IMG/VR virus record: IMGVR_UViG_3300045988_091556
Reading direction: 5' to 3' (one strand)
From: a virus
DNA length: 47,477 nucleotides
Of this stretch, positions 1-47,477 are shown piece by piece. The translations under genes were made by a program, and so were the position numbers. The notes beneath the pieces were generated by a model that saw only the letters and a list, made by a program, of their open reading frames with translations, was not told the DNA's origin and did no database searches. Positions within the stretch are counted from its first letter, which is position 1, and each line of letters begins with the position of its first letter.

Positions 1-99
1 GCAGAAACCCGTCGAAATACTGGAGAAGCTGCTGGACAATACCCAGTGGGCCGAGGGCGTCCTCGACACCTTCGGAGGATCTGGCACGACGCTGATCGC
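1..99. repeat. Terminal direct repeat, copy 1 (overlap of a circular or circularly permuted assembly)
   Basis: Read by eye as identical to 47379-47477 (gcagaaacccgtcgaaatactggag...ggcacgacgctgatcgc). Confidence 0.9.
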
Positions 100-265
100 G
101 GCAGAGAGCGTCGGGCAGCAGGCGTTCCTCATGGAAATGGAGCCCGCATTTGTGGACACGATCGTGAGGCGCTACATAAGAGCCACCGGGAAAACAACCG
201 GGATCCGGCTCATAAGGAAAGGATCTGAGCAGCCCCGTGAGGTATTCGAGGGGATATTTGAGTAA
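1..265 (+). CDS. C-terminal end of the ParB-N-domain/DNA methyltransferase fusion, continuing 46309..47477 across the circular junction
   Basis: Frame 2 continues QKPVEILEKLLDNTQWAEGVLDTFGGSGTTLIAAE (AdoMet motif I FGGSGTT) to TAA at 263-265. Bases 1-99 duplicate 47379-47477. Confidence 0.85.
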   Translation, partial: QKPVEILEKLLDNTQWAEGVLDTFGGSGTTLIAAESVGQQAFLMEMEPAFVDTIVRRYIRATGKTTGIRLIRKGSEQPREVFEGIFE

Positions 266-290
266 ATGAGACTGAAAGGAGGCGGGGCCC

Positions 291-791
291 ATGGGGCACA
301 AAAAACAGGCGGCGGGAGGAAAGCGGCCGAAGGAAACCGACGCAATAAAGGAGAAGCTGCAGCACTATGCGACCTTCCAGCGCCGGATCGAGAATAAGAT
401 CGAGCGGCTCGTGTATCTGGAGTCCGTCATGGGCTCACCTTCCAGCCCGAACCTCTCCGGTATGCCGGGAGGCAGCGGAGACGGAACCAGTAAAACGGAA
501 AGGCAGGTCGTCCAAAAAGATGAACTTACTCAGGCGATCAATGCCATGCAGCAGGAGGAATACGACGAGCGCATGGAGCTGGAGCTGCTGATCGGGAAAA
601 TGAAAAACCCGGACGAACAAACCGTCATTGAAATGCGATACTTCGATCATGCACGGTGGTGGGCGGTAAGCGCTGCCCTGTTCGGGGATATGGAGGACTA
701 CGAAGAACACGAAAAGCGGTACCTAAAGCGGACATTTAAGATCCATGGCTCTGCTTTGCAATCGCTGGCGAAAATATACGCACAGAAATAA
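291..791 (+). CDS. Putative late-gene transcriptional activator with a sigma-70 region-4-like domain (ArpU/RinA/DUF1492-type)
   Basis: GGAGG RBS. C-terminal DEQTVIEMRYFDHARWWAVSAALFG resembles a sigma region-4 HTH. Sits just upstream of the packaging genes, as RinA/ArpU genes do. Confidence 0.45.
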   Translation: MGHKKQAAGGKRPKETDAIKEKLQHYATFQRRIENKIERLVYLESVMGSPSSPNLSGMPGGSGDGTSKTERQVVQKDELTQAINAMQQEEYDERMELELLIGKMKNPDEQTVIEMRYFDHARWWAVSAALFGDMEDYEEHEKRYLKRTFKIHGSALQSLAKIYAQK

Positions 792-801
792 GAATATTTC
801 A

Positions 802-844
802 GCGCCCGCTAAAAGCCACAACAGGCTGGAAGCGGGCGTTTTTT
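802..844 (+). terminator. Rho-independent terminator after the activator gene
   Basis: Stem cgcccgct (803-810) pairs with agcgggcg (831-838), followed by T6 (839-844). Confidence 0.6.
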
Positions 845-980
845 GTCCACAGGCAGCAGGAGGACAATGTGGAAAACGGGGCAAAAATAAATATTAAATT
901 TTTATTAACAAAATAATGGAGTCCAAAATGCTGCCTAAAAATGGCCGCAAACGCCCATTTTATCAGTGTTTCCGGGGCGA

Positions 981-1040
981 GGGGATAAAAGGGGATAAAA
1001 AGGGATAAAAGGGGACAAAAGGGGATAAAAAGGGATAAAC
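981..1040. repeat. Six tandem 10-bp repeats GGGGATAAAA (helically phased A-tracts)
   Basis: ggggataaaa ggggataaaa agggataaaa ggggacaaaa ggggataaaa agggataaac, with an exact 10-bp register, preceded by an AT-rich patch at about 880-935. Confidence 0.9.
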
Positions 1041-1132
1041 CCATGTGCTACACTATAAGACAGCGGAAACCGTCTGGAGACACTGCAAGTCTCCGGGCGG
1101 TTTTTCCGTTTCCGAAGGAAAGGAGGCGGGCC

Positions 1133-1825
1133 ATGAGCGACCTATTCAGGACAGGCCCGGCCCGGAGAACAAGCGGCAGCTTTACTGTCTCCTACTCTGG
1201 AGCGGGCGACATAGTGAAAAGGATCCAGAAGCTAAAAGACGGCGGCGAAGTGGCGATAAAGCGAACGGTATCAGACTTCACGAGCAGAGGCCCCGGCTGG
1301 GTGTCCAAAGGGATCCGCGAGCACTACGGCGTAGACACCGCGGCCATAAAGGACGCAGCCAAGAAGCCGAAGCGCGGAAGGACTTCGATCCGTGTCGCTG
1401 GCATATCCGTGGACGGGGCAACTCTGGAATATAAGGGCAGAACCCTGACACCGATCCACTTCAAAATGAGCCCAAAAGCCCGGCCTTCTGCACAGCAAAA
1501 GAAGCCGATCAGAATACCGGGCCAACTGATAGCCGGGGGCTCTCCCGTTGCTATGGTAAGGCCACCCAGAAAGTACACTGTAAAAGTGACGATCATAAAA
1601 GGACAGCGTACAGCCATGAGCAGCGACACCTTCCTGACCGCTGGCAAAGGCGGGGCTATCCTTCCGTACCAGCGTACCGGAGAGGGCCGCTCCCCTATCG
1701 AGGCAGTGCGTACCTTGTCCGTGCCGCAGATGATTGACGGCAGAGCCCGCGAGACTATCGAGCAGACAATCAACGAGAAGCTGGGCGAACGCTTCAACCA
1801 CCACATAGAGCAAGCCATGAAGTAA
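1133..1825 (+). CDS. Phage protein resembling lambda gpZ / HK97 gp10 (tail completion or head-tail joining superfamily)
   Basis: ATG at 1133 follows GAAAGGAGG. The C-terminal PYQRTGEGRSPIEAVRTLSVPQMI...IEQTINEKLGERFNHHI has the same layout as lambda gpZ (VMQRVAGKNRYPIDVVKIPMAVP...). I trimmed the start from the ORF-track 1043. Confidence 0.4.
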   Translation: MSDLFRTGPARRTSGSFTVSYSGAGDIVKRIQKLKDGGEVAIKRTVSDFTSRGPGWVSKGIREHYGVDTAAIKDAAKKPKRGRTSIRVAGISVDGATLEYKGRTLTPIHFKMSPKARPSAQQKKPIRIPGQLIAGGSPVAMVRPPRKYTVKVTIIKGQRTAMSSDTFLTAGKGGAILPYQRTGEGRSPIEAVRTLSVPQMIDGRARETIEQTINEKLGERFNHHIEQAMK

Positions 1826-2125
1826 TCAGCAGGAAGGCAAGGACAAGGCACCGGGCAGCAAGGAAAGCCGAGCCCACGAGCGCAGCCACCAAGAAAAAAG
1901 AAAGAAAAGGCCACAACGCAGGGGCACCAAGAGGTAAGGGCACACGGGCCGGAGGCCGAGTCAACCCAAAGGCGAGGCCAAACCAAAACCGGGCAAGCCG
2001 CCCGGAAGGTACTGTGACACTCCGAAAAGCCCTGCGGTGCTGGCGAGCCCAAAACACGCGCAGACTCAGAAAAATTTTTTCAGGCCGTTTCGTTTCGCCT
2101 GACCGCACGGAAAGGAGGTGACGCT

Positions 2126-2704
2126 ATGGCAGAAAATCCGAAACAGAACCTACAAAGCACCGACATTATAGCGAAACTTTTCGATCTTGATGTCCGTCGA
2201 GTGCAGCAGCTCGCAAAGGAGGGTATTCTCCCGGCAGCGTCACAAAGGCCCTACAAGTTTGACCTTCTCCCAACCGTTAAGGCGTACATTCGTTACCTGC
2301 GAGATCGGGCAAATGGGAAAGAGGCCAAAACGGCCGACACTGTAAAGGCTGAGGCCGACAAGCTACGGGCAGAGGCGGATCTGAAACAGAGCAAGGCCAA
2401 GATCGCCGAGCTCCAGCTTAAAGAGCTGGAAGGGAAAATGCACCGCAGCGAGGACGTGGAAGCTCTGACGAACGACCTCGTTTACACCGCCCGCAGCATG
2501 ATAATGGCGCTCCCCGGCCGCCTCGCCATGGACGTTGTGCAGGCAGGCAGCGCCAACGAAGCCTCGGCGCTGATCCGGACTGAGTGCTACAAAATACTGG
2601 ACGAGCTCGCGGGCTATCAATACGATCCCGAAGCATACCGGCGGCGCGTGAGGGATCGCGAAGGCTGGAGCGACGCGCTCGCAGATGAAGAAGCCGACGA
2701 GTAA
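2126..2704 (+). CDS. terS: Terminase small subunit (Nu1-like)
   Basis: N-terminal HTH (IAKLFDLDVRRVQQLAKEGILP), a coiled-coil middle and an acidic tail. Lies immediately upstream of, and overlaps, the GpA-type large terminase. Confidence 0.75.
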   Translation: MAENPKQNLQSTDIIAKLFDLDVRRVQQLAKEGILPAASQRPYKFDLLPTVKAYIRYLRDRANGKEAKTADTVKAEADKLRAEADLKQSKAKIAELQLKELEGKMHRSEDVEALTNDLVYTARSMIMALPGRLAMDVVQAGSANEASALIRTECYKILDELAGYQYDPEAYRRRVRDREGWSDALADEEADE

Positions 2705-4616
2705 GAAAGCCGCCAAGAGGCTGAACGCGGCCATAGGCCCAGCAGTCCAAAACTTCAAACCGCCGGAAGAACTGACGGTGGACGAGTGGGCCGACAAGCA
2801 CCGGCGACTCTCCCCGGAAACCTCAGCAGAGGCAGGCCCGTGGCGCACGTCACGAACCCCATACCTCCGGGAACCTATGGAAGCGTTCACGGATCCCAAA
2901 ATCCGCAAGATCGTCATGGTGGCAGCGTCTCAGGTAGGTAAGTCTGAGCTGGAGCTGAATATAATCGGCTACATCATAGACCAAGATCCGGGCTCTATTA
3001 TTTTTGTGCAGCCAACGCTTGACGACGCCAGAAAGTTTTCCCGCTTGCGTATCGCTCCCATGATCCGAGACAGCAAGGTGCTGAAAGCCAAGGTTTCGGA
3101 TATTAAGGCGAAGGACTCTGGGAACACGATCCTCCAGAAATCCTTCCCCGGCGGTATGCTGACAATCACGGGCTCCAACAGCCCGTCGGCTCTTGCTTCC
3201 ACTCCTGCCCGCTACATTATCGGCGACGAGCGCGACCGCTGGGCGATCAGCGCCGGAACCGAGGGCGATCCGTGGGCTCTGGCAGAAGCCAGACAGACCA
3301 CCTTCTATAATGCGAAGGCCGTCGAGGTATCAACTCCGACAATAAAAGGAGCCTCGAACATTGAAAGCAGCTACTACCAAGGAACACAGGAACGCTGGTG
3401 CCACAAGTGCCCGGAGTGTGGCGAGTATGGCGAGATCATATTCGACCGGATCCACTACAAGCACACTGTCAAAAAGGTGCGCGGGAAAAAGGTGTACAGC
3501 ATAGACGGGCCGATCTCATGGGCCTGTCCGAACTGCGGGTGCCTCGTGCCGGAGGAAACCATGCGCCGACAGCCTGCAAAGTGGATCGCAGAAAACCCGG
3601 ACGCCTACGCTACCGGAGCGCGTTCCTTCTGGCTGAACGCCTTCTCGTCCCCGTGGACACCATGGGAAAAGATCGTCCTCAAATTTTTGCAGGCAAAGGA
3701 CGAACCGCAAAAGCTGAAAGTTGTTTACAACACGCTGCTGGGCGAACTCTGGGAGGATCGCGGCGGCATTATCGACGAGGACACCATGCTGGCCCGCCGC
3801 GAGGACTACGGAACCAATGCAGACGGATCCCCGGTGGAACTGCCGGAGGGCGTGCTTGTGCTGACCTGCGGCGTAGATACACAGGACAACCGGCTGGAAT
3901 ACGAAGTTGTGGGGCACGGCTATTATGGCGAAACATGGGGCATAAAAAAAGGCTACATCATGGGAAAACCGGACACCGACGACGTATGGCAGCAGCTCGA
4001 CGACGTGATCGGTCATGTCTACCGCTTCAAAGACAACAAGCGGGGGCTCAGGATCTCGATCACATGCGTGGACTCTGGCGGCCACTATACGCAGGAAGTT
4101 TACACGCGCTGCCGGGCGCGGAAAAATCAGCGTGTCTTTGCTATCAAAGGAAAAGGCGGCGACGGGATCCCATTCGTCACACCGCCCTCGAAAGTGGCGA
4201 TCAAGGACAACAAGCGGATAACCTGCTGGCTCTATACCTTCGGTGTAGACGCCGGGAAAGAGGCGATCATGTCAAACATAAAGGTGCAGGAGCCGGGAGC
4301 GAAATATTGCCATTTCCCGCGGGGCGAAAGCTACGGGTATGACTCTTATTATTTCAACGGCCTGCTGTCTGAAAAGCTGGAGCTTACCCAGACCAAGCGG
4401 GGCAACCGCTGGGCGTGGGTAAAGATCCCTGGACATGAACGAAACGAAGCCCTCGACTGCCGAAACTATGCACTCGGAGGCTTCCGGATCCTCAACCCGG
4501 ACATGGAGGCGGTGGAACGCAGACTCAGTAACATGCCGGAAAATCCACGGCCAAAAAAGGCTGCAGCACCACAGCGACGCCAGAACAATGCGGTGCAGTA
4601 TTTTGATGAATGGTAA
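2685..4616 (+). CDS. terL: Terminase large subunit, lambda GpA family
   Basis: WADKHRRLSPETSAEAGPWRTSRTPYLREPMEAF and Walker-A-like VMVAASQVGKSE. Zinc ribbon CHKCPECG...CPNCGC. 643 aa. Confidence 0.9.
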   Translation: MKKPTSKKAAKRLNAAIGPAVQNFKPPEELTVDEWADKHRRLSPETSAEAGPWRTSRTPYLREPMEAFTDPKIRKIVMVAASQVGKSELELNIIGYIIDQDPGSIIFVQPTLDDARKFSRLRIAPMIRDSKVLKAKVSDIKAKDSGNTILQKSFPGGMLTITGSNSPSALASTPARYIIGDERDRWAISAGTEGDPWALAEARQTTFYNAKAVEVSTPTIKGASNIESSYYQGTQERWCHKCPECGEYGEIIFDRIHYKHTVKKVRGKKVYSIDGPISWACPNCGCLVPEETMRRQPAKWIAENPDAYATGARSFWLNAFSSPWTPWEKIVLKFLQAKDEPQKLKVVYNTLLGELWEDRGGIIDEDTMLARREDYGTNADGSPVELPEGVLVLTCGVDTQDNRLEYEVVGHGYYGETWGIKKGYIMGKPDTDDVWQQLDDVIGHVYRFKDNKRGLRISITCVDSGGHYTQEVYTRCRARKNQRVFAIKGKGGDGIPFVTPPSKVAIKDNKRITCWLYTFGVDAGKEAIMSNIKVQEPGAKYCHFPRGESYGYDSYYFNGLLSEKLELTQTKRGNRWAWVKIPGHERNEALDCRNYALGGFRILNPDMEAVERRLSNMPENPRPKKAAAPQRRQNNAVQYFDEW

Positions 4617-4628
4617 GGAGGCAACACT

Positions 4629-4898
4629 ATGGCACGAACGAAAGCGACCATACAGCAGGAGCTCGAAACCACGCGCCGGAGGCTGGACGCCTATCTGGAT
4701 CGCGAGGCTGACATGCTGGCAAAGAACGGCGTGCAAAGCTACGGGATCGGCTCCCGCAATATCCAATATTACAGTACCGCCCTGAAAGATATTCAGGACA
4801 TGATCGAGAAGCTCCGCGCCCGGATCCGGGAGCTGGAGGCTGAACTGGAGGGGCGAGCCCCTCGCAGAGCGCTGGGCGTTGTCCCGCGCGACTGGTAA
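4629..4898 (+). CDS. gpW-like head-tail joining protein
   Basis: 89 aa lying between GpA terminase and a lambda-type portal. The pattern SYGIGSRNIQYYS..LKDIQDMIEKL..RIRELE parallels lambda W ([22 protein letters not shown]). Confidence 0.55.
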   Translation: MARTKATIQQELETTRRRLDAYLDREADMLAKNGVQSYGIGSRNIQYYSTALKDIQDMIEKLRARIRELEAELEGRAPRRALGVVPRDW

Positions 4899-5000
4899 AG
4901 GGTAAACGCCGGATCTCTCCGGCTTTACTACGGCACGGCCGAAGGAGGTTTTCGCTCCTTTACTTCCACGGCTGCGCCGTTTTTTATTTCATGCAAGGAG

Positions 5001-6725
5001 GTGAGAAAAATCAGATACCACAAGGAAATGGGAGTGTATCTGCCCGACGACGTGCGGCCACAGAATAAAGGGTACGGGGAAGCTGGGGCCAGCTGGAGAA
5101 AGCGGGCCGTGAAGGGCTTCAATGCTCCCAGTGGATCCTCGCATGAGGACATAGACTTTAACAACTACACCCTACGGCAACGCTCCCGTATGCTTTACAT
5201 GGCCGCCCCCGTCGCCACCTCAGCGATCAAAACCAACCGCACAAATGTGGTGGGTGTCGGCCTGCGGCTGAAAAGCCGGATCGACAGGGAGGTGCTGGGG
5301 CTCACGCCGGAGCAGGCCGAAGAATGGCAGAAAACCACCGAGCGGGAGTTTAACCTTTGGGCGAAAGACAAACGAGCCTGCGACGCTACCGGCATGAACA
5401 ACTTCTACGGGCTCCAGCAGCTCGCCCTTGTGTCGTGGCTCCTATCCGGCGACTGTATCGGACTGATTAAACAGTACCCTGTCACCCGGCTGCTCCCCTA
5501 CTCGCTGCGCGTCCACCTGATTGAGTCAGACAGGATCGCAACACCGGGAGGCTACGGATCCGGGGGATCTGTCACTTATACGACCGGAAGAAACCCGGAC
5601 AACGGGAACACGATCTACGACGGCGTAGAGGTTGACAGCAACGGCATGGTAGTAGCCTATCATATCCGCAGCAACTACCCGTTTGAACTCGGAGCGCCGA
5701 CGACAACATGGGCGCGGGTGCTGGCTTATCAGGAGCACACCGGACTCCCCAACGTGCTGCACATCATTGACACCGAGCGCCCGGATCAGTACCGTGGCGT
5801 CAGCTATCTGGCACAGGTGATCGAGCCGCTGCTCCAGATCCGCAGATACACGGAGTCCGAGCTTATGGCTGCGGTGGTGGAGTCCTTTTATACCGCGTTC
5901 ATCAAGACAGAGGCTCCGACCGACGAGAACCCGTTCAACCAGACGGATCCGGACGTGCCGGGAGAACCGAAAGGCCCCAACGAATACAGCATGGGGCCGG
6001 GCCAAGTCAATGTCATGGCTCCGGGGGAAAGCGTGGAGTTTGCAAACCCAACGCACCCGAACGGCAGTTTTGACAAATTCGTGGCAGCAATCAGCGCACA
6101 GGTAGGCGCAGCTCTGGAAGTTCCCGCGGATCTTCTACTGAAACAGTTTAATAGCTCCTATTCTGCCAGCCGCGCCGCCCTTCTGGAAGCGTGGAAGGCG
6201 TTCAAAATGCGCCGGGAATGGCTGGCAGACGACTTTTGCCGACCGTGCTATGAAGTGTGGATGAGCGAAGCCGTGGCCCGTGGGCGTATCTATGCACCGG
6301 GATTTTTCGACAACCCAACGATCCGCGCTGCATATCTCGGCAGCGAGTGGCTGGGCCCGTCTCAGGGACAGCTCGATCCGGTGAAGGAAATCACCGCAGA
6401 GATCCTCGCGTGCAGCGAGGGCTTTTCCACCCATGAGCAGAGCACGATCCGACTCAATGGCGGTCAGTGGGACGCCAATGTCGAACAGCTCCAGAGGGAA
6501 AACGAAAAGCTCGGAGGCAACGCGCCAGATCCACACCAAAACGGAAGCGGCTCAGGAGGCCCACAGCAGCCGCAAGAAGGCGAGGAACCGGCAGAGGGGG
6601 ACAATAACCCACACAGCCCCGAAAATGCTCGCAGACGGGGCGCTGAGGCCCTGCGTGGCCTTATTATAAGCGAGCAGATCAAACAATCCATACAAGGAGG
6701 GACAGCCAATGAAAGCACCACATAG
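5001..6725 (+). CDS. Portal protein, lambda (gpB) family
   Basis: 574 aa in the syntenic position after gpW-like, with an acidic, Gly-rich C-terminus. The start is uncertain: GTG at 5001 abuts the RBS, and ATG at 5028 is the alternative. Confidence 0.8.
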   Translation: MRKIRYHKEMGVYLPDDVRPQNKGYGEAGASWRKRAVKGFNAPSGSSHEDIDFNNYTLRQRSRMLYMAAPVATSAIKTNRTNVVGVGLRLKSRIDREVLGLTPEQAEEWQKTTEREFNLWAKDKRACDATGMNNFYGLQQLALVSWLLSGDCIGLIKQYPVTRLLPYSLRVHLIESDRIATPGGYGSGGSVTYTTGRNPDNGNTIYDGVEVDSNGMVVAYHIRSNYPFELGAPTTTWARVLAYQEHTGLPNVLHIIDTERPDQYRGVSYLAQVIEPLLQIRRYTESELMAAVVESFYTAFIKTEAPTDENPFNQTDPDVPGEPKGPNEYSMGPGQVNVMAPGESVEFANPTHPNGSFDKFVAAISAQVGAALEVPADLLLKQFNSSYSASRAALLEAWKAFKMRREWLADDFCRPCYEVWMSEAVARGRIYAPGFFDNPTIRAAYLGSEWLGPSQGQLDPVKEITAEILACSEGFSTHEQSTIRLNGGQWDANVEQLQRENEKLGGNAPDPHQNGSGSGGPQQPQEGEEPAEGDNNPHSPENARRRGAEALRGLIISEQIKQSIQGGTANESTT

Positions 6726-7959
6726 CTTGCACATGGGCCCGGCACCGGTAGCGGCTCCCGCAGCCACAGCGACAAAGTTCTGGAACGTAGCAAGCGTCAG
6801 CGAGGACGAGGGCGAGATCACCCTCTACGGCGACGTTATGAGCCAGCAGCCGATCGACTGGTGGACAGGCGAGCCGGAGCCCGGCCTCTATATCACGCCG
6901 GAGGGCTTCATGGAAGATTTGGCGGCCGTGAAGGACAAAGCCCACATCACCGTAAAACTCAACAGCTGTGGGGGCGACCTTTACACCGGGATCGCAATCC
7001 ATAACGCATTGAAAGCGCTCAGCGGCGACGTGAACGTCGTCGTAGAAGGGATCGCTGCCAGCGCTGCCAGCGTGATTATGTGCGCCGGTGATACCGTGAC
7101 CGTGTACCCCGGATCTCTGATTATGATCCACGGCGTCAGCGTCATGCTCTGGGACAGCCTGAACATTCAGGACATGAAGCAGCTCATTAAGGGTATGGAC
7201 GCCAGCGAGCGGGCCGTCGCCGAAATCTACGACGGAAAGACCGGGCTCGGCGTTGATACCTTACGCAGCATGATGACAAAAGAAACGTGGATGACTGGGC
7301 GGGAGGCTCTCGACAAGGGCTTCGCGGACGCCTTAAAGGAGGACGAGGAAGAACCGGACATGAGCATGAGCTCAGATCGGAAAGTCCTCTATGTCAATGG
7401 TGTAAGCCACAACATTGAGGGCTTGCATAATGTACCGGGAACTATCCCGATCCAGAGAAGTGCCAAACCGGCAAAACGTCCGGCGGCAAATAAGAGGCCG
7501 ACCAACAAGGCGGCAACAAAAACAGAAGGAGGTAAAAACCACATGACACTCGAAGAATTAAGGGCACAGGAGCCGGAGCTGGTGAGCCAGATCGAGCAGG
7601 AAGCCCGGAACACGGCCCAGACTCAGACCACCGACGCCGTAGCCGCAGAGCGCCAGCGTCTTGCGGATATTGACTCGATCGCTGCCTCTATCCCGGATCA
7701 GCAGCTTGTCCATGACGCCAAGTACGGGGACAAGCCTTGCACCGCTCAGGAGCTTTGTTTCCGCGTAATGCAGCAGAGCGCGGCGTCCGGGCAGCATTTT
7801 CTCGCAAACTACACGGCAGACGGCGCAGCGTCCGGCACTGCCAAAGTAGGCGCTGCTCCCAATGGCGGCACTCCTGCCAGCAAGGAAGAACAGGACGCGG
7901 CAGACATTCAGGCGGTAGTAAACGCCTATAACGCAAGTAAAGGAGGTACACAGAAATGA
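6709..7959 (+). CDS. Prohead protease (ClpP/S49-like) fused to a scaffold-like C-terminal domain
   Basis: GGDLYTGIAIHNAL...EGIAASAASVIMCAGD...LIMIHG is a Clp/S49 protease core. The C-terminal half is a helical, scaffold-like segment. Sits in the lambda C/Nu3 position. Confidence 0.8.
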   Translation: MKAPHSLHMGPAPVAAPAATATKFWNVASVSEDEGEITLYGDVMSQQPIDWWTGEPEPGLYITPEGFMEDLAAVKDKAHITVKLNSCGGDLYTGIAIHNALKALSGDVNVVVEGIAASAASVIMCAGDTVTVYPGSLIMIHGVSVMLWDSLNIQDMKQLIKGMDASERAVAEIYDGKTGLGVDTLRSMMTKETWMTGREALDKGFADALKEDEEEPDMSMSSDRKVLYVNGVSHNIEGLHNVPGTIPIQRSAKPAKRPAANKRPTNKAATKTEGGKNHMTLEELRAQEPELVSQIEQEARNTAQTQTTDAVAAERQRLADIDSIAASIPDQQLVHDAKYGDKPCTAQELCFRVMQQSAASGQHFLANYTADGAASGTAKVGAAPNGGTPASKEEQDAADIQAVVNAYNASKGGTQK

Positions 7960-8360
7960 GTAAGAGACTCGACGAAACTCTCGGCACCGTCGGCTATGAT
8001 AACCTGATTAACGGTTTATATCCTCCGGCTGAGCCGTTTTCCGTTGTGATCTGCAAGGGATCCGCTGAGACGACCTACAAGCGCGGCACCGTGCTGGCCC
8101 TGTCCGAAGGAACTGCCAGAGACGGCAAATATGTAATTCTCGGCACGGCGGCAGCCTCCAACGAGACACTGACGGCTAACTGCGTGCTGGCCGAGGACGT
8201 CACCGTGGGAACCGCTAACGACGAAACAGCGGTAGCGTACCGCACCGGCCACTTTAACAGCAACGCCCTGATTATGGACGCTGAGCACACTTTCAGCGCA
8301 GCAGACAAGGAAGCACTGCGCGGCGTGGGGATCCTGATCTCTGACGCGGTAGAAATTTAA
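7956..8360 (+). CDS. Head decoration protein (lambda gpD-like)
   Basis: 134 aa lying between the protease and a gpE-type capsid gene. Typical N-terminal motif of the family (LGTVGYDNLINGLYPP...). Confidence 0.7.
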   Translation: MSKRLDETLGTVGYDNLINGLYPPAEPFSVVICKGSAETTYKRGTVLALSEGTARDGKYVILGTAAASNETLTANCVLAEDVTVGTANDETAVAYRTGHFNSNALIMDAEHTFSAADKEALRGVGILISDAVEI

Positions 8361-8376
8361 GAAGGAGGACAGACAA

Positions 8377-9456
8377 ATGGCTTTTAATTTTTATGATACT
8401 CACACACTGCTGGCTTCCGTCCAGCAGCTCCCGCCTCTGCACACGTTCCTTCTGGATCGGTATTTCCCGACCAATGCGGCGACCGACATTTTCGCCACCA
8501 ACGACGTGCTGGTGGAATACAAGAAAGGACACAAGAAAGCGGCCCCGTTCGTGGCACCCAGAAAGGGCGGGATCACGATCCTGCGCGACGGCTACGAAAT
8601 GAGGCGCTTCACTCCGTCCTATATCGCACCGAAGCGCCCTCTTACCATTGACGACCTGAGAAAGCGCGGTTTTGGGGAGGCACTCTACCCTACCCTTACC
8701 CCTCAGCAGAGACAGGGCGTCATTATGCTGGCCGATCTGGACGAACTGCGCGGCATGAACGCACGACGCAAGGAAGCCATGGCGGCGCAGGTAATCTTTA
8801 CAAACGCCTGCACTATGGACGAGTATGTGGACGACTTCGAGCACTTCGAGGAACGGGAGGTGCGCTACTTCGACGGCGCAAGCAATCCGGCAATCTATAC
8901 CCCTTCCGCTGACTGGACAACGACCGAGGCGTCCGGAAAGCAGATGATCAGCGACATGGCGTCCATGATCTCAATGCTGACCTCTCGCGGGCTCCCGGCC
9001 ACGGACGTGCTGGTGGCTCCTGACGTGGCCGACATTATCCTGAGCAACGAGTGGATCCTGAAGCTGCTCGATAACCGCAACTACCAGATCGGCGGCGTGG
9101 ATCCTGAAACCCTTCCGGCTGGTGCGACAAAGATCTGCCGCCTGAATATCAAGGGCCACATGGTAGACGTGCTCAGCTATGAGGACAACTACACCGAAGT
9201 AGACGGAACCGTGACGCCTTATATCCCGGCGGGCACTATCGCAGTAGGCGCTCCGGCTGCTGGCCGCACGGTGTACGGCGCGATCACTCAGGTAGAGCAG
9301 GCCGACGGCGAGTTCCACACTTACACCAGCATGAATGTGCCGAAGTATCTCAGCGACGCCGCGCACGACGTCCGCGAGGTAACTCTGAAATCCGCACCGC
9401 TTTGTATGCCGAACAACGAGAACCCGTTCATTACAGCCAAAGTCGTGACAGACTAA
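8377..9456 (+). CDS. Major capsid protein, lambda gpE family
   Basis: MAFNFYDTHTLLASVQQLPPLHTFLLDRYFP is the characteristic N-terminus of the Phage_cap_E family. 359 aa. Confidence 0.85.
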   Translation: MAFNFYDTHTLLASVQQLPPLHTFLLDRYFPTNAATDIFATNDVLVEYKKGHKKAAPFVAPRKGGITILRDGYEMRRFTPSYIAPKRPLTIDDLRKRGFGEALYPTLTPQQRQGVIMLADLDELRGMNARRKEAMAAQVIFTNACTMDEYVDDFEHFEEREVRYFDGASNPAIYTPSADWTTTEASGKQMISDMASMISMLTSRGLPATDVLVAPDVADIILSNEWILKLLDNRNYQIGGVDPETLPAGATKICRLNIKGHMVDVLSYEDNYTEVDGTVTPYIPAGTIAVGAPAAGRTVYGAITQVEQADGEFHTYTSMNVPKYLSDAAHDVREVTLKSAPLCMPNNENPFITAKVVTD

Positions 9457-9478
9457 GCACGGCAGAAAGGAGCGCAGC

Positions 9479-9904
9479 ATGAAGAAAATCAGAGTAACCC
9501 GCGGAGGCTGCGGGATCTGCTACACCGACGCTAACGGCGTAAAACGCCATGCACTTAAAACCCCGGAAAACGGGGCTTTTGAGTGCGGCGACGAACAGGC
9601 CGACCGCCTCGTCCGTCTGGGCGTGGCTGCTTATGTCGGATCCGCTGAAAAACCCGCACAGCAGGCAGACGCCAATCTGGATCAGACCGAGGAACCGGAG
9701 CAGACAGTGAAGGGACACCTCAGTGCTGAGGATCTGGAAGGCTGGAGCTATAACGAGCTGAAAAAGCTCGCGGCTGAAATGGGCGTGGAAGTCAAAGGCA
9801 ATAAAAAGGCCGACTATATCGCCGCGATCGCAGCCGAGGAAGTAGAGGCAGGCGCTGAGGACGACGAGCTGCCGCCGGATCTGGACGTAGTGGATCCGGA
9901 GTAA
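9479..9904 (+). CDS. Hypothetical head-module protein with a SAP/Rho-N-like helix-extended-helix motif
   Basis: YNELKKLAAEMGVEVKGNKKADYIAAI motif and an acidic C-terminus. Paralogous to the next ORF. Confidence 0.5.
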   Translation: MKKIRVTRGGCGICYTDANGVKRHALKTPENGAFECGDEQADRLVRLGVAAYVGSAEKPAQQADANLDQTEEPEQTVKGHLSAEDLEGWSYNELKKLAAEMGVEVKGNKKADYIAAIAAEEVEAGAEDDELPPDLDVVDPE

Positions 9905-9914
9905 GGAGGCCGCC

Positions 9915-10217
9915 ATGATAAAAATGATTAAAGGCGCTTACGGCCTGAAAATAAACGGAGTCGTTGAGGCTATGACAAGCCGATCGGCTCCGTTCTCTCT
10001 TGCCGACGCCCGCGAGGCTGAGATTGTAGCTGCTGGCGTTGCGGTATATGTGCAGGAGCCGGACGAGGATCCGGCATACAGCAAAATGAAAATGGCGGAA
10101 CTCCGGGAAGCTGCTGCAGCGTATGGCGTAGACGCCAGCAAGATCCGGAGCAAAAAGGAAGTAATCGCCATGATCGAGGAAGCAAAGGCGAAAGCTGCCG
10201 AAAAGCCGGAGGACTAA
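9915..10217 (+). CDS. Hypothetical protein, paralog of 9479..9904 (SAP/Rho-N-like motif)
   Basis: MAELREAAAAYGVDASKIRSKKEVIAMIEE. The N-terminal ...AAGVAVYV matches ...LGVAAYV of the upstream ORF. Confidence 0.5.
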   Translation: MIKMIKGAYGLKINGVVEAMTSRSAPFSLADAREAEIVAAGVAVYVQEPDEDPAYSKMKMAELREAAAAYGVDASKIRSKKEVIAMIEEAKAKAAEKPED

Positions 10218-10220
10218 CCC

Positions 10221-10538
10221 GTGACTTTCAAGGAGCAGATCCAGCAGGATCTCGACACGGTATTCCTCAATCTGGACGAGTTTGCAGAACTTCGCCGCGT
10301 TGAGGGGAAGCAGATCCCCGTTGTGGTAGATAACGATCAGCTCGTAAAGCTCAAACAGGGGCAGATACTCGGGCTCGTTGAGGCCGACATGCTGCTCATG
10401 GGAAAGCAAGAAGATTTTCCGGCAGACATGGAGCCGGGCAGGCTCCTGAACGTAGACGGCCGGGAAATGATCGTGACAAACTCAGGCACCGACATGGGGC
10501 TCATTGAGGTAGCTCTACGCCAGAACAGAACCGGCTAA
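10221..10538 (+). CDS. Putative head-tail connector or head closure protein
   Basis: GTG start 7 nt after GGAGGA. 105 aa lying between the capsid and sheath genes. Function assigned from position only. Confidence 0.35.
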   Translation: MTFKEQIQQDLDTVFLNLDEFAELRRVEGKQIPVVVDNDQLVKLKQGQILGLVEADMLLMGKQEDFPADMEPGRLLNVDGREMIVTNSGTDMGLIEVALRQNRTG

Positions 10539-10549
10539 GGAGGTGCGCC

Positions 10550-11179
10550 ATGTTACTTGTTGATAGTATCGACAATCTGGTGAACTGGCTCGCGGAAAAT
10601 GTATGCAGCCAGATCCAGCTCAAACTCCCGAACGACTACCAGAACGACACCGACTACGACGTGGAGTTTGTAAACCCGGCCGCCTTCCCCCTATACACTC
10701 CGGGAAAAGACCGCTTGCCGCCAAACGTACCGGCTCCGATCCCTTCGATATGCGCTCAGCTCATGGAAGGGAGCGACGACCTCATAAAGCGGCAGCGCCT
10801 TCTCCAGTTTCGGCTCTGCCTTGCCTGCTGGAACCCCGGAGAACACGGCGGGGAAATATACCGCCCTCGCCCGAACAGCGCAGCGCTCGGCGGGTATTCC
10901 TATTACCGCGTCACGGGGGAAGCTGCAAAGACATACACCCGCAACATGAATGGCTGGAGGGACTCGTTCAACTTCGCCGATCTGGTGCTGCGGGAAATTG
11001 AAAATGCGGAATATATCGCAGGCCACCGGCTCGTGAAGGAGCAAGGGATCAAGTATGGACTTTTTACCGAGGAAGGGAACATCTGGGACTATTACCCGTA
11101 CTGGCATAACTGGATCACCTTCACACTGGAGGCAGGCGTAACCGCCGCAACCCCGAAGCAATATGAAGATTTTTTATGA
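10550..11179 (+). CDS. Putative neck or tail-completion protein
   Basis: Strong RBS, 209 aa, immediately upstream of the sheath gene. Function assigned from position only. Confidence 0.3.
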   Translation: MLLVDSIDNLVNWLAENVCSQIQLKLPNDYQNDTDYDVEFVNPAAFPLYTPGKDRLPPNVPAPIPSICAQLMEGSDDLIKRQRLLQFRLCLACWNPGEHGGEIYRPRPNSAALGGYSYYRVTGEAAKTYTRNMNGWRDSFNFADLVLREIENAEYIAGHRLVKEQGIKYGLFTEEGNIWDYYPYWHNWITFTLEAGVTAATPKQYEDFL

Positions 11180-11194
11180 TAAGGAGGCAAAACT

Positions 11195-12667
11195 ATGGCT
11201 TATAAGCATGGAGCCTACGGCGAAATCGGCGACAGCAAAGTGGCAAGCACTACGCAGGCCGACGTCGTAGCCGCCTATATCGGCACCGCACCGGTAAACC
11301 TGATCCGGGGCTATGCCGACATGGATCTCGTCAATATGCCGATCAAGCTCACCGACATGGGCGACGCCCAGAGCAAGCTCGGCTATGCACAGAACTGGGC
11401 CGACTTCACACTCTGCGAAGCCTTCGCCCAGCACTTTGACAATACCGTCGGGAATGTGGGCCCGATCTACGTCGTGAACGTCCTCGATCCGGACGTACAC
11501 AAAGACGCGGAAAAAACCACCAAAACGCTGACCTTCAAGAATAACCGGACGGAGTTTGAAAGCTCCGACATTATTCTGGACACCTTCGCGATCGCCGATA
11601 AGGCCGAAGGCGTGGACTATTCCCTCGGCTACAACTTCACAAAGGGCACCGTCGTGGTGCAGCTGCTCAAAGATCTGGAGTCCGACAGTCTGGAGTGTAC
11701 CTACAACACCGTGGACGCCTCAGCGGTAGAGTCTGACGACATTATCGGGCAGGAAACAGCAGACGGGCAATACACCGGCCTGCACGCCATGTCTCTGCTC
11801 TATCAGTACCACAATGCCGTCCTCAATATTCTGGCAGCACCCGGCTGGAGCCATATCCCGGAAGTTTATAAGGCTATGGTGAGCACCGTCCAGAAGCTCA
11901 ACGGCCACTGGGACGGCTTCGTAAATGCCGACATTCCTCTGGTAGACAGCGAGAGCCAGAAGATCGACACGATCGCAAAGGCTCAGAAGTGGGCCGAAGA
12001 TAACGGCTACAACAGTGAACGCAGCAAGGTATACTGGCCGCAGGCAATAGATGGAAGCGGGCGCGTGTTCCATATCTCGTCTATTGCAACCGCTACCATG
12101 CTGCGCGTGGATCTGGAGAACGACGGCGTACCTTTTGAGTCTCCGTCTAACAAGGCGATCATGGCAACCGCTCAGTATTTTGGAGCAGACTCCAAGAGCC
12201 GTGGCTTCGATCAGCAGACCGCCAACAGCCTAAACGAAAAAGGCATTGCGACCATCTGCTTTTGGGCTGGACAGTGGGTGCTCTGGGGCCCGCACACGGC
12301 GGCCTACACCTACAACGGCAGCATGGACGCTCGCGCTATCTTCGACAGCAATATCCGTATGCTTATGCACATCACGAACAGCTTCCAGCTGGATCATGGA
12401 ACGGAGATCGACTCCCCCATGACTCCGCAGGACAAGGACACGATCCTGAACTTCGAGAAGCAGAAGCTCGACACCCTTCTGGGGATCGGCGCTCTGATCG
12501 GTACGCCTACGGTGGAGTTTTTGGAGAGTGCAAACCCGACCAGCGACATGATGAACGGCGACTTTGTGTGGGATATTTCCGCAACGCCTACGCCGCCCTT
12601 TAAGTCTGGCACTGCTCGCGTGTGCTACACAGATGAAGGCTTCCAGTCCTTCTTTGAGTCTGAATAA
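11195..12667 (+). CDS. Contractile tail sheath protein
   Basis: N-terminal MAYKHGAYGEIGDS...AAYIGTAPVN is typical of P2 FI / PBSX XkdK sheaths. 490 aa, followed by the tube gene. Confidence 0.85.
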   Translation: MAYKHGAYGEIGDSKVASTTQADVVAAYIGTAPVNLIRGYADMDLVNMPIKLTDMGDAQSKLGYAQNWADFTLCEAFAQHFDNTVGNVGPIYVVNVLDPDVHKDAEKTTKTLTFKNNRTEFESSDIILDTFAIADKAEGVDYSLGYNFTKGTVVVQLLKDLESDSLECTYNTVDASAVESDDIIGQETADGQYTGLHAMSLLYQYHNAVLNILAAPGWSHIPEVYKAMVSTVQKLNGHWDGFVNADIPLVDSESQKIDTIAKAQKWAEDNGYNSERSKVYWPQAIDGSGRVFHISSIATATMLRVDLENDGVPFESPSNKAIMATAQYFGADSKSRGFDQQTANSLNEKGIATICFWAGQWVLWGPHTAAYTYNGSMDARAIFDSNIRMLMHITNSFQLDHGTEIDSPMTPQDKDTILNFEKQKLDTLLGIGALIGTPTVEFLESANPTSDMMNGDFVWDISATPTPPFKSGTARVCYTDEGFQSFFESE

Positions 12668-12681
12668 GGAGGTGCAGAAAA

Positions 12682-13191
12682 ATGGGAAAATGGATGGATC
12701 TCAAGGGCCCCGTGGTGGCCGATACCGTTTACTCCGACAACACGCTGGTGGCTAAGGACGTATCGTTCACCCTTCCGGGCCTTGAATTTATGACCGCTGA
12801 CGTCATGGCTATGGGTAACATGACCGTGCCGCTCGTGGGCCTTCTGGAAAACATGGAGCTCACGATCACCAAGATCGGCGTGGACATGGGCCTCAGCCGT
12901 CTGGGGCGTCTGGAAAAGCAGAACCTTGAGTTTCGCTGGGTGCAGAACGTCGTCAAGTCTGACGGCTCTCAGGGGACTGAGGGCTGCAAGGCTTTTGTCC
13001 GTGTTATGCCTGCGGCGCTTCCTGAGCTGGGCGTCGAAATCGGATCCGCAACCGAAGCCGAAGGCACTTACACCGTTACCCGTATGCAGATCTACGCAAA
13101 CGGCGCGGAATACATGTGCGTGGACAGACTGAGCCAGATCCTCCGTGTCAACGGCAAGGACTACATGAGCCAGATCAACAACCTGCTCTAA
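12682..13191 (+). CDS. Tail tube protein (P2 FII-like)
   Basis: 169 aa directly after the sheath gene. DVSFTLPGLEFMTADVMAMGNMTVPLVG resembles the Phage_tube family. Confidence 0.75.
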   Translation: MGKWMDLKGPVVADTVYSDNTLVAKDVSFTLPGLEFMTADVMAMGNMTVPLVGLLENMELTITKIGVDMGLSRLGRLEKQNLEFRWVQNVVKSDGSQGTEGCKAFVRVMPAALPELGVEIGSATEAEGTYTVTRMQIYANGAEYMCVDRLSQILRVNGKDYMSQINNLL

Positions 13192-13212
13192 ATATGAATA
13201 TCTGAATGAACG

Positions 13213-13247
13213 GCCCGCCGGACTTCCCTCTGGCGGGCTTATTTTGC
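13213..13247 (+). terminator. Hairpin plus T-rich tail after the tube gene (terminator or attenuator)
   Basis: gcccgcc (13213-19) pairs with ggcgggc (13232-38), followed by ttatttt. Confidence 0.5.
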
Positions 13248-13262
13248 GAAAGGAGCCAAAAC

Positions 13263-13700
13263 ATGAAAGAAGTAACCAAGAACCCGATCAAGGGCACGCT
13301 GCGCCTGAAAAATCCGATCATGATTAACGGGAACGAAATCACCGAAGTGACCTACGACTCGAACGAGATCGACGGGATCCTTTTTGCGACGGCCGAGTCG
13401 AAAAGGAAGGCGGCAGCAGTAGGCCGAAAAGATATTTCTATCGCCCCGGCGGCTGAATTTGATTTTAGTCTCCACCTTTACCTCGGCTTCGCCGCCATTG
13501 TGGCTGTGAACCCCTCTTATGATTTTTCTGATCTTGAAAGGATTAAGGGCCACGACGTTGTGGAGGTTATGACGATCGGCCGAAATTTTATGCTCGCGTC
13601 GGGGGAGAAAACACAAACGGGCGACGACTCCGGCGAGCCTACCGAGACTACGCCAGAGTCTACCACACCAGCACGTCCGACCTCGAAAAAAAGCGAGTAA
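13263..13700 (+). CDS. Tail assembly chaperone (P2 gpE / XkdN-like), short form
   Basis: ATG at 13263 follows AAAGGAG. Lies between the tube and tape-measure genes. Ends just after an A7 run. Confidence 0.7.
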   Translation: MKEVTKNPIKGTLRLKNPIMINGNEITEVTYDSNEIDGILFATAESKRKAAAVGRKDISIAPAAEFDFSLHLYLGFAAIVAVNPSYDFSDLERIKGHDVVEVMTIGRNFMLASGEKTQTGDDSGEPTETTPESTTPARPTSKKSE

Positions 13701-13813
13701 CGGACTTTATTCTTGAATATGCAGAAGCGGCCGAGGATCTCGCGGAAGAAAGAAAACGCATGGAGAAGAACCGGCCGCACTTCAAGCCCAAACATGTAAG
13801 GAAACGGAGGTGA
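13263..13813 (+). CDS. Tail assembly chaperone, predicted -1 frameshift-extended isoform (gpE+E'-like)
   Basis: The -1 frame entered at the A7 run (13686-13692) stays open for 40 codons (KRVTDFILEYAEAAEDLAEERKRMEKNRPHFKPKHVRKRR). It stops at 13811-13813, 4 nt before the tape-measure ATG. Confidence 0.5.
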
Positions 13814-13817
13814 GGAC

Positions 13818-16800
13818 ATGGCGGGCAAGACCTTACAATCTACGATCGAGATCGCCGGTTCCCTCAGCCCGTCTTTACAGCAGGCTATAAAGCAGGCAGT
13901 TGACCGGCTCGAAGAAATGAGTCAGGAGACGCTGGAGTCTGCCGGAGCTGCCGCTAAACTGGCAGCGGAAATCAATACACAGGAGTCTGTACTGAGAAAC
14001 CTCCAGCGAGGGTACGAAGATTATATCGTGAGCGGATCCGAAAGCACCGACGAGGCTCTAAGGCTTGCCGACACCATTCAGGATCTGTCCAACGAACTGA
14101 ACGAAAACCGGGGAGCACTCGAAGCAGCCCACGAGGCAGCCCAAAAGCTCGCTGGAGGCCAGCAGGAAACCGCCGACGCATACAGCAAGCTGCAAAAACA
14201 GATCGGCGAACAGGAAGCGGAGCTTGCGACTCTGCGCCGCTCCTATGCCAACGTAGCGCTTGAACAGGGCGAAACCTCGGCCGAAGCGCGGCAGCTGGCA
14301 AGCCAGATCAGCCAACTTTCCGGCGATCTGAACGAGAACCGGCAGAGGCTAAGTGCTGCCGAACAGGCAGCGGATCAACTGGGCAACTCTCTGGAGGACG
14401 CCGGGCAGGACGCGGAAAGCTCCAGCGAAGGCTACACAGTGCTGAAAAATGTCCTTGCCAACCTTGTGACCGAGGGGATCAATAAAGCGGTGGACGCTTT
14501 CAAGGAGCTGGCGACGGAGGGAGACACCTCTCTCGCTATGCTAAGCGCCAGAACAGGAGCCACCGCGCAAGAACTCGAAGGCTTCGAGGACGTCATGTAC
14601 GAGGTTTACAACTCCAACTATGGCGACAGCCTCGGAGACGTTTCGGAAAAACTCTCCACCGTCATTCAAATGACCGACAATCTGGACAAGGCTTCGCTGG
14701 CTCAGATAACCAAAAACGCGATCGCGCTGGAGGATGTGTTCGGCTTCGATGTAGTGGAAAGCCTGAGGGCTGCGAACAGCCTCACGGATCAGTTTGGCAT
14801 AAGCGCAGAGGAAGCGTTTAACCTTATCGTGCAAGGGGCACAAAAAGGGCTGAACCAAAACGACGACCTTCTGGACACGATCAACGAGTACAGCGTCCAG
14901 TTTCGGAACGCCGGATATTCTGCCGACGACATGTTCAACATGCTGGCAAACGGAGCCGAGACTGGAACATGGAGCATTGACAAGCTGGGCGACGCAGTAA
15001 AAGAGTTTAACATACGAATGAGCGACGGCACAGCAAACGAGTACCTCGAACAGCTCGGCCTTAATACCGAGGAAGTAATCGCTCAATTCAACAAGGGCGG
15101 GCCAGAGGCTCAGGCTGCGATCGGCGACATTATGGAGGCTCTGCAAGAGTGCGACGACGCGACGCTGCAATATCAGGCAGGCGTCGGCCTGTTTGGCACT
15201 ATGTGGGAGGATCTGGGGGTTGACACCGTGGCGTCCCTTATGGACACACAGGGCGCGATCCAGAGCACTTCCGACGCCATGGCACAACTGGACAGCGCCG
15301 CCTATGATACGCTGGAGAGCTCACTCTCCCAGCTGGGGCGCACAATCAAGTCCGAAGTGGTGCAGCCGGTAGCCGAAGAACTCACTCCCGCCATGAAAGA
15401 GGCCGTGGACTATGTGAACGCAAATGTAGCCCCGGCGGTGGACTGGGTATCGTCTCACCTTCCTGAGATCGGCCTTGCGTTGGGAACGCTCAGCGCCGTT
15501 TTGGTGGCTATGAACTGGGGCTCTCTCGTGGCGCAGTTTGGAAAAATAAAGGGAGCGATCACCGGATTTACGACCGCCCTCGGCGCAGTCTCCGGGCCTG
15601 TCATGGCCGTGATCGCAATCGTGGCCGCGCTGGCTGCCGGTTTTATGTATCTATGGCAGACAAACGAGGACTTCCGGGCTAATGTGACAGCAATCTGGGC
15701 CGAGCTGCAAGCCAGCTTTTCGGAGCTCGGAGCCGGAATCATGCAAATGATTAACCAGCTTATGCCGCTGATCCAACAGACTGCGGCGACCGTTCTCTCT
15801 GCCTTCGCACAAATTGCCTCGGCAGTGATCCCGGTGCTGGTGGAGCTGATCGGCGCTATTCTGCCGGTTATTATTGACCTTATAAACCAAATGCTCCCGA
15901 TCCTGACGCAGATCGTCCAGACAGTGCTCACTACGCTGATAGACCTAATCAACCAGCTGCTCCCGGTGATAATGCAGATCATTCAGGCAGTCTTGCCGGT
16001 GCTGGTGGAGTTTATCAACGCACTGCTCCCTGTTTTAATGCAGATCGTTCAGGCGATCCTTCCGGTGTTTGTGCAGCTTATCAGCGCGCTGCTCCCGATC
16101 CTCTCGCAGATTGTGACCGCGATCATGCCCGTGATTATTCAGCTGCTTAATACCATTCTGCCGATTATTATGCAGATTATTCAGGCGGTGCTTCCAATCC
16201 TGATCCAGATCCTCAACATGCTGACACCGATCCTGAATATGATCGTGTCGCTGCTGACGCCGATCCTGAACCTCATTATTTCACTGGTGGAGCCAATCCT
16301 GAACCTCATCATGTCAGCGATCACGCCGCTGATTAACATTTTTATGTCACTCATTAACACGGTGCTGCAGCCAATCATGCCGATCTTGCAAGCGCTGGCG
16401 AACATTTTCACCGCCGTGCTGGGGGCTGCCATTCAGGCGATCCAGCCGATCGTGCAAAGCCTGATCTCTATCTTCCAAGGGCTGATTAACTTTATAACCG
16501 GCGTTTTCTCTGGAAGCTGGAGCTCAGCATGGAGCGGAGTCGTTCAGGTTTTCGGCGGCCTTTGGGACGGCCTCGTGGGGCTGGTGAAGGCACCGATCAA
16601 CGCCGTGATCGGCCTCGTGAACAGCGCGATCAACGCGCTGAACGGTATCAGCGTAACGATCCCGGACTGGGTACCGGCCGTAGGCGGTAAAACCTTCGGG
16701 ATCAATATCCCGAACATTCCAATGCTTGCAACCGGCGGCTTTACCGACGGCGTATCAATCGCAGGCGAGGAAGGCATGGAGGCGGTAATCTCGTTCGATC

Positions 16801-17132
16801 CGGCCTACCGGGATCAAAATATTGCTATCTGGCAGAAAGCCGGGCAGCTGCTCGGAACCCTCGGATCTTCTTCTGGGGAAAACGCGGGGCTCACGAACAC
16901 CGCCGGGAAACTGCTCGCTCTGGACGACTTCTCTCTGGGAAGCCTCGCCAACAACACGAGCACCGTCATTTACTACGATTTTTCCGGCTTCACATGGAGC
17001 CCGCAGATCCAGACGGAAGGATCCGGCGAGGACGCCGACGACTTCATGGCCCGCCTCAAAGCGCACGAGGCAGAGTTTTTCGACTGGCTGGAGGAATTTA
17101 TTCAGGCAAGGGAGGTGGCGCTTTATGCGTAG
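13818..17132 (+). CDS. Tail tape measure protein
   Basis: 1104 aa. Coiled-coil N-terminus, a long hydrophobic array with 11-residue periodicity, and the expected position after the chaperone. Confidence 0.9.
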   Translation: MAGKTLQSTIEIAGSLSPSLQQAIKQAVDRLEEMSQETLESAGAAAKLAAEINTQESVLRNLQRGYEDYIVSGSESTDEALRLADTIQDLSNELNENRGALEAAHEAAQKLAGGQQETADAYSKLQKQIGEQEAELATLRRSYANVALEQGETSAEARQLASQISQLSGDLNENRQRLSAAEQAADQLGNSLEDAGQDAESSSEGYTVLKNVLANLVTEGINKAVDAFKELATEGDTSLAMLSARTGATAQELEGFEDVMYEVYNSNYGDSLGDVSEKLSTVIQMTDNLDKASLAQITKNAIALEDVFGFDVVESLRAANSLTDQFGISAEEAFNLIVQGAQKGLNQNDDLLDTINEYSVQFRNAGYSADDMFNMLANGAETGTWSIDKLGDAVKEFNIRMSDGTANEYLEQLGLNTEEVIAQFNKGGPEAQAAIGDIMEALQECDDATLQYQAGVGLFGTMWEDLGVDTVASLMDTQGAIQSTSDAMAQLDSAAYDTLESSLSQLGRTIKSEVVQPVAEELTPAMKEAVDYVNANVAPAVDWVSSHLPEIGLALGTLSAVLVAMNWGSLVAQFGKIKGAITGFTTALGAVSGPVMAVIAIVAALAAGFMYLWQTNEDFRANVTAIWAELQASFSELGAGIMQMINQLMPLIQQTAATVLSAFAQIASAVIPVLVELIGAILPVIIDLINQMLPILTQIVQTVLTTLIDLINQLLPVIMQIIQAVLPVLVEFINALLPVLMQIVQAILPVFVQLISALLPILSQIVTAIMPVIIQLLNTILPIIMQIIQAVLPILIQILNMLTPILNMIVSLLTPILNLIISLVEPILNLIMSAITPLINIFMSLINTVLQPIMPILQALANIFTAVLGAAIQAIQPIVQSLISIFQGLINFITGVFSGSWSSAWSGVVQVFGGLWDGLVGLVKAPINAVIGLVNSAINALNGISVTIPDWVPAVGGKTFGINIPNIPMLATGGFTDGVSIAGEEGMEAVISFDPAYRDQNIAIWQKAGQLLGTLGSSSGENAGLTNTAGKLLALDDFSLGSLANNTSTVIYYDFSGFTWSPQIQTEGSGEDADDFMARLKAHEAEFFDWLEEFIQAREVALYA

Positions 17133-17376
17133 GGTAACGGGCTATCTGGAATACGTCACGCGGGAGGGCGACACCTTCGACTCTCTCGCGCTGCAAATGT
17201 ATAACGAGGAAACCCTCGCCCATTACATTATTGAATTTAACCCCGACTATGCGGACGTTCTGATCTTCGAGGCGAACGTGGCCCTCCGGCTGCCGATCGT
17301 CGAGGACGCAGAGACGCCGGAAACTCTGCCGCCGTGGCGTCGGGGCGAAGAAATCCCGGAGCTGGACGCTTCGTGA
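17125..17376 (+). CDS. LysM-like tail protein (P2 gpX / XkdP-like)
   Basis: ATG at 17125 follows GGGAGGTGG and overlaps the tape-measure stop. YVTREGDTFDSLALQMYNEETLAHYIIEFNP is a LysM-type motif. Confidence 0.65.
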   Translation: MRRVTGYLEYVTREGDTFDSLALQMYNEETLAHYIIEFNPDYADVLIFEANVALRLPIVEDAETPETLPPWRRGEEIPELDAS

Positions 17377-18290
17377 ATTTCTACTACAACGGGACGGATA
17401 TATACAACGACGTGTCGGTGAACTACTGCGTGCATGAAATGTTCGCGGAAAAGCAGGCCGACACGCTCGTGATCCGTTTCAATGACACCAAGGGAATATG
17501 GAGCAAATGGCAACCGGCAGCCGGTGACACGGTGCGCTTCAAAGAAGGCGCAAGCGACACCGGGAAAATGTTCATACACTCCATGAAACCGGAAAACGGG
17601 CTTTTTACGATCCGAGCCATGTCCATGCCGAAAACGGCAAAGATCCGGAAATCAAAGAGCTGGGAGGGCGTGCGCTTCCTTCAACTGGCAAATGAATTTG
17701 CCGGGAACCACGGCCTCACTTTCAAGAACTACGGGTGCGACGATCAGGTTTACCCGTATATCAAACAAGACAATGAGGGGGATTTTTCCCTATTTTCTCG
17801 TCTTTGTATGCTGGAGGGCTGTCAAATGCTTATTTTTGACGGCTCTCTGCTCGCGTATAACGAGCACTACATTGAGCAGCAGGAACCCGCGGGCAGCCTC
17901 ACGGTGGACGAAAACGGCGTCTTTACCTACGAGGACAACCGCGACACCATGTTCGGCTCTTGCGAGGTGGCAAGCGGGAGCTACTCCGGCAAATATGTGG
18001 CAGACGCTTCAAACAGCGCCGTGCTGCGCCCGGAGATCCCGATCCAAGTCACCAGTAACGCAGAGGCGGCCCGTTTTGCCAAGGGACTGCTCCGAAACGT
18101 CAACAAATACGGACGAAAGGGGCAGTTTTCCAAGGCTTTAATGACCGGGTACGCAGCCGCCAGCCTGCTGACTCTAAAAACGACGAAGGCAAGCATGTGG
18201 GACGGCACTGTCTTTGTGTATAAAGTCCGGCATGACTTCGTAGGAAATAAGTCAACCGTTTATTTCAGGGATCTGCTGGAGGGCTACTAA
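17373..18290 (+). CDS. Tail/baseplate hub protein (P2 gpD / XkdQ-like)
   Basis: GTGA start-stop overlap with the upstream gene. About 305 aa, in the syntenic position after the LysM protein. The start is uncertain (ORF track gives 17334). Confidence 0.5.
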   Translation: MNFYYNGTDIYNDVSVNYCVHEMFAEKQADTLVIRFNDTKGIWSKWQPAAGDTVRFKEGASDTGKMFIHSMKPENGLFTIRAMSMPKTAKIRKSKSWEGVRFLQLANEFAGNHGLTFKNYGCDDQVYPYIKQDNEGDFSLFSRLCMLEGCQMLIFDGSLLAYNEHYIEQQEPAGSLTVDENGVFTYEDNRDTMFGSCEVASGSYSGKYVADASNSAVLRPEIPIQVTSNAEAARFAKGLLRNVNKYGRKGQFSKALMTGYAAASLLTLKTTKASMWDGTVFVYKVRHDFVGNKSTVYFRDLLEGY

Positions 18291-18641
18291 ATGGGGAACA
18301 TCTACAAGGGAACAATCGCCGGGATCGAGGGGAACACCGCCCGCGTGCTTCCCTCCGACGCCGGGGCCAAACCGACCGCCAAGATCGTGATCCCGTGGCA
18401 CCTCAGAGGAAGCACAGGGAACCTCACAAAAGGCACGCCGGTGGTATATGTCGAATTTGACGACGCCAGCGGGCTGCTGCTCGGCCGGGCCGACGGCGAG
18501 TGGGGCGCTTACCTTCCCGGACTGACGGCCGGATCCATATCCGTGCCAGAGGGAGACGTGAACGCCAGCGGCGTGAGCTTATCCGGGCACAGGCATGGAG
18601 GCGTAGAACCCGGCAGCGGCACCACCGGCAGGCCGACATAA
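18291..18641 (+). CDS. Small baseplate spike or gpV-like protein (XkdR-like)
   Basis: 116 aa. GTIAGIEGNTARVLP...GTPVVYVEF reads as an OB-fold-like plug. Assigned from synteny. Confidence 0.45.
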   Translation: MGNIYKGTIAGIEGNTARVLPSDAGAKPTAKIVIPWHLRGSTGNLTKGTPVVYVEFDDASGLLLGRADGEWGAYLPGLTAGSISVPEGDVNASGVSLSGHRHGGVEPGSGTTGRPT

Positions 18642-18653
18642 GGAGGGGCCAAT

Positions 18654-19340
18654 ATGGCGACAATGGCAAAATGGGGCTCAAAATCATGGGCCATATCTCA
18701 GAAAAAAGTCGTCGCTCTGGAGGGGCTGGCCTTCTCTTATTCTCAGGTAGCTGACAACAACACCAGCACCGAGGAAAAGAAAACCACCAACGAGCGAGGC
18801 ACGGATCTATTCCCGCTCAGCTTCACCACCGTGCTGCACAGCGGCGCGGGCGTGGACGTCCGGGCAGAGATCGAAAGCTGGAAAGAGCTTGTCACAAAAG
18901 TAAATTATTTCTATCTGGGAGGCAAAAAACTGGGGCCGAAGCTCCAGCTCCGCAAAGTGTCCGTGAGCAACGTTGAGATCGACGACCTCGGACGCATGAG
19001 GCTGGCGACGTTATCCTTTGAATTTAAGGAGTACGATCCCGACACCACGAGCGTGCCGGTAAGCACAACCGCCCTGAATGTAAAGGCCAGCACTGCCTCG
19101 AAATCCCAGAACAAGCCAGCAAATACGCAGGCACAGGCAGCGCCGAAAAAGACGATCTCCGTCGGCTGCTATGTAAAGCCGACCGGGAGCAGGTACGCAA
19201 CCGGCGAAAAGATCCCGAACTGGGTAAAAGAGCGCAGCCATAAGGTAAGCCAGATCAAGGAAAGCCAAAACAAGGTGCTGCTCGGACACCCGGACGGGAT
19301 CAACAGCTGGGTATATCTGAGCGAAGTCACGCTCGTGTAA
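18654..19340 (+). CDS. Tail protein with a gpU-like N-terminal half and an SH3-like C-terminal domain
   Basis: The N-terminal layout resembles P2 gpU (LSFTTVLHSG...GRMRLATLSFEFKEY). C-terminal ISVGCYVKPTGSRYATGEKIPNWVK...WVYLSEV looks SH3-like. Confidence 0.35.
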   Translation: MATMAKWGSKSWAISQKKVVALEGLAFSYSQVADNNTSTEEKKTTNERGTDLFPLSFTTVLHSGAGVDVRAEIESWKELVTKVNYFYLGGKKLGPKLQLRKVSVSNVEIDDLGRMRLATLSFEFKEYDPDTTSVPVSTTALNVKASTASKSQNKPANTQAQAAPKKTISVGCYVKPTGSRYATGEKIPNWVKERSHKVSQIKESQNKVLLGHPDGINSWVYLSEVTLV

Positions 19341-19352
19341 AGGAGGGAGGCC

Positions 19353-19637
19353 ATGAGAGCACAAGGGAACGGGCTCCCGCAGGTGTGCGCGGCCAACCTG
19401 CTGCGAACCGTGCGGGGCGAGGTGGCATACGACAGGCTCAGGGGCCGGGACGGCGCTCTGATCGACCAGCCAAACGCCACCGACGCGGCAGCGGCCGACG
19501 CCGAGTGGGTGCTCGAAACCTACGAACCACGGGTAAACGCTGAGGAAATCGTCACGGATCCCTCCGGCGTTTTATCCGGTGAATTTAATATGACCGTGAA
19601 TATCGCGGAAAGAAAGGAGGACGAGGAAATCAAATGA
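19353..19637 (+). CDS. Baseplate wedge protein (gpW / gp25-like, XkdS-like)
   Basis: 94 aa. LLRTVRGEVAYDRLRG...YEPRV motif. Immediately upstream of the gpJ-like gene with an ATGA overlap. Confidence 0.65.
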   Translation: MRAQGNGLPQVCAANLLRTVRGEVAYDRLRGRDGALIDQPNATDAAAADAEWVLETYEPRVNAEEIVTDPSGVLSGEFNMTVNIAERKEDEEIK

Positions 19638-20980
19638 GCGAGCTCCAATTCATAGAGACAAGCGCCCAAAAGGTGCATGAAACTGTTATCAGCGAGCTGG
19701 AGAACGGCGTCAACGATCCTCTCTATCCGGGCGACGAGCGCCGGATCTTCGGCGACGCCATGGCTGAGGTAATTGTGGCCGTATATAACAGCGTCAACGA
19801 CGCCTGCAAGCAGAAAATGCTCCGCTACGCCCGCGGCTCCGTTTTGGACGCTCTGGGCGAAAACCGAGACACTCCGCGCCTCGATCCTACCTTTGCCACC
19901 ACAACGCTGCGCTTCGGTATCAACGAAGCCATAGCGTCAAATATTGTTATACCGGCCGGGATCCGGGTAACGAATGACTTCGTTCACTACTTCCTGACCG
20001 ACGCCACCGTCGTGCTCTATGCCGGTAGCCTCTATGTGGAGGTGTCGGCCACGGCAGAAAACGGCGGCACTGACTACAACGACATAGCGATCGGCGAGAT
20101 CTCTCAGATCGTGGACGTCTCGGACGTTCCGCTGATCGACTATGTAACCAATACGGAAGCCACAGCAGGAGGCGGCGACCGGGAGGAGGACGAAGCATAC
20201 CGGGAAAGGATCCGGGAAGCAGAAAACCGGCTCAGCACGGCGGGCCCGGCCAAAGCCTACAAATACTGGGCTATGACCGCAAACCCGCTCGTTACTGACG
20301 CGGTGGTGGAGTCCGAGACGGAAACCGTCACGCGCACGCTGCCGGTGTATGACGGCCACGCCTTCCAAGGAGGGGCTAACCTCCTGCCGGAAACTTTGAC
20401 GGTATATCTTCCAAGCGGCGCGGAGGCCATGTCTGGCACCGACTACACCGCCACATATAACGACGAACTGCTGACGCTCTCCCTCTCCGGGGCTCTGGCA
20501 GAGGTAGAAACCGTAAAGATCGAGATCACCCGAAACATGTACGGGCGCGTCAAGATCGTGCCTATATGCGCCGGTGGTGAAATCCCAGACGAGGACATAC
20601 TGGCCGACGTGCTGGCGGCCTGTTCTGCCGACGACGTGCGGCCGCTCACGGATCTGGTGCAGGTAGAGGCTCCGACAACATTCAAGTATGACATTGAGCT
20701 GGAATACTGGACAACGAAGGCGAGCGAGTCCGAAGTCGTGGAGAATGTGGAGGGATCCGGCGGCGCAATCGACCAGTATATTTACTGGCAAGGCTCCAGC
20801 CTCGACCAAGACATAAACCCGGACTATTTGCGGAAGCTGATCCTCTGCCCTCACTGGGAGGAAGGGCTGACCGGAGCCACCCGCGTGAATATCATTAAAC
20901 CGGTATATACCGAACTTCCAAGCACCACCGTGGCTGAATTTTCCGGGAAGCTGACCGTTTCCCATAAAGTAAAGGACTAA
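19634..20980 (+). CDS. Baseplate J-like protein
   Basis: 448 aa in the syntenic position, with a typical GGxDxEEDEAYRERI motif (GGGDREEDEAYRERIRE). Confidence 0.8.
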   Translation: MSELQFIETSAQKVHETVISELENGVNDPLYPGDERRIFGDAMAEVIVAVYNSVNDACKQKMLRYARGSVLDALGENRDTPRLDPTFATTTLRFGINEAIASNIVIPAGIRVTNDFVHYFLTDATVVLYAGSLYVEVSATAENGGTDYNDIAIGEISQIVDVSDVPLIDYVTNTEATAGGGDREEDEAYRERIREAENRLSTAGPAKAYKYWAMTANPLVTDAVVESETETVTRTLPVYDGHAFQGGANLLPETLTVYLPSGAEAMSGTDYTATYNDELLTLSLSGALAEVETVKIEITRNMYGRVKIVPICAGGEIPDEDILADVLAACSADDVRPLTDLVQVEAPTTFKYDIELEYWTTKASESEVVENVEGSGGAIDQYIYWQGSSLDQDINPDYLRKLILCPHWEEGLTGATRVNIIKPVYTELPSTTVAEFSGKLTVSHKVKD

Positions 20981-20992
20981 GGAGGCGAGGCT

Positions 20993-22129
20993 ATGGCAGG
21001 AATGAAAATATCAGATCTTGACTTTGTGCGGCTCCTGCCCGCCTTCATGCGCGACGACGAGGCAGCGATCGCACTCAGCAAGGCCATGAATAAGCTCATA
21101 CAGCCACCCGGCAGCAGGATCCCGACGATCCGGACGTGGGACGAGATCGACAGCCTCAACGAACCGGAATGTGACGAGCTGGCGTGGGAGCTGGATATTG
21201 ACTGGTACGACTCCACCGGCATGAGTCTGGAGGAAAAAAGAGAGACGATCAAGCTCGCCCAACAGATCAAGCGCAAGCGCGGGACAAAGTGGGCCGTCGA
21301 GCGCCTGATCTCTGCCTACTTCGGCGAGGGCTATGTTATGGAGTGGTACGAAATGTACGACTCCCCTTACACCTTCGTGGCACTGACAACGAACACCAAC
21401 ACGGACGCCCAGAACTTTGAGAAGTTTGTGGAGGCCGTGAAGGCTGCGAAAAATGCACGCTCGCACCTTGCGGGCGTTTTCTATTTCTGGCAGCAAGGGC
21501 CTGATCCGGGCATTGAGTACCGGCTGGACACCTCGCTGCACCGGTACAACTTCGTAAAATGCGGCACCCGTCCACGGATCGCAACCGTCGGCTTTATCGT
21601 GAAGCCGAGCATTGAAACGGATCCGGAGGAAACACTGCACCTTTACGGCTTCACAAAGGCCGGGGATCTGACATGCGGCACATACCCGCGACCGGGAACG
21701 CTGGGCGCGATAGTAAAAAGCGGGATCTCTACCGGAGCAGAGACTCAGGCGATCCGCTACAACTTCGCCCGCGAAGCCGGAACCTACCCGAACACCGCCA
21801 CACTGGGGCGCGTACTCAGGCAGGAAATTAAGGTGGAGCAGGCAGACGAGGCTCTGGCTTACGAGCTGCCTAAAACCACCGGGCAAACTTGCGGCACATA
21901 TCCAAAGCCCGGAACTCTGGGAAAGGTGCTGCAGCACACAGTCGGCGTCAATCTGGCGGCGGCTTTTTCGTTGTATCAACTTATCAAGGCGGGGACGCAG
22001 AAATGCGGAACCATGCCGGGCGGCGGCGTAAAAGGCGCAGCCGTCACAAACAAAGCAGCTACAGCGCTGCAAGTCTCCAGCGTGGCGTATGGCTTCGTGA
22101 AATGCGGGACGCGGTGCTGCGGTGAATAA
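20993..22129 (+). CDS. Baseplate/tail protein, P2 gpI-like N-terminus with a C-terminal Cys-Gly-Thr repeat array
   Basis: N-terminal LLPAFMRDDEAAIALSKAM...KRKRGTKWAVERL matches the Tail_P2_I/XkdU type. The C-terminal half carries about 5.5 copies of a CGTYPxPGTLG-containing module. Confidence 0.65.
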   Translation: MAGMKISDLDFVRLLPAFMRDDEAAIALSKAMNKLIQPPGSRIPTIRTWDEIDSLNEPECDELAWELDIDWYDSTGMSLEEKRETIKLAQQIKRKRGTKWAVERLISAYFGEGYVMEWYEMYDSPYTFVALTTNTNTDAQNFEKFVEAVKAAKNARSHLAGVFYFWQQGPDPGIEYRLDTSLHRYNFVKCGTRPRIATVGFIVKPSIETDPEETLHLYGFTKAGDLTCGTYPRPGTLGAIVKSGISTGAETQAIRYNFAREAGTYPNTATLGRVLRQEIKVEQADEALAYELPKTTGQTCGTYPKPGTLGKVLQHTVGVNLAAAFSLYQLIKAGTQKCGTMPGGGVKGAAVTNKAATALQVSSVAYGFVKCGTRCCGE

Positions 22130-22149
22130 ATCGAAAGGAGGACACCCGC

Positions 22150-22461
22150 ATGAGCTACTTTTACGACACCTTCATGGGGCACCGGAGGGATCAGTGGCTC
22201 CGCTCGATCCATGCGATAGAAGTACAGAGCGGCGGCAACTGGCACCGGGGAGCTATCAACAAAAAGCTCGTCGAAGGTGACACGCTTGTGATCTACGCCA
22301 CCTTCCCGACACTGGACTCCGTGGCCTGCACGATCGACGCCTCGCGCCTGATTGACACACGCGGGGAAGTCGCTGCATATCAGCAGCGCACGATCAACAA
22401 GGTAGAGGGACAGGGCACCATGATTAAGCTCGCGATCCCGATCTACGAAGTAACAGCCTAA
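22150..22461 (+). CDS. Hypothetical tail-fibre-region protein
   Basis: Strong RBS, 103 aa. No motif recognised. Confidence 0.4.
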   Translation: MSYFYDTFMGHRRDQWLRSIHAIEVQSGGNWHRGAINKKLVEGDTLVIYATFPTLDSVACTIDASRLIDTRGEVAAYQQRTINKVEGQGTMIKLAIPIYEVTA

Positions 22462-22481
22462 AAGGAAGGAGGTAAACAGGC

Positions 22482-22907
22482 ATGTATAACGCAACGTACT
22501 GGCTCGACAGAGTGGTGGACGAGGAAACAGAGGAAGTCATTCAGGAAGGCACAGACCAGAGCGCCGGGCATTTCAACAACATGGAGGAAGGCATTTCCGA
22601 CGCACATCTGGCGACCGCCCTTCTTTTGATCTCCGCTTCCTTATCAGCCGATCAGGTAGCCACCGAAGAACAGACGATCACTCTCGAAAACTCCGAGAGC
22701 TTCCCGTTCAACAACTCGGTGGAAACCGTAGCCCTGAATACGGCCCGAAACTTCACGGACTACACCGTGGAGGCCGAAGTGCTGGAGCATGACGGAAACG
22801 TCGGAGACGTGAAGATTTTCAGCCGCCTGCTGAACGGCTTCAAGGTGGCGTATGACGGCAGCGCCAAAAACGCCACTATTAAACTGAGAATTAAAGGAGG
22901 AATGTAA
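22482..22907 (+). CDS. Putative tail fibre or fibre-associated protein
   Basis: N-terminal YWLDRVVDEE...GTDQSAGHFNNMEEGI is the motif common at the N-terminus of Firmicute phage fibre proteins. Confidence 0.45.
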   Translation: MYNATYWLDRVVDEETEEVIQEGTDQSAGHFNNMEEGISDAHLATALLLISASLSADQVATEEQTITLENSESFPFNNSVETVALNTARNFTDYTVEAEVLEHDGNVGDVKIFSRLLNGFKVAYDGSAKNATIKLRIKGGM

Positions 22908-22909
22908 CC

Positions 22910-23290
22910 ATGGCAGATCAGAACAATGTAAAGGTTATTGAAAAGAACGCAGGCCCGAAAATTGCCTACGAGCAGACGGGCACCTGCCTGATCTTCGGCG
23001 ACTATGAGCTGATGATTAACGCGGCAAAGTACCAGAAAGACTGGGACGTGACCGTGGATATTTGCAAAGACAAAGCCGGAAACCTTACGATCGGCACCGA
23101 GTCGGGGCTGCGTTATGTGGCGCAGGTAATGATCCCGGCGGCCACCTACACCGAGACACCGATCCAGACAGAGGAAGGGGCCGAGCCTCTGGCAGAAGGA
23201 AGCGGTGACGGCATGAACAGCACCGTGCAGAGAGAGCAGAACCCGCTCGACATGGGCGACGTTACTCTCGTACTCTGGAGCATTGAATAA
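22910..23290 (+). CDS. Hypothetical tail-fibre-region protein
   Basis: Strong RBS, 126 aa. No motif recognised. Confidence 0.4.
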   Translation: MADQNNVKVIEKNAGPKIAYEQTGTCLIFGDYELMINAAKYQKDWDVTVDICKDKAGNLTIGTESGLRYVAQVMIPAATYTETPIQTEEGAEPLAEGSGDGMNSTVQREQNPLDMGDVTLVLWSIE

Positions 23291-23305
23291 GCAAAAAAGG
23301 AGGAT

Positions 23306-24454
23306 ATGACAATGGCAAACTTTGATCTTTCCAGTCTGGCACTCAAAAGCGTGTGCCCGAACAATGAAATTTTTGTGGACGACGCGGATCTGCCGTCCGT
23401 TATGGTGTATATCCCGAAATTTAAGAACAGCGACGTGCTGACCGGTGGCAACGACAGCACCCACCCGGCTTTTATCGTAAACGGGCAGGAAATCCCCGGC
23501 TTTTGGTACTCCAAGTACCAGAATGTCGTACACACCACCCAGCTGACCGACGGCAGTATCGCGGCAGCGTACAGTCTGCCGGGCGAGGATCCGGCGGCAA
23601 ACATTAACTTTGACACCGCCCGCTCCCGCTGCGAGGCAAAGGGCGCAGGCTGGCACCTCTCCACCAACGCCGAGTGGGCCGCGATCGCTCTCTGGTGCAA
23701 GAAAAACGGCTTCATGCCTTACGGAAATAACAACTACGGAAAGGACACCCGCGAGAGCAACTACAAGGCGATCCCGACGACCTTCTACGGCCCGGACAGC
23801 GATCAGCCGGAAGGCACCACGGCCAGAGTGGCAACTGGCACCGGCCCGCTCACATGGAGCCACGACAAGACTCTGAGCGGTATCTGGGATCTGAATGGTA
23901 ACGTGTGGGAGTGGCAGGGCGGCATCCGTCTTGTGTGGGGCGAGCTCCAGATCCTCGCAAACAACGACGCAGCGGATCCGGACAACCCGCAGAACACGAC
24001 CAGCGTGTGCTGGAAGGCTATCAATGCGGCCGACGGCTCCCTTGTAGAGCCTGAGTGTGAAGTGGGTGACAGCTCCGCGACTCTCTCCGGCAGCACCGTG
24101 AAGCTGGACTATGTAAGCGGCGCATGGCAGTGGACAACGACCGTCGCAAGCTCTCAGGACGCAAGCCGCAGCTGCGCCTTTGGTAAAGTTACCGCAGCGG
24201 CAGCAGTCGGAAACGCCGCCAAGATCCTGCTCCGCTCCCTCGCCCTTCTCCCGGACGAAGGCGCTCAGGAAGCTGACTACGAAGGCGACTACTTCTGGTG
24301 GAACAACGGCGTAGCCGAGCGCTGCGTGTTTCGCGGGGGCGGCTGGTACAGCGGCACGAACGCGGGCGTGTTCTACCTCAACGGCTCCTACTCCCGCTCC
24401 TACTCCTACACGTACTTCGGCTTCCGCTCCGCTTTTATCCCGGAAATCGGGTAA
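23306..24454 (+). CDS. DGR target protein 1 (Mtd-like receptor-binding protein, C-type lectin / FGE-sulfatase fold) carrying VR1 at its C-terminus
   Basis: GAGWHLSTNAEWAAIA, GNVWEWQGG, and RCVFRGGGWYSGTNAGVFYLNGSYSRSYSYTYFGFRSA. The last 38 codons are the variable repeat. The start may be the second ATG at 23312. Confidence 0.9.
   Translation: MTMANFDLSSLALKSVCPNNEIFVDDADLPSVMVYIPKFKNSDVLTGGNDSTHPAFIVNGQEIPGFWYSKYQNVVHTTQLTDGSIAAAYSLPGEDPAANINFDTARSRCEAKGAGWHLSTNAEWAAIALWCKKNGFMPYGNNNYGKDTRESNYKAIPTTFYGPDSDQPEGTTARVATGTGPLTWSHDKTLSGIWDLNGNVWEWQGGIRLVWGELQILANNDAADPDNPQNTTSVCWKAINAADGSLVEPECEVGDSSATLSGSTVKLDYVSGAWQWTTTVASSQDASRSCAFGKVTAAAAVGNAAKILLRSLALLPDEGAQEADYEGDYFWWNNGVAERCVFRGGGWYSGTNAGVFYLNGSYSRSYSYTYFGFRSAFIPEIG
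24319..24433 (+). repeat. DGR variable repeat VR1
   Basis: 115 nt aligned to TR (24907-25021) without gaps. There are 13 differences, and every one falls at a TR adenine. Confidence 0.92.
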
Positions 24455-24477
24455 TCTGGCAATCTGAAAATCTGGCT

Positions 24478-24505
24478 AAGGGGCGGCCCACCAAAGCCGC
24501 CCCTT
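24478..24505 (+). promoter_or_regulatory. GC-rich hairpin downstream of VR1 (DGR cis element or transcript-end hairpin)
   Basis: aaggggcggc (24478-87) pairs with gccgcccctt (24496-505), with an 8-nt loop and no U-tract after it. Confidence 0.5.
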
Positions 24506-24527
24506 TACCACAGTAAGGAGAAACAAC

Positions 24528-24872
24528 ATGGACAACCTACAACTCCGGCAGCGTATCGTCCGATCCATGATCCGGGTGGGCGAGCGCACCAACAACATGC
24601 GAAAGCCGGAAAAATTCGAGTACCGCAAGCACATGACCGCCGCTTTCATGGACATGCTGGAGCTTTGCATTGAGGCGAACCGGGCCAGAGGCCAACGCCG
24701 GGTGGAGCTCCAGAACAAAATGGACACAAAGCTGGACGTGCTGCGCTCCCTCGTAGACACGGCAGTTTCGCCGGAGGATCGCCTGATCTCTCCGGGGCTC
24801 CATGAGGTATGGAGCAAGGAGCTGAACGAAATCGGGCGTATGTTGGGCGGCTGGAAAAAGTCGAACGAGTAA
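24528..24872 (+). CDS. avd: DGR accessory variability determinant (Avd, four-helix-bundle family)
   Basis: 114 aa, basic and helical, ending in EIGRMLGGW, which is typical of Avd-type four-helix-bundle proteins. Lies between the target gene and TR. Confidence 0.8.
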   Translation: MDNLQLRQRIVRSMIRVGERTNNMRKPEKFEYRKHMTAAFMDMLELCIEANRARGQRRVELQNKMDTKLDVLRSLVDTAVSPEDRLISPGLHEVWSKELNEIGRMLGGWKKSNE

Positions 24873-24906
24873 CACGCCCGTGGGGAATGTGTCGTGATAA
24901 AAGGGG

Positions 24907-25021
24907 GCGCTGCGTGTATCGCGGGGGCAACTGGAACAACGGCACGAACGCAGGCGTGTTCTACCTCAACGGCAACAACTCCCGCTCCAACTCCAACACG
25001 AACATCGGCTTCCGCTCCGCT
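24907..25021 (+). repeat. DGR template repeat (TR)
   Basis: Non-coding copy of VR1/VR2 rich in AAC codons (RCVYRGGNWNNGTNAGVFYLNGNNSRSNSNTNIGFRSA when translated). About 26 adenines. Confidence 0.92.
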
Positions 25022-25279
25022 CTTGCCTTGTTTGCTTATGTCCTGCGAGCCACGGCTTTGCAGGAGCACAAAGGCAAAAGGGACGCATTTCCCGGCCGAC
25101 AAGGCCAAAGATGAACGCTCGCGCAGCTCGCCGGTGAACTACTGGGGGCGGCGGGCAAACCGCGCAGGCTGGCCGTTCCTGCTTTATGCGGGTGAAGGGC
25201 GGCCGCGACCCTGCGGCGTGGCGGCCGTAGGGAAACGGCCGTTTCAAGGAGTGTCACACGCGGGCCTTTTTATAAAAAC
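25022..25279 (+). ncRNA. DGR RNA spacer region between TR and RT (expected structured priming region)
   Basis: 258-nt GC-rich non-coding stretch with several hairpins (for example ggccgt-agggaa-acggcc). Its position corresponds to the Sp region of the BPP-1 DGR RNA. Confidence 0.5.
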
Positions 25280-26428
25280 ATGGAAGGAGTGACGGCTATC
25301 AAAGAAACAGAAAAGCCTTCCCTTCTGGAACGTATATACTCGTGGGAAAATCTGCTGAACGCATACCACGAAGCAGCGAGCGAGAAATGGTACCGCAGCG
25401 ACGTGCTGGCCTTCTCTGCGAGGCTGGAGGAAAATCTAATTGAAATACAAAACTCCCTGATCTGGCACACTTACAAGGTGGGCCGATACCGGGAGTTTTA
25501 TGTTTCGGAGCCAAAGCGCCGCCTCATTATGGCGCTGAGCTTCCCGGATCGTGTCGTGCAGTGGGCTGTATATCTGCAAGTAAACAAAGAGCTCGACAAT
25601 GGCATGATCTACCATAGTTACGGCTGCCGGGTGGGAAAAGGCACCACAAGAGCAGCCGACCGGCTGCAATACTGGGCGACACTCGTTGACCGCAAGCCGG
25701 GGCCGAGCTGGCACTACTTAAAGCTGGATATTTCAAAGTATTTTTACCGAGTAGACCACAAGGTTTTACTCGGTATTTTGCGGCGCAAATACCCGAACGA
25801 GGACGGCTTTCTCTGGCTCATGGAGACGATCATCAACTGCGACCACACGCCCTTCGGGCTTCCTCCGGGAAAGACAGCCGACGAGGTGCCACCTTCGGAG
25901 CGGCTCTTTGAGGTGGGTATGCCGATCGGAAACCTTACCAGCCAGCTGCTCGCGAACGTCTGTCTTAATGAACTGGATCAGTACATCAAGCACGAACTGA
26001 AAGCGCACTTTTATGAGCGTTACATGGACGACATGGCGCTGCTGCACCCGGACGCCGCAGTGCTGAACGAGTGGCGGGTGAAGATCGAGGAGTACCTCAA
26101 CAATGTGCTGCACCTCGAACTTAACGGAAAGACCACGATCGGGCTCGTAAAGCACGGGATCACCTTCGTGGGCTGCCGGATCTTCCCTGGCTACCGTAAG
26201 CCGACAAAGCAGAGCGTCAAGAAAATGAAGGCGCGTATGCGGTATATCGCCAAGGAGTACGAGGCGGGCCTGATCGACTTCGACGCCGTGGACGCCACCA
26301 TGCAGAGCTACTTCGGTATGCTGAGCCACTGCTCCACCCACGGGCTCCAGAAGTGGATCGAGAAAAATATAGTTTTCAAACGAAAAGAACCGGCCGCAGA
26401 GGCAAAGGAGGTGAACCTATGGACGTAA
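25280..26428 (+). CDS. brt: DGR reverse transcriptase
   Basis: PIGNLTSQLLANVCLNELD (the DGR-specific I/LGxxxSQ motif) and a YMDD catalytic box. 382 aa. Confidence 0.92.
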   Translation: MEGVTAIKETEKPSLLERIYSWENLLNAYHEAASEKWYRSDVLAFSARLEENLIEIQNSLIWHTYKVGRYREFYVSEPKRRLIMALSFPDRVVQWAVYLQVNKELDNGMIYHSYGCRVGKGTTRAADRLQYWATLVDRKPGPSWHYLKLDISKYFYRVDHKVLLGILRRKYPNEDGFLWLMETIINCDHTPFGLPPGKTADEVPPSERLFEVGMPIGNLTSQLLANVCLNELDQYIKHELKAHFYERYMDDMALLHPDAAVLNEWRVKIEEYLNNVLHLELNGKTTIGLVKHGITFVGCRIFPGYRKPTKQSVKKMKARMRYIAKEYEAGLIDFDAVDATMQSYFGMLSHCSTHGLQKWIEKNIVFKRKEPAAEAKEVNLWT

Positions 26429-26775
26429 CCGCAATAATCATAGCCGCGAGCATACCCTCGGCCATAACTGGCTTTTGCTTCTGGCTTATTGAGAGGAACA
26501 TCAAGAAACAGGACAAAAAGAGGGAGGCCGAGGAAGAAGCCCGGCGCGAGGACATGGAGAGGCGCGAAAACTTACGGCAGCAGCAAGAGTTTTACCTCGT
26601 CCAAGGCGTAAATGCTGCGATCGCGCTCGGCGAGGCCACGGCCAAAGCGGTGCAGCGGATCCCTGACGCTCACTGCAACGGAGACATGCACGCGGCGCTG
26701 GAGTATGCCTCGAAAGTCAAACACGCACAAAAGGACTTTCTGGCTAAACAGGGGATCAATTCCATTTACGAATAG
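26419..26775 (+). CDS. Small membrane protein with one N-terminal TM segment and a coiled coil (holin or lysis accessory candidate)
   Basis: ATG at 26419 follows AAAGGAGGTG. MDVTAIIIAASIPSAITGFCFWLI is the TM segment, followed by a charged helix. Confidence 0.45.
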   Translation: MDVTAIIIAASIPSAITGFCFWLIERNIKKQDKKREAEEEARREDMERRENLRQQQEFYLVQGVNAAIALGEATAKAVQRIPDAHCNGDMHAALEYASKVKHAQKDFLAKQGINSIYE

Positions 26776-26787
26776 GAGGCGACGACC

Positions 26788-27174
26788 ATGTGCGAGGAAT
26801 ACACCGGGCCGGACGCCGTTGTGGATCCGGCGGCTCCGGATCCGCAGCTCCGGCAACTGACCGAAGAAAACAAAAAGCTCCGGGAGCAGATCCAGCAAAT
26901 GCGAGCTGCCGCTGCAGCAAAAAAGAAGGTTGAGTTTTCAAAGCTCATTTTTCTGGGCGTAAGTATCGCCACCATAGCGATCACCGTCTTTTCCTGCCGC
27001 ATGATCTGGATCACCATGGACACCTCCGTGCTGGCTTATCTGATCCCGGCAGTATTTGCGGAAATGGCCTCGGCGACCGGTTTTTATTACACCAAGGCAA
27101 AGGCAGAAAACAAGATCAAGCTCATGGCCCTGAACGGCGTCAAGCCGGAGCCGTCGAGCTTTGAAACCTATTAG
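26788..27174 (+). CDS. Membrane protein with two predicted TM segments (holin candidate)
   Basis: LIFLGVSIATIAITVFSCRMIWI and VLAYLIPAVFAEMASATGFYY. Immediately upstream of the endolysin. Confidence 0.45.
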   Translation: MCEEYTGPDAVVDPAAPDPQLRQLTEENKKLREQIQQMRAAAAAKKKVEFSKLIFLGVSIATIAITVFSCRMIWITMDTSVLAYLIPAVFAEMASATGFYYTKAKAENKIKLMALNGVKPEPSSFETY

Positions 27175-27190
27175 CAAAAAGGAGGGACTC

Positions 27191-28714
27191 ATGGGACTGA
27201 CAGGAAAAAACAACGAGGAAAAGGCGTGGAACTTCCTCAAAGGCAAGATCCCGAACGACTTCGGCGTGGCGGGCCTTATGGGGGAACTGTTCGCCGAGAG
27301 CGGGCTCAACCCGCAGAACCTCCAGAACTCCTACGAGAAAAAGCTCGGCTTTACGGACGCCACCTACACCGCGGCCGTAGACTCCGGGAGCTATGCCAAC
27401 TTTGTGCATGACTCCGCAGGCTACGGCGTTGCACAGTGGACGTTCTGGAGCCGGAAGGAGGCGCTGCTCAACTATGTGAGGGCACTCGGCGTTTCAATCG
27501 GGGATCTGGAGGCGCAGCTCGGCTTTTTATATAAAGAGCTGAGCGAAAGCTACCCCTCTGTTTTGGCAACTTTGAAAACAGCTACCAGCGTGAGGGCTGC
27601 AAGTGACAAGGTGCTGACCGACTTTGAAAGACCGGCCGATCAGTCCGAAGCGGTAAAAATCAAACGGGCGGGCTACGGGCAAACGTACTATGACAAATAC
27701 GCGAAAGCCGTAGCTTCCACGCCCTCAGAAGGAGGCAACAATATGAGTAATAGTCCATTGGTAAACTGTACCGTAAAAAGCCCGAACCATAGCGGGAAAC
27801 GTACACACAGCATTGACACACTGACGCCCCACTGCGTTGTGGGGCAGCTCACAGCGGAAGGGATCGGCTCCTGCTTCCCGGCGGGGCGCGAAGCGAGTTG
27901 TAACTACGGGATCGGCAAGGACGGCCGCGTCGTCCTCGTAGTAGACGAGTGTAACCGGAGCTGGTGCAGCTCCAGCAACTCCAACGACCAGCGGGCCGTA
28001 ACGATCGAGTGCGCCAGCGACAAAACAGATCCTTACGCTATGAACTCGGCCGTTTACGAAAAGCTGATCGAGCTCTGCGCGGACATCTGCAAGAGAAACG
28101 GGAAAAACAAGGTTTTGTGGCTGGGTAGCAAAGAGAAAACTCTCGCATACACGCCAAAAAGCAACGAAATGGTGCTGACCGCGCACCGGTGGTTTGCAAA
28201 TAAGAGCTGCCCCGGTGACTGGCTCTACTCCCGCTATGGCGAGCTTGCCGACAGGATCAACGCTCTGCTGGGGACGGGAGGCAGCTCCGGATCCGGCGGC
28301 GGATCCACTGGCGGCAGCTCCAGCTCCGGATCCGTTCTTTACTATGTCCAGAGCGGCGCGTACTCACAGAAAGCAAATGCCGACGCTCAGGCAGCGAGAC
28401 TCAAAGCGGCTGGCTTCGAGGTGCTCATAAAGAAAGTCGGAAATCTTTACAAGGTGCAGACCGGGGCGTATTCCAAAAAGGCAAATGCTGACGCTCAGGT
28501 ATCTAAGCTCAAAACGAAAGGCTTCGACGCCTTTGTGACAACCAACGGCGGCGGCACCGCGGCTTCCGGCGATACCCCCAAGAAATCCAACACAGAGATC
28601 GCCAAAGAGGTGATCGCAGGTAAGTGGGGAAACGGAGCGGATCGCAAGAAACGCCTCGAAGCGGCCGGGTATAACTACGCAGCCGTTCAGAAAATTGTCA
28701 ACAGCATGCTTTAA
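27191..28714 (+). CDS. Multidomain endolysin: lysozyme-like domain, N-acetylmuramoyl-L-alanine amidase (Amidase_2), 2x SPOR, CW_7-like
   Basis: GVAGLMGELFAESGLNP (Phage_lysozyme2-like). HCVVG...ASCNYGIGKDGRV...HRWFANKSCPGDWLY (amidase_2). Two YSQKANADAQ...LK..GF SPOR repeats. C-terminal GKWGNGADRKKRLEAAGYNYAAVQ (CW_7). Confidence 0.85.
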   Translation: MGLTGKNNEEKAWNFLKGKIPNDFGVAGLMGELFAESGLNPQNLQNSYEKKLGFTDATYTAAVDSGSYANFVHDSAGYGVAQWTFWSRKEALLNYVRALGVSIGDLEAQLGFLYKELSESYPSVLATLKTATSVRAASDKVLTDFERPADQSEAVKIKRAGYGQTYYDKYAKAVASTPSEGGNNMSNSPLVNCTVKSPNHSGKRTHSIDTLTPHCVVGQLTAEGIGSCFPAGREASCNYGIGKDGRVVLVVDECNRSWCSSSNSNDQRAVTIECASDKTDPYAMNSAVYEKLIELCADICKRNGKNKVLWLGSKEKTLAYTPKSNEMVLTAHRWFANKSCPGDWLYSRYGELADRINALLGTGGSSGSGGGSTGGSSSSGSVLYYVQSGAYSQKANADAQAARLKAAGFEVLIKKVGNLYKVQTGAYSKKANADAQVSKLKTKGFDAFVTTNGGGTAASGDTPKKSNTEIAKEVIAGKWGNGADRKKRLEAAGYNYAAVQKIVNSML

Positions 28715-28735
28715 TATCAAAGGAGGGACTCGAAC

Positions 28736-29272
28736 ATGGAAATGTTAGAACAGATCGCAGACGCTTTTGTACCGATCCTCTGCCTGCTTATCACGGCTGG
28801 CGGCGGCTATCTGGTGGCACTCCTGCGCCGCCAGACTCAGCAGATCGAGGAAGAACTGGACAACGAAACCGCTTCAAAGTACATTGATCTGGCAACGGAC
28901 GCCGTGGAGCAGGCCGTGACATATACGGCCCAGACCTTTGTTGACGCCCTGAAAGCGGAGGGTGCTTTTACGAAAGAGAAGCAACTGGAAGCATTTCAGA
29001 AGGCGCGTGACAAGGTGCTGGAGATCCTCGGAGACACCACGGTGAAGGCTCTGGGGGAAATCTACGGCGACTTCGACGCATGGCTGGACACCAAGATCGA
29101 GCAGGTATGCCGGGACATTAAAGTGCCGGAGGTTGAAAAGGCAGCCACTACCACAGCGGCAGCGACGGCGGCAAGCGTAGCGAGCACGATCGCCACCACG
29201 GCAGTGCAGCAGATTGCAGCCGAAGCGGCACCGGCAAACGATCCGGTAGAAACCGAAGAAAAAACGGAATAA
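28736..29272 (+). CDS. Holin, LL-H family-like
   Basis: N-terminal TM segment (FVPILCLLITAGGGYLVALL), then YIDLATDAVEQAVTYTAQTFVDALK, typical of Holin_LLH. Adjacent to the endolysin. Confidence 0.65.
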   Translation: MEMLEQIADAFVPILCLLITAGGGYLVALLRRQTQQIEEELDNETASKYIDLATDAVEQAVTYTAQTFVDALKAEGAFTKEKQLEAFQKARDKVLEILGDTTVKALGEIYGDFDAWLDTKIEQVCRDIKVPEVEKAATTTAAATAASVASTIATTAVQQIAAEAAPANDPVETEEKTE

Positions 29273-29301
29273 GAGCGGGGGAAACCCGCACAACGAGAAA
29301 A

Positions 29302-29334
29302 CCCGGCGGGAGAAATCCTGCCGGGCATTTTTTC
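29302..29334. terminator. Bidirectional rho-independent terminator between convergent genes
   Basis: cccggcggga-gaaa-tcctgccggg hairpin (GAAA loop), then T-run 29328-29334. Confidence 0.7.
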
Positions 29335-29336
29335 TA

Positions 29337-29918
29337 TTATTCAACAGTCTGGCCGATAGCTTCGAGCGACTCCCGGATCTGGCTGAGGTTTTCCTGCGTG
29401 GCATCGTCCTCCACGCTCTCAGCTCCCCGGTAAACATATTTAACGGCCTGCTCCAAGTCCATGCCAAGCTCCGCATAATCCCTCGCGGCCTCGTCGTTTT
29501 GGTAGGCGTATTCAAGCCAGTAACCGTAAGAAATGGCCTGCTCCATTGTTTCGTTATCTGCGTAAAAATCAGGATAATGCTCTACAATGAAGATCACGGC
29601 CTCGTCTCGTTTCGCGTCTGAAACTCCGTTTTCCTCAATATCCTGCTTTGCAGCCAAGGCAAGAGCGTCAACCTTTGCGCTTGTGTTTGCTTCCGGCTCC
29701 GCTTTGGCTTCCGTTTCACTCACTGCCTCAGTGGCAGGATCCTGAGTCTCCGGGGCCTCTGAGGTAGCCTGCGTTCCCGTAGTCTGCGGCTGCTGCGTTT
29801 CGGTATTCCCTCCGACCGCCGCCGCAATCAAAACGACCGCTACAACCGCAATAATGATCCACTTCTTTTTGCCCCGTGGGGCCTCTGCCCGCTTCTGATC
29901 TGCGTCCTTTTTCCGCAT
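29337..29918 (-). CDS. Membrane-anchored protein of unknown function (only reverse-strand gene; moron or lysogeny-expressed candidate)
   Basis: GGAGG RBS on the minus strand. N-terminal basic segment plus TM (KKKWIIIAVVAVVLIAAAV), a low-complexity T/E/Q linker and a globular C-terminus. Confidence 0.7.
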   Translation of the reverse strand: MRKKDADQKRAEAPRGKKKWIIIAVVAVVLIAAAVGGNTETQQPQTTGTQATSEAPETQDPATEAVSETEAKAEPEANTSAKVDALALAAKQDIEENGVSDAKRDEAVIFIVEHYPDFYADNETMEQAISYGYWLEYAYQNDEAARDYAELGMDLEQAVKYVYRGAESVEDDATQENLSQIRESLEAIGQTVE

Positions 29919-30058
29919 AATGTTTTTACCTCCTGCACATGCTCGAAATTAGCGTTTTTTCGCCTTTAGTCATGTTTGGGATAATTATAACGGGCGAAGC
30001 ATGGTAATGTCAATATGCGTTCTACCTATCTTTGGCATAAGAAGGAGGCACTGAAAAA

Positions 30059-30307
30059 GTGAAAATTTACAAGCACAAAGACGGCAGGTGCAACGCTTCG
30101 GGGCCCCAAATAAAGGCGCTGCGCGAGGCTGCGGGACTCTCTCAGGAGCAGCTCGCGGCAAAGGTACAGCTTGCCGGACTAAACTTGAACCAGAAAGCGA
30201 TCAGCAGGATAGAAACCGGCGATCGAGTAGTCCCTGACTACGAACTTATATTTTTCTCTGAGGCGCTGGGCGTACCGATTGAGCAGCTACTCAGCGCGGA
30301 AGAATGA
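30059..30307 (+). CDS. XRE-family HTH transcriptional regulator (repressor/Cro-like)
   Basis: IKALREAAGLSQEQLAAKVQL...QKAISRIETGDR is a canonical HTH_3. GTG start follows GAAGGAGG. Confidence 0.8.
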   Translation: MKIYKHKDGRCNASGPQIKALREAAGLSQEQLAAKVQLAGLNLNQKAISRIETGDRVVPDYELIFFSEALGVPIEQLLSAEE

Positions 30308-30332
30308 GGGCGGGAAACCGCCCTATTTTCTT
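30308..30332 (+). terminator. Rho-independent terminator after the first XRE gene
   Basis: gggcgg-gaaa-ccgccc hairpin, followed by tattttctt. Confidence 0.7.
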
Positions 30333-30364
30333 GCGAAAAAACGCGAAAATAGAAGGAAATGAGC

Positions 30365-30393
30365 TTGACTATATACATCTTTAGATGTATAAT
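30365..30393 (+). promoter_or_regulatory. Consensus sigma-70-type promoter with an embedded 9-bp perfect palindromic operator
   Basis: TTGACT (30365-70), a 17-nt spacer, TATAAT (30388-93). The spacer and -10 contain TATACATCT-tt-AGATGTATA (30372-30391). Confidence 0.75.
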
Positions 30394-30465
30394 AAAGGTA
30401 CAAGGTAAGGGAAAACCTGAGTAATTCAGAAAGGAGGAACAAAACCACAGGAAGGAGGCGAACCG

Positions 30466-30588
30466 GTGGACGATAAAGAGAAGCAAACAAAAGAACTGCT
30501 CGAAGTTCTCAAAAAGGCTTTAGAAAGTGAAGCGGTGGAACGGATCACAATAACCATAAAGCCAAACAAGAAACCCAAGCAGTCCTAA
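30466..30588 (+). CDS. Small hypothetical ORF (40 aa) downstream of the operator-controlled promoter
   Basis: GTG 7 nt after GGAAGGAGG. VDDKEKQTKELLEVLKKALESEAVERITITIKPNKKPKQS. Too short for the ORF track. Confidence 0.35.
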   Translation: MDDKEKQTKELLEVLKKALESEAVERITITIKPNKKPKQS

Positions 30589-30594
30589 AGCTCC

Positions 30595-30629
30595 GGCGGT
30601 GGGAAATTCCCACCCACCGCCTTTATTAT
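30595..30629 (+). terminator. Hairpin plus U-rich tail (terminator or attenuator) between the small ORF and the second XRE gene
   Basis: ggcggtggg (30595-603) pairs with cccaccgcc (30613-21), followed by tttattat. A second ccaccgcc copy at 30632-39 offers an alternative pairing. Confidence 0.5.
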
Positions 30630-30667
30630 ATCCACCGCCACCTAACAAGTCAAGAAGGAGGCCAGAT

Positions 30668-30928
30668 ATGGAAATCACGGTAAAGATCGAAAAGAGAAAC
30701 GACAACCTCAAAGAACGCAGGCAGGCCGCCGGACTCTCCCAGTCCCAGCTCGCAAAGCTGGCCGGTGTAGGCGTCCGCGTCTACCAAAACTACGAGCAGG
30801 GAGTCCGGGACGTAAGCAAGGCGCAGCTTTCCACGTTGCTAAGGATCTGCAAGGCTCTGAACTGTAAACTCTCGGACATTGTAACCGACGAGGAAACCGC
30901 GGAGCTTTTGAGGGAATACGAAAAATAA
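30668..30928 (+). CDS. XRE-family HTH protein (Cro/Aca-like)
   Basis: ATG at 30668 follows GAAGGAGG. LKERRQAAGLSQSQLAKLAGVGVRVYQNYEQGVR is HTH_3. 86 aa. Confidence 0.8.
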   Translation: MEITVKIEKRNDNLKERRQAAGLSQSQLAKLAGVGVRVYQNYEQGVRDVSKAQLSTLLRICKALNCKLSDIVTDEETAELLREYEK

Positions 30929-30945
30929 CACTAAGGAACAAGTGG

Positions 30946-30974
30946 AGGGGCGGCTACGGCTGCCCTTCTTTTTT
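30946..30974 (+). terminator. Rho-independent terminator upstream of the transposase gene
   Basis: 7-bp stem gggcggc/gctgccc (one G-T pair), 4-nt loop, then ttcttttttt. Confidence 0.6.
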
Positions 30975-30991
30975 ATGCGGAGGGATATATA

Positions 30992-32041
30992 ATGGCACGG
31001 CGTTTCAAGCATTTAACAAAAACCGATCGACTGCGTATGGAGCAGCAGCTCAAGGACGGAAAGGGGGCGAAAGAGATCGCCGAAAATCTCGGCGTCCACA
31101 TTTCCACCATATACCGGGAGAAAAAGCGCGGACAATACGAGCACCGCAATAGCGACTGGACGACGGAGATCCGATACAGCCCGGACATAGCCCATGATCG
31201 GTACCGGGAGAACCTTAAAGCCAAAGGGCCGGAGCTGAAACTGGGGAAGGATCGCAAGCTCGCCGAATATATCGAGCACAAGATCGCTGACGAGCAATAC
31301 AGCCCCGCGGCGGTGCTGGGAAGGATCAAGGCGAAAGGCTTAAAATTCAACACTACGATCTCGGTAAACACCCTTTACAGTTACATAGACAAGGGCGTAT
31401 TTCTCCGGATCACAAACAAAGATCTCCCGGTAAAAGGAAGCCGTAAACGGGAATACCGGCATACAAAAGCCCAGTCCAGAGCGCCGAAAGGCGAAAGCAT
31501 AGAGAAACGCCCGGAAGAAATCAATAACCGGGAAACCTTCGGCCACTGGGAAATGGACTGCGTAGAAAGCGCCAAGGGCTGCACCACAACGCTGCTCGTA
31601 TTAACCGAGCGGCTCAGCCGCCGGGAAATCACACGGAGAATGGAAGCAAAGAAAGCGGAAAACGTCGTGGCCGAGCTGGACGCTCTGGAAAAGAGATACG
31701 GCGAGCTTTTCCCTCTGATCTTCAAAAGCATAACGGTAGACAACGGATCGGAGTTTGCAAACTGTGAAGGAATGGAACGGAGCAGCCTCCGCGAAGGCGA
31801 GAAAAGGACGAAGTTATACTACTGTCACCCGTATAGCGCATACGAGCGCGGCAGCAACGAAAACCAGAACAAGCTCGTGCGCCGCCATGCTCCGAAGGGA
31901 TCGAGCTTCGAGGACATGACGGACGAGAGAGCCGACTATATAGAAGGCTGGATGAACGACTACCCCCGGAAAATGTTCAACTGGCACACCCCGGAGGAAG
32001 TATTTCAGACAGAAATAAAGGCCCTCAGTGGGGCCTTATAA
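30992..32041 (+). mobile_element. IS30-family DDE transposase / integrase gene
   Basis: N-terminal HTH (KHLTKTDRLRMEQQLKDGKGAKEIAENLGVHISTIYRE). Catalytic motifs FGHWEMD, TVDNGSEF, YERGSNENQNKLVRR. 349 aa. Confidence 0.85.
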
Positions 32042-32048
32042 AATATTT

Positions 32049-32143
32049 TTGACTTTTTTCGCATTTACTCTTGACATTTACCTTTGAAAAATGTAACATT
32101 AAATGCGAAAGGAAGCGAAAGCCTCCCGACGCATTATTTTTTT
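32049..32143 (+). promoter_or_regulatory. Bipartite inverted repeat overlapping a near-consensus promoter, followed by a hairpin and T-run
   Basis: TTTCGCATTTA (32057-67) pairs with TAAATGCGAAA (32100-110), and ACATTT (32074-79) with AAATGT (32089-94). TTGACA (32071-76), 17 nt, TAACAT (32094-99). GAAA-loop hairpin 32111-26, T7 at 32037+... specifically 32137-43. Confidence 0.6.
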
Positions 32144-32171
32144 ACCCAGAAACAGAGAAAAAGGCCATACA

Positions 32172-32417
32172 CGGCCACTTTATAAAGTCTGTATTGTGCG
32201 GTGTAGGTTGACAGGTTTTGCCGGGCTTTTAAGGTGAAAACCCGGAAGCGGTGGAGAGCAGTAACGCTCTAAAAGGCTCCATGTCGTTCAACAGGTTTGC
32301 AGCTTTTAAGGTGAAAGCTGATACGGTTCGGGCCTCCCGACAAAAAGCACCCGCCGGATCGCGTGAAAGCCGGTTGAGAAGCGCACGCCCAACAATGCAG
32401 ATTTTACAAAGTGGCCG
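32172..32417 (+). ncRNA. Candidate structured RNA or leader: long-range closing helix around three hairpins with conserved loops
   Basis: cggccacttt (32172-81) pairs with aaagtggccg (32408-17). Hairpins at 32221-45, 32300-20 and 32354-73. An identical 15-mer GCTTTTAAGGTGAAA occurs at 32225 and 32302, with different stems flanking it. Confidence 0.4.
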
Positions 32418-32451
32418 GGTGCGGCAAGGGCCCCGCAAAGGAGGTGAAAAT

Positions 32452-32733
32452 GTGAGCGGATACAGATATTTAACACTGGCAGACCGGCAGACGCTGGAGG
32501 CCCTCTATCTGGAAGGCGACCGCGTTCAGGACATAGCCGACCAGATCGGCGTCCATGTAGCCACTGTCTACAAGGAACTGAAAAGAGGCGAAACCGGAGG
32601 GCTCGATCGGAACATGCGGCGAGAGTATAGCGCCACACTGGCCCAGCGCCGCCTTGCGGAGAACTTCAAAAGGCGCGGAAGGAAAGCCGACGAAGCCGAT
32701 CACTCGGATCTTGCCGAAGCCGTGAAGGTGTGA
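32452..32733 (+). CDS. IS30-type N-terminal HTH domain protein (transposase fragment or regulator), 93 aa
   Basis: GTG 7 nt after GGAGG. YRYLTLADRQTLEALYLEGDRVQDIADQIGVHVATVYKELKRG parallels the N-terminus of the 30992 transposase. No DDE domain follows. Confidence 0.65.
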   Translation: MSGYRYLTLADRQTLEALYLEGDRVQDIADQIGVHVATVYKELKRGETGGLDRNMRREYSATLAQRRLAENFKRRGRKADEADHSDLAEAVKV

Positions 32734-32757
32734 CGTCGCAGAAAGGAAAACACAGAC

Positions 32758-33036
32758 ATGAAAAAGGACTTTAGATATGACGCCGCCCTTTTGAGTCGTG
32801 CGTCATTCCCGGCGGTACTGGAAGCGGGAAACCGCCCTTGCATTGTAGAAACGACCGTTTACCGGCTCAACGCGGTAGCTGTCACCAGCCTTATGCTGGA
32901 CGGCTTTGAACCGCTGCTGAACTTTATCGGCTTGAGCCCGGACGACACATACATAACACAGCACGAAGTTGAGGACATTGTAACCGTTGTGCATATCAGA
33001 AAGGAGGCAGAGGCATGGCAGCACTCAACAAAGTAG
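32758..33036 (+). CDS. Hypothetical protein
   Basis: 92-aa ORF with an RBS-like GAAAGGAAA. No motif recognised. Confidence 0.4.
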   Translation: MKKDFRYDAALLSRASFPAVLEAGNRPCIVETTVYRLNAVAVTSLMLDGFEPLLNFIGLSPDDTYITQHEVEDIVTVVHIRKEAEAWQHSTK

Positions 33037-33695
33037 CGAGCTACTTCGCTGACGAGATCCGGGACGGGATCGCGTGGGTGATTATATGGAAAACAGCCCG
33101 CAGCTGGCATGGGTACGCTGCATGGCTGGATCCGGACACGGAAGCCTTCGAGCCTGACGATCTGAAAAAGGCCCGCGAGGTTTTAGCGGAAGATCCGAAC
33201 GCCGTCATGCTGAACGGCTACTACTGCGGACACTTCGGCGAGGACATGAACGCGCTCGAAATCGCGGCCGGGATCCGCTGGCATTATGAAAATGGCTACA
33301 ATCTGCTGAGCGACTCAACCGCGCTCCCAGACGAACCGGCAGAGCCGGAGGAAGCCGTGGAGCTGACGCTGACGATCGGCCCGGATCAGGCAAAGGCGAT
33401 CGCTCAGGAAGTAGTAAAGACCGTTCGGCCCGCGATCGACTACGCCGTCAAAAAAGCGCATGAGTTTACGGGCTGGGCTATTCAGACAGCTGGAGAGCTC
33501 GCAAAACTCGCGGCCGAGTCGCTGAGCAAATTCATGGACGCCATGCTCTACTCGGTAAACACACACCCGAAATGGTGGCACCTATACAAGCACGCCAAAA
33601 AGTACCGCGTGCGTAAAAAATACCGGAAGCGGCTCATGCAGCAGCTCGTTGAGAGCCTCAGAGCTGCGCCCGATCCTCTGGAGGTGATAACGTGA
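33015..33695 (+). CDS. Hypothetical protein
   Basis: Strong RBS, 226 aa. No motif recognised. Confidence 0.5.
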   Translation: MAALNKVASYFADEIRDGIAWVIIWKTARSWHGYAAWLDPDTEAFEPDDLKKAREVLAEDPNAVMLNGYYCGHFGEDMNALEIAAGIRWHYENGYNLLSDSTALPDEPAEPEEAVELTLTIGPDQAKAIAQEVVKTVRPAIDYAVKKAHEFTGWAIQTAGELAKLAAESLSKFMDAMLYSVNTHPKWWHLYKHAKKYRVRKKYRKRLMQQLVESLRAAPDPLEVIT

Positions 33696-33856
33696 GCAAG
33701 CCATACCATGAGTGCCCGAAGTGCGGAGCACATTTAGACCACGGCGAACACTGCGACTGCAAAGACAGGCAGCAGGAACCGGATCCGGCAGCACAGAGCG
33801 CCGGAAAACTGGCAACCGGAAACCGGCGCGAGCCCGTACTCATGCCCGGCGCATAG
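33692..33856 (+). CDS. Small zinc-ribbon-like protein (54 aa)
   Basis: GTGA overlap with the upstream stop, after GGAGGTG. HECPKCGAHLDHGEHCDC. Confidence 0.4.
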   Translation: MSKPYHECPKCGAHLDHGEHCDCKDRQQEPDPAAQSAGKLATGNRREPVLMPGA

Positions 33857-33990
33857 GGGCACGCTACGAGGTATGCGGCGAGTGCGGGCTGGAATGGAAT
33901 GTAAGCAAAGATTTAGTCCTACCGTGGTACGGCTACCGCTGCCCGCGGTGTAGGAGCAAATGGAAACGCATAGAAAGGAGCAACACATGA
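33712..33990 (+). CDS. Zinc-ribbon ORF with an unresolved 5' end, translationally coupled to DGR target 2
   Basis: C-terminal YEVCGECGLEWNVSKDLVLPWYGYRCPRCRSKW. Its stop overlaps the target-2 start (ATGA at 33987-90). The only in-frame start is a GTG buried in the previous ORF. Confidence 0.3.
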   Translation: MPEVRSTFRPRRTLRLQRQAAGTGSGSTERRKTGNRKPARARTHARRIGARYEVCGECGLEWNVSKDLVLPWYGYRCPRCRSKWKRIERSNT

Positions 33991-35315
33991 GAAACGAGGT
34001 TATTTTTGACGACCGGGGCCGCCCGGACATTCTGGTGGTATTTACGCCGGACGAGCTAAAGCTCCCGGACACATTAAAGGGCAGGAAGGTGAAGGAGTAC
34101 GCGATCAGCAAGTACCCCAACACCATGATTGACGGAAGGCCCTACTCTCTCCCCTTCATGCCTCCGGCCGTCAATGTCAATCACGACGAGGCGATCCGGC
34201 TCTGCGAGGCAAAAGGCCCCGGCTGGCACCTTATCACTAACGACGAGTGGGCGGCACTGGCCCGTCAGAGCTGGGAGAACGACACCGTGCCGACCGGAAA
34301 CACCAACAGCGGTAAAAGCCACAGCCACCCGGAGCAAAAAGGCACTACATACCAAAACAGCTACGGCAAAACGCTGGCAGGATCCGGCCCGATCGGGTGG
34401 AACCACGACCGGACAGCGGAAGGCGTGGCCGACATGGTGGGGAATGTCTGGGAACATGTCGGAGGCGTCCGCTTCCTTAACGGGCAGGTGCAGATCATAC
34501 CGAACAACGAAGCGGCAGCAGGCGCGGATCAGTCTCCAGACTCGAAAGAATGGACGGCGATCTATACGCCGGACGGGGATCCGGTTTACTACAACGTAAA
34601 AGACGGAGAGATCGTGCTGCAGCCAACCGCTCCAGAGGGGAAGGACTACGACGGCGTGCCGTTCTGCGATCTTCACGAGCGTGCAGACATGGACGTACCG
34701 GACAAGCTGATCGAGCTCGGCCTCTATCCTGCGCCCGGTTATGAAAGTGAGGAATATTTCTGGCTGGACACCGACGGCGAACGCTGCGTGTTTCGCGGGG
34801 GCGGCTGGAACGTCGGCACGTACGCAGGCGTGTTCTACCTCAGCGGCGACAGCTCCCGCTCCTTCTCCAACACGAACGTCGGCTTCCGCTCCGCTTTAGT
34901 CCGGTACTCTGGAGACTCTGGCGATCTGGATCATCTGGACGACGATCCCACCGACCTGAGCGGCGCACCGGATAAGCTCAAAGCCACGATCAAAGAAAAC
35001 GCCGATAAGCTGAACCAGAGAGACGAGGCGAAAAGCTGGCCCTTCCCTCTGCCGGAAACACTTCCGGGAGTCGTGAAGCTCATGCTCACCAAAGTGCTGA
35101 CGGAGATCTACACAGCCGCAGGCGGCAAGGATCTACTCACATTCGAGAAAATGGCATACAACGCCAGCGACGAAGAAATCAAGGAGACGCTGCGGATCGC
35201 TTCACAGCTGGCACAGCTCAACATAGCAGCCAACGCCATGAGGCAGGCGTTCGAGCAGACAAAGCTCGCCATGACAACCTCGATCACGATCAAAAAGGAG
35301 GGCGACCATGAATAA
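33987..35315 (+). CDS. DGR target protein 2 (paralogous C-type lectin / FGE-fold protein) with an internal VR2 and a helical C-terminal extension of about 140 aa
   Basis: ATG at 33987 follows AAAGGAG. GPGWHLITNDEWAALA, GNVWEHVGG, RCVFRGGGWNVGTYAGVFYLSGDSSRSFSNTNVGFRSA. The protein continues for about 140 aa after the VR. Confidence 0.85.
   Translation: MRNEVIFDDRGRPDILVVFTPDELKLPDTLKGRKVKEYAISKYPNTMIDGRPYSLPFMPPAVNVNHDEAIRLCEAKGPGWHLITNDEWAALARQSWENDTVPTGNTNSGKSHSHPEQKGTTYQNSYGKTLAGSGPIGWNHDRTAEGVADMVGNVWEHVGGVRFLNGQVQIIPNNEAAAGADQSPDSKEWTAIYTPDGDPVYYNVKDGEIVLQPTAPEGKDYDGVPFCDLHERADMDVPDKLIELGLYPAPGYESEEYFWLDTDGERCVFRGGGWNVGTYAGVFYLSGDSSRSFSNTNVGFRSALVRYSGDSGDLDHLDDDPTDLSGAPDKLKATIKENADKLNQRDEAKSWPFPLPETLPGVVKLMLTKVLTEIYTAAGGKDLLTFEKMAYNASDEEIKETLRIASQLAQLNIAANAMRQAFEQTKLAMTTSITIKKEGDHE
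34782..34895 (+). repeat. DGR variable repeat VR2 (remote)
   Basis: 114 nt aligned to TR 24908-25021 without gaps. There are 12 differences, all at TR adenines. Confidence 0.9.
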
Positions 35316-36045
35316 CCTCCGCGACATATTCCAGAGGTACGAGGCGGCCGTGTTCTTTGACACGGAAACGACCGGCCTCGACGCCAAAAGCTGCCGGATC
35401 ATTGAACTGGCGGCGATCCGGATCGAGAAGGCAACAGACGGATCCCTCATAGAAACCGACCGGGCCGACATGTTCATAAAGCTGCCGGAAGGCGAAAGGA
35501 TCCCGGACAAGATCGTGGAGCTGACCGGGATCACCGACGAAAGGCTCGCAGCCGAAGGCATACCAGAGGGAAACGCCGCGGCAGCCTTCGCAAATATGAT
35601 TTACAGCGGCCGGACGCTGCTTGTGGCTCACAATGCACAGTTTGATCTCCTGTTTGCCCGCGAAATGTTAAAACGCTTCACAGAGTTTTCAGAAAGCGGC
35701 GACATATTGAGCCCCTGCGACTATCTGGACAGCCTCACAGTTTACAAAGACCGCCGGGCATACCCGCATAAGCTGGCGAACGCGATCGCCGCCTATAAGC
35801 TGGAGGACAAAGTGAAGAACTCACACCGGGCGATCGACGACGTGGAGGCTCTGCTGGAAGTGTGCAAGGCCATGGACAACGAGCGGGCCGATCTGCTGAG
35901 CTATGTCAATGTGTTCGGATATAACCCGAAGTATGGAGTCACCGGCGACCGGCTCCCGCGTGTGACCTACTGGCCGCAGCATTTTAACGATTATATGCAG
36001 TCGCCGCACTACACTCTACCCGCACGAGTGAAAAGAAGGAGGTAA
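35308..36045 (+). CDS. DnaQ-like 3'-5' exonuclease (DNA polymerase III epsilon family)
   Basis: Exo I VFFDTETTGL, Exo II LVAHNAQFDLLF, Exo III HRAIDDVEAL. Confidence 0.85.
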   Translation: MNNLRDIFQRYEAAVFFDTETTGLDAKSCRIIELAAIRIEKATDGSLIETDRADMFIKLPEGERIPDKIVELTGITDERLAAEGIPEGNAAAAFANMIYSGRTLLVAHNAQFDLLFAREMLKRFTEFSESGDILSPCDYLDSLTVYKDRRAYPHKLANAIAAYKLEDKVKNSHRAIDDVEALLEVCKAMDNERADLLSYVNVFGYNPKYGVTGDRLPRVTYWPQHFNDYMQSPHYTLPARVKRRR

Positions 36046-36047
36046 AC

Positions 36048-36809
36048 ATGTACGCACAAAGCAAAAGGAGCGCCTACCCTCAACCTACCAAGCAACAGGG
36101 TACACGCTCCAGAAACCCGGCCAGAAATGGCCGAAAGTCTAAGCCTATTTTATACCGCCTGCGGAAAATTTGCAAGCGTTATAACTGGGCCCGGATCGGG
36201 GCGGCGCTCCTGATCCTCGGAGCGGCAGCCTCCACAGTATGGGGCGTGTCGCATTTACTTAACCGCGGCAGCGATACCGAAGCAGCCGCAGAAACCAGAG
36301 CCGCAGAGGCAGCCGTGGAGCCGGAAGGCTATATTTTCAAATACGGCGAAGGCTACGCGGTAGACATGGAGCAGCTTACAGCGGCATGGGCGTCGGAGGC
36401 TGGATTTGAAAAGCGCTACGAGCTGACCGACGACGAGAGGCTGGAGATCGCGCAGGTACTAACGGCAGAGGCCGACGGCGAACCCTTCGCCGGTAAGGTG
36501 GCCGTGGCCCAGTGCATACTACAGACATGCGAGGACACCGACATGCGGCCGCACGAAGTCCTCAGCATGTACTCGTATAGCAAAAGACGCCCGGAGCCCT
36601 CAGACGAGGCTCTGGAAGCCGTGGCGGCCGTGTTTGACTTCGGGCATGTGGCGACAACGGAGCCGATCAAATACTTTTATGCCCCCGCCCTGACCGACAG
36701 CGAGTGGCACGAGTCGCAGGCGTATGTAATGACAATCAACAATCACAAATTTTTCAAGGAGGCAGACCATGACGCAGGAAGCAGCGGAAACGAAACCGGC
36801 GGCCACTAA
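36048..36809 (+). CDS. Membrane-anchored cell wall hydrolase (SleB / Hydrolase_2-like)
   Basis: TM segment WARIGAALLILGAAASTVWGV. LTDDERLEIAQVLTAEADGEPFAGKVAVAQCILQ matches the Hydrolase_2 core. Confidence 0.65.
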   Translation: MYAQSKRSAYPQPTKQQGTRSRNPARNGRKSKPILYRLRKICKRYNWARIGAALLILGAAASTVWGVSHLLNRGSDTEAAAETRAAEAAVEPEGYIFKYGEGYAVDMEQLTAAWASEAGFEKRYELTDDERLEIAQVLTAEADGEPFAGKVAVAQCILQTCEDTDMRPHEVLSMYSYSKRRPEPSDEALEAVAAVFDFGHVATTEPIKYFYAPALTDSEWHESQAYVMTINNHKFFKEADHDAGSSGNETGGH

Positions 36810-37629
36810 GGCGACGGCAAAGAAAACGCCCCGGCCGAAGGCTCTCACTCTGCAACAGAAGCTTATCAAGCTCCGGGAGGCGATCCCGGCCATTGTAAAA
36901 GCGAAGCACTCGGAAGGCGTCGAGTATAAGTTTGCAAAGATCAGCGACGTGTACCGGCTGCTCACTCCGGCCATGAATGAGCATGGCGTCAACTTTGACA
37001 TTGTGGCCGAAACCGCCACCCGGCACACGCCGGAAGGCGATCCACTTTACTATCACCATTACACCATGAACGAGCGCGGCGTCCAGCGCACTGTCTGGGT
37101 GTATGAGGAAGATCTCACGATCCGCTGGACAAATGCGGACAACCCAGAGGACATTCTGGAGGTTACACTCCACGCGATCGGAACCAACGACGGCGGCCCG
37201 GACAAGGCCAAAGGCAGCGCTCTGACCTACTGCCTGAAATACTACCTTTTTGAGAAGTTCGGGATCGACCAAGGAGAGGACGATCCGGACATGAAAAACC
37301 TCACGGGAGCAGCGCAGGCTCAGCAGGCACAGCCACCGGCTCAAAATCAGGGCACAACGCCTCAGAACAGCCCGGCGGGCAGAAATACCCAGCAGGCAGG
37401 AAAACCCGCCTCAAACGGGCACACAGGGGCTCAGAAACCGCTCACCGACGCCCAGCTCTCCCGTATGTACCGGAAGGGTGAGGACGTGGGCTACACACAG
37501 CAGCAGATTGACGACCGGATCCGGCAGAAATACGGACAGCAGGATCCCCACCTGCTGACGCGGGCGCAGTATGACGAGATCTGTAATTCACTGGACGCAG
37601 CAAGAAGGCAAGGACAAGGAGGAAACTAA
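36769..37629 (+). CDS. erf: ERF-family single-strand annealing recombinase
   Basis: YKFAKISDVYRLLTPAMNEHGV...DKAKGSALTYCLKYYLFEKFGI is the ERF signature. Confidence 0.8.
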   Translation: MTQEAAETKPAATKATAKKTPRPKALTLQQKLIKLREAIPAIVKAKHSEGVEYKFAKISDVYRLLTPAMNEHGVNFDIVAETATRHTPEGDPLYYHHYTMNERGVQRTVWVYEEDLTIRWTNADNPEDILEVTLHAIGTNDGGPDKAKGSALTYCLKYYLFEKFGIDQGEDDPDMKNLTGAAQAQQAQPPAQNQGTTPQNSPAGRNTQQAGKPASNGHTGAQKPLTDAQLSRMYRKGEDVGYTQQQIDDRIRQKYGQQDPHLLTRAQYDEICNSLDAARRQGQGGN

Positions 37630-37630
37630 A

Positions 37631-38044
37631 ATGTTTAACCATGTGGGCCTTTTAGGCCGTCTGGCTCAGGAGCCGGAAATCAGATACACCACCGGAGGCA
37701 CCCCGGTAGCACGCTTCGATCTGGCCGTGCCGGTGCCGAGCAAAAAGAAGGACACCACTCCCGACTATATCCCCGTTGTCTGCTGGGATAAATGGGCCGA
37801 TTTTTGCGGGAAGTACCTCACCAAAGGGCGGCAGGTAGTCGTCGAGGGCCGGATCACGACGAGGAAATGGCAGGACAATGACGGGAAACACCGCAAAGCG
37901 GTAGAGGTTACGGCCTCCCGTATCTACTTTGCAGACAGCAACTACGAGGGAGGCGGTACAAATGGCAACGCACAGCAGACAGACGCCGGGGACGGCTTCA
38001 TGTCGATCCCGGACGGCGTGGACGACGAGCTCCCGTTTAATTGA
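37631..38044 (+). CDS. ssb: Single-stranded DNA-binding protein
   Basis: MFNHVGLLGRLAQEPEIRYTTGGTPVARFDLAV is an OB fold. Gly-rich linker and acidic tail DDELPFN. Confidence 0.9.
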   Translation: MFNHVGLLGRLAQEPEIRYTTGGTPVARFDLAVPVPSKKKDTTPDYIPVVCWDKWADFCGKYLTKGRQVVVEGRITTRKWQDNDGKHRKAVEVTASRIYFADSNYEGGGTNGNAQQTDAGDGFMSIPDGVDDELPFN

Positions 38045-38121
38045 CCGGAGGGCGACCGCCGGACAGACCGGAGAACATACAGAAACAAGCCGAAAGGCGA
38101 CCGTGAAAGGAGGTGCTCACA

Positions 38122-39027
38122 GTGGCATGGATCCAAGTCCACCAACAACTTAAAGATCACAGAAAGCTGCTGGCGGCTGCCGACGAGCTGGAGATTGAAC
38201 CGCCTCACATGCTGGGCCTTCTGACTTCCTTCTGGCTCTGGGCGCTGGACAACGCACCCAGCGGCTCGCTGGAAGGGATAAGCAACAGGAACATAGCGCG
38301 AGCGGCTCAATGGAACAAGGAGCCGGACACCTTCGTGGAAGCCATGAAAAGCGCCGGTTTTCTGGACATAACCGAGGACGGAACGCTGGAGATCCACGAC
38401 TGGTACGAGTATGCCGGTAAGCTGATCGACCAGCGGGAAGCAGAGAAACAGAGATCCCGGAGACGCCGCGCTGCTGCTGCCGCCGACCGCAGGACGACCG
38501 ACGGACAGACCGAAGGACAGCCAGCGGGCAAACCGGGAAACAGCCAGAGAGAAACCGCAGGCAGAGTAGACCAGACTACACCAGACCAGACTACACCAGA
38601 GAAAGAAAGTGAAACGCTTGACAGCGTTTTGTCTGCGGGGCCGACTCCCTTCCAGCAGATCGTTGACATGTATCACGAAACCTGCACAAGCTACCCGGTT
38701 TTGAGAAAAATCAGCGCAAACCGGAAAAAGGCGATCGCTGCCCGCTGGAAGGAATACGGGCAAGACCTGAGTATCTTCCGGGAGCTATTCGAGAAAGCCG
38801 AAGCCTCCCCCTTCCTGAAAGGCAGGAATGACCGGAACTGGACGGCTGACTTTAACTGGCTGATGAACTCCGGGAACATGGCGAAGGTACTCGAAGGCAA
38901 ATACGCCGACAACCGGCAGCAGGCACCCGGAAAGCCACAAGCGCAGCCGGATCGCCCCGGACGAGTCAACACCATGGACGTGCTGGCCGGTATTATCGCA
39001 GACGAGGAAGGAGGCGGCAGCTTATGA
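38122..39027 (+). CDS. Replisome organizer / replication initiator (DnaD-like)
   Basis: GTG 8 nt after GGAGG. Helical N-terminal domain, low-complexity linker with repeats, and C-terminal ISANRKKAIAARWKEY...NWTADFNWLM, typical of phage replication organizers. Confidence 0.55.
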   Translation: MAWIQVHQQLKDHRKLLAAADELEIEPPHMLGLLTSFWLWALDNAPSGSLEGISNRNIARAAQWNKEPDTFVEAMKSAGFLDITEDGTLEIHDWYEYAGKLIDQREAEKQRSRRRRAAAAADRRTTDGQTEGQPAGKPGNSQRETAGRVDQTTPDQTTPEKESETLDSVLSAGPTPFQQIVDMYHETCTSYPVLRKISANRKKAIAARWKEYGQDLSIFRELFEKAEASPFLKGRNDRNWTADFNWLMNSGNMAKVLEGKYADNRQQAPGKPQAQPDRPGRVNTMDVLAGIIADEEGGGSL

Positions 39028-39707
39028 CGAAAAAGGACGCAGCTCAGCTTGTGGCGATCGTCGTTACCGCCTACCCGAACTATGACAAATTCAGGGACGC
39101 CGACAGCGTAAAGGCCACCGTGAGCCTCTGGGCTATGATGTTTGAGGACGTGGACGCCCCTCTGGTGGCACTGGCCGTCAAAAAGCACATAGCGACAAGC
39201 AAGTGGCCGCCCAGTGTGGCAGAGCTCCGGGAAATCCTTCTGGAGATCGCACACCCGGATCTCATAGCGCCGGATCAGGCATGGCTCGCAGTCAGCGATC
39301 TGCTCTACTCCGTCGGTGAATTTAACCACGGAGATCTAAAGCAGCAGCTCCCGCCCCTCGTGGCCCGCGCCGTGGAGTCGATCGGCTGGAACAACCTCTG
39401 GGAAATGCACCGGGGACACTGGGGAGGCGGCAAGCCCGGCATGGATCGGGTGGCCTTCATGCAGCAGTACACGCCCATGTACGAGCGGGAAAAGGCCAGA
39501 GACATGACACCGGGAGAGCTGACAACGCAGATCGACGCCGTGGCCGCCTCTCTGCCGGACAAAGGGCAGAAAAAGCTCGCAGACCGGGAAAGCGACCGAA
39601 GGAAGCGCGAACAGTATTACGCCTCTCTTTCTGGCTGGAACCGCCGGGAGGCTCTGGCTGCCGCGGATCCGCTGGCGCTGGAAGCCGGGGAGGTGAGCAA
39701 CACATGA
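39024..39707 (+). CDS. Helicase loader-like protein (SPP1 G39P family-like)
   Basis: N-terminal KKDAAQLVAIVVTAYPNYDKF resembles the G39P loader N-terminus. Follows the replisome organizer. Confidence 0.45.
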   Translation: MTKKDAAQLVAIVVTAYPNYDKFRDADSVKATVSLWAMMFEDVDAPLVALAVKKHIATSKWPPSVAELREILLEIAHPDLIAPDQAWLAVSDLLYSVGEFNHGDLKQQLPPLVARAVESIGWNNLWEMHRGHWGGGKPGMDRVAFMQQYTPMYEREKARDMTPGELTTQIDAVAASLPDKGQKKLADRESDRRKREQYYASLSGWNRREALAAADPLALEAGEVSNT

Positions 39708-40603
39708 ACAAGATCATAAACTCCGACGCGCTGGAGGCACTGAGAACGCTCCCGGACTCCTGCTGCCGCACCTGCATAACCTCGCCGCCCTACTACGGGC
39801 TGAGAGACTACGGCGCAGACGGACAGATCGGGCTCGAAGATACGCCGGATCAGTACATTGAGAACCTCGTGAAGATCTTCCGGGAAGTACGCAGAGTCCT
39901 GAATGACGACGGCACCCTCTGGGTGAATATCGGGGACAGCTACACGCAGAAAAACCTTAACGGGATCCCGTGGCTGCTGGCCTTCGCCCTCCGATCGGAC
40001 GGCTGGTATCTCCGTTCGGACATTATCTGGCAGAAACCCAACGCCATGCCGGAAAGCGCAAAGGACAGGCCGACACGAGCACACGAGTACATTTTTCTAC
40101 TAAGCAAAAGCTCACGCTACTACTACGACGCCGAGGCAGTGAAAGAGCCAGCCGTTGGATTTTATAATGCTGCGCCAGCCGGAAGCGCCGGAACGGGAAA
40201 ACCAAACGCCAGAAGGCGCGGAAACTCCCGGACGTTTAGGGGCGGCGGTGCCTACACCCACGACCGGGCGCAAAACAATAGTGCCTCCGTGAAGCGGGAA
40301 AGCCACGGGCTCGCTCCCAACGAAAGTGGGAAAAGAAACCGGCGCAGCGTTTGGACAGTAGCCACCCGGCCGTATAAGGGCGCACACTTCGCCACATACC
40401 CGGAGGAGCTCGTGAGGCCGTGCATATTAGCGGGAAGCAGGCCCGGCGACACTGTTCTGGATCCCTTCGCAGGAAGCGGCACCACAGGGGCCGTAGCCGC
40501 GCAGGAAGGCCGAAACTTTATCGGGATAGAGATCAACCCGGACTATTGCGAAATTATCAGGCAGAGACTCGACGCCTGCTGCCGGAAAGGAGCGGCTACA
40601 TGA
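39704..40603 (+). CDS. DNA methyltransferase, beta-class (N4-C or N6-A), SPPY motif
   Basis: Motif IV CITSPPYYGL precedes motif I DPFAGSGTTGAVA. Confidence 0.85.
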   Translation: MNKIINSDALEALRTLPDSCCRTCITSPPYYGLRDYGADGQIGLEDTPDQYIENLVKIFREVRRVLNDDGTLWVNIGDSYTQKNLNGIPWLLAFALRSDGWYLRSDIIWQKPNAMPESAKDRPTRAHEYIFLLSKSSRYYYDAEAVKEPAVGFYNAAPAGSAGTGKPNARRRGNSRTFRGGGAYTHDRAQNNSASVKRESHGLAPNESGKRNRRSVWTVATRPYKGAHFATYPEELVRPCILAGSRPGDTVLDPFAGSGTTGAVAAQEGRNFIGIEINPDYCEIIRQRLDACCRKGAAT

Positions 40604-41151
40604 AAGCATATATGCCAGAAGAAAACGGCCCGAACTGGTGGCGAGATATACCGGGCTACGGAGGAAAATATCAAGTAAACCGACTCGGAGAGATCCGGAG
40701 AGTTTTCCCCTCCGGCTCGGTAAGGGACATGACACCATACAAAAAGAGCGGAGCAAAGCACAAGAAAATTCTAAGAAATAGGCTTTTCGTTAAACTGACG
40801 GGCGAAAACGGAAGCAAAGAAGTGGCCGTACTTAAAATCGTAGCTGGAGCATGGCACGGCCCCACACCTTCGGGAATGGTGCCATACCATAAAAACGGCA
40901 TTGTAACGGATAACCGAGCCGAAAATATCGGATTTATAGATAAACAAACACTCGGAAGGAATACCGGACACATGGCCGAAAAAAGAAGGACGGTATTCAA
41001 AATTAACACCTCCGGCGAAGTTGTAGAGATATACAGATCCGCACGAGAAGCCGCAAAAGCTAATCACATGAGTTATCAGGCGGTACTCGACCGCTGCAAC
41101 GGCAAAGTGAAAAAATCCTTTTGCGCTGGACGGCCACACCTACCAATTTGA
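40600..41151 (+). CDS. HNH homing endonuclease (NUMOD4 + HNH_3), with an apparently frameshifted 3' end
   Basis: WWRDIPGYGGKYQVNRLGEIRR (NUMOD4) and HKNGIVTDNRAENI (HNH). ATGA overlap with the upstream gene. See the finding on the A6 run at 41110. Confidence 0.75.
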   Translation: MKAYMPEENGPNWWRDIPGYGGKYQVNRLGEIRRVFPSGSVRDMTPYKKSGAKHKKILRNRLFVKLTGENGSKEVAVLKIVAGAWHGPTPSGMVPYHKNGIVTDNRAENIGFIDKQTLGRNTGHMAEKRRTVFKINTSGEVVEIYRSAREAAKANHMSYQAVLDRCNGKVKKSFCAGRPHLPI

Positions 41152-41187
41152 GGACGAAAAGCCCGGAAGGAAGAAAGGAGCCAAACC

Positions 41188-41718
41188 ATGAGAAACAGGC
41201 TTATATATATCTGTTCCCCTCTCCGCGGGGACATTGAAAAGAACATACAAAAGGCGCAGGGCTACTGCCGGGAGGCGGTGGAACTTTGGCTGGACGTGAT
41301 ACCGATCGCGCCGCATGTCTACTGCACCCAGTTTCTTGACGACACCATACCGCAGGAGCGGGAGGCAGGCATGGAGCTGGGGATCGCGCTGCTGGACATG
41401 TGCGACGAGCTCTGGGTGTACGGCATAAACAATCCGAGCGAAGGCATGAAAAAGGAAATCGCCTACGCCAAAGAACACGGGATCCCGGTAAAAGACGCCG
41501 CCGATCTCTATCGCCTCCGGGAGCAGGAGGGAAACCGGCAGGAGGACAAAGAGCTGGGCGACGCCCTTCTCGTCCTTCCTACCCACACCGGAGCAATAAA
41601 TGGAGTCGCCGCCTTTGAGTCCACCACCGTGCGGATCAGCGGAGAGGTGATCGTCGAGCTGGCAGCAGAGCTCAGACGAAACCGCGGCCACGACATCACC
41701 GTGGAGGCTGAGGCGTGA
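41188..41718 (+). CDS. DUF4406 / nucleoside 2-deoxyribosyltransferase-like protein
   Basis: IYICSPLRGD...IAPHVY...CDELWVYG...SEGMKKEIAYAKEHG matches the DUF4406 pattern. Confidence 0.6.
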   Translation: MRNRLIYICSPLRGDIEKNIQKAQGYCREAVELWLDVIPIAPHVYCTQFLDDTIPQEREAGMELGIALLDMCDELWVYGINNPSEGMKKEIAYAKEHGIPVKDAADLYRLREQEGNRQEDKELGDALLVLPTHTGAINGVAAFESTTVRISGEVIVELAAELRRNRGHDITVEAEA

Positions 41719-42323
41719 GCTGGGACTATGTGCCGGGCAAAAATGCGGAGGGCTATCCGGATCCAACTGCTGCCGCTGCCCTCTCAAATGTCCAGCGCAG
41801 CCAGCGGGGGCTCCAGAGCAAGCGAGCGGGCGAACACTTCGAGAACATGATCGCCGCAAGCCTCGGCTGGTATAAAGATAAGGGCGTGGCTTTCATTGAA
41901 AAGACGCCGGAGCCCATGCGACCGCTCAGACCGCCAAACCGGCAGGGGCAGTTTCTCGCCTGCTATACCAAAGCGGGACAACCGGATTTTAAGGGAACCC
42001 TCACCGGCGGCCGGGCCGTGGTATTCGAGGCAAAGCACACGGACAGCGACCGGATCGAGTACAACCGGCTGACACCAGAGCAGCTGAGCAGCCTCGCAGA
42101 GCATGACCGCCTCGGAGCTGCCGCCTTTATCCTTGTAAGCGTCGAGCTTCAAGACTTCTACCGGGTGCCGTGGGGCGTGTGGCGGGATATGCGGAAACTA
42201 TACGGACATAAACACATGAACAAGGCAGAGCTCGAACCCTTCCGGGTGCAGTATATCGCCGGAGTGCTCAAACTGCTGGAGGGCATAGAGCTGGAATATG
42301 GGGAGCAGGAGGAAACAGTATGA
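41715..42323 (+). CDS. recU: RecU-like Holliday junction resolvase
   Basis: GEHFENMI...KTPEPMRPL...QPDFKGTLTGGRAVVFEAKHT...AAAFILVSV follows the RecU layout. Confidence 0.65.
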   Translation: MSWDYVPGKNAEGYPDPTAAAALSNVQRSQRGLQSKRAGEHFENMIAASLGWYKDKGVAFIEKTPEPMRPLRPPNRQGQFLACYTKAGQPDFKGTLTGGRAVVFEAKHTDSDRIEYNRLTPEQLSSLAEHDRLGAAAFILVSVELQDFYRVPWGVWRDMRKLYGHKHMNKAELEPFRVQYIAGVLKLLEGIELEYGEQEETV

Positions 42324-42580
42324 ACTTTGAAAGAAAATGGTGCCATGAGTGCAGCGGGATCCAGCTTTTCGGGGAGCATAAAGGGAAAGCGTGCTGCAGC
42401 GCTATGAGCCGGATCCTGAAAAACCGGGAAACCGGCGAACCGATCCGGGCCTACATGGATAAGGAAACCACCCGGAACATGTGCAGAAATCTGGGCGAAG
42501 GCTGCCCGATCCTCACGCTGGCAGAGGCAACAGAGACACAATGCGGCCCGGCGGTACACATGGCGGCCGTGAAGGCATAA
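42320..42580 (+). CDS. Hypothetical Cys-rich protein
   Basis: 86 aa, RBS present, CHEC...CC...C pattern. Confidence 0.4.
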   Translation: MNFERKWCHECSGIQLFGEHKGKACCSAMSRILKNRETGEPIRAYMDKETTRNMCRNLGEGCPILTLAEATETQCGPAVHMAAVKA

Positions 42581-42595
42581 GAAAGGAGCGCAGAC

Positions 42596-43339
42596 ATGAA
42601 CGGAGCACTATTAAGCAGCAAAAACATGGGCTGGTGTACTCCGGCCGACTTTTTCAGCGAGCTGGATCAGGAGTTTCATTTTAACCTCGATCCGGCCGCC
42701 ACCGATAAAAGCGCTAAGTGCGCGAGATATTTTACACCGGCCGACGACGGCCTGAAAGCGGACTGGGGGGGGTGTCGCGTGTTCTGTAATCCGCCCTACG
42801 GCCGCCAGATCACAGACTGGGTGCGGAAGGGCTACGAGGAAAGCAAGAAACCCGGAACTCTCGTGGTAATGCTCATACCGGCCCGCACGGACACGTCCTA
42901 CTTCCACGACTACATATTCCACGGAAAAGCCGACGAGGTGCGCTTTATCCGCGGGAGGCTCACATTCACGGACGAGGACGGGCACCCGACCAAAGACGCC
43001 AAAGGGAGGCCGTGCTCCGCTCCCTTCCCTTCGGCCGTCGTGATCTGGCGCAGCAAGGACGTGGCCCAGAGCCTCCGGGACATGGTGCTGGATTTAATAA
43101 AGGGCAGGGACATGACCGCGAACGAGATCGCCGCCACCCTGTCAGACAGGGGGCAGCAGGTAAGCCGCAGCGACGTAGGCCCGATCCTAACCAAAGCGCA
43201 GGCGGCTGGACTGATAAGAAACGCCGGAAAGCGTGATTGCAGCGTGACGGGGCGCTCTGCTATCGCATGGAAGGCAGAAAAGGAGGTATTTCATGGGAAC
43301 AAACCAAACCACAAAGGAAACCCGGCGGGCGAGCTATGA
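42596..43339 (+). CDS. dam: Phage Dam-type N6-adenine DNA methyltransferase with a C-terminal winged-helix-like extension
   Basis: WCTPADFFSELDQEFHFNLDPAA...VFCNPPYG...MLIPARTDTSYFH is the phage Dam_MT (PF05869-type) signature. Confidence 0.85.
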   Translation: MNGALLSSKNMGWCTPADFFSELDQEFHFNLDPAATDKSAKCARYFTPADDGLKADWGGCRVFCNPPYGRQITDWVRKGYEESKKPGTLVVMLIPARTDTSYFHDYIFHGKADEVRFIRGRLTFTDEDGHPTKDAKGRPCSAPFPSAVVIWRSKDVAQSLRDMVLDLIKGRDMTANEIAATLSDRGQQVSRSDVGPILTKAQAAGLIRNAGKRDCSVTGRSAIAWKAEKEVFHGNKPNHKGNPAGEL

Positions 43340-43601
43340 CGCCGTTATCCCCAAAGCAAAGGAGCGCAGCCGCCTGATCCTTGAAACGCTCGGCAGCAGG
43401 AGTATGACCGTGAGCGAAATCACGGACGAGCTGGTGAAAGCGGGCCGGATCCCCTACTACAACCGCAACTATGTAGCGCCCAGACTCTCAGAGCTCAAAG
43501 ACATGGGCGTGGTGGAAACCTGCGGGCGCAGGCGCTCCACACACTCCACAGCTACCGAAGCAGTATGGCGCAGGAAGGAGGTAGAACATGATAGCCCTTA
43601 A
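43293..43601 (+). CDS. Winged-helix DNA-binding protein
   Basis: ILETLGSRSMTVSEITDELVK...VAPRLSELKDMGVVE is a MarR/ArsR-like wHTH. Confidence 0.55.
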   Translation: MGTNQTTKETRRASYDAVIPKAKERSRLILETLGSRSMTVSEITDELVKAGRIPYYNRNYVAPRLSELKDMGVVETCGRRRSTHSTATEAVWRRKEVEHDSP

Positions 43602-43749
43602 CATTCTGCTGGGCGTTCTGGCTTTTGTGTGCCTGCTCTTTATCGTAGGCGAACCGAAGCCGCCGATCAGTGACAGAAAGCGCGGAAATATCACGACCGC
43701 CTTTGTCGCGATCGTGTTCCTGATAATCGCAGCAAATACCATTTTTTAA
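43588..43749 (+). CDS. Small membrane protein with two TM segments (53 aa)
   Basis: ATG 7 nt after GGAGGT. MIALNILLGVLAFVCLLFIV...AFVAIVFLIIAANTIF. Confidence 0.45.
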   Translation: MIALNILLGVLAFVCLLFIVGEPKPPISDRKRGNITTAFVAIVFLIIAANTIF

Positions 43750-43762
43750 GGAGGACAACACC

Positions 43763-44416
43763 ATGGCAAAGCGGAAAGTACAAAGCCAGATCAACCTCGA
43801 ACGACTGGCAGGCGGAGCCTTCGCTGAGAAGCTCAACGAGGCACTCATGCAGGTGGCTGAGAACATTCAGAACCCGAACACCGAAGCCACCACCAAGAGA
43901 CAGATCAACATAGCGATAAAATTCGCACCGAACAAGAGCCGTCAGGTAATCAATACCCAGATCTCCGTCACGACCAAGCTCGCAGCTACGGAGGCAATCG
44001 ACACTCAAATGGTGATGGGCGTCAATATGAGAACCGGCCAGATCGAGATCGCTGAGTATGACGGGCAGATCCGCGGGCAGATGAACCTCTCCGACTTCGC
44101 AGAGGAAGATCCACAGCCGAAGGAGCCCGCCGGGCAGCAGGAGGAAGCTCAGGCAGAGGCCGAGCGGGAGCAGGACATTCCAACCAGCGCTCCTATTGAC
44201 ATGAGGCGAAGAAAACCAGAACCGCGGCAGCAGGCAGAGGCGGATCCGGATCCAGAGGCAGCAGGCCGCCTGATACCCGGTAAGGACTTCGATCCGGTAA
44301 CTGGGGAAATATATGAACCGGAGGACGACCGACGGACAACCGACGGACAGACCGAAGAACAACCGAAAAACGACGGCAAAATCGTAGTAATGGAACGCGC
44401 CGCGGCGCAGGCATAA
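43763..44416 (+). CDS. Hypothetical acidic protein
   Basis: Strong RBS, 217 aa. Globular N-terminal half and an acidic, low-complexity C-terminal half containing the RRTTDGQTE motif. Confidence 0.55.
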   Translation: MAKRKVQSQINLERLAGGAFAEKLNEALMQVAENIQNPNTEATTKRQINIAIKFAPNKSRQVINTQISVTTKLAATEAIDTQMVMGVNMRTGQIEIAEYDGQIRGQMNLSDFAEEDPQPKEPAGQQEEAQAEAEREQDIPTSAPIDMRRRKPEPRQQAEADPDPEAAGRLIPGKDFDPVTGEIYEPEDDRRTTDGQTEEQPKNDGKIVVMERAAAQA

Positions 44417-44434
44417 GAAAAGGAGGACAAGACC

Positions 44435-45178
44435 ATGGAAGGAATTAAGGAAGCAATCGCATTTATCACAGATCTGGCCGTGAAGGCTGAGAAACCGGAA
44501 ACCATAGAGATCAACGGCCGGACGTACTGCACGAAATCCCTCAAACGCTACGACGAGGCAGACAAAGCGGAGCCGATCCGGGCGACCACGCTCACCTCTC
44601 TGGTGGACTACATAAAGGAAAGCCGGGAGGAACTGCGGGATCGCATGATTATTCAGGTAGTAAGCGCCACCAAAGTGCTGCTTTACTCTGGCCTGCTACC
44701 GGAGCGGGATCGCGAGACGCTCTTTGAGGTAAACGCCCTGCTGCCCCGCTTTGAATATGGCCGGGAGTACGATCAGGAGTCTTTCCTTGTATCTATGCAG
44801 GCGTGTTTCGCACCCAGCGACGAGCGGGAGGACGTCGCAAAGGTGGCGAGCAATATCGTGAGCACGCAGGAGGCCACGTTCTCGGACGACGGGATCAGCC
44901 AGCAAGTTGTAATGAAAACCGGCGTCACGAAGAAAGAAAACGCTATTATTCCCAACCCGGTGCGGCTGATCCCCTACCGCACATTTCTGGAGGTAGAGCA
45001 GCCGGAAAGCGAGTTTGTTTTCCGGATCACCGAAGGCAGAGGCGGCGTTCCCTTCTTTAAGCTGGTAGCTGCCGACGGCGGGCGCTGGGAGGCGGTGGCC
45101 GTCGACAATGTAAAGAGCTATCTCGTGGAGGCGCTGGCCGACATTCCAAACCGGGAGCAGATAACCATAATCGCATAA
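44435..45178 (+). CDS. Hypothetical protein
   Basis: Strong RBS, 247 aa. No motif recognised. Confidence 0.55.
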   Translation: MEGIKEAIAFITDLAVKAEKPETIEINGRTYCTKSLKRYDEADKAEPIRATTLTSLVDYIKESREELRDRMIIQVVSATKVLLYSGLLPERDRETLFEVNALLPRFEYGREYDQESFLVSMQACFAPSDEREDVAKVASNIVSTQEATFSDDGISQQVVMKTGVTKKENAIIPNPVRLIPYRTFLEVEQPESEFVFRITEGRGGVPFFKLVAADGGRWEAVAVDNVKSYLVEALADIPNREQITIIA

Positions 45179-45248
45179 GCCCGGCATATCACAAAAACCA
45201 GAGGGAGGGCTCCGGCCCTCCCAGTACAAGTATAAGGAGGACAACACC

Positions 45249-45902
45249 GTGCAATATAGACCGAAAATCATAAAAGGAACCGTAAAGGGCACCGGCTGGC
45301 CGATCGACGGCCACACGCTCTACTTCTCCCAGTGGGACTACGACAACCGGGAAAGCTGGCACCTCTACGGCTGGGACGAGCCGGACGACGAGGCAGTCAT
45401 GGAAACCATGTTCACCACGGAGACACTGGCGGGCATGTGCGAGCATGAAAAGCTCGAAGGCTTCGCCGAAGAATGGAAAGCAAAGAAATGGGAACCGCAA
45501 GGGGCGTTTTGCCTGACGCTGGAGCAGGTGGACGTCGTGGAAGTTTTGCAGGAGGAAGTCAGAAACGAAACCCGCGAGGAACTCCGGGCCCGCGGCTTCG
45601 ATCTTACGCCCAGAAAATACAGCGACAAGGGCGGGATCCTCTGCCTGCCTCTGGATAAGAACCTAAACGGCGACACCCAGAAAAAGCACCCGGACTGGGA
45701 GCTGATCGACTGCCCCCTCTGCGGCCAGAAATGCTGGAAAATGCCCGCGGCCGACAAACTCAAAGCGGCGCAGGCTGTCACCTACCTTTGTACGGAGTGC
45801 GCCGTCAAAGCGGGATTTTTGGCAGACTATCCCAAAAATCGGAGAAAGCCCGGCGGGAACCGGGAGCAAAGAAGGAGGGCGAAAAGAAATGCACGAAGAT
45901 AA
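45249..45902 (+). CDS. Hypothetical protein with a C-terminal CxxC...CxxC zinc-finger-like motif and a basic tail
   Basis: GTG follows TAAGGAGG. CPLCGQKCW...CTECA. Confidence 0.5.
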   Translation: MQYRPKIIKGTVKGTGWPIDGHTLYFSQWDYDNRESWHLYGWDEPDDEAVMETMFTTETLAGMCEHEKLEGFAEEWKAKKWEPQGAFCLTLEQVDVVEVLQEEVRNETREELRARGFDLTPRKYSDKGGILCLPLDKNLNGDTQKKHPDWELIDCPLCGQKCWKMPAADKLKAAQAVTYLCTECAVKAGFLADYPKNRRKPGGNREQRRRAKRNARR

Positions 45903-46308
45903 CAACCCGATCGGCGCGTGGATTTTATACGCCTTTGCCTCTTTCCTGCTCTGGATCGTTCTCGTATTCCTGAAACTGCTCGGCGTGGTAAGGATAAGCT
46001 GGATCGGCGTAGTCCTCGGCCTGTTTTGGCTCCCGCTCGTGCTTATGTGCCTGATCTGCGGAGTGGCTGCCCTCATTATCCTGATCGCCCACATAAAGAG
46101 AAAGCACCGCCGCAAAGTCGCAGACCGTCGCATTATCCGGCAAGCAAAAGCGATCGGGGCATGGACACCACAGGCGGCAGGAGGACGGGCTCTGGAGCTG
46201 CTCGCCAAAGAGTACGGGATCCAGCGCGAGGCTGGAGAGACAGACCGGCAGCTCCGCGGCAGGATCATGGAAGCGGCAGGAAGCGCCGGAAGGCAGGAGG
46301 ACAAATAA
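45889..46308 (+). CDS. Membrane protein (2-3 TM segments) of unknown function
   Basis: RBS GAAGGAGG. WILYAFASFLLWIVLVFL and VVLGLFWLPLVLMCLICGVAALIILIA. Confidence 0.5.
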   Translation: MHEDNNPIGAWILYAFASFLLWIVLVFLKLLGVVRISWIGVVLGLFWLPLVLMCLICGVAALIILIAHIKRKHRRKVADRRIIRQAKAIGAWTPQAAGGRALELLAKEYGIQREAGETDRQLRGRIMEAAGSAGRQEDK

Positions 46309-47477
46309 ATGGACTATAAAACAGAGGCAGAGCCGAAAGCATACGCTGACGGCGTGCCGGTATTCTGCGCCCACGACAAAATAGTGGACGTTGCAACGCT
46401 GGTACCTAATCCGAAGAACCCGAACCAGCACCCGGACGCCCAGATCCAGCTACTCGGCCGCATTATCCGGCAAACCGGGTGGAGGCAGCCGATCACAGTC
46501 AGCAAACGCTCCGGCTTTATCGTAAAAGGACACGGACGCCTCTCTGCTGCCCTTCTGGAAGGCATGAAGCAGGCACCCGTAGACTACCAGAACTACACCA
46601 ACGAAGCGGAGGAATACGCTGATCTGGTGGCCGACAACCGGATCGCAGAGCTGGCAGAAACGGACAATAAGCTGCTGGCTGACATTTTCGCAGACATAGA
46701 CACCGGGGAGATCCCCATGGAACTGACCGGATACACAGAGGACGAGGTGGAAAGCCTCGTCACCGCCCTGTCCGAAGCCCTTCACAATGACCTCAACGAA
46801 CCGGACGACATACCGGAAACACCGGAGGCAGAGGCCGTCATATCCCAAAAGGGCGACATCTGGATCCTCGGCCGCCACCGCGTTGTCTGCGGAGACGCCA
46901 CGAACGAACAGGATCGGGAGCTGCTGCTTGACGGAGCCCACCCGGAAATCCTTCTCACCGATCCACCCTACTGCTCCGGCGGCTTTCAGGAGTCTGGCAG
47001 AGTAACCGGAAGCATTGGAAGCAAACAGTCCGACGGAAAGGGCGGATTTACAACTCCGACGATCAGCTCCGACAATCTATCAACCAGAGGCTATCAGGTA
47101 CTAATGAAGAACGTCCTCGGAGCCACGGACATAAAAGTGGCGTATATCTTCACAGACTGGAGAATGTGGATCTATCTCTTTGACCTCGTGGAAGGCTCCG
47201 GGCTGGGCGTCAGAAATATGATTGTGTGGAATAAGCAAAGCCCCGGCATGGGTAACGGCTGGAGGGCGCAGCATGAGCTCATCATGTTTGCACACCGCAC
47301 AAAGCCGAAGTGGGACAATCACAAAGGCTACGGCAACGTACTGGAAGCCACACGCTCCGGGAATGAACTGCACCCGACGCAGAAACCCGTCGAAATACTG
47401 GAGAAGCTGCTGGACAATACCCAGTGGGCCGAGGGCGTCCTCGACACCTTCGGAGGATCTGGCACGACGCTGATCGC
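46309..47477 (+). CDS. ParB-like N-terminal nuclease domain fused to a beta-class DNA methyltransferase (5' part; continues at 1..265)
   Basis: LVPNPKNPNQHPDAQIQLLGRIIRQTGWRQPITVSKRSGFIVKGHGRL (ParBc), then LLTDPPYCSG (motif IV). Open to the window end. Confidence 0.85.
   Translation, partial: MDYKTEAEPKAYADGVPVFCAHDKIVDVATLVPNPKNPNQHPDAQIQLLGRIIRQTGWRQPITVSKRSGFIVKGHGRLSAALLEGMKQAPVDYQNYTNEAEEYADLVADNRIAELAETDNKLLADIFADIDTGEIPMELTGYTEDEVESLVTALSEALHNDLNEPDDIPETPEAEAVISQKGDIWILGRHRVVCGDATNEQDRELLLDGAHPEILLTDPPYCSGGFQESGRVTGSIGSKQSDGKGGFTTPTISSDNLSTRGYQVLMKNVLGATDIKVAYIFTDWRMWIYLFDLVEGSGLGVRNMIVWNKQSPGMGNGWRAQHELIMFAHRTKPKWDNHKGYGNVLEATRSGNELHPTQKPVEILEKLLDNTQWAEGVLDTFGGSGTTLI
47379..47477. 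repeat. Terminal direct repeat, copy 2
   Basis: Identical to 1-99. Confidence 0.9.

What the first reader, a model, noticed from the sequence alone, without database searches (positions are those of the whole stretch)
32172..32417. Candidate novel structured RNA between the transposase and the HTH-only gene
A 10-bp perfect long-range helix (cggccacttt 32172-81 with aaagtggccg 32408-17) is extendable by 4-5 more pairs after one mismatch. It encloses about 225 nt that contain three hairpins:
- 32221-45: ccggg/cccgg
- 32300-20: cagct/agctg
- 32354-73: ccgg/ccgg

The first two hairpins share an identical 15-mer, GCTTTTAAGGTGAAA, while the remaining stem positions flanking it differ (ccgg/ccgg versus ca/tg) (a covariation-like signature). 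The third has a related GCGTGAAAG loop.

The two identical 15-mers are 77 nt apart, which is not a multiple of 3, so they are not a protein-level repeat. A 10-mer with an anti-SD-like core (GCCTCCCGAC) occurs twice, at 32121 and 32331. It could sequester the GGAGG of the 32452 gene.

The overall shape is a closing helix plus a multi-hairpin junction directly upstream of an RBS. That is what a riboswitch-like or protein-binding leader looks like, but I cannot match it to any family I know.
Basis: seen in the sequence. Interest (0 to 1): 0.65.

Follow-up and report, generated by a model that had tools for sequence, protein, structure and literature searches.

The report
New structured RNA in phage leader
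The flagged 260-base stretch is a real, evolutionarily conserved folded RNA of a widespread family in gut-bacterial viruses that matches no Rfam family, often sits next to self-cleaving ribozymes, and has no known function.

Summary
Window 32164-32425 (+ strand) forms a closing helix of about 30 bp around five hairpins and a pseudoknot. Compared with Faecalibacterium phage Lagaffe, it is an optional ~277-nt cassette. It lies in the leader between a promoter spanning the joined prophage ends and the first early gene (GTG 32452).

Diverged homologues show strong covariation:
- In 14 sequences, 30 of 54 pairs have compensatory changes.
- Two pseudoknot positions pair in 33 of 33 distinct sequences, as A-U, G-C or G-U.
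- G-U wobbles outnumber A-C mismatches, so the sense strand is the folded one.
- Stop codons and a homopolymer indel argue against coding.

Rfam 15 gives no match, even at E=10.

The conserved unit occurs in at least 119 viral contigs and 64 species genomes, mostly Lachnospiraceae and other Clostridia. The genes downstream of it are unrelated to one another. Hammerhead-II, twister or RAGATH-8 RNAs often lie directly 5' of it.

It is therefore a new orphan RNA family that keeps company with ribozymes. It is not a gene-specific riboswitch, an RBS-sequestering leader, a MITE or an ORF.

Function is inferred only. My best guess is an autonomous domain at or near the 5' end of the early transcript that binds a host or phage factor. 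Processive antitermination is a weaker rival.

The parts
32071..32099 (+). Context: sigma-70-type promoter TTGACA-17-TAACAT spanning the joined ends of the prophage. The -35 lies on the transposase side and the -10 on the leader side.
   Evidence: Promoter scan, 10 of 12 matches. Integrated relatives L003, L006, L007 and L008 diverge upstream of about 32085, between the two hexamers. The 5-nt spacer differs among circular or phage-form relatives.
32102..32143 (+). Context: conserved leader hairpin (AATGCG...CGCATT) followed by A+U7. It looks like a terminator or insulator and lies upstream of the element. It contains the first GCCTCCCGAC.
   Evidence: Folds at -10.7 to -13 kcal/mol in the window, and to -18.5 or -26.8 in L063 and L016. 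Present in Lagaffe and in L016, where the inner sequence differs.
32164..32204 (+). P1, 5' arm of the long closing helix.
   Evidence: Inverted repeat I1. The RNAalifold helix has 14 of 22 outer pairs with compensatory changes.
32211..32245 (+). Unit 1: invariant ACAGGTTT(T) plus hairpin H1. The stem is 32221-32225 with 32241-32245. The conserved top is CTTTTAAGGTGAAAA.
   Evidence: Invariant columns in A2 and A4. The stem covaries, for example CCGGG/CCCGG to CCCGG/CCGGG in L015.
32247..32268 (+). Pseudoknot: AGCGGT (32247-32252) pairs with AACGCT (32263-32268) in the loop of the middle hairpin.
   Evidence: Pair J1-L6 is A-U in 24, G-C in 7 and G-U in 2 sequences. Pair J2-L5 is G-C in 22, A-U in 6 and G-U in 5. 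All 33 distinct sequences are paired at both positions.
32253..32281 (+). Middle hairpin Hm (GGAGAGC...GCTCC), with invariant AACGC and AAAA in its loop.
   Evidence: All 4 predicted pairs show compensatory changes (helix 4). Invariant columns are listed.
32282..32326 (+). Unit 2: TGTCGTTCAACAGGTTT plus hairpin H2, then conserved GATACGG. The H2 stem is 32300-32303 with 32317-32320 and its top is TTTTAAGGTGAAA.
   Evidence: Direct repeats D6 and D7. Stem pairs covary, for example pair 154/172 is AU:5, UA:5, GC:4.
32329..32352 (+). Variable hairpin Hv. Its loop carries the second GCCTCCCGAC (32332-32341). This hairpin is optional in the family.
   Evidence: By eye, the stem changes from CGGG/CCCG here to GGCG/CGCC (L015) and GATTC/GAATC (L052). 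It is absent in the short subfamilies. No formal score was computed.
32353..32374 (+). Hairpin H3 (GCCGG...CCGGT), with the loop ATCGCGTGAAAG. This hairpin is optional in the family.
   Evidence: Three of 5 pairs show compensatory changes (helix 6).
32385..32425 (+). P1, 3' arm of the closing helix.
32436..32733 (+). Context: RBS AAAGGAGGTGA and the HTH_38 gene (GTG 32452, 93 aa). It is the homologue of Lagaffe gp38 and the first early gene.
   Evidence: Alignment with Lagaffe. Pfam HTH_38, E 3.5e-11.

Best explanation
SHOWN. Window 32164-32425 is one copy of a conserved, pseudoknotted RNA domain read from the + (sense) strand. It belongs to a large family that is not in Rfam. The family is carried by temperate phages, prophages and integrase/primase islands of gut Clostridia. 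In this Lagaffe-like phage it is an optional cassette of about 277 nt in the 5' leader. It lies between the promoter that spans the joined prophage ends and the first early gene.

The fold is a closing helix of about 30 bp (P1) around two copies of one unit. Each unit is ACARGUUU followed by a hairpin whose top is UUUUAAGGUGAAA. The second unit is preceded by an RRCGGU:AACGCY pseudoknot. Two optional hairpins follow.

INFERRED MECHANISM. The domain folds on its own, insulated from its flanks by P1. In relatives a hammerhead or twister ribozyme lies directly 5' of it and would cut the transcript just upstream. In four of those relatives the ribozyme abuts the core and the closing helix is weaker. 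P1 is also long enough to be an RNase III-type substrate. The domain therefore probably sits at or near the 5' end of the early transcript, or is released from it. Through its invariant loops and joining strands it would dock a host or phage factor, such as the ribosome, RNA polymerase or a protein, and so affect expression or stability of whatever lies downstream.

It does not act as a gene-specific riboswitch or by hiding the RBS of gene 32452. I put about 0.9 on 'real, conserved, sense-strand structured RNA of a new family' and about 0.3 on the processing or 5'-domain mechanism.
For: - Structure and covariation: 54 predicted pairs, 30 with compensatory changes. 91.1% of cells are paired against 77.3% in shuffles. 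The covariation score is 0.426 against 0.191 (0 of 500 shuffles reach it), and slid controls give at most 0.11.
- Larger, model-fitted set: 33 distinct sequences, 96.9% paired, score 0.296 against 0.100.
- Pseudoknot: paired in 33 of 33 sequences at both variable positions, with three pair types at each.
- Strand: 88 G-U against 24 A-C in the helices. The element always points the same way as the downstream genes.
- Not coding.
- Insertion relative to Lagaffe. Absent in L016.
- No Rfam match, even at E=10.
- Spread: one search returned 64 genome stretches, mostly Lachnospiraceae and other Clostridia. In one search, 25 of 100 further loci held full two-unit cores scoring 87-132 bits. The window scores 137.6 bits.
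- Ribozymes directly 5': hammerhead-II above the Rfam gathering score in L095, L127, L143, L123 and L190. Twister-P1-like matches in L074, L089 and L061, with E from 2e-10 to 1.5e-5. By regular expression, 26 of 46 one-unit and 6 of 21 two-unit instances have one within 300 nt upstream.
- RAGATH-8 lies about 75-130 nt upstream in seven loci and about 700 nt upstream in L190.
- In L143, L123, L095 and L061 the ribozyme ends 9-17 nt before the core and the closing duplex is weaker, -28 to -36 against -45 to -60 kcal/mol.
- The first downstream ORFs fall into dozens of unrelated families.
Against: - No transcript, 5'-end or cleavage data exist for any member.
- The window itself has no ribozyme: Rfam finds nothing in all 47 kb.
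- Ribozyme and full-length P1 coexist in L127, L152 and L190, so they are not simple alternatives.
- A mere stabiliser or insulator would not need about 50 invariant nucleotides and a pseudoknot.
- The Shine-Dalgarno-like AAGGUGA is not kept in unit 2 of several members (AAUGUG, AUUGUG, AGUGUG). This argues against simple ribosome docking through the anti-SD.
- Close relatives do without the cassette, so whatever it does is dispensable.
Confidence: 0.4

Rival explanations
1. Processive antitermination RNA, working like HK022 put, Bacillus EAR, pLS20 conAn2 or Tn916 canT. The nascent domain would bind the transcribing RNA polymerase and make it read through terminators in the long one-directional gene array.
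For: - It sits at the very start of the early operon, or right after a cro-like gene, much as nutR follows cro in lambda.
- Almost all genes of the window are on the + strand.
- conAn2 is likewise a central region of about 238 nt closed by 20-bp inverted repeats, with internal stem-loops (PMC8191782).
- Tn916 combines transcription after excision with an insulating terminator near the element end and a cis-acting antiterminator RNA (PMC11658703).
- The function would not depend on which gene lies downstream.
Against: - My scan found no strong intrinsic terminator on the + strand inside the early operon, 32.4-47.4 kb and on to 791.
- The only nearby terminator-like hairpin (32102-32143) lies upstream of the element.
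- Late genes follow a sigma-factor-like gene (291-791) and a strong terminator just downstream of it, T-run at 839. This suggests control by a late promoter.
- Lagaffe and L016 share the operon but lack the element.
- The closing repeats of conAn2 were dispensable.
- Association with 5' ribozymes is not predicted by this model.
- Rho-dependent termination could not be assessed.
Confidence: 0.15
2. Released, trans-acting phage RNA, for example a decoy or an anti-defence RNA. The domain would be cut out of the early transcript and bind or titrate a host factor.
For: - It is present or absent among otherwise syntenic phages, the pattern of an accessory gene.
- It is the first thing transcribed after the promoter in this phage.
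- It is a closed, self-contained fold.
- Ribozymes at its 5' side and a long double-stranded RNA helix could serve as cutting sites.
- It was found almost only in phage, prophage and island contexts.
Against: - It has no promoter or terminator of its own.
- No 3' processing element was identified.
- No sequence complementary to its loops occurs in the window.
- No link to a particular defence or partner gene emerged.
Confidence: 0.13
3. Tandem-aptamer riboswitch or other ligand-sensing RNA that tunes early phage expression to the state of the host.
For: - Many invariant nucleotides lie in junctions and loops while the stems covary.
- It has a pseudoknot.
- The unit is duplicated in tandem, reminiscent of the glycine and guanidine-II riboswitches (my own knowledge).
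- It lies in a 5' leader.
- One-unit relatives are followed by a small conserved leader ORF (MKRPREPP) whose SD can pair with its own Pro-Pro codons. That could be an expression platform.
Against: - It has no conserved downstream gene class.
- The two-unit family has no conserved terminator or RBS-sequestering alternative.
- It can lie between genes or after the HTH gene.
- It is dispensable in close relatives.
Confidence: 0.1
4. A new self-cleaving or otherwise catalytic RNA.
For: - It lives in the neighbourhoods where hammerhead, twister and RAGATH RNAs cluster. A search of such neighbourhoods is how twister-sister, pistol and hatchet were found (PMC5737381).
- It has a conserved core with a pseudoknot.
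Against: - At about 125-260 nt it is much larger than the known small self-cleaving classes.
- It matches no ribozyme model.
- Most RAGATH candidates still have no known function (PMC11061315).
- Nothing here tests catalysis.
Confidence: 0.06
5. A DNA-level feature: a MITE or IS remnant with terminal inverted repeats, a replication origin with iterons, or a single-strand origin or promoter.
For: - It has 41-nt inverted-repeat arms and is an insertion relative to Lagaffe.
- AAAGG lies on both sides (32160-32164 and 32437-32441, read).
- It lies next to the end bound by the IS30-type transposase, and upstream of primase genes in the islands.
Against: - There is one copy per window or locus.
- It always points the same way as transcription.
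- Helices keep pairing through compensatory changes while the arm sequences change. That is the opposite of protein-bound DNA repeats.
- G-U exceeds A-C on the sense strand.
- The pseudoknot and the adjacent ribozymes are RNA features.
- No match in the plasmid collection.
Confidence: 0.03
6. Protein-coding: an N-terminal extension of the HTH protein from GTG 32251, or a small ORF from ATG 32283.
For: - The ORF 32251-32733 is open and in frame in the window.
- An ATG or TTG is conserved at 32283-32285.
- Variation shows a mild third-position excess over the first 16 codons.
Against: - TGA stop in L015.
- A5/A6 frameshift among 99%-identical relatives.
- Stops in all three frames in every homologue, and no periodicity over the whole element (0.82, 0.75, 0.85).
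- The Lagaffe homologue starts at the GTG equivalent to 32452, behind a strong RBS.
- The two units are 77 nt apart, which is not a multiple of 3.
Confidence: 0.02

Closest known systems
[quoted passage not shown] RAGATH-8, Rfam RF02687
   Same: - Both are complex, conserved RNA folds in phage-like regions of gut Firmicutes.
- Both sit beside hammerhead-II or twister ribozymes.
- RAGATH-8 itself lies about 75-130 nt upstream of this element in seven loci, and about 700 nt upstream in an eighth.
- Function is unknown for most of the class.
   Different: - It matches no Rfam model, RAGATH or other, even at E=10.
- The architecture differs: a long closing helix, two repeated units and a pseudoknot.
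- The copy in this window has no ribozyme or RAGATH RNA anywhere in 47 kb.
Processive antitermination RNAs of mobile elements: conAn2 (pLS20), canT (Tn916), put (HK022), EAR (Bacillus eps)
   Same: - Both are structured, sense-strand leader RNAs at the start of a long operon of a mobile element.
- conAn2 has a central region of about 238 nt closed by 20-bp inverted repeats, with internal stem-loops.
- In Tn916, element genes are transcribed across the joined ends only after excision, and an insulating terminator sits near the element end.
   Different: - No sequence or model similarity.
- No predicted terminators downstream here.
- The element is optional among close relatives.
- The conAn2 repeats were dispensable, whereas P1 covaries here.
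- No ConAn1-like partner was looked for or found.
Tandem-aptamer riboswitches (glycine, guanidine-II); recalled from my own knowledge, not tested
   Same: Two copies of one conserved unit within a single fold. Invariant loops and junctions with covarying stems. Located in a 5' leader.
   Different: No conserved regulated gene, no recognisable expression platform, sometimes intercistronic, and dispensable.
RNase III processing hairpins and 5' stabilisers of phage early mRNAs (T7, SP82; cryIIIA STAB-SD); recalled from my own knowledge, not tested
   Same: A long double-stranded helix in early phage transcripts between or ahead of cistrons. Purine-rich, SD-like sequence (AAGGUGA) displayed near the new 5' end.
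   Different: Those sites conserve shape rather than about 50 invariant nucleotides and a pseudoknot. SD-likeness is not kept in unit 2 of this family.
MITEs (miniature inverted-repeat transposable elements)
   Same: About 260 nt, long terminal inverted repeats, and present or absent between relatives.
   Different: Single copy, fixed orientation relative to transcription, RNA-type covariation with G-U wobble, and no clear target-site duplication.

Membership tests
Any Rfam 15 family (4227 covariance models) | Score at or above the family's gathering threshold, or at least a weak E-value match | tested here: not met
   No hit in the whole window at gathering score. Nothing inside 32164-32425 at E up to 10 when 901 nt were searched. 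Nothing at E up to 10 when 271 nt were searched.
New 'two-unit' RNA family defined here (model R1) | Two units (ACARGUUU plus a hairpin with the UUUUAAGGUGAAA top), the RRCGGU:AACGCY pseudoknot and a closing helix | tested here: met
   The window scores 137.6 bits. It is one of the 14 sequences the model was built from, so a match is expected by construction. Independent members score 87-132 bits. The pseudoknot and helices are present at the mapped coordinates.
RAGATH-type ribozyme-associated RNA | Conserved structured RNA lying close to hammerhead or twister ribozymes, or to their associated genes | tested here: inconclusive
   Met for the family: hammerhead-II, twister or RAGATH-8 lie 5' of many members. 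Not met for this copy: no ribozyme in the window. The original RAGATH paper could not be read, so identity with an unpublished or unlisted motif cannot be excluded.
Riboswitch | Consistent association with one class of downstream genes or pathway | tested here: not met
   The first downstream ORFs fall into dozens of unrelated clusters: HTH, primase/VapE, helicase, methylases, a portal-like protein and small ORFs.
Riboswitch | Expression platform (a terminator or an RBS-sequestering alternative) coupled to the aptamer | tested here: not met
   No terminator follows the element. The linker to the RBS is not conserved. The segment between P1 and the start codon folds no better than shuffles.
Riboswitch | Ligand binding | not testable with these tools
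   Needs in-line probing or ITC.
Processive antitermination RNA (put/EAR/conAn2/canT-like) | Lies upstream of terminators that must be read through within the same operon | tested here: not met
   My hairpin-plus-T-run scan found no strong intrinsic terminator on the + strand inside the early operon. The strong ones lie just after ORF 291-791 (T-run at 839), at 1101, and upstream of the element. Rho-dependent sites cannot be predicted.
Processive antitermination RNA (put/EAR/conAn2/canT-like) | Cis-acting, orientation-specific read-through activity | not testable with these tools
   Needs reporter assays.
MITE / IS end | Multiple dispersed copies, target-site duplication, and arms that resemble the ends of an IS | tested here: not met
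   Single copy in the window. Same position and orientation in the Lagaffe-like relatives. Arms are unrelated to the IS30-type end repeats at 32057-32110. No hit in the plasmid collection, and only the leader matches phage records.
Protein-coding sequence | Open frame conserved in homologues, with third-position bias | tested here: not met
   Stops and a frameshift in homologues, and no periodicity.
Self-cleaving ribozyme (known classes) | Match to the hammerhead, twister, twister-sister, pistol, hatchet, HDV, hairpin or glmS models | tested here: not met
   No match. Catalysis itself cannot be tested here.

The most novel reading that the evidence does not exclude
The element represents a new functional class of phage RNA with a biochemical role of its own. 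It would not be a variant of the known antiterminator, riboswitch or ribozyme classes. Examples are a new catalytic RNA, or a docking or decoy RNA for a host machine or defence factor. Together with hammerhead, twister and RAGATH-8 RNAs it would form tandem arrays of structured RNAs in the early transcripts of human-gut Clostridia phages.
Probability: 0.3. Interest if true: 0.8.

Novelty: new variant of a known kind. Interest (0 to 1): 0.62.

Why it matters
Structured RNAs with this much conservation usually carry out a specific biochemical job. This family has about 50 invariant positions, a pseudoknot and a duplicated unit.

It is common in phages and prophages of Lachnospiraceae and other Clostridia, which are dominant human-gut bacteria. 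It is absent from Rfam. It is physically linked to hammerhead, twister and RAGATH-8 RNAs, whose roles in phages are themselves unexplained.

One earlier orphan from these neighbourhoods, RAGATH-18, turned out to be the guide-RNA scaffold of IS607 TnpB nucleases (PMC11061315).

Defining this family gives a concrete target that can be tested in culture. Prophages carrying it exist in cultured strains, including Lachnoclostridium sp. An14, Sporofaciens musculi WCA-9-b2, Blautia luti and Dorea ammoniilytica. That makes it possible to ask what ribozyme-associated RNAs do in phage gene expression.

Tried and rejected
- Rfam, at gathering score and at E up to 10, on the window and on the element alone: nothing.
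- tRNA and tmRNA search: none.
- BLAST of the region: only the leader matches phage Lagaffe, and there are no plasmid hits.
- Coding hypothesis: rejected.
- MITE or IS hypothesis: rejected. The element is single copy, has a fixed orientation and shows RNA-type covariation.
- Anti-SD sequestration by GCCTCCCGAC: rejected, because the second copy is not conserved.
- Co-occurrence with the 92-aa ORF 32758-33036 as a possible protein partner: rejected, because L016 has that ORF without the element.
- Antitermination: looked for downstream terminators and found none inside the early operon.
- Guide or 'bridge' RNA for the IS30-type transposase, suggested by the promoter across the joined ends: rejected. 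Lagaffe has the same transposase without the element, the family also occurs in tyrosine-integrase islands and mid-genome, and its loops are invariant rather than target-matched.
- Simple Shine-Dalgarno decoy: weakened by variation in unit 2.
- Full-text search for the loop sequence: nothing relevant.
- Literature searches for a described motif: nothing.
- The original RAGATH paper (PMC4509812) is not held.
- A MAFFT alignment mixing one-unit and two-unit members (A3) aligned the stems poorly and gave no usable consensus. It was not used for a model.
- Model R1 covers only the 129-nt core, with 20 pairs and no pseudoknot.
- 'Ribozyme replaces outer P1' holds in four members but not in three others, so it is reported as mixed evidence.
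Full report
**1. The observation**

- The perfect 10-bp helix 32172-32181 / 32408-32417 is the core of a longer imperfect inverted repeat. Its arms are 41 nt, 32164-32204 and 32385-32425, and are 78% complementary.
- The three hairpins are present.
- The 15-mer GCTTTTAAGGTGAAA occurs at 32225 and 32302. These are the only matches in 47 kb with up to two mismatches, against 0.11 expected by chance.
- GCCTCCCGAC occurs at 32121 and 32332, not 32331.
- The 271-nt segment folds about 5 SD better than dinucleotide shuffles on either strand.
- Each 15-mer is part of a longer repeated unit, TGTnGnTnnACAGGTTT plus a hairpin (D7).

**2. Genomic setting**

The window is a relative of Faecalibacterium phage FP_Lagaffe. 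Lagaffe's integrase is annotated as an IS30-family transposase. The window's copy is 30992-32041 and hits Pfam HTH_38 plus rve, the latter below Pfam's cutoff.

Downstream of it lie the joined ends of the element. A 16-nt inverted repeat (32057-32072 / 32095-32110) brackets a near-consensus promoter, TTGACA-17-TAACAT, at 32071-32099. In integrated prophages (L003, L006-L008 and the Lachnospiraceae loci) homology stops at about 32085, between the two hexamers. In circular or phage-form contigs the 5 nt there differ from phage to phage. The promoter therefore exists only when the ends are joined.

A conserved hairpin followed by U7 (32102-32143) comes next.

In Lagaffe the RBS and the HTH gene (gp38) follow directly. 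In the window about 277 nt are interposed between the leader and the RBS (AAAGGAGG; GTG 32452). L016, another relative, also lacks the insert.

**3. Homologues and covariation**

Pattern scans and nhmmer recovered a graded series of homologues:
- 95-99% identical copies
- an 84% group (L015, L026)
- an 81% group in mouse and human Lachnospiraceae prophages (for example Sporofaciens musculi)
- 60-70% members in quite different elements (L052, L083, L101, L085, L079, L061, L095, L074)

On 14 representatives RNAalifold predicts 54 pairs, 30 of which have compensatory changes. The counting tool gives 91.1% of cells paired against 77.3% in shuffles. The covariation score is 0.426 against 0.191 (0 of 500 shuffles reach it), and at most 0.11 when partners are slid by 1-3 columns.

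All six helices covary: outer P1, inner P1, H1, the middle hairpin, H2 and H3.

A further interaction pairs AGCGGU (32247-32252) with AACGCU (32263-32268) in the loop of the middle hairpin. Across 33 distinct sequences the first pair is A-U in 24, G-C in 7 and G-U in 2. The second pair is G-C in 22, A-U in 6 and G-U in 5. None is unpaired. This is a pseudoknot.

A covariance model of the 129-nt core (R1) scores the window at 137.6 bits. The window is one of the 14 sequences the model was built from. It finds full two-unit cores at 87-132 bits in 25 of 100 further loci, mostly IMG/VR gut-phage contigs. The 33-sequence alignment is fitted to the model and so leans towards the structure. It gives 96.9% paired and a score of 0.296 against 0.100.

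**4. Strand, coding and DNA-level alternatives**

- Strand: within the helices, G-U pairs (88) far outnumber A-C (24) on the + strand. Twenty-eight of the G-U pairs are the invariant U-G in the tops of H1 and H2, and the structure was predicted on the + strand, so the count is somewhat biased. The element also always points the same way as the genes downstream.
- Coding: the long ORF from 32251 is not conserved. L015 has an in-frame TGA. The 99%-identical relatives differ by A5/A6 at 32342-32346. Every homologue has stops in all three frames, and there is no codon periodicity.
- DNA-level: there is one copy per window or locus and no clear target duplication, only AAAGG on both sides. Arm sequences change while pairing is kept, which is the opposite of what protein-bound DNA repeats do.

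I therefore regard a sense-strand RNA structure as established, at about 0.9.

**5. What kind of RNA**

It is not in Rfam 15. There is no hit at the gathering threshold in the window, and none at E up to 10 on 901 nt or on the element alone.

It is not a gene-specific leader.
- In Lagaffe-like phages it precedes the HTH_38 gene.
- In L060/L070 it follows that gene.
- In L052, L083, L101 and L085 it lies between a cro-like or excisionase-like HTH gene and a VapE-type primase or a DnaB-like helicase. These islands also carry a tyrosine-type integrase and a cI-like repressor, judged by eye from the ORFs.
- Across 76 non-redundant instances, the first downstream ORFs fall into dozens of unrelated clusters.

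The anti-SD idea fails. The 32332 copy of GCCTCCCGAC is not conserved in the 81-84% homologues although their RBS is. The 32121 copy belongs to the separate leader hairpin.

**6. The wider family and its company**

The conserved unit is ACARGUUU, then a stem, then UUUUAAGGUGAAA, then the closing strand of the stem. It is preceded by RGCGG and a small hairpin. It occurs in three forms:
- twice, in a closed domain (this element)
- twice, in a minimal version of about 110 nt (L089)
- once, in a different RNA of about 230 nt found in at least 20 Lachnospiraceae loci

Hv and H3 are optional in the family.

Self-cleaving ribozymes sit directly 5' of many members.
- Hammerhead-II scores above the Rfam gathering threshold in L095, L127, L143, L123 and L190. 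It scores just below it in the one-unit family.
- Twister-P1-like matches, below the gathering score, occur in L074 (57.8 bits, E 2e-10), L089 (E 1e-7) and L061 (E 1.5e-5).
- A regular-expression count gives 26 of 46 one-unit and 6 of 21 two-unit instances with a ribozyme within 300 nt upstream.
- RAGATH-8 (RF02687) lies about 75-130 nt upstream of the core in seven viral loci and about 700 nt upstream in L190.

[quoted passage not shown] Most remain unexplained (PMC5737381; PMC11061315). The element is thus a new, unlisted member of this ribozyme-associated 'dark matter'. The copy in this window has no ribozyme nearby.

**7. How it may work (inference)**

The identity of downstream genes does not matter, the domain is closed and insulated, and cleavage sites lie next to it in relatives. 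Together these point to an autonomous RNA domain at or near the 5' end of a processed early transcript. Its invariant loops and junctions would dock some factor.

In four members the ribozyme ends 9-17 nt before the core and the closing duplex is weaker. In three others the ribozyme and a full P1 coexist. So 'P1 equals a processing site' is only suggestive.

Processive antitermination was the most attractive analogy.
- conAn2 of pLS20 is also a region of about 238 nt closed by 20-bp repeats.
- Tn916 uses an insulating terminator near the element end, plus a cis-acting antiterminator RNA that acts after excision.
- Against it, my scan finds no strong intrinsic terminator inside the early operon (32.4-47.4 kb and on to 791).
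- Late genes follow a sigma-factor-like gene and a strong terminator just downstream of it, with its T-run at 839.
- Lagaffe manages without the element.

I rank the explanations as follows:
- processing or 5'-domain with factor docking, about 0.3 for the mechanism (0.4 for the statement as a whole)
- antitermination, 0.15
- released trans-acting or decoy RNA, 0.13
- ligand-sensing switch, 0.10
- new ribozyme, 0.06
- DNA-level feature, 0.03
- coding, 0.02

**8. Verdict**

The RBS-specific, anti-SD part is not.
- Novelty: a new RNA family within the known kind of ribozyme-associated orphan phage RNAs.
- Interest is moderate to high. The family is abundant in human-gut phages, structurally elaborate and testable in cultured lysogens. 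No function is shown here.

Noticed in passing
window 32057-32110: The prophage ends are IS30-type inverted repeats. When joined they create a near-consensus promoter, with the -35 on the right end and the -10 on the left end. The 5-nt spacer (ACCTT here) differs in each circular relative, and integrated copies break exactly there. The early operon should therefore be transcribed from this promoter only after excision or circularisation. From memory, IS30 circle junctions behave similarly.
   Followed up: partly
window 32102-32143: A conserved hairpin followed by U7 lies immediately after the -10, and looks like a terminator or insulator. Its 5' arm (AATGCG, 32102-32107) overlaps the expected transcription start at about 32105-32108. 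Read-in transcripts from the host would contain the whole hairpin and might terminate. Transcripts from the joined-end promoter would lack the 5' arm. L016 keeps the hairpin with a different inner sequence. This is speculative and untested.
   Followed up: partly
L069:2600-2910 (- strand), L088, L105, L093 and about 20 other Lachnospiraceae loci: A related one-unit RNA of about 230 nt starts with a type-II hammerhead scoring 30-36 bits, just under Rfam's cutoff of 37. In about a dozen instances it is followed by a small conserved leader ORF (MKRPREPP...). The SD of that ORF (GGUGG) can pair with its own Pro-Pro codons (CCACC). This may be a translational switch.
   Followed up: partly
L139:4381-4655, L159:6504-6779, L114:11740-12019, L190:5124-5397, L188, L110, L109, L210: RAGATH-8 RNA (RF02687, up to 306 bits) lies just upstream of the two-unit element. 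In L190 the order is RAGATH-8, then hammerhead-II, then the element. These are tandem arrays of structured RNAs in gut-phage contigs.
   Followed up: no
L074:3189-3256, L089:7243-7302 (- strand), L061:7715-7766: Twister-P1-like ribozymes with E from 2e-10 to 1.5e-5 but below Rfam's gathering score (67.2 bits). They are probably shortened variants that lack one stem, and standard annotation would miss them.
   Followed up: no
L078:5346-5460, L087:6530-6645: Only the first 95 nt or so of the element (P1 5' arm plus unit 1) are present, fused to unrelated sequence inside a 163-aa ORF. This is probably a truncated prophage-end remnant.
   Followed up: no
window 291-1110: ORF 291-791 matches the Lagaffe gene annotated as RNA polymerase sigma factor or transcriptional regulator. 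Two strong + strand terminator-like hairpins follow, with T-runs at 839 and 1101, ahead of the large ORF 2685-4616 that I took for the large terminase without testing it. This is probably the boundary between early and late genes, with late transcription depending on the sigma factor.
   Followed up: partly
window 32342-32346: The A5 run is A6 in relatives that are about 99% identical (L002, L006, L007, L009, L010). The homopolymer length varies inside the loop of the variable hairpin.
   Followed up: yes
L060:1075-1186 and L070: A more distant group of phages with the same leader type carries two successive AATGCG...CGCATT+U7 leader hairpins. The HTH_38 gene sits upstream of the element rather than downstream. 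L070 also holds a Clostridiales-1 RNA and a 6S RNA a few kb away.
   Followed up: no
ON453901.1 (Clostridium phage Saumur) 46728-46802: An isolated Enterocloster clostridioformis phage has a partial match to the one-unit RNA, under a gene annotated as a hypothetical protein. This is a possible experimental system.
   Followed up: no
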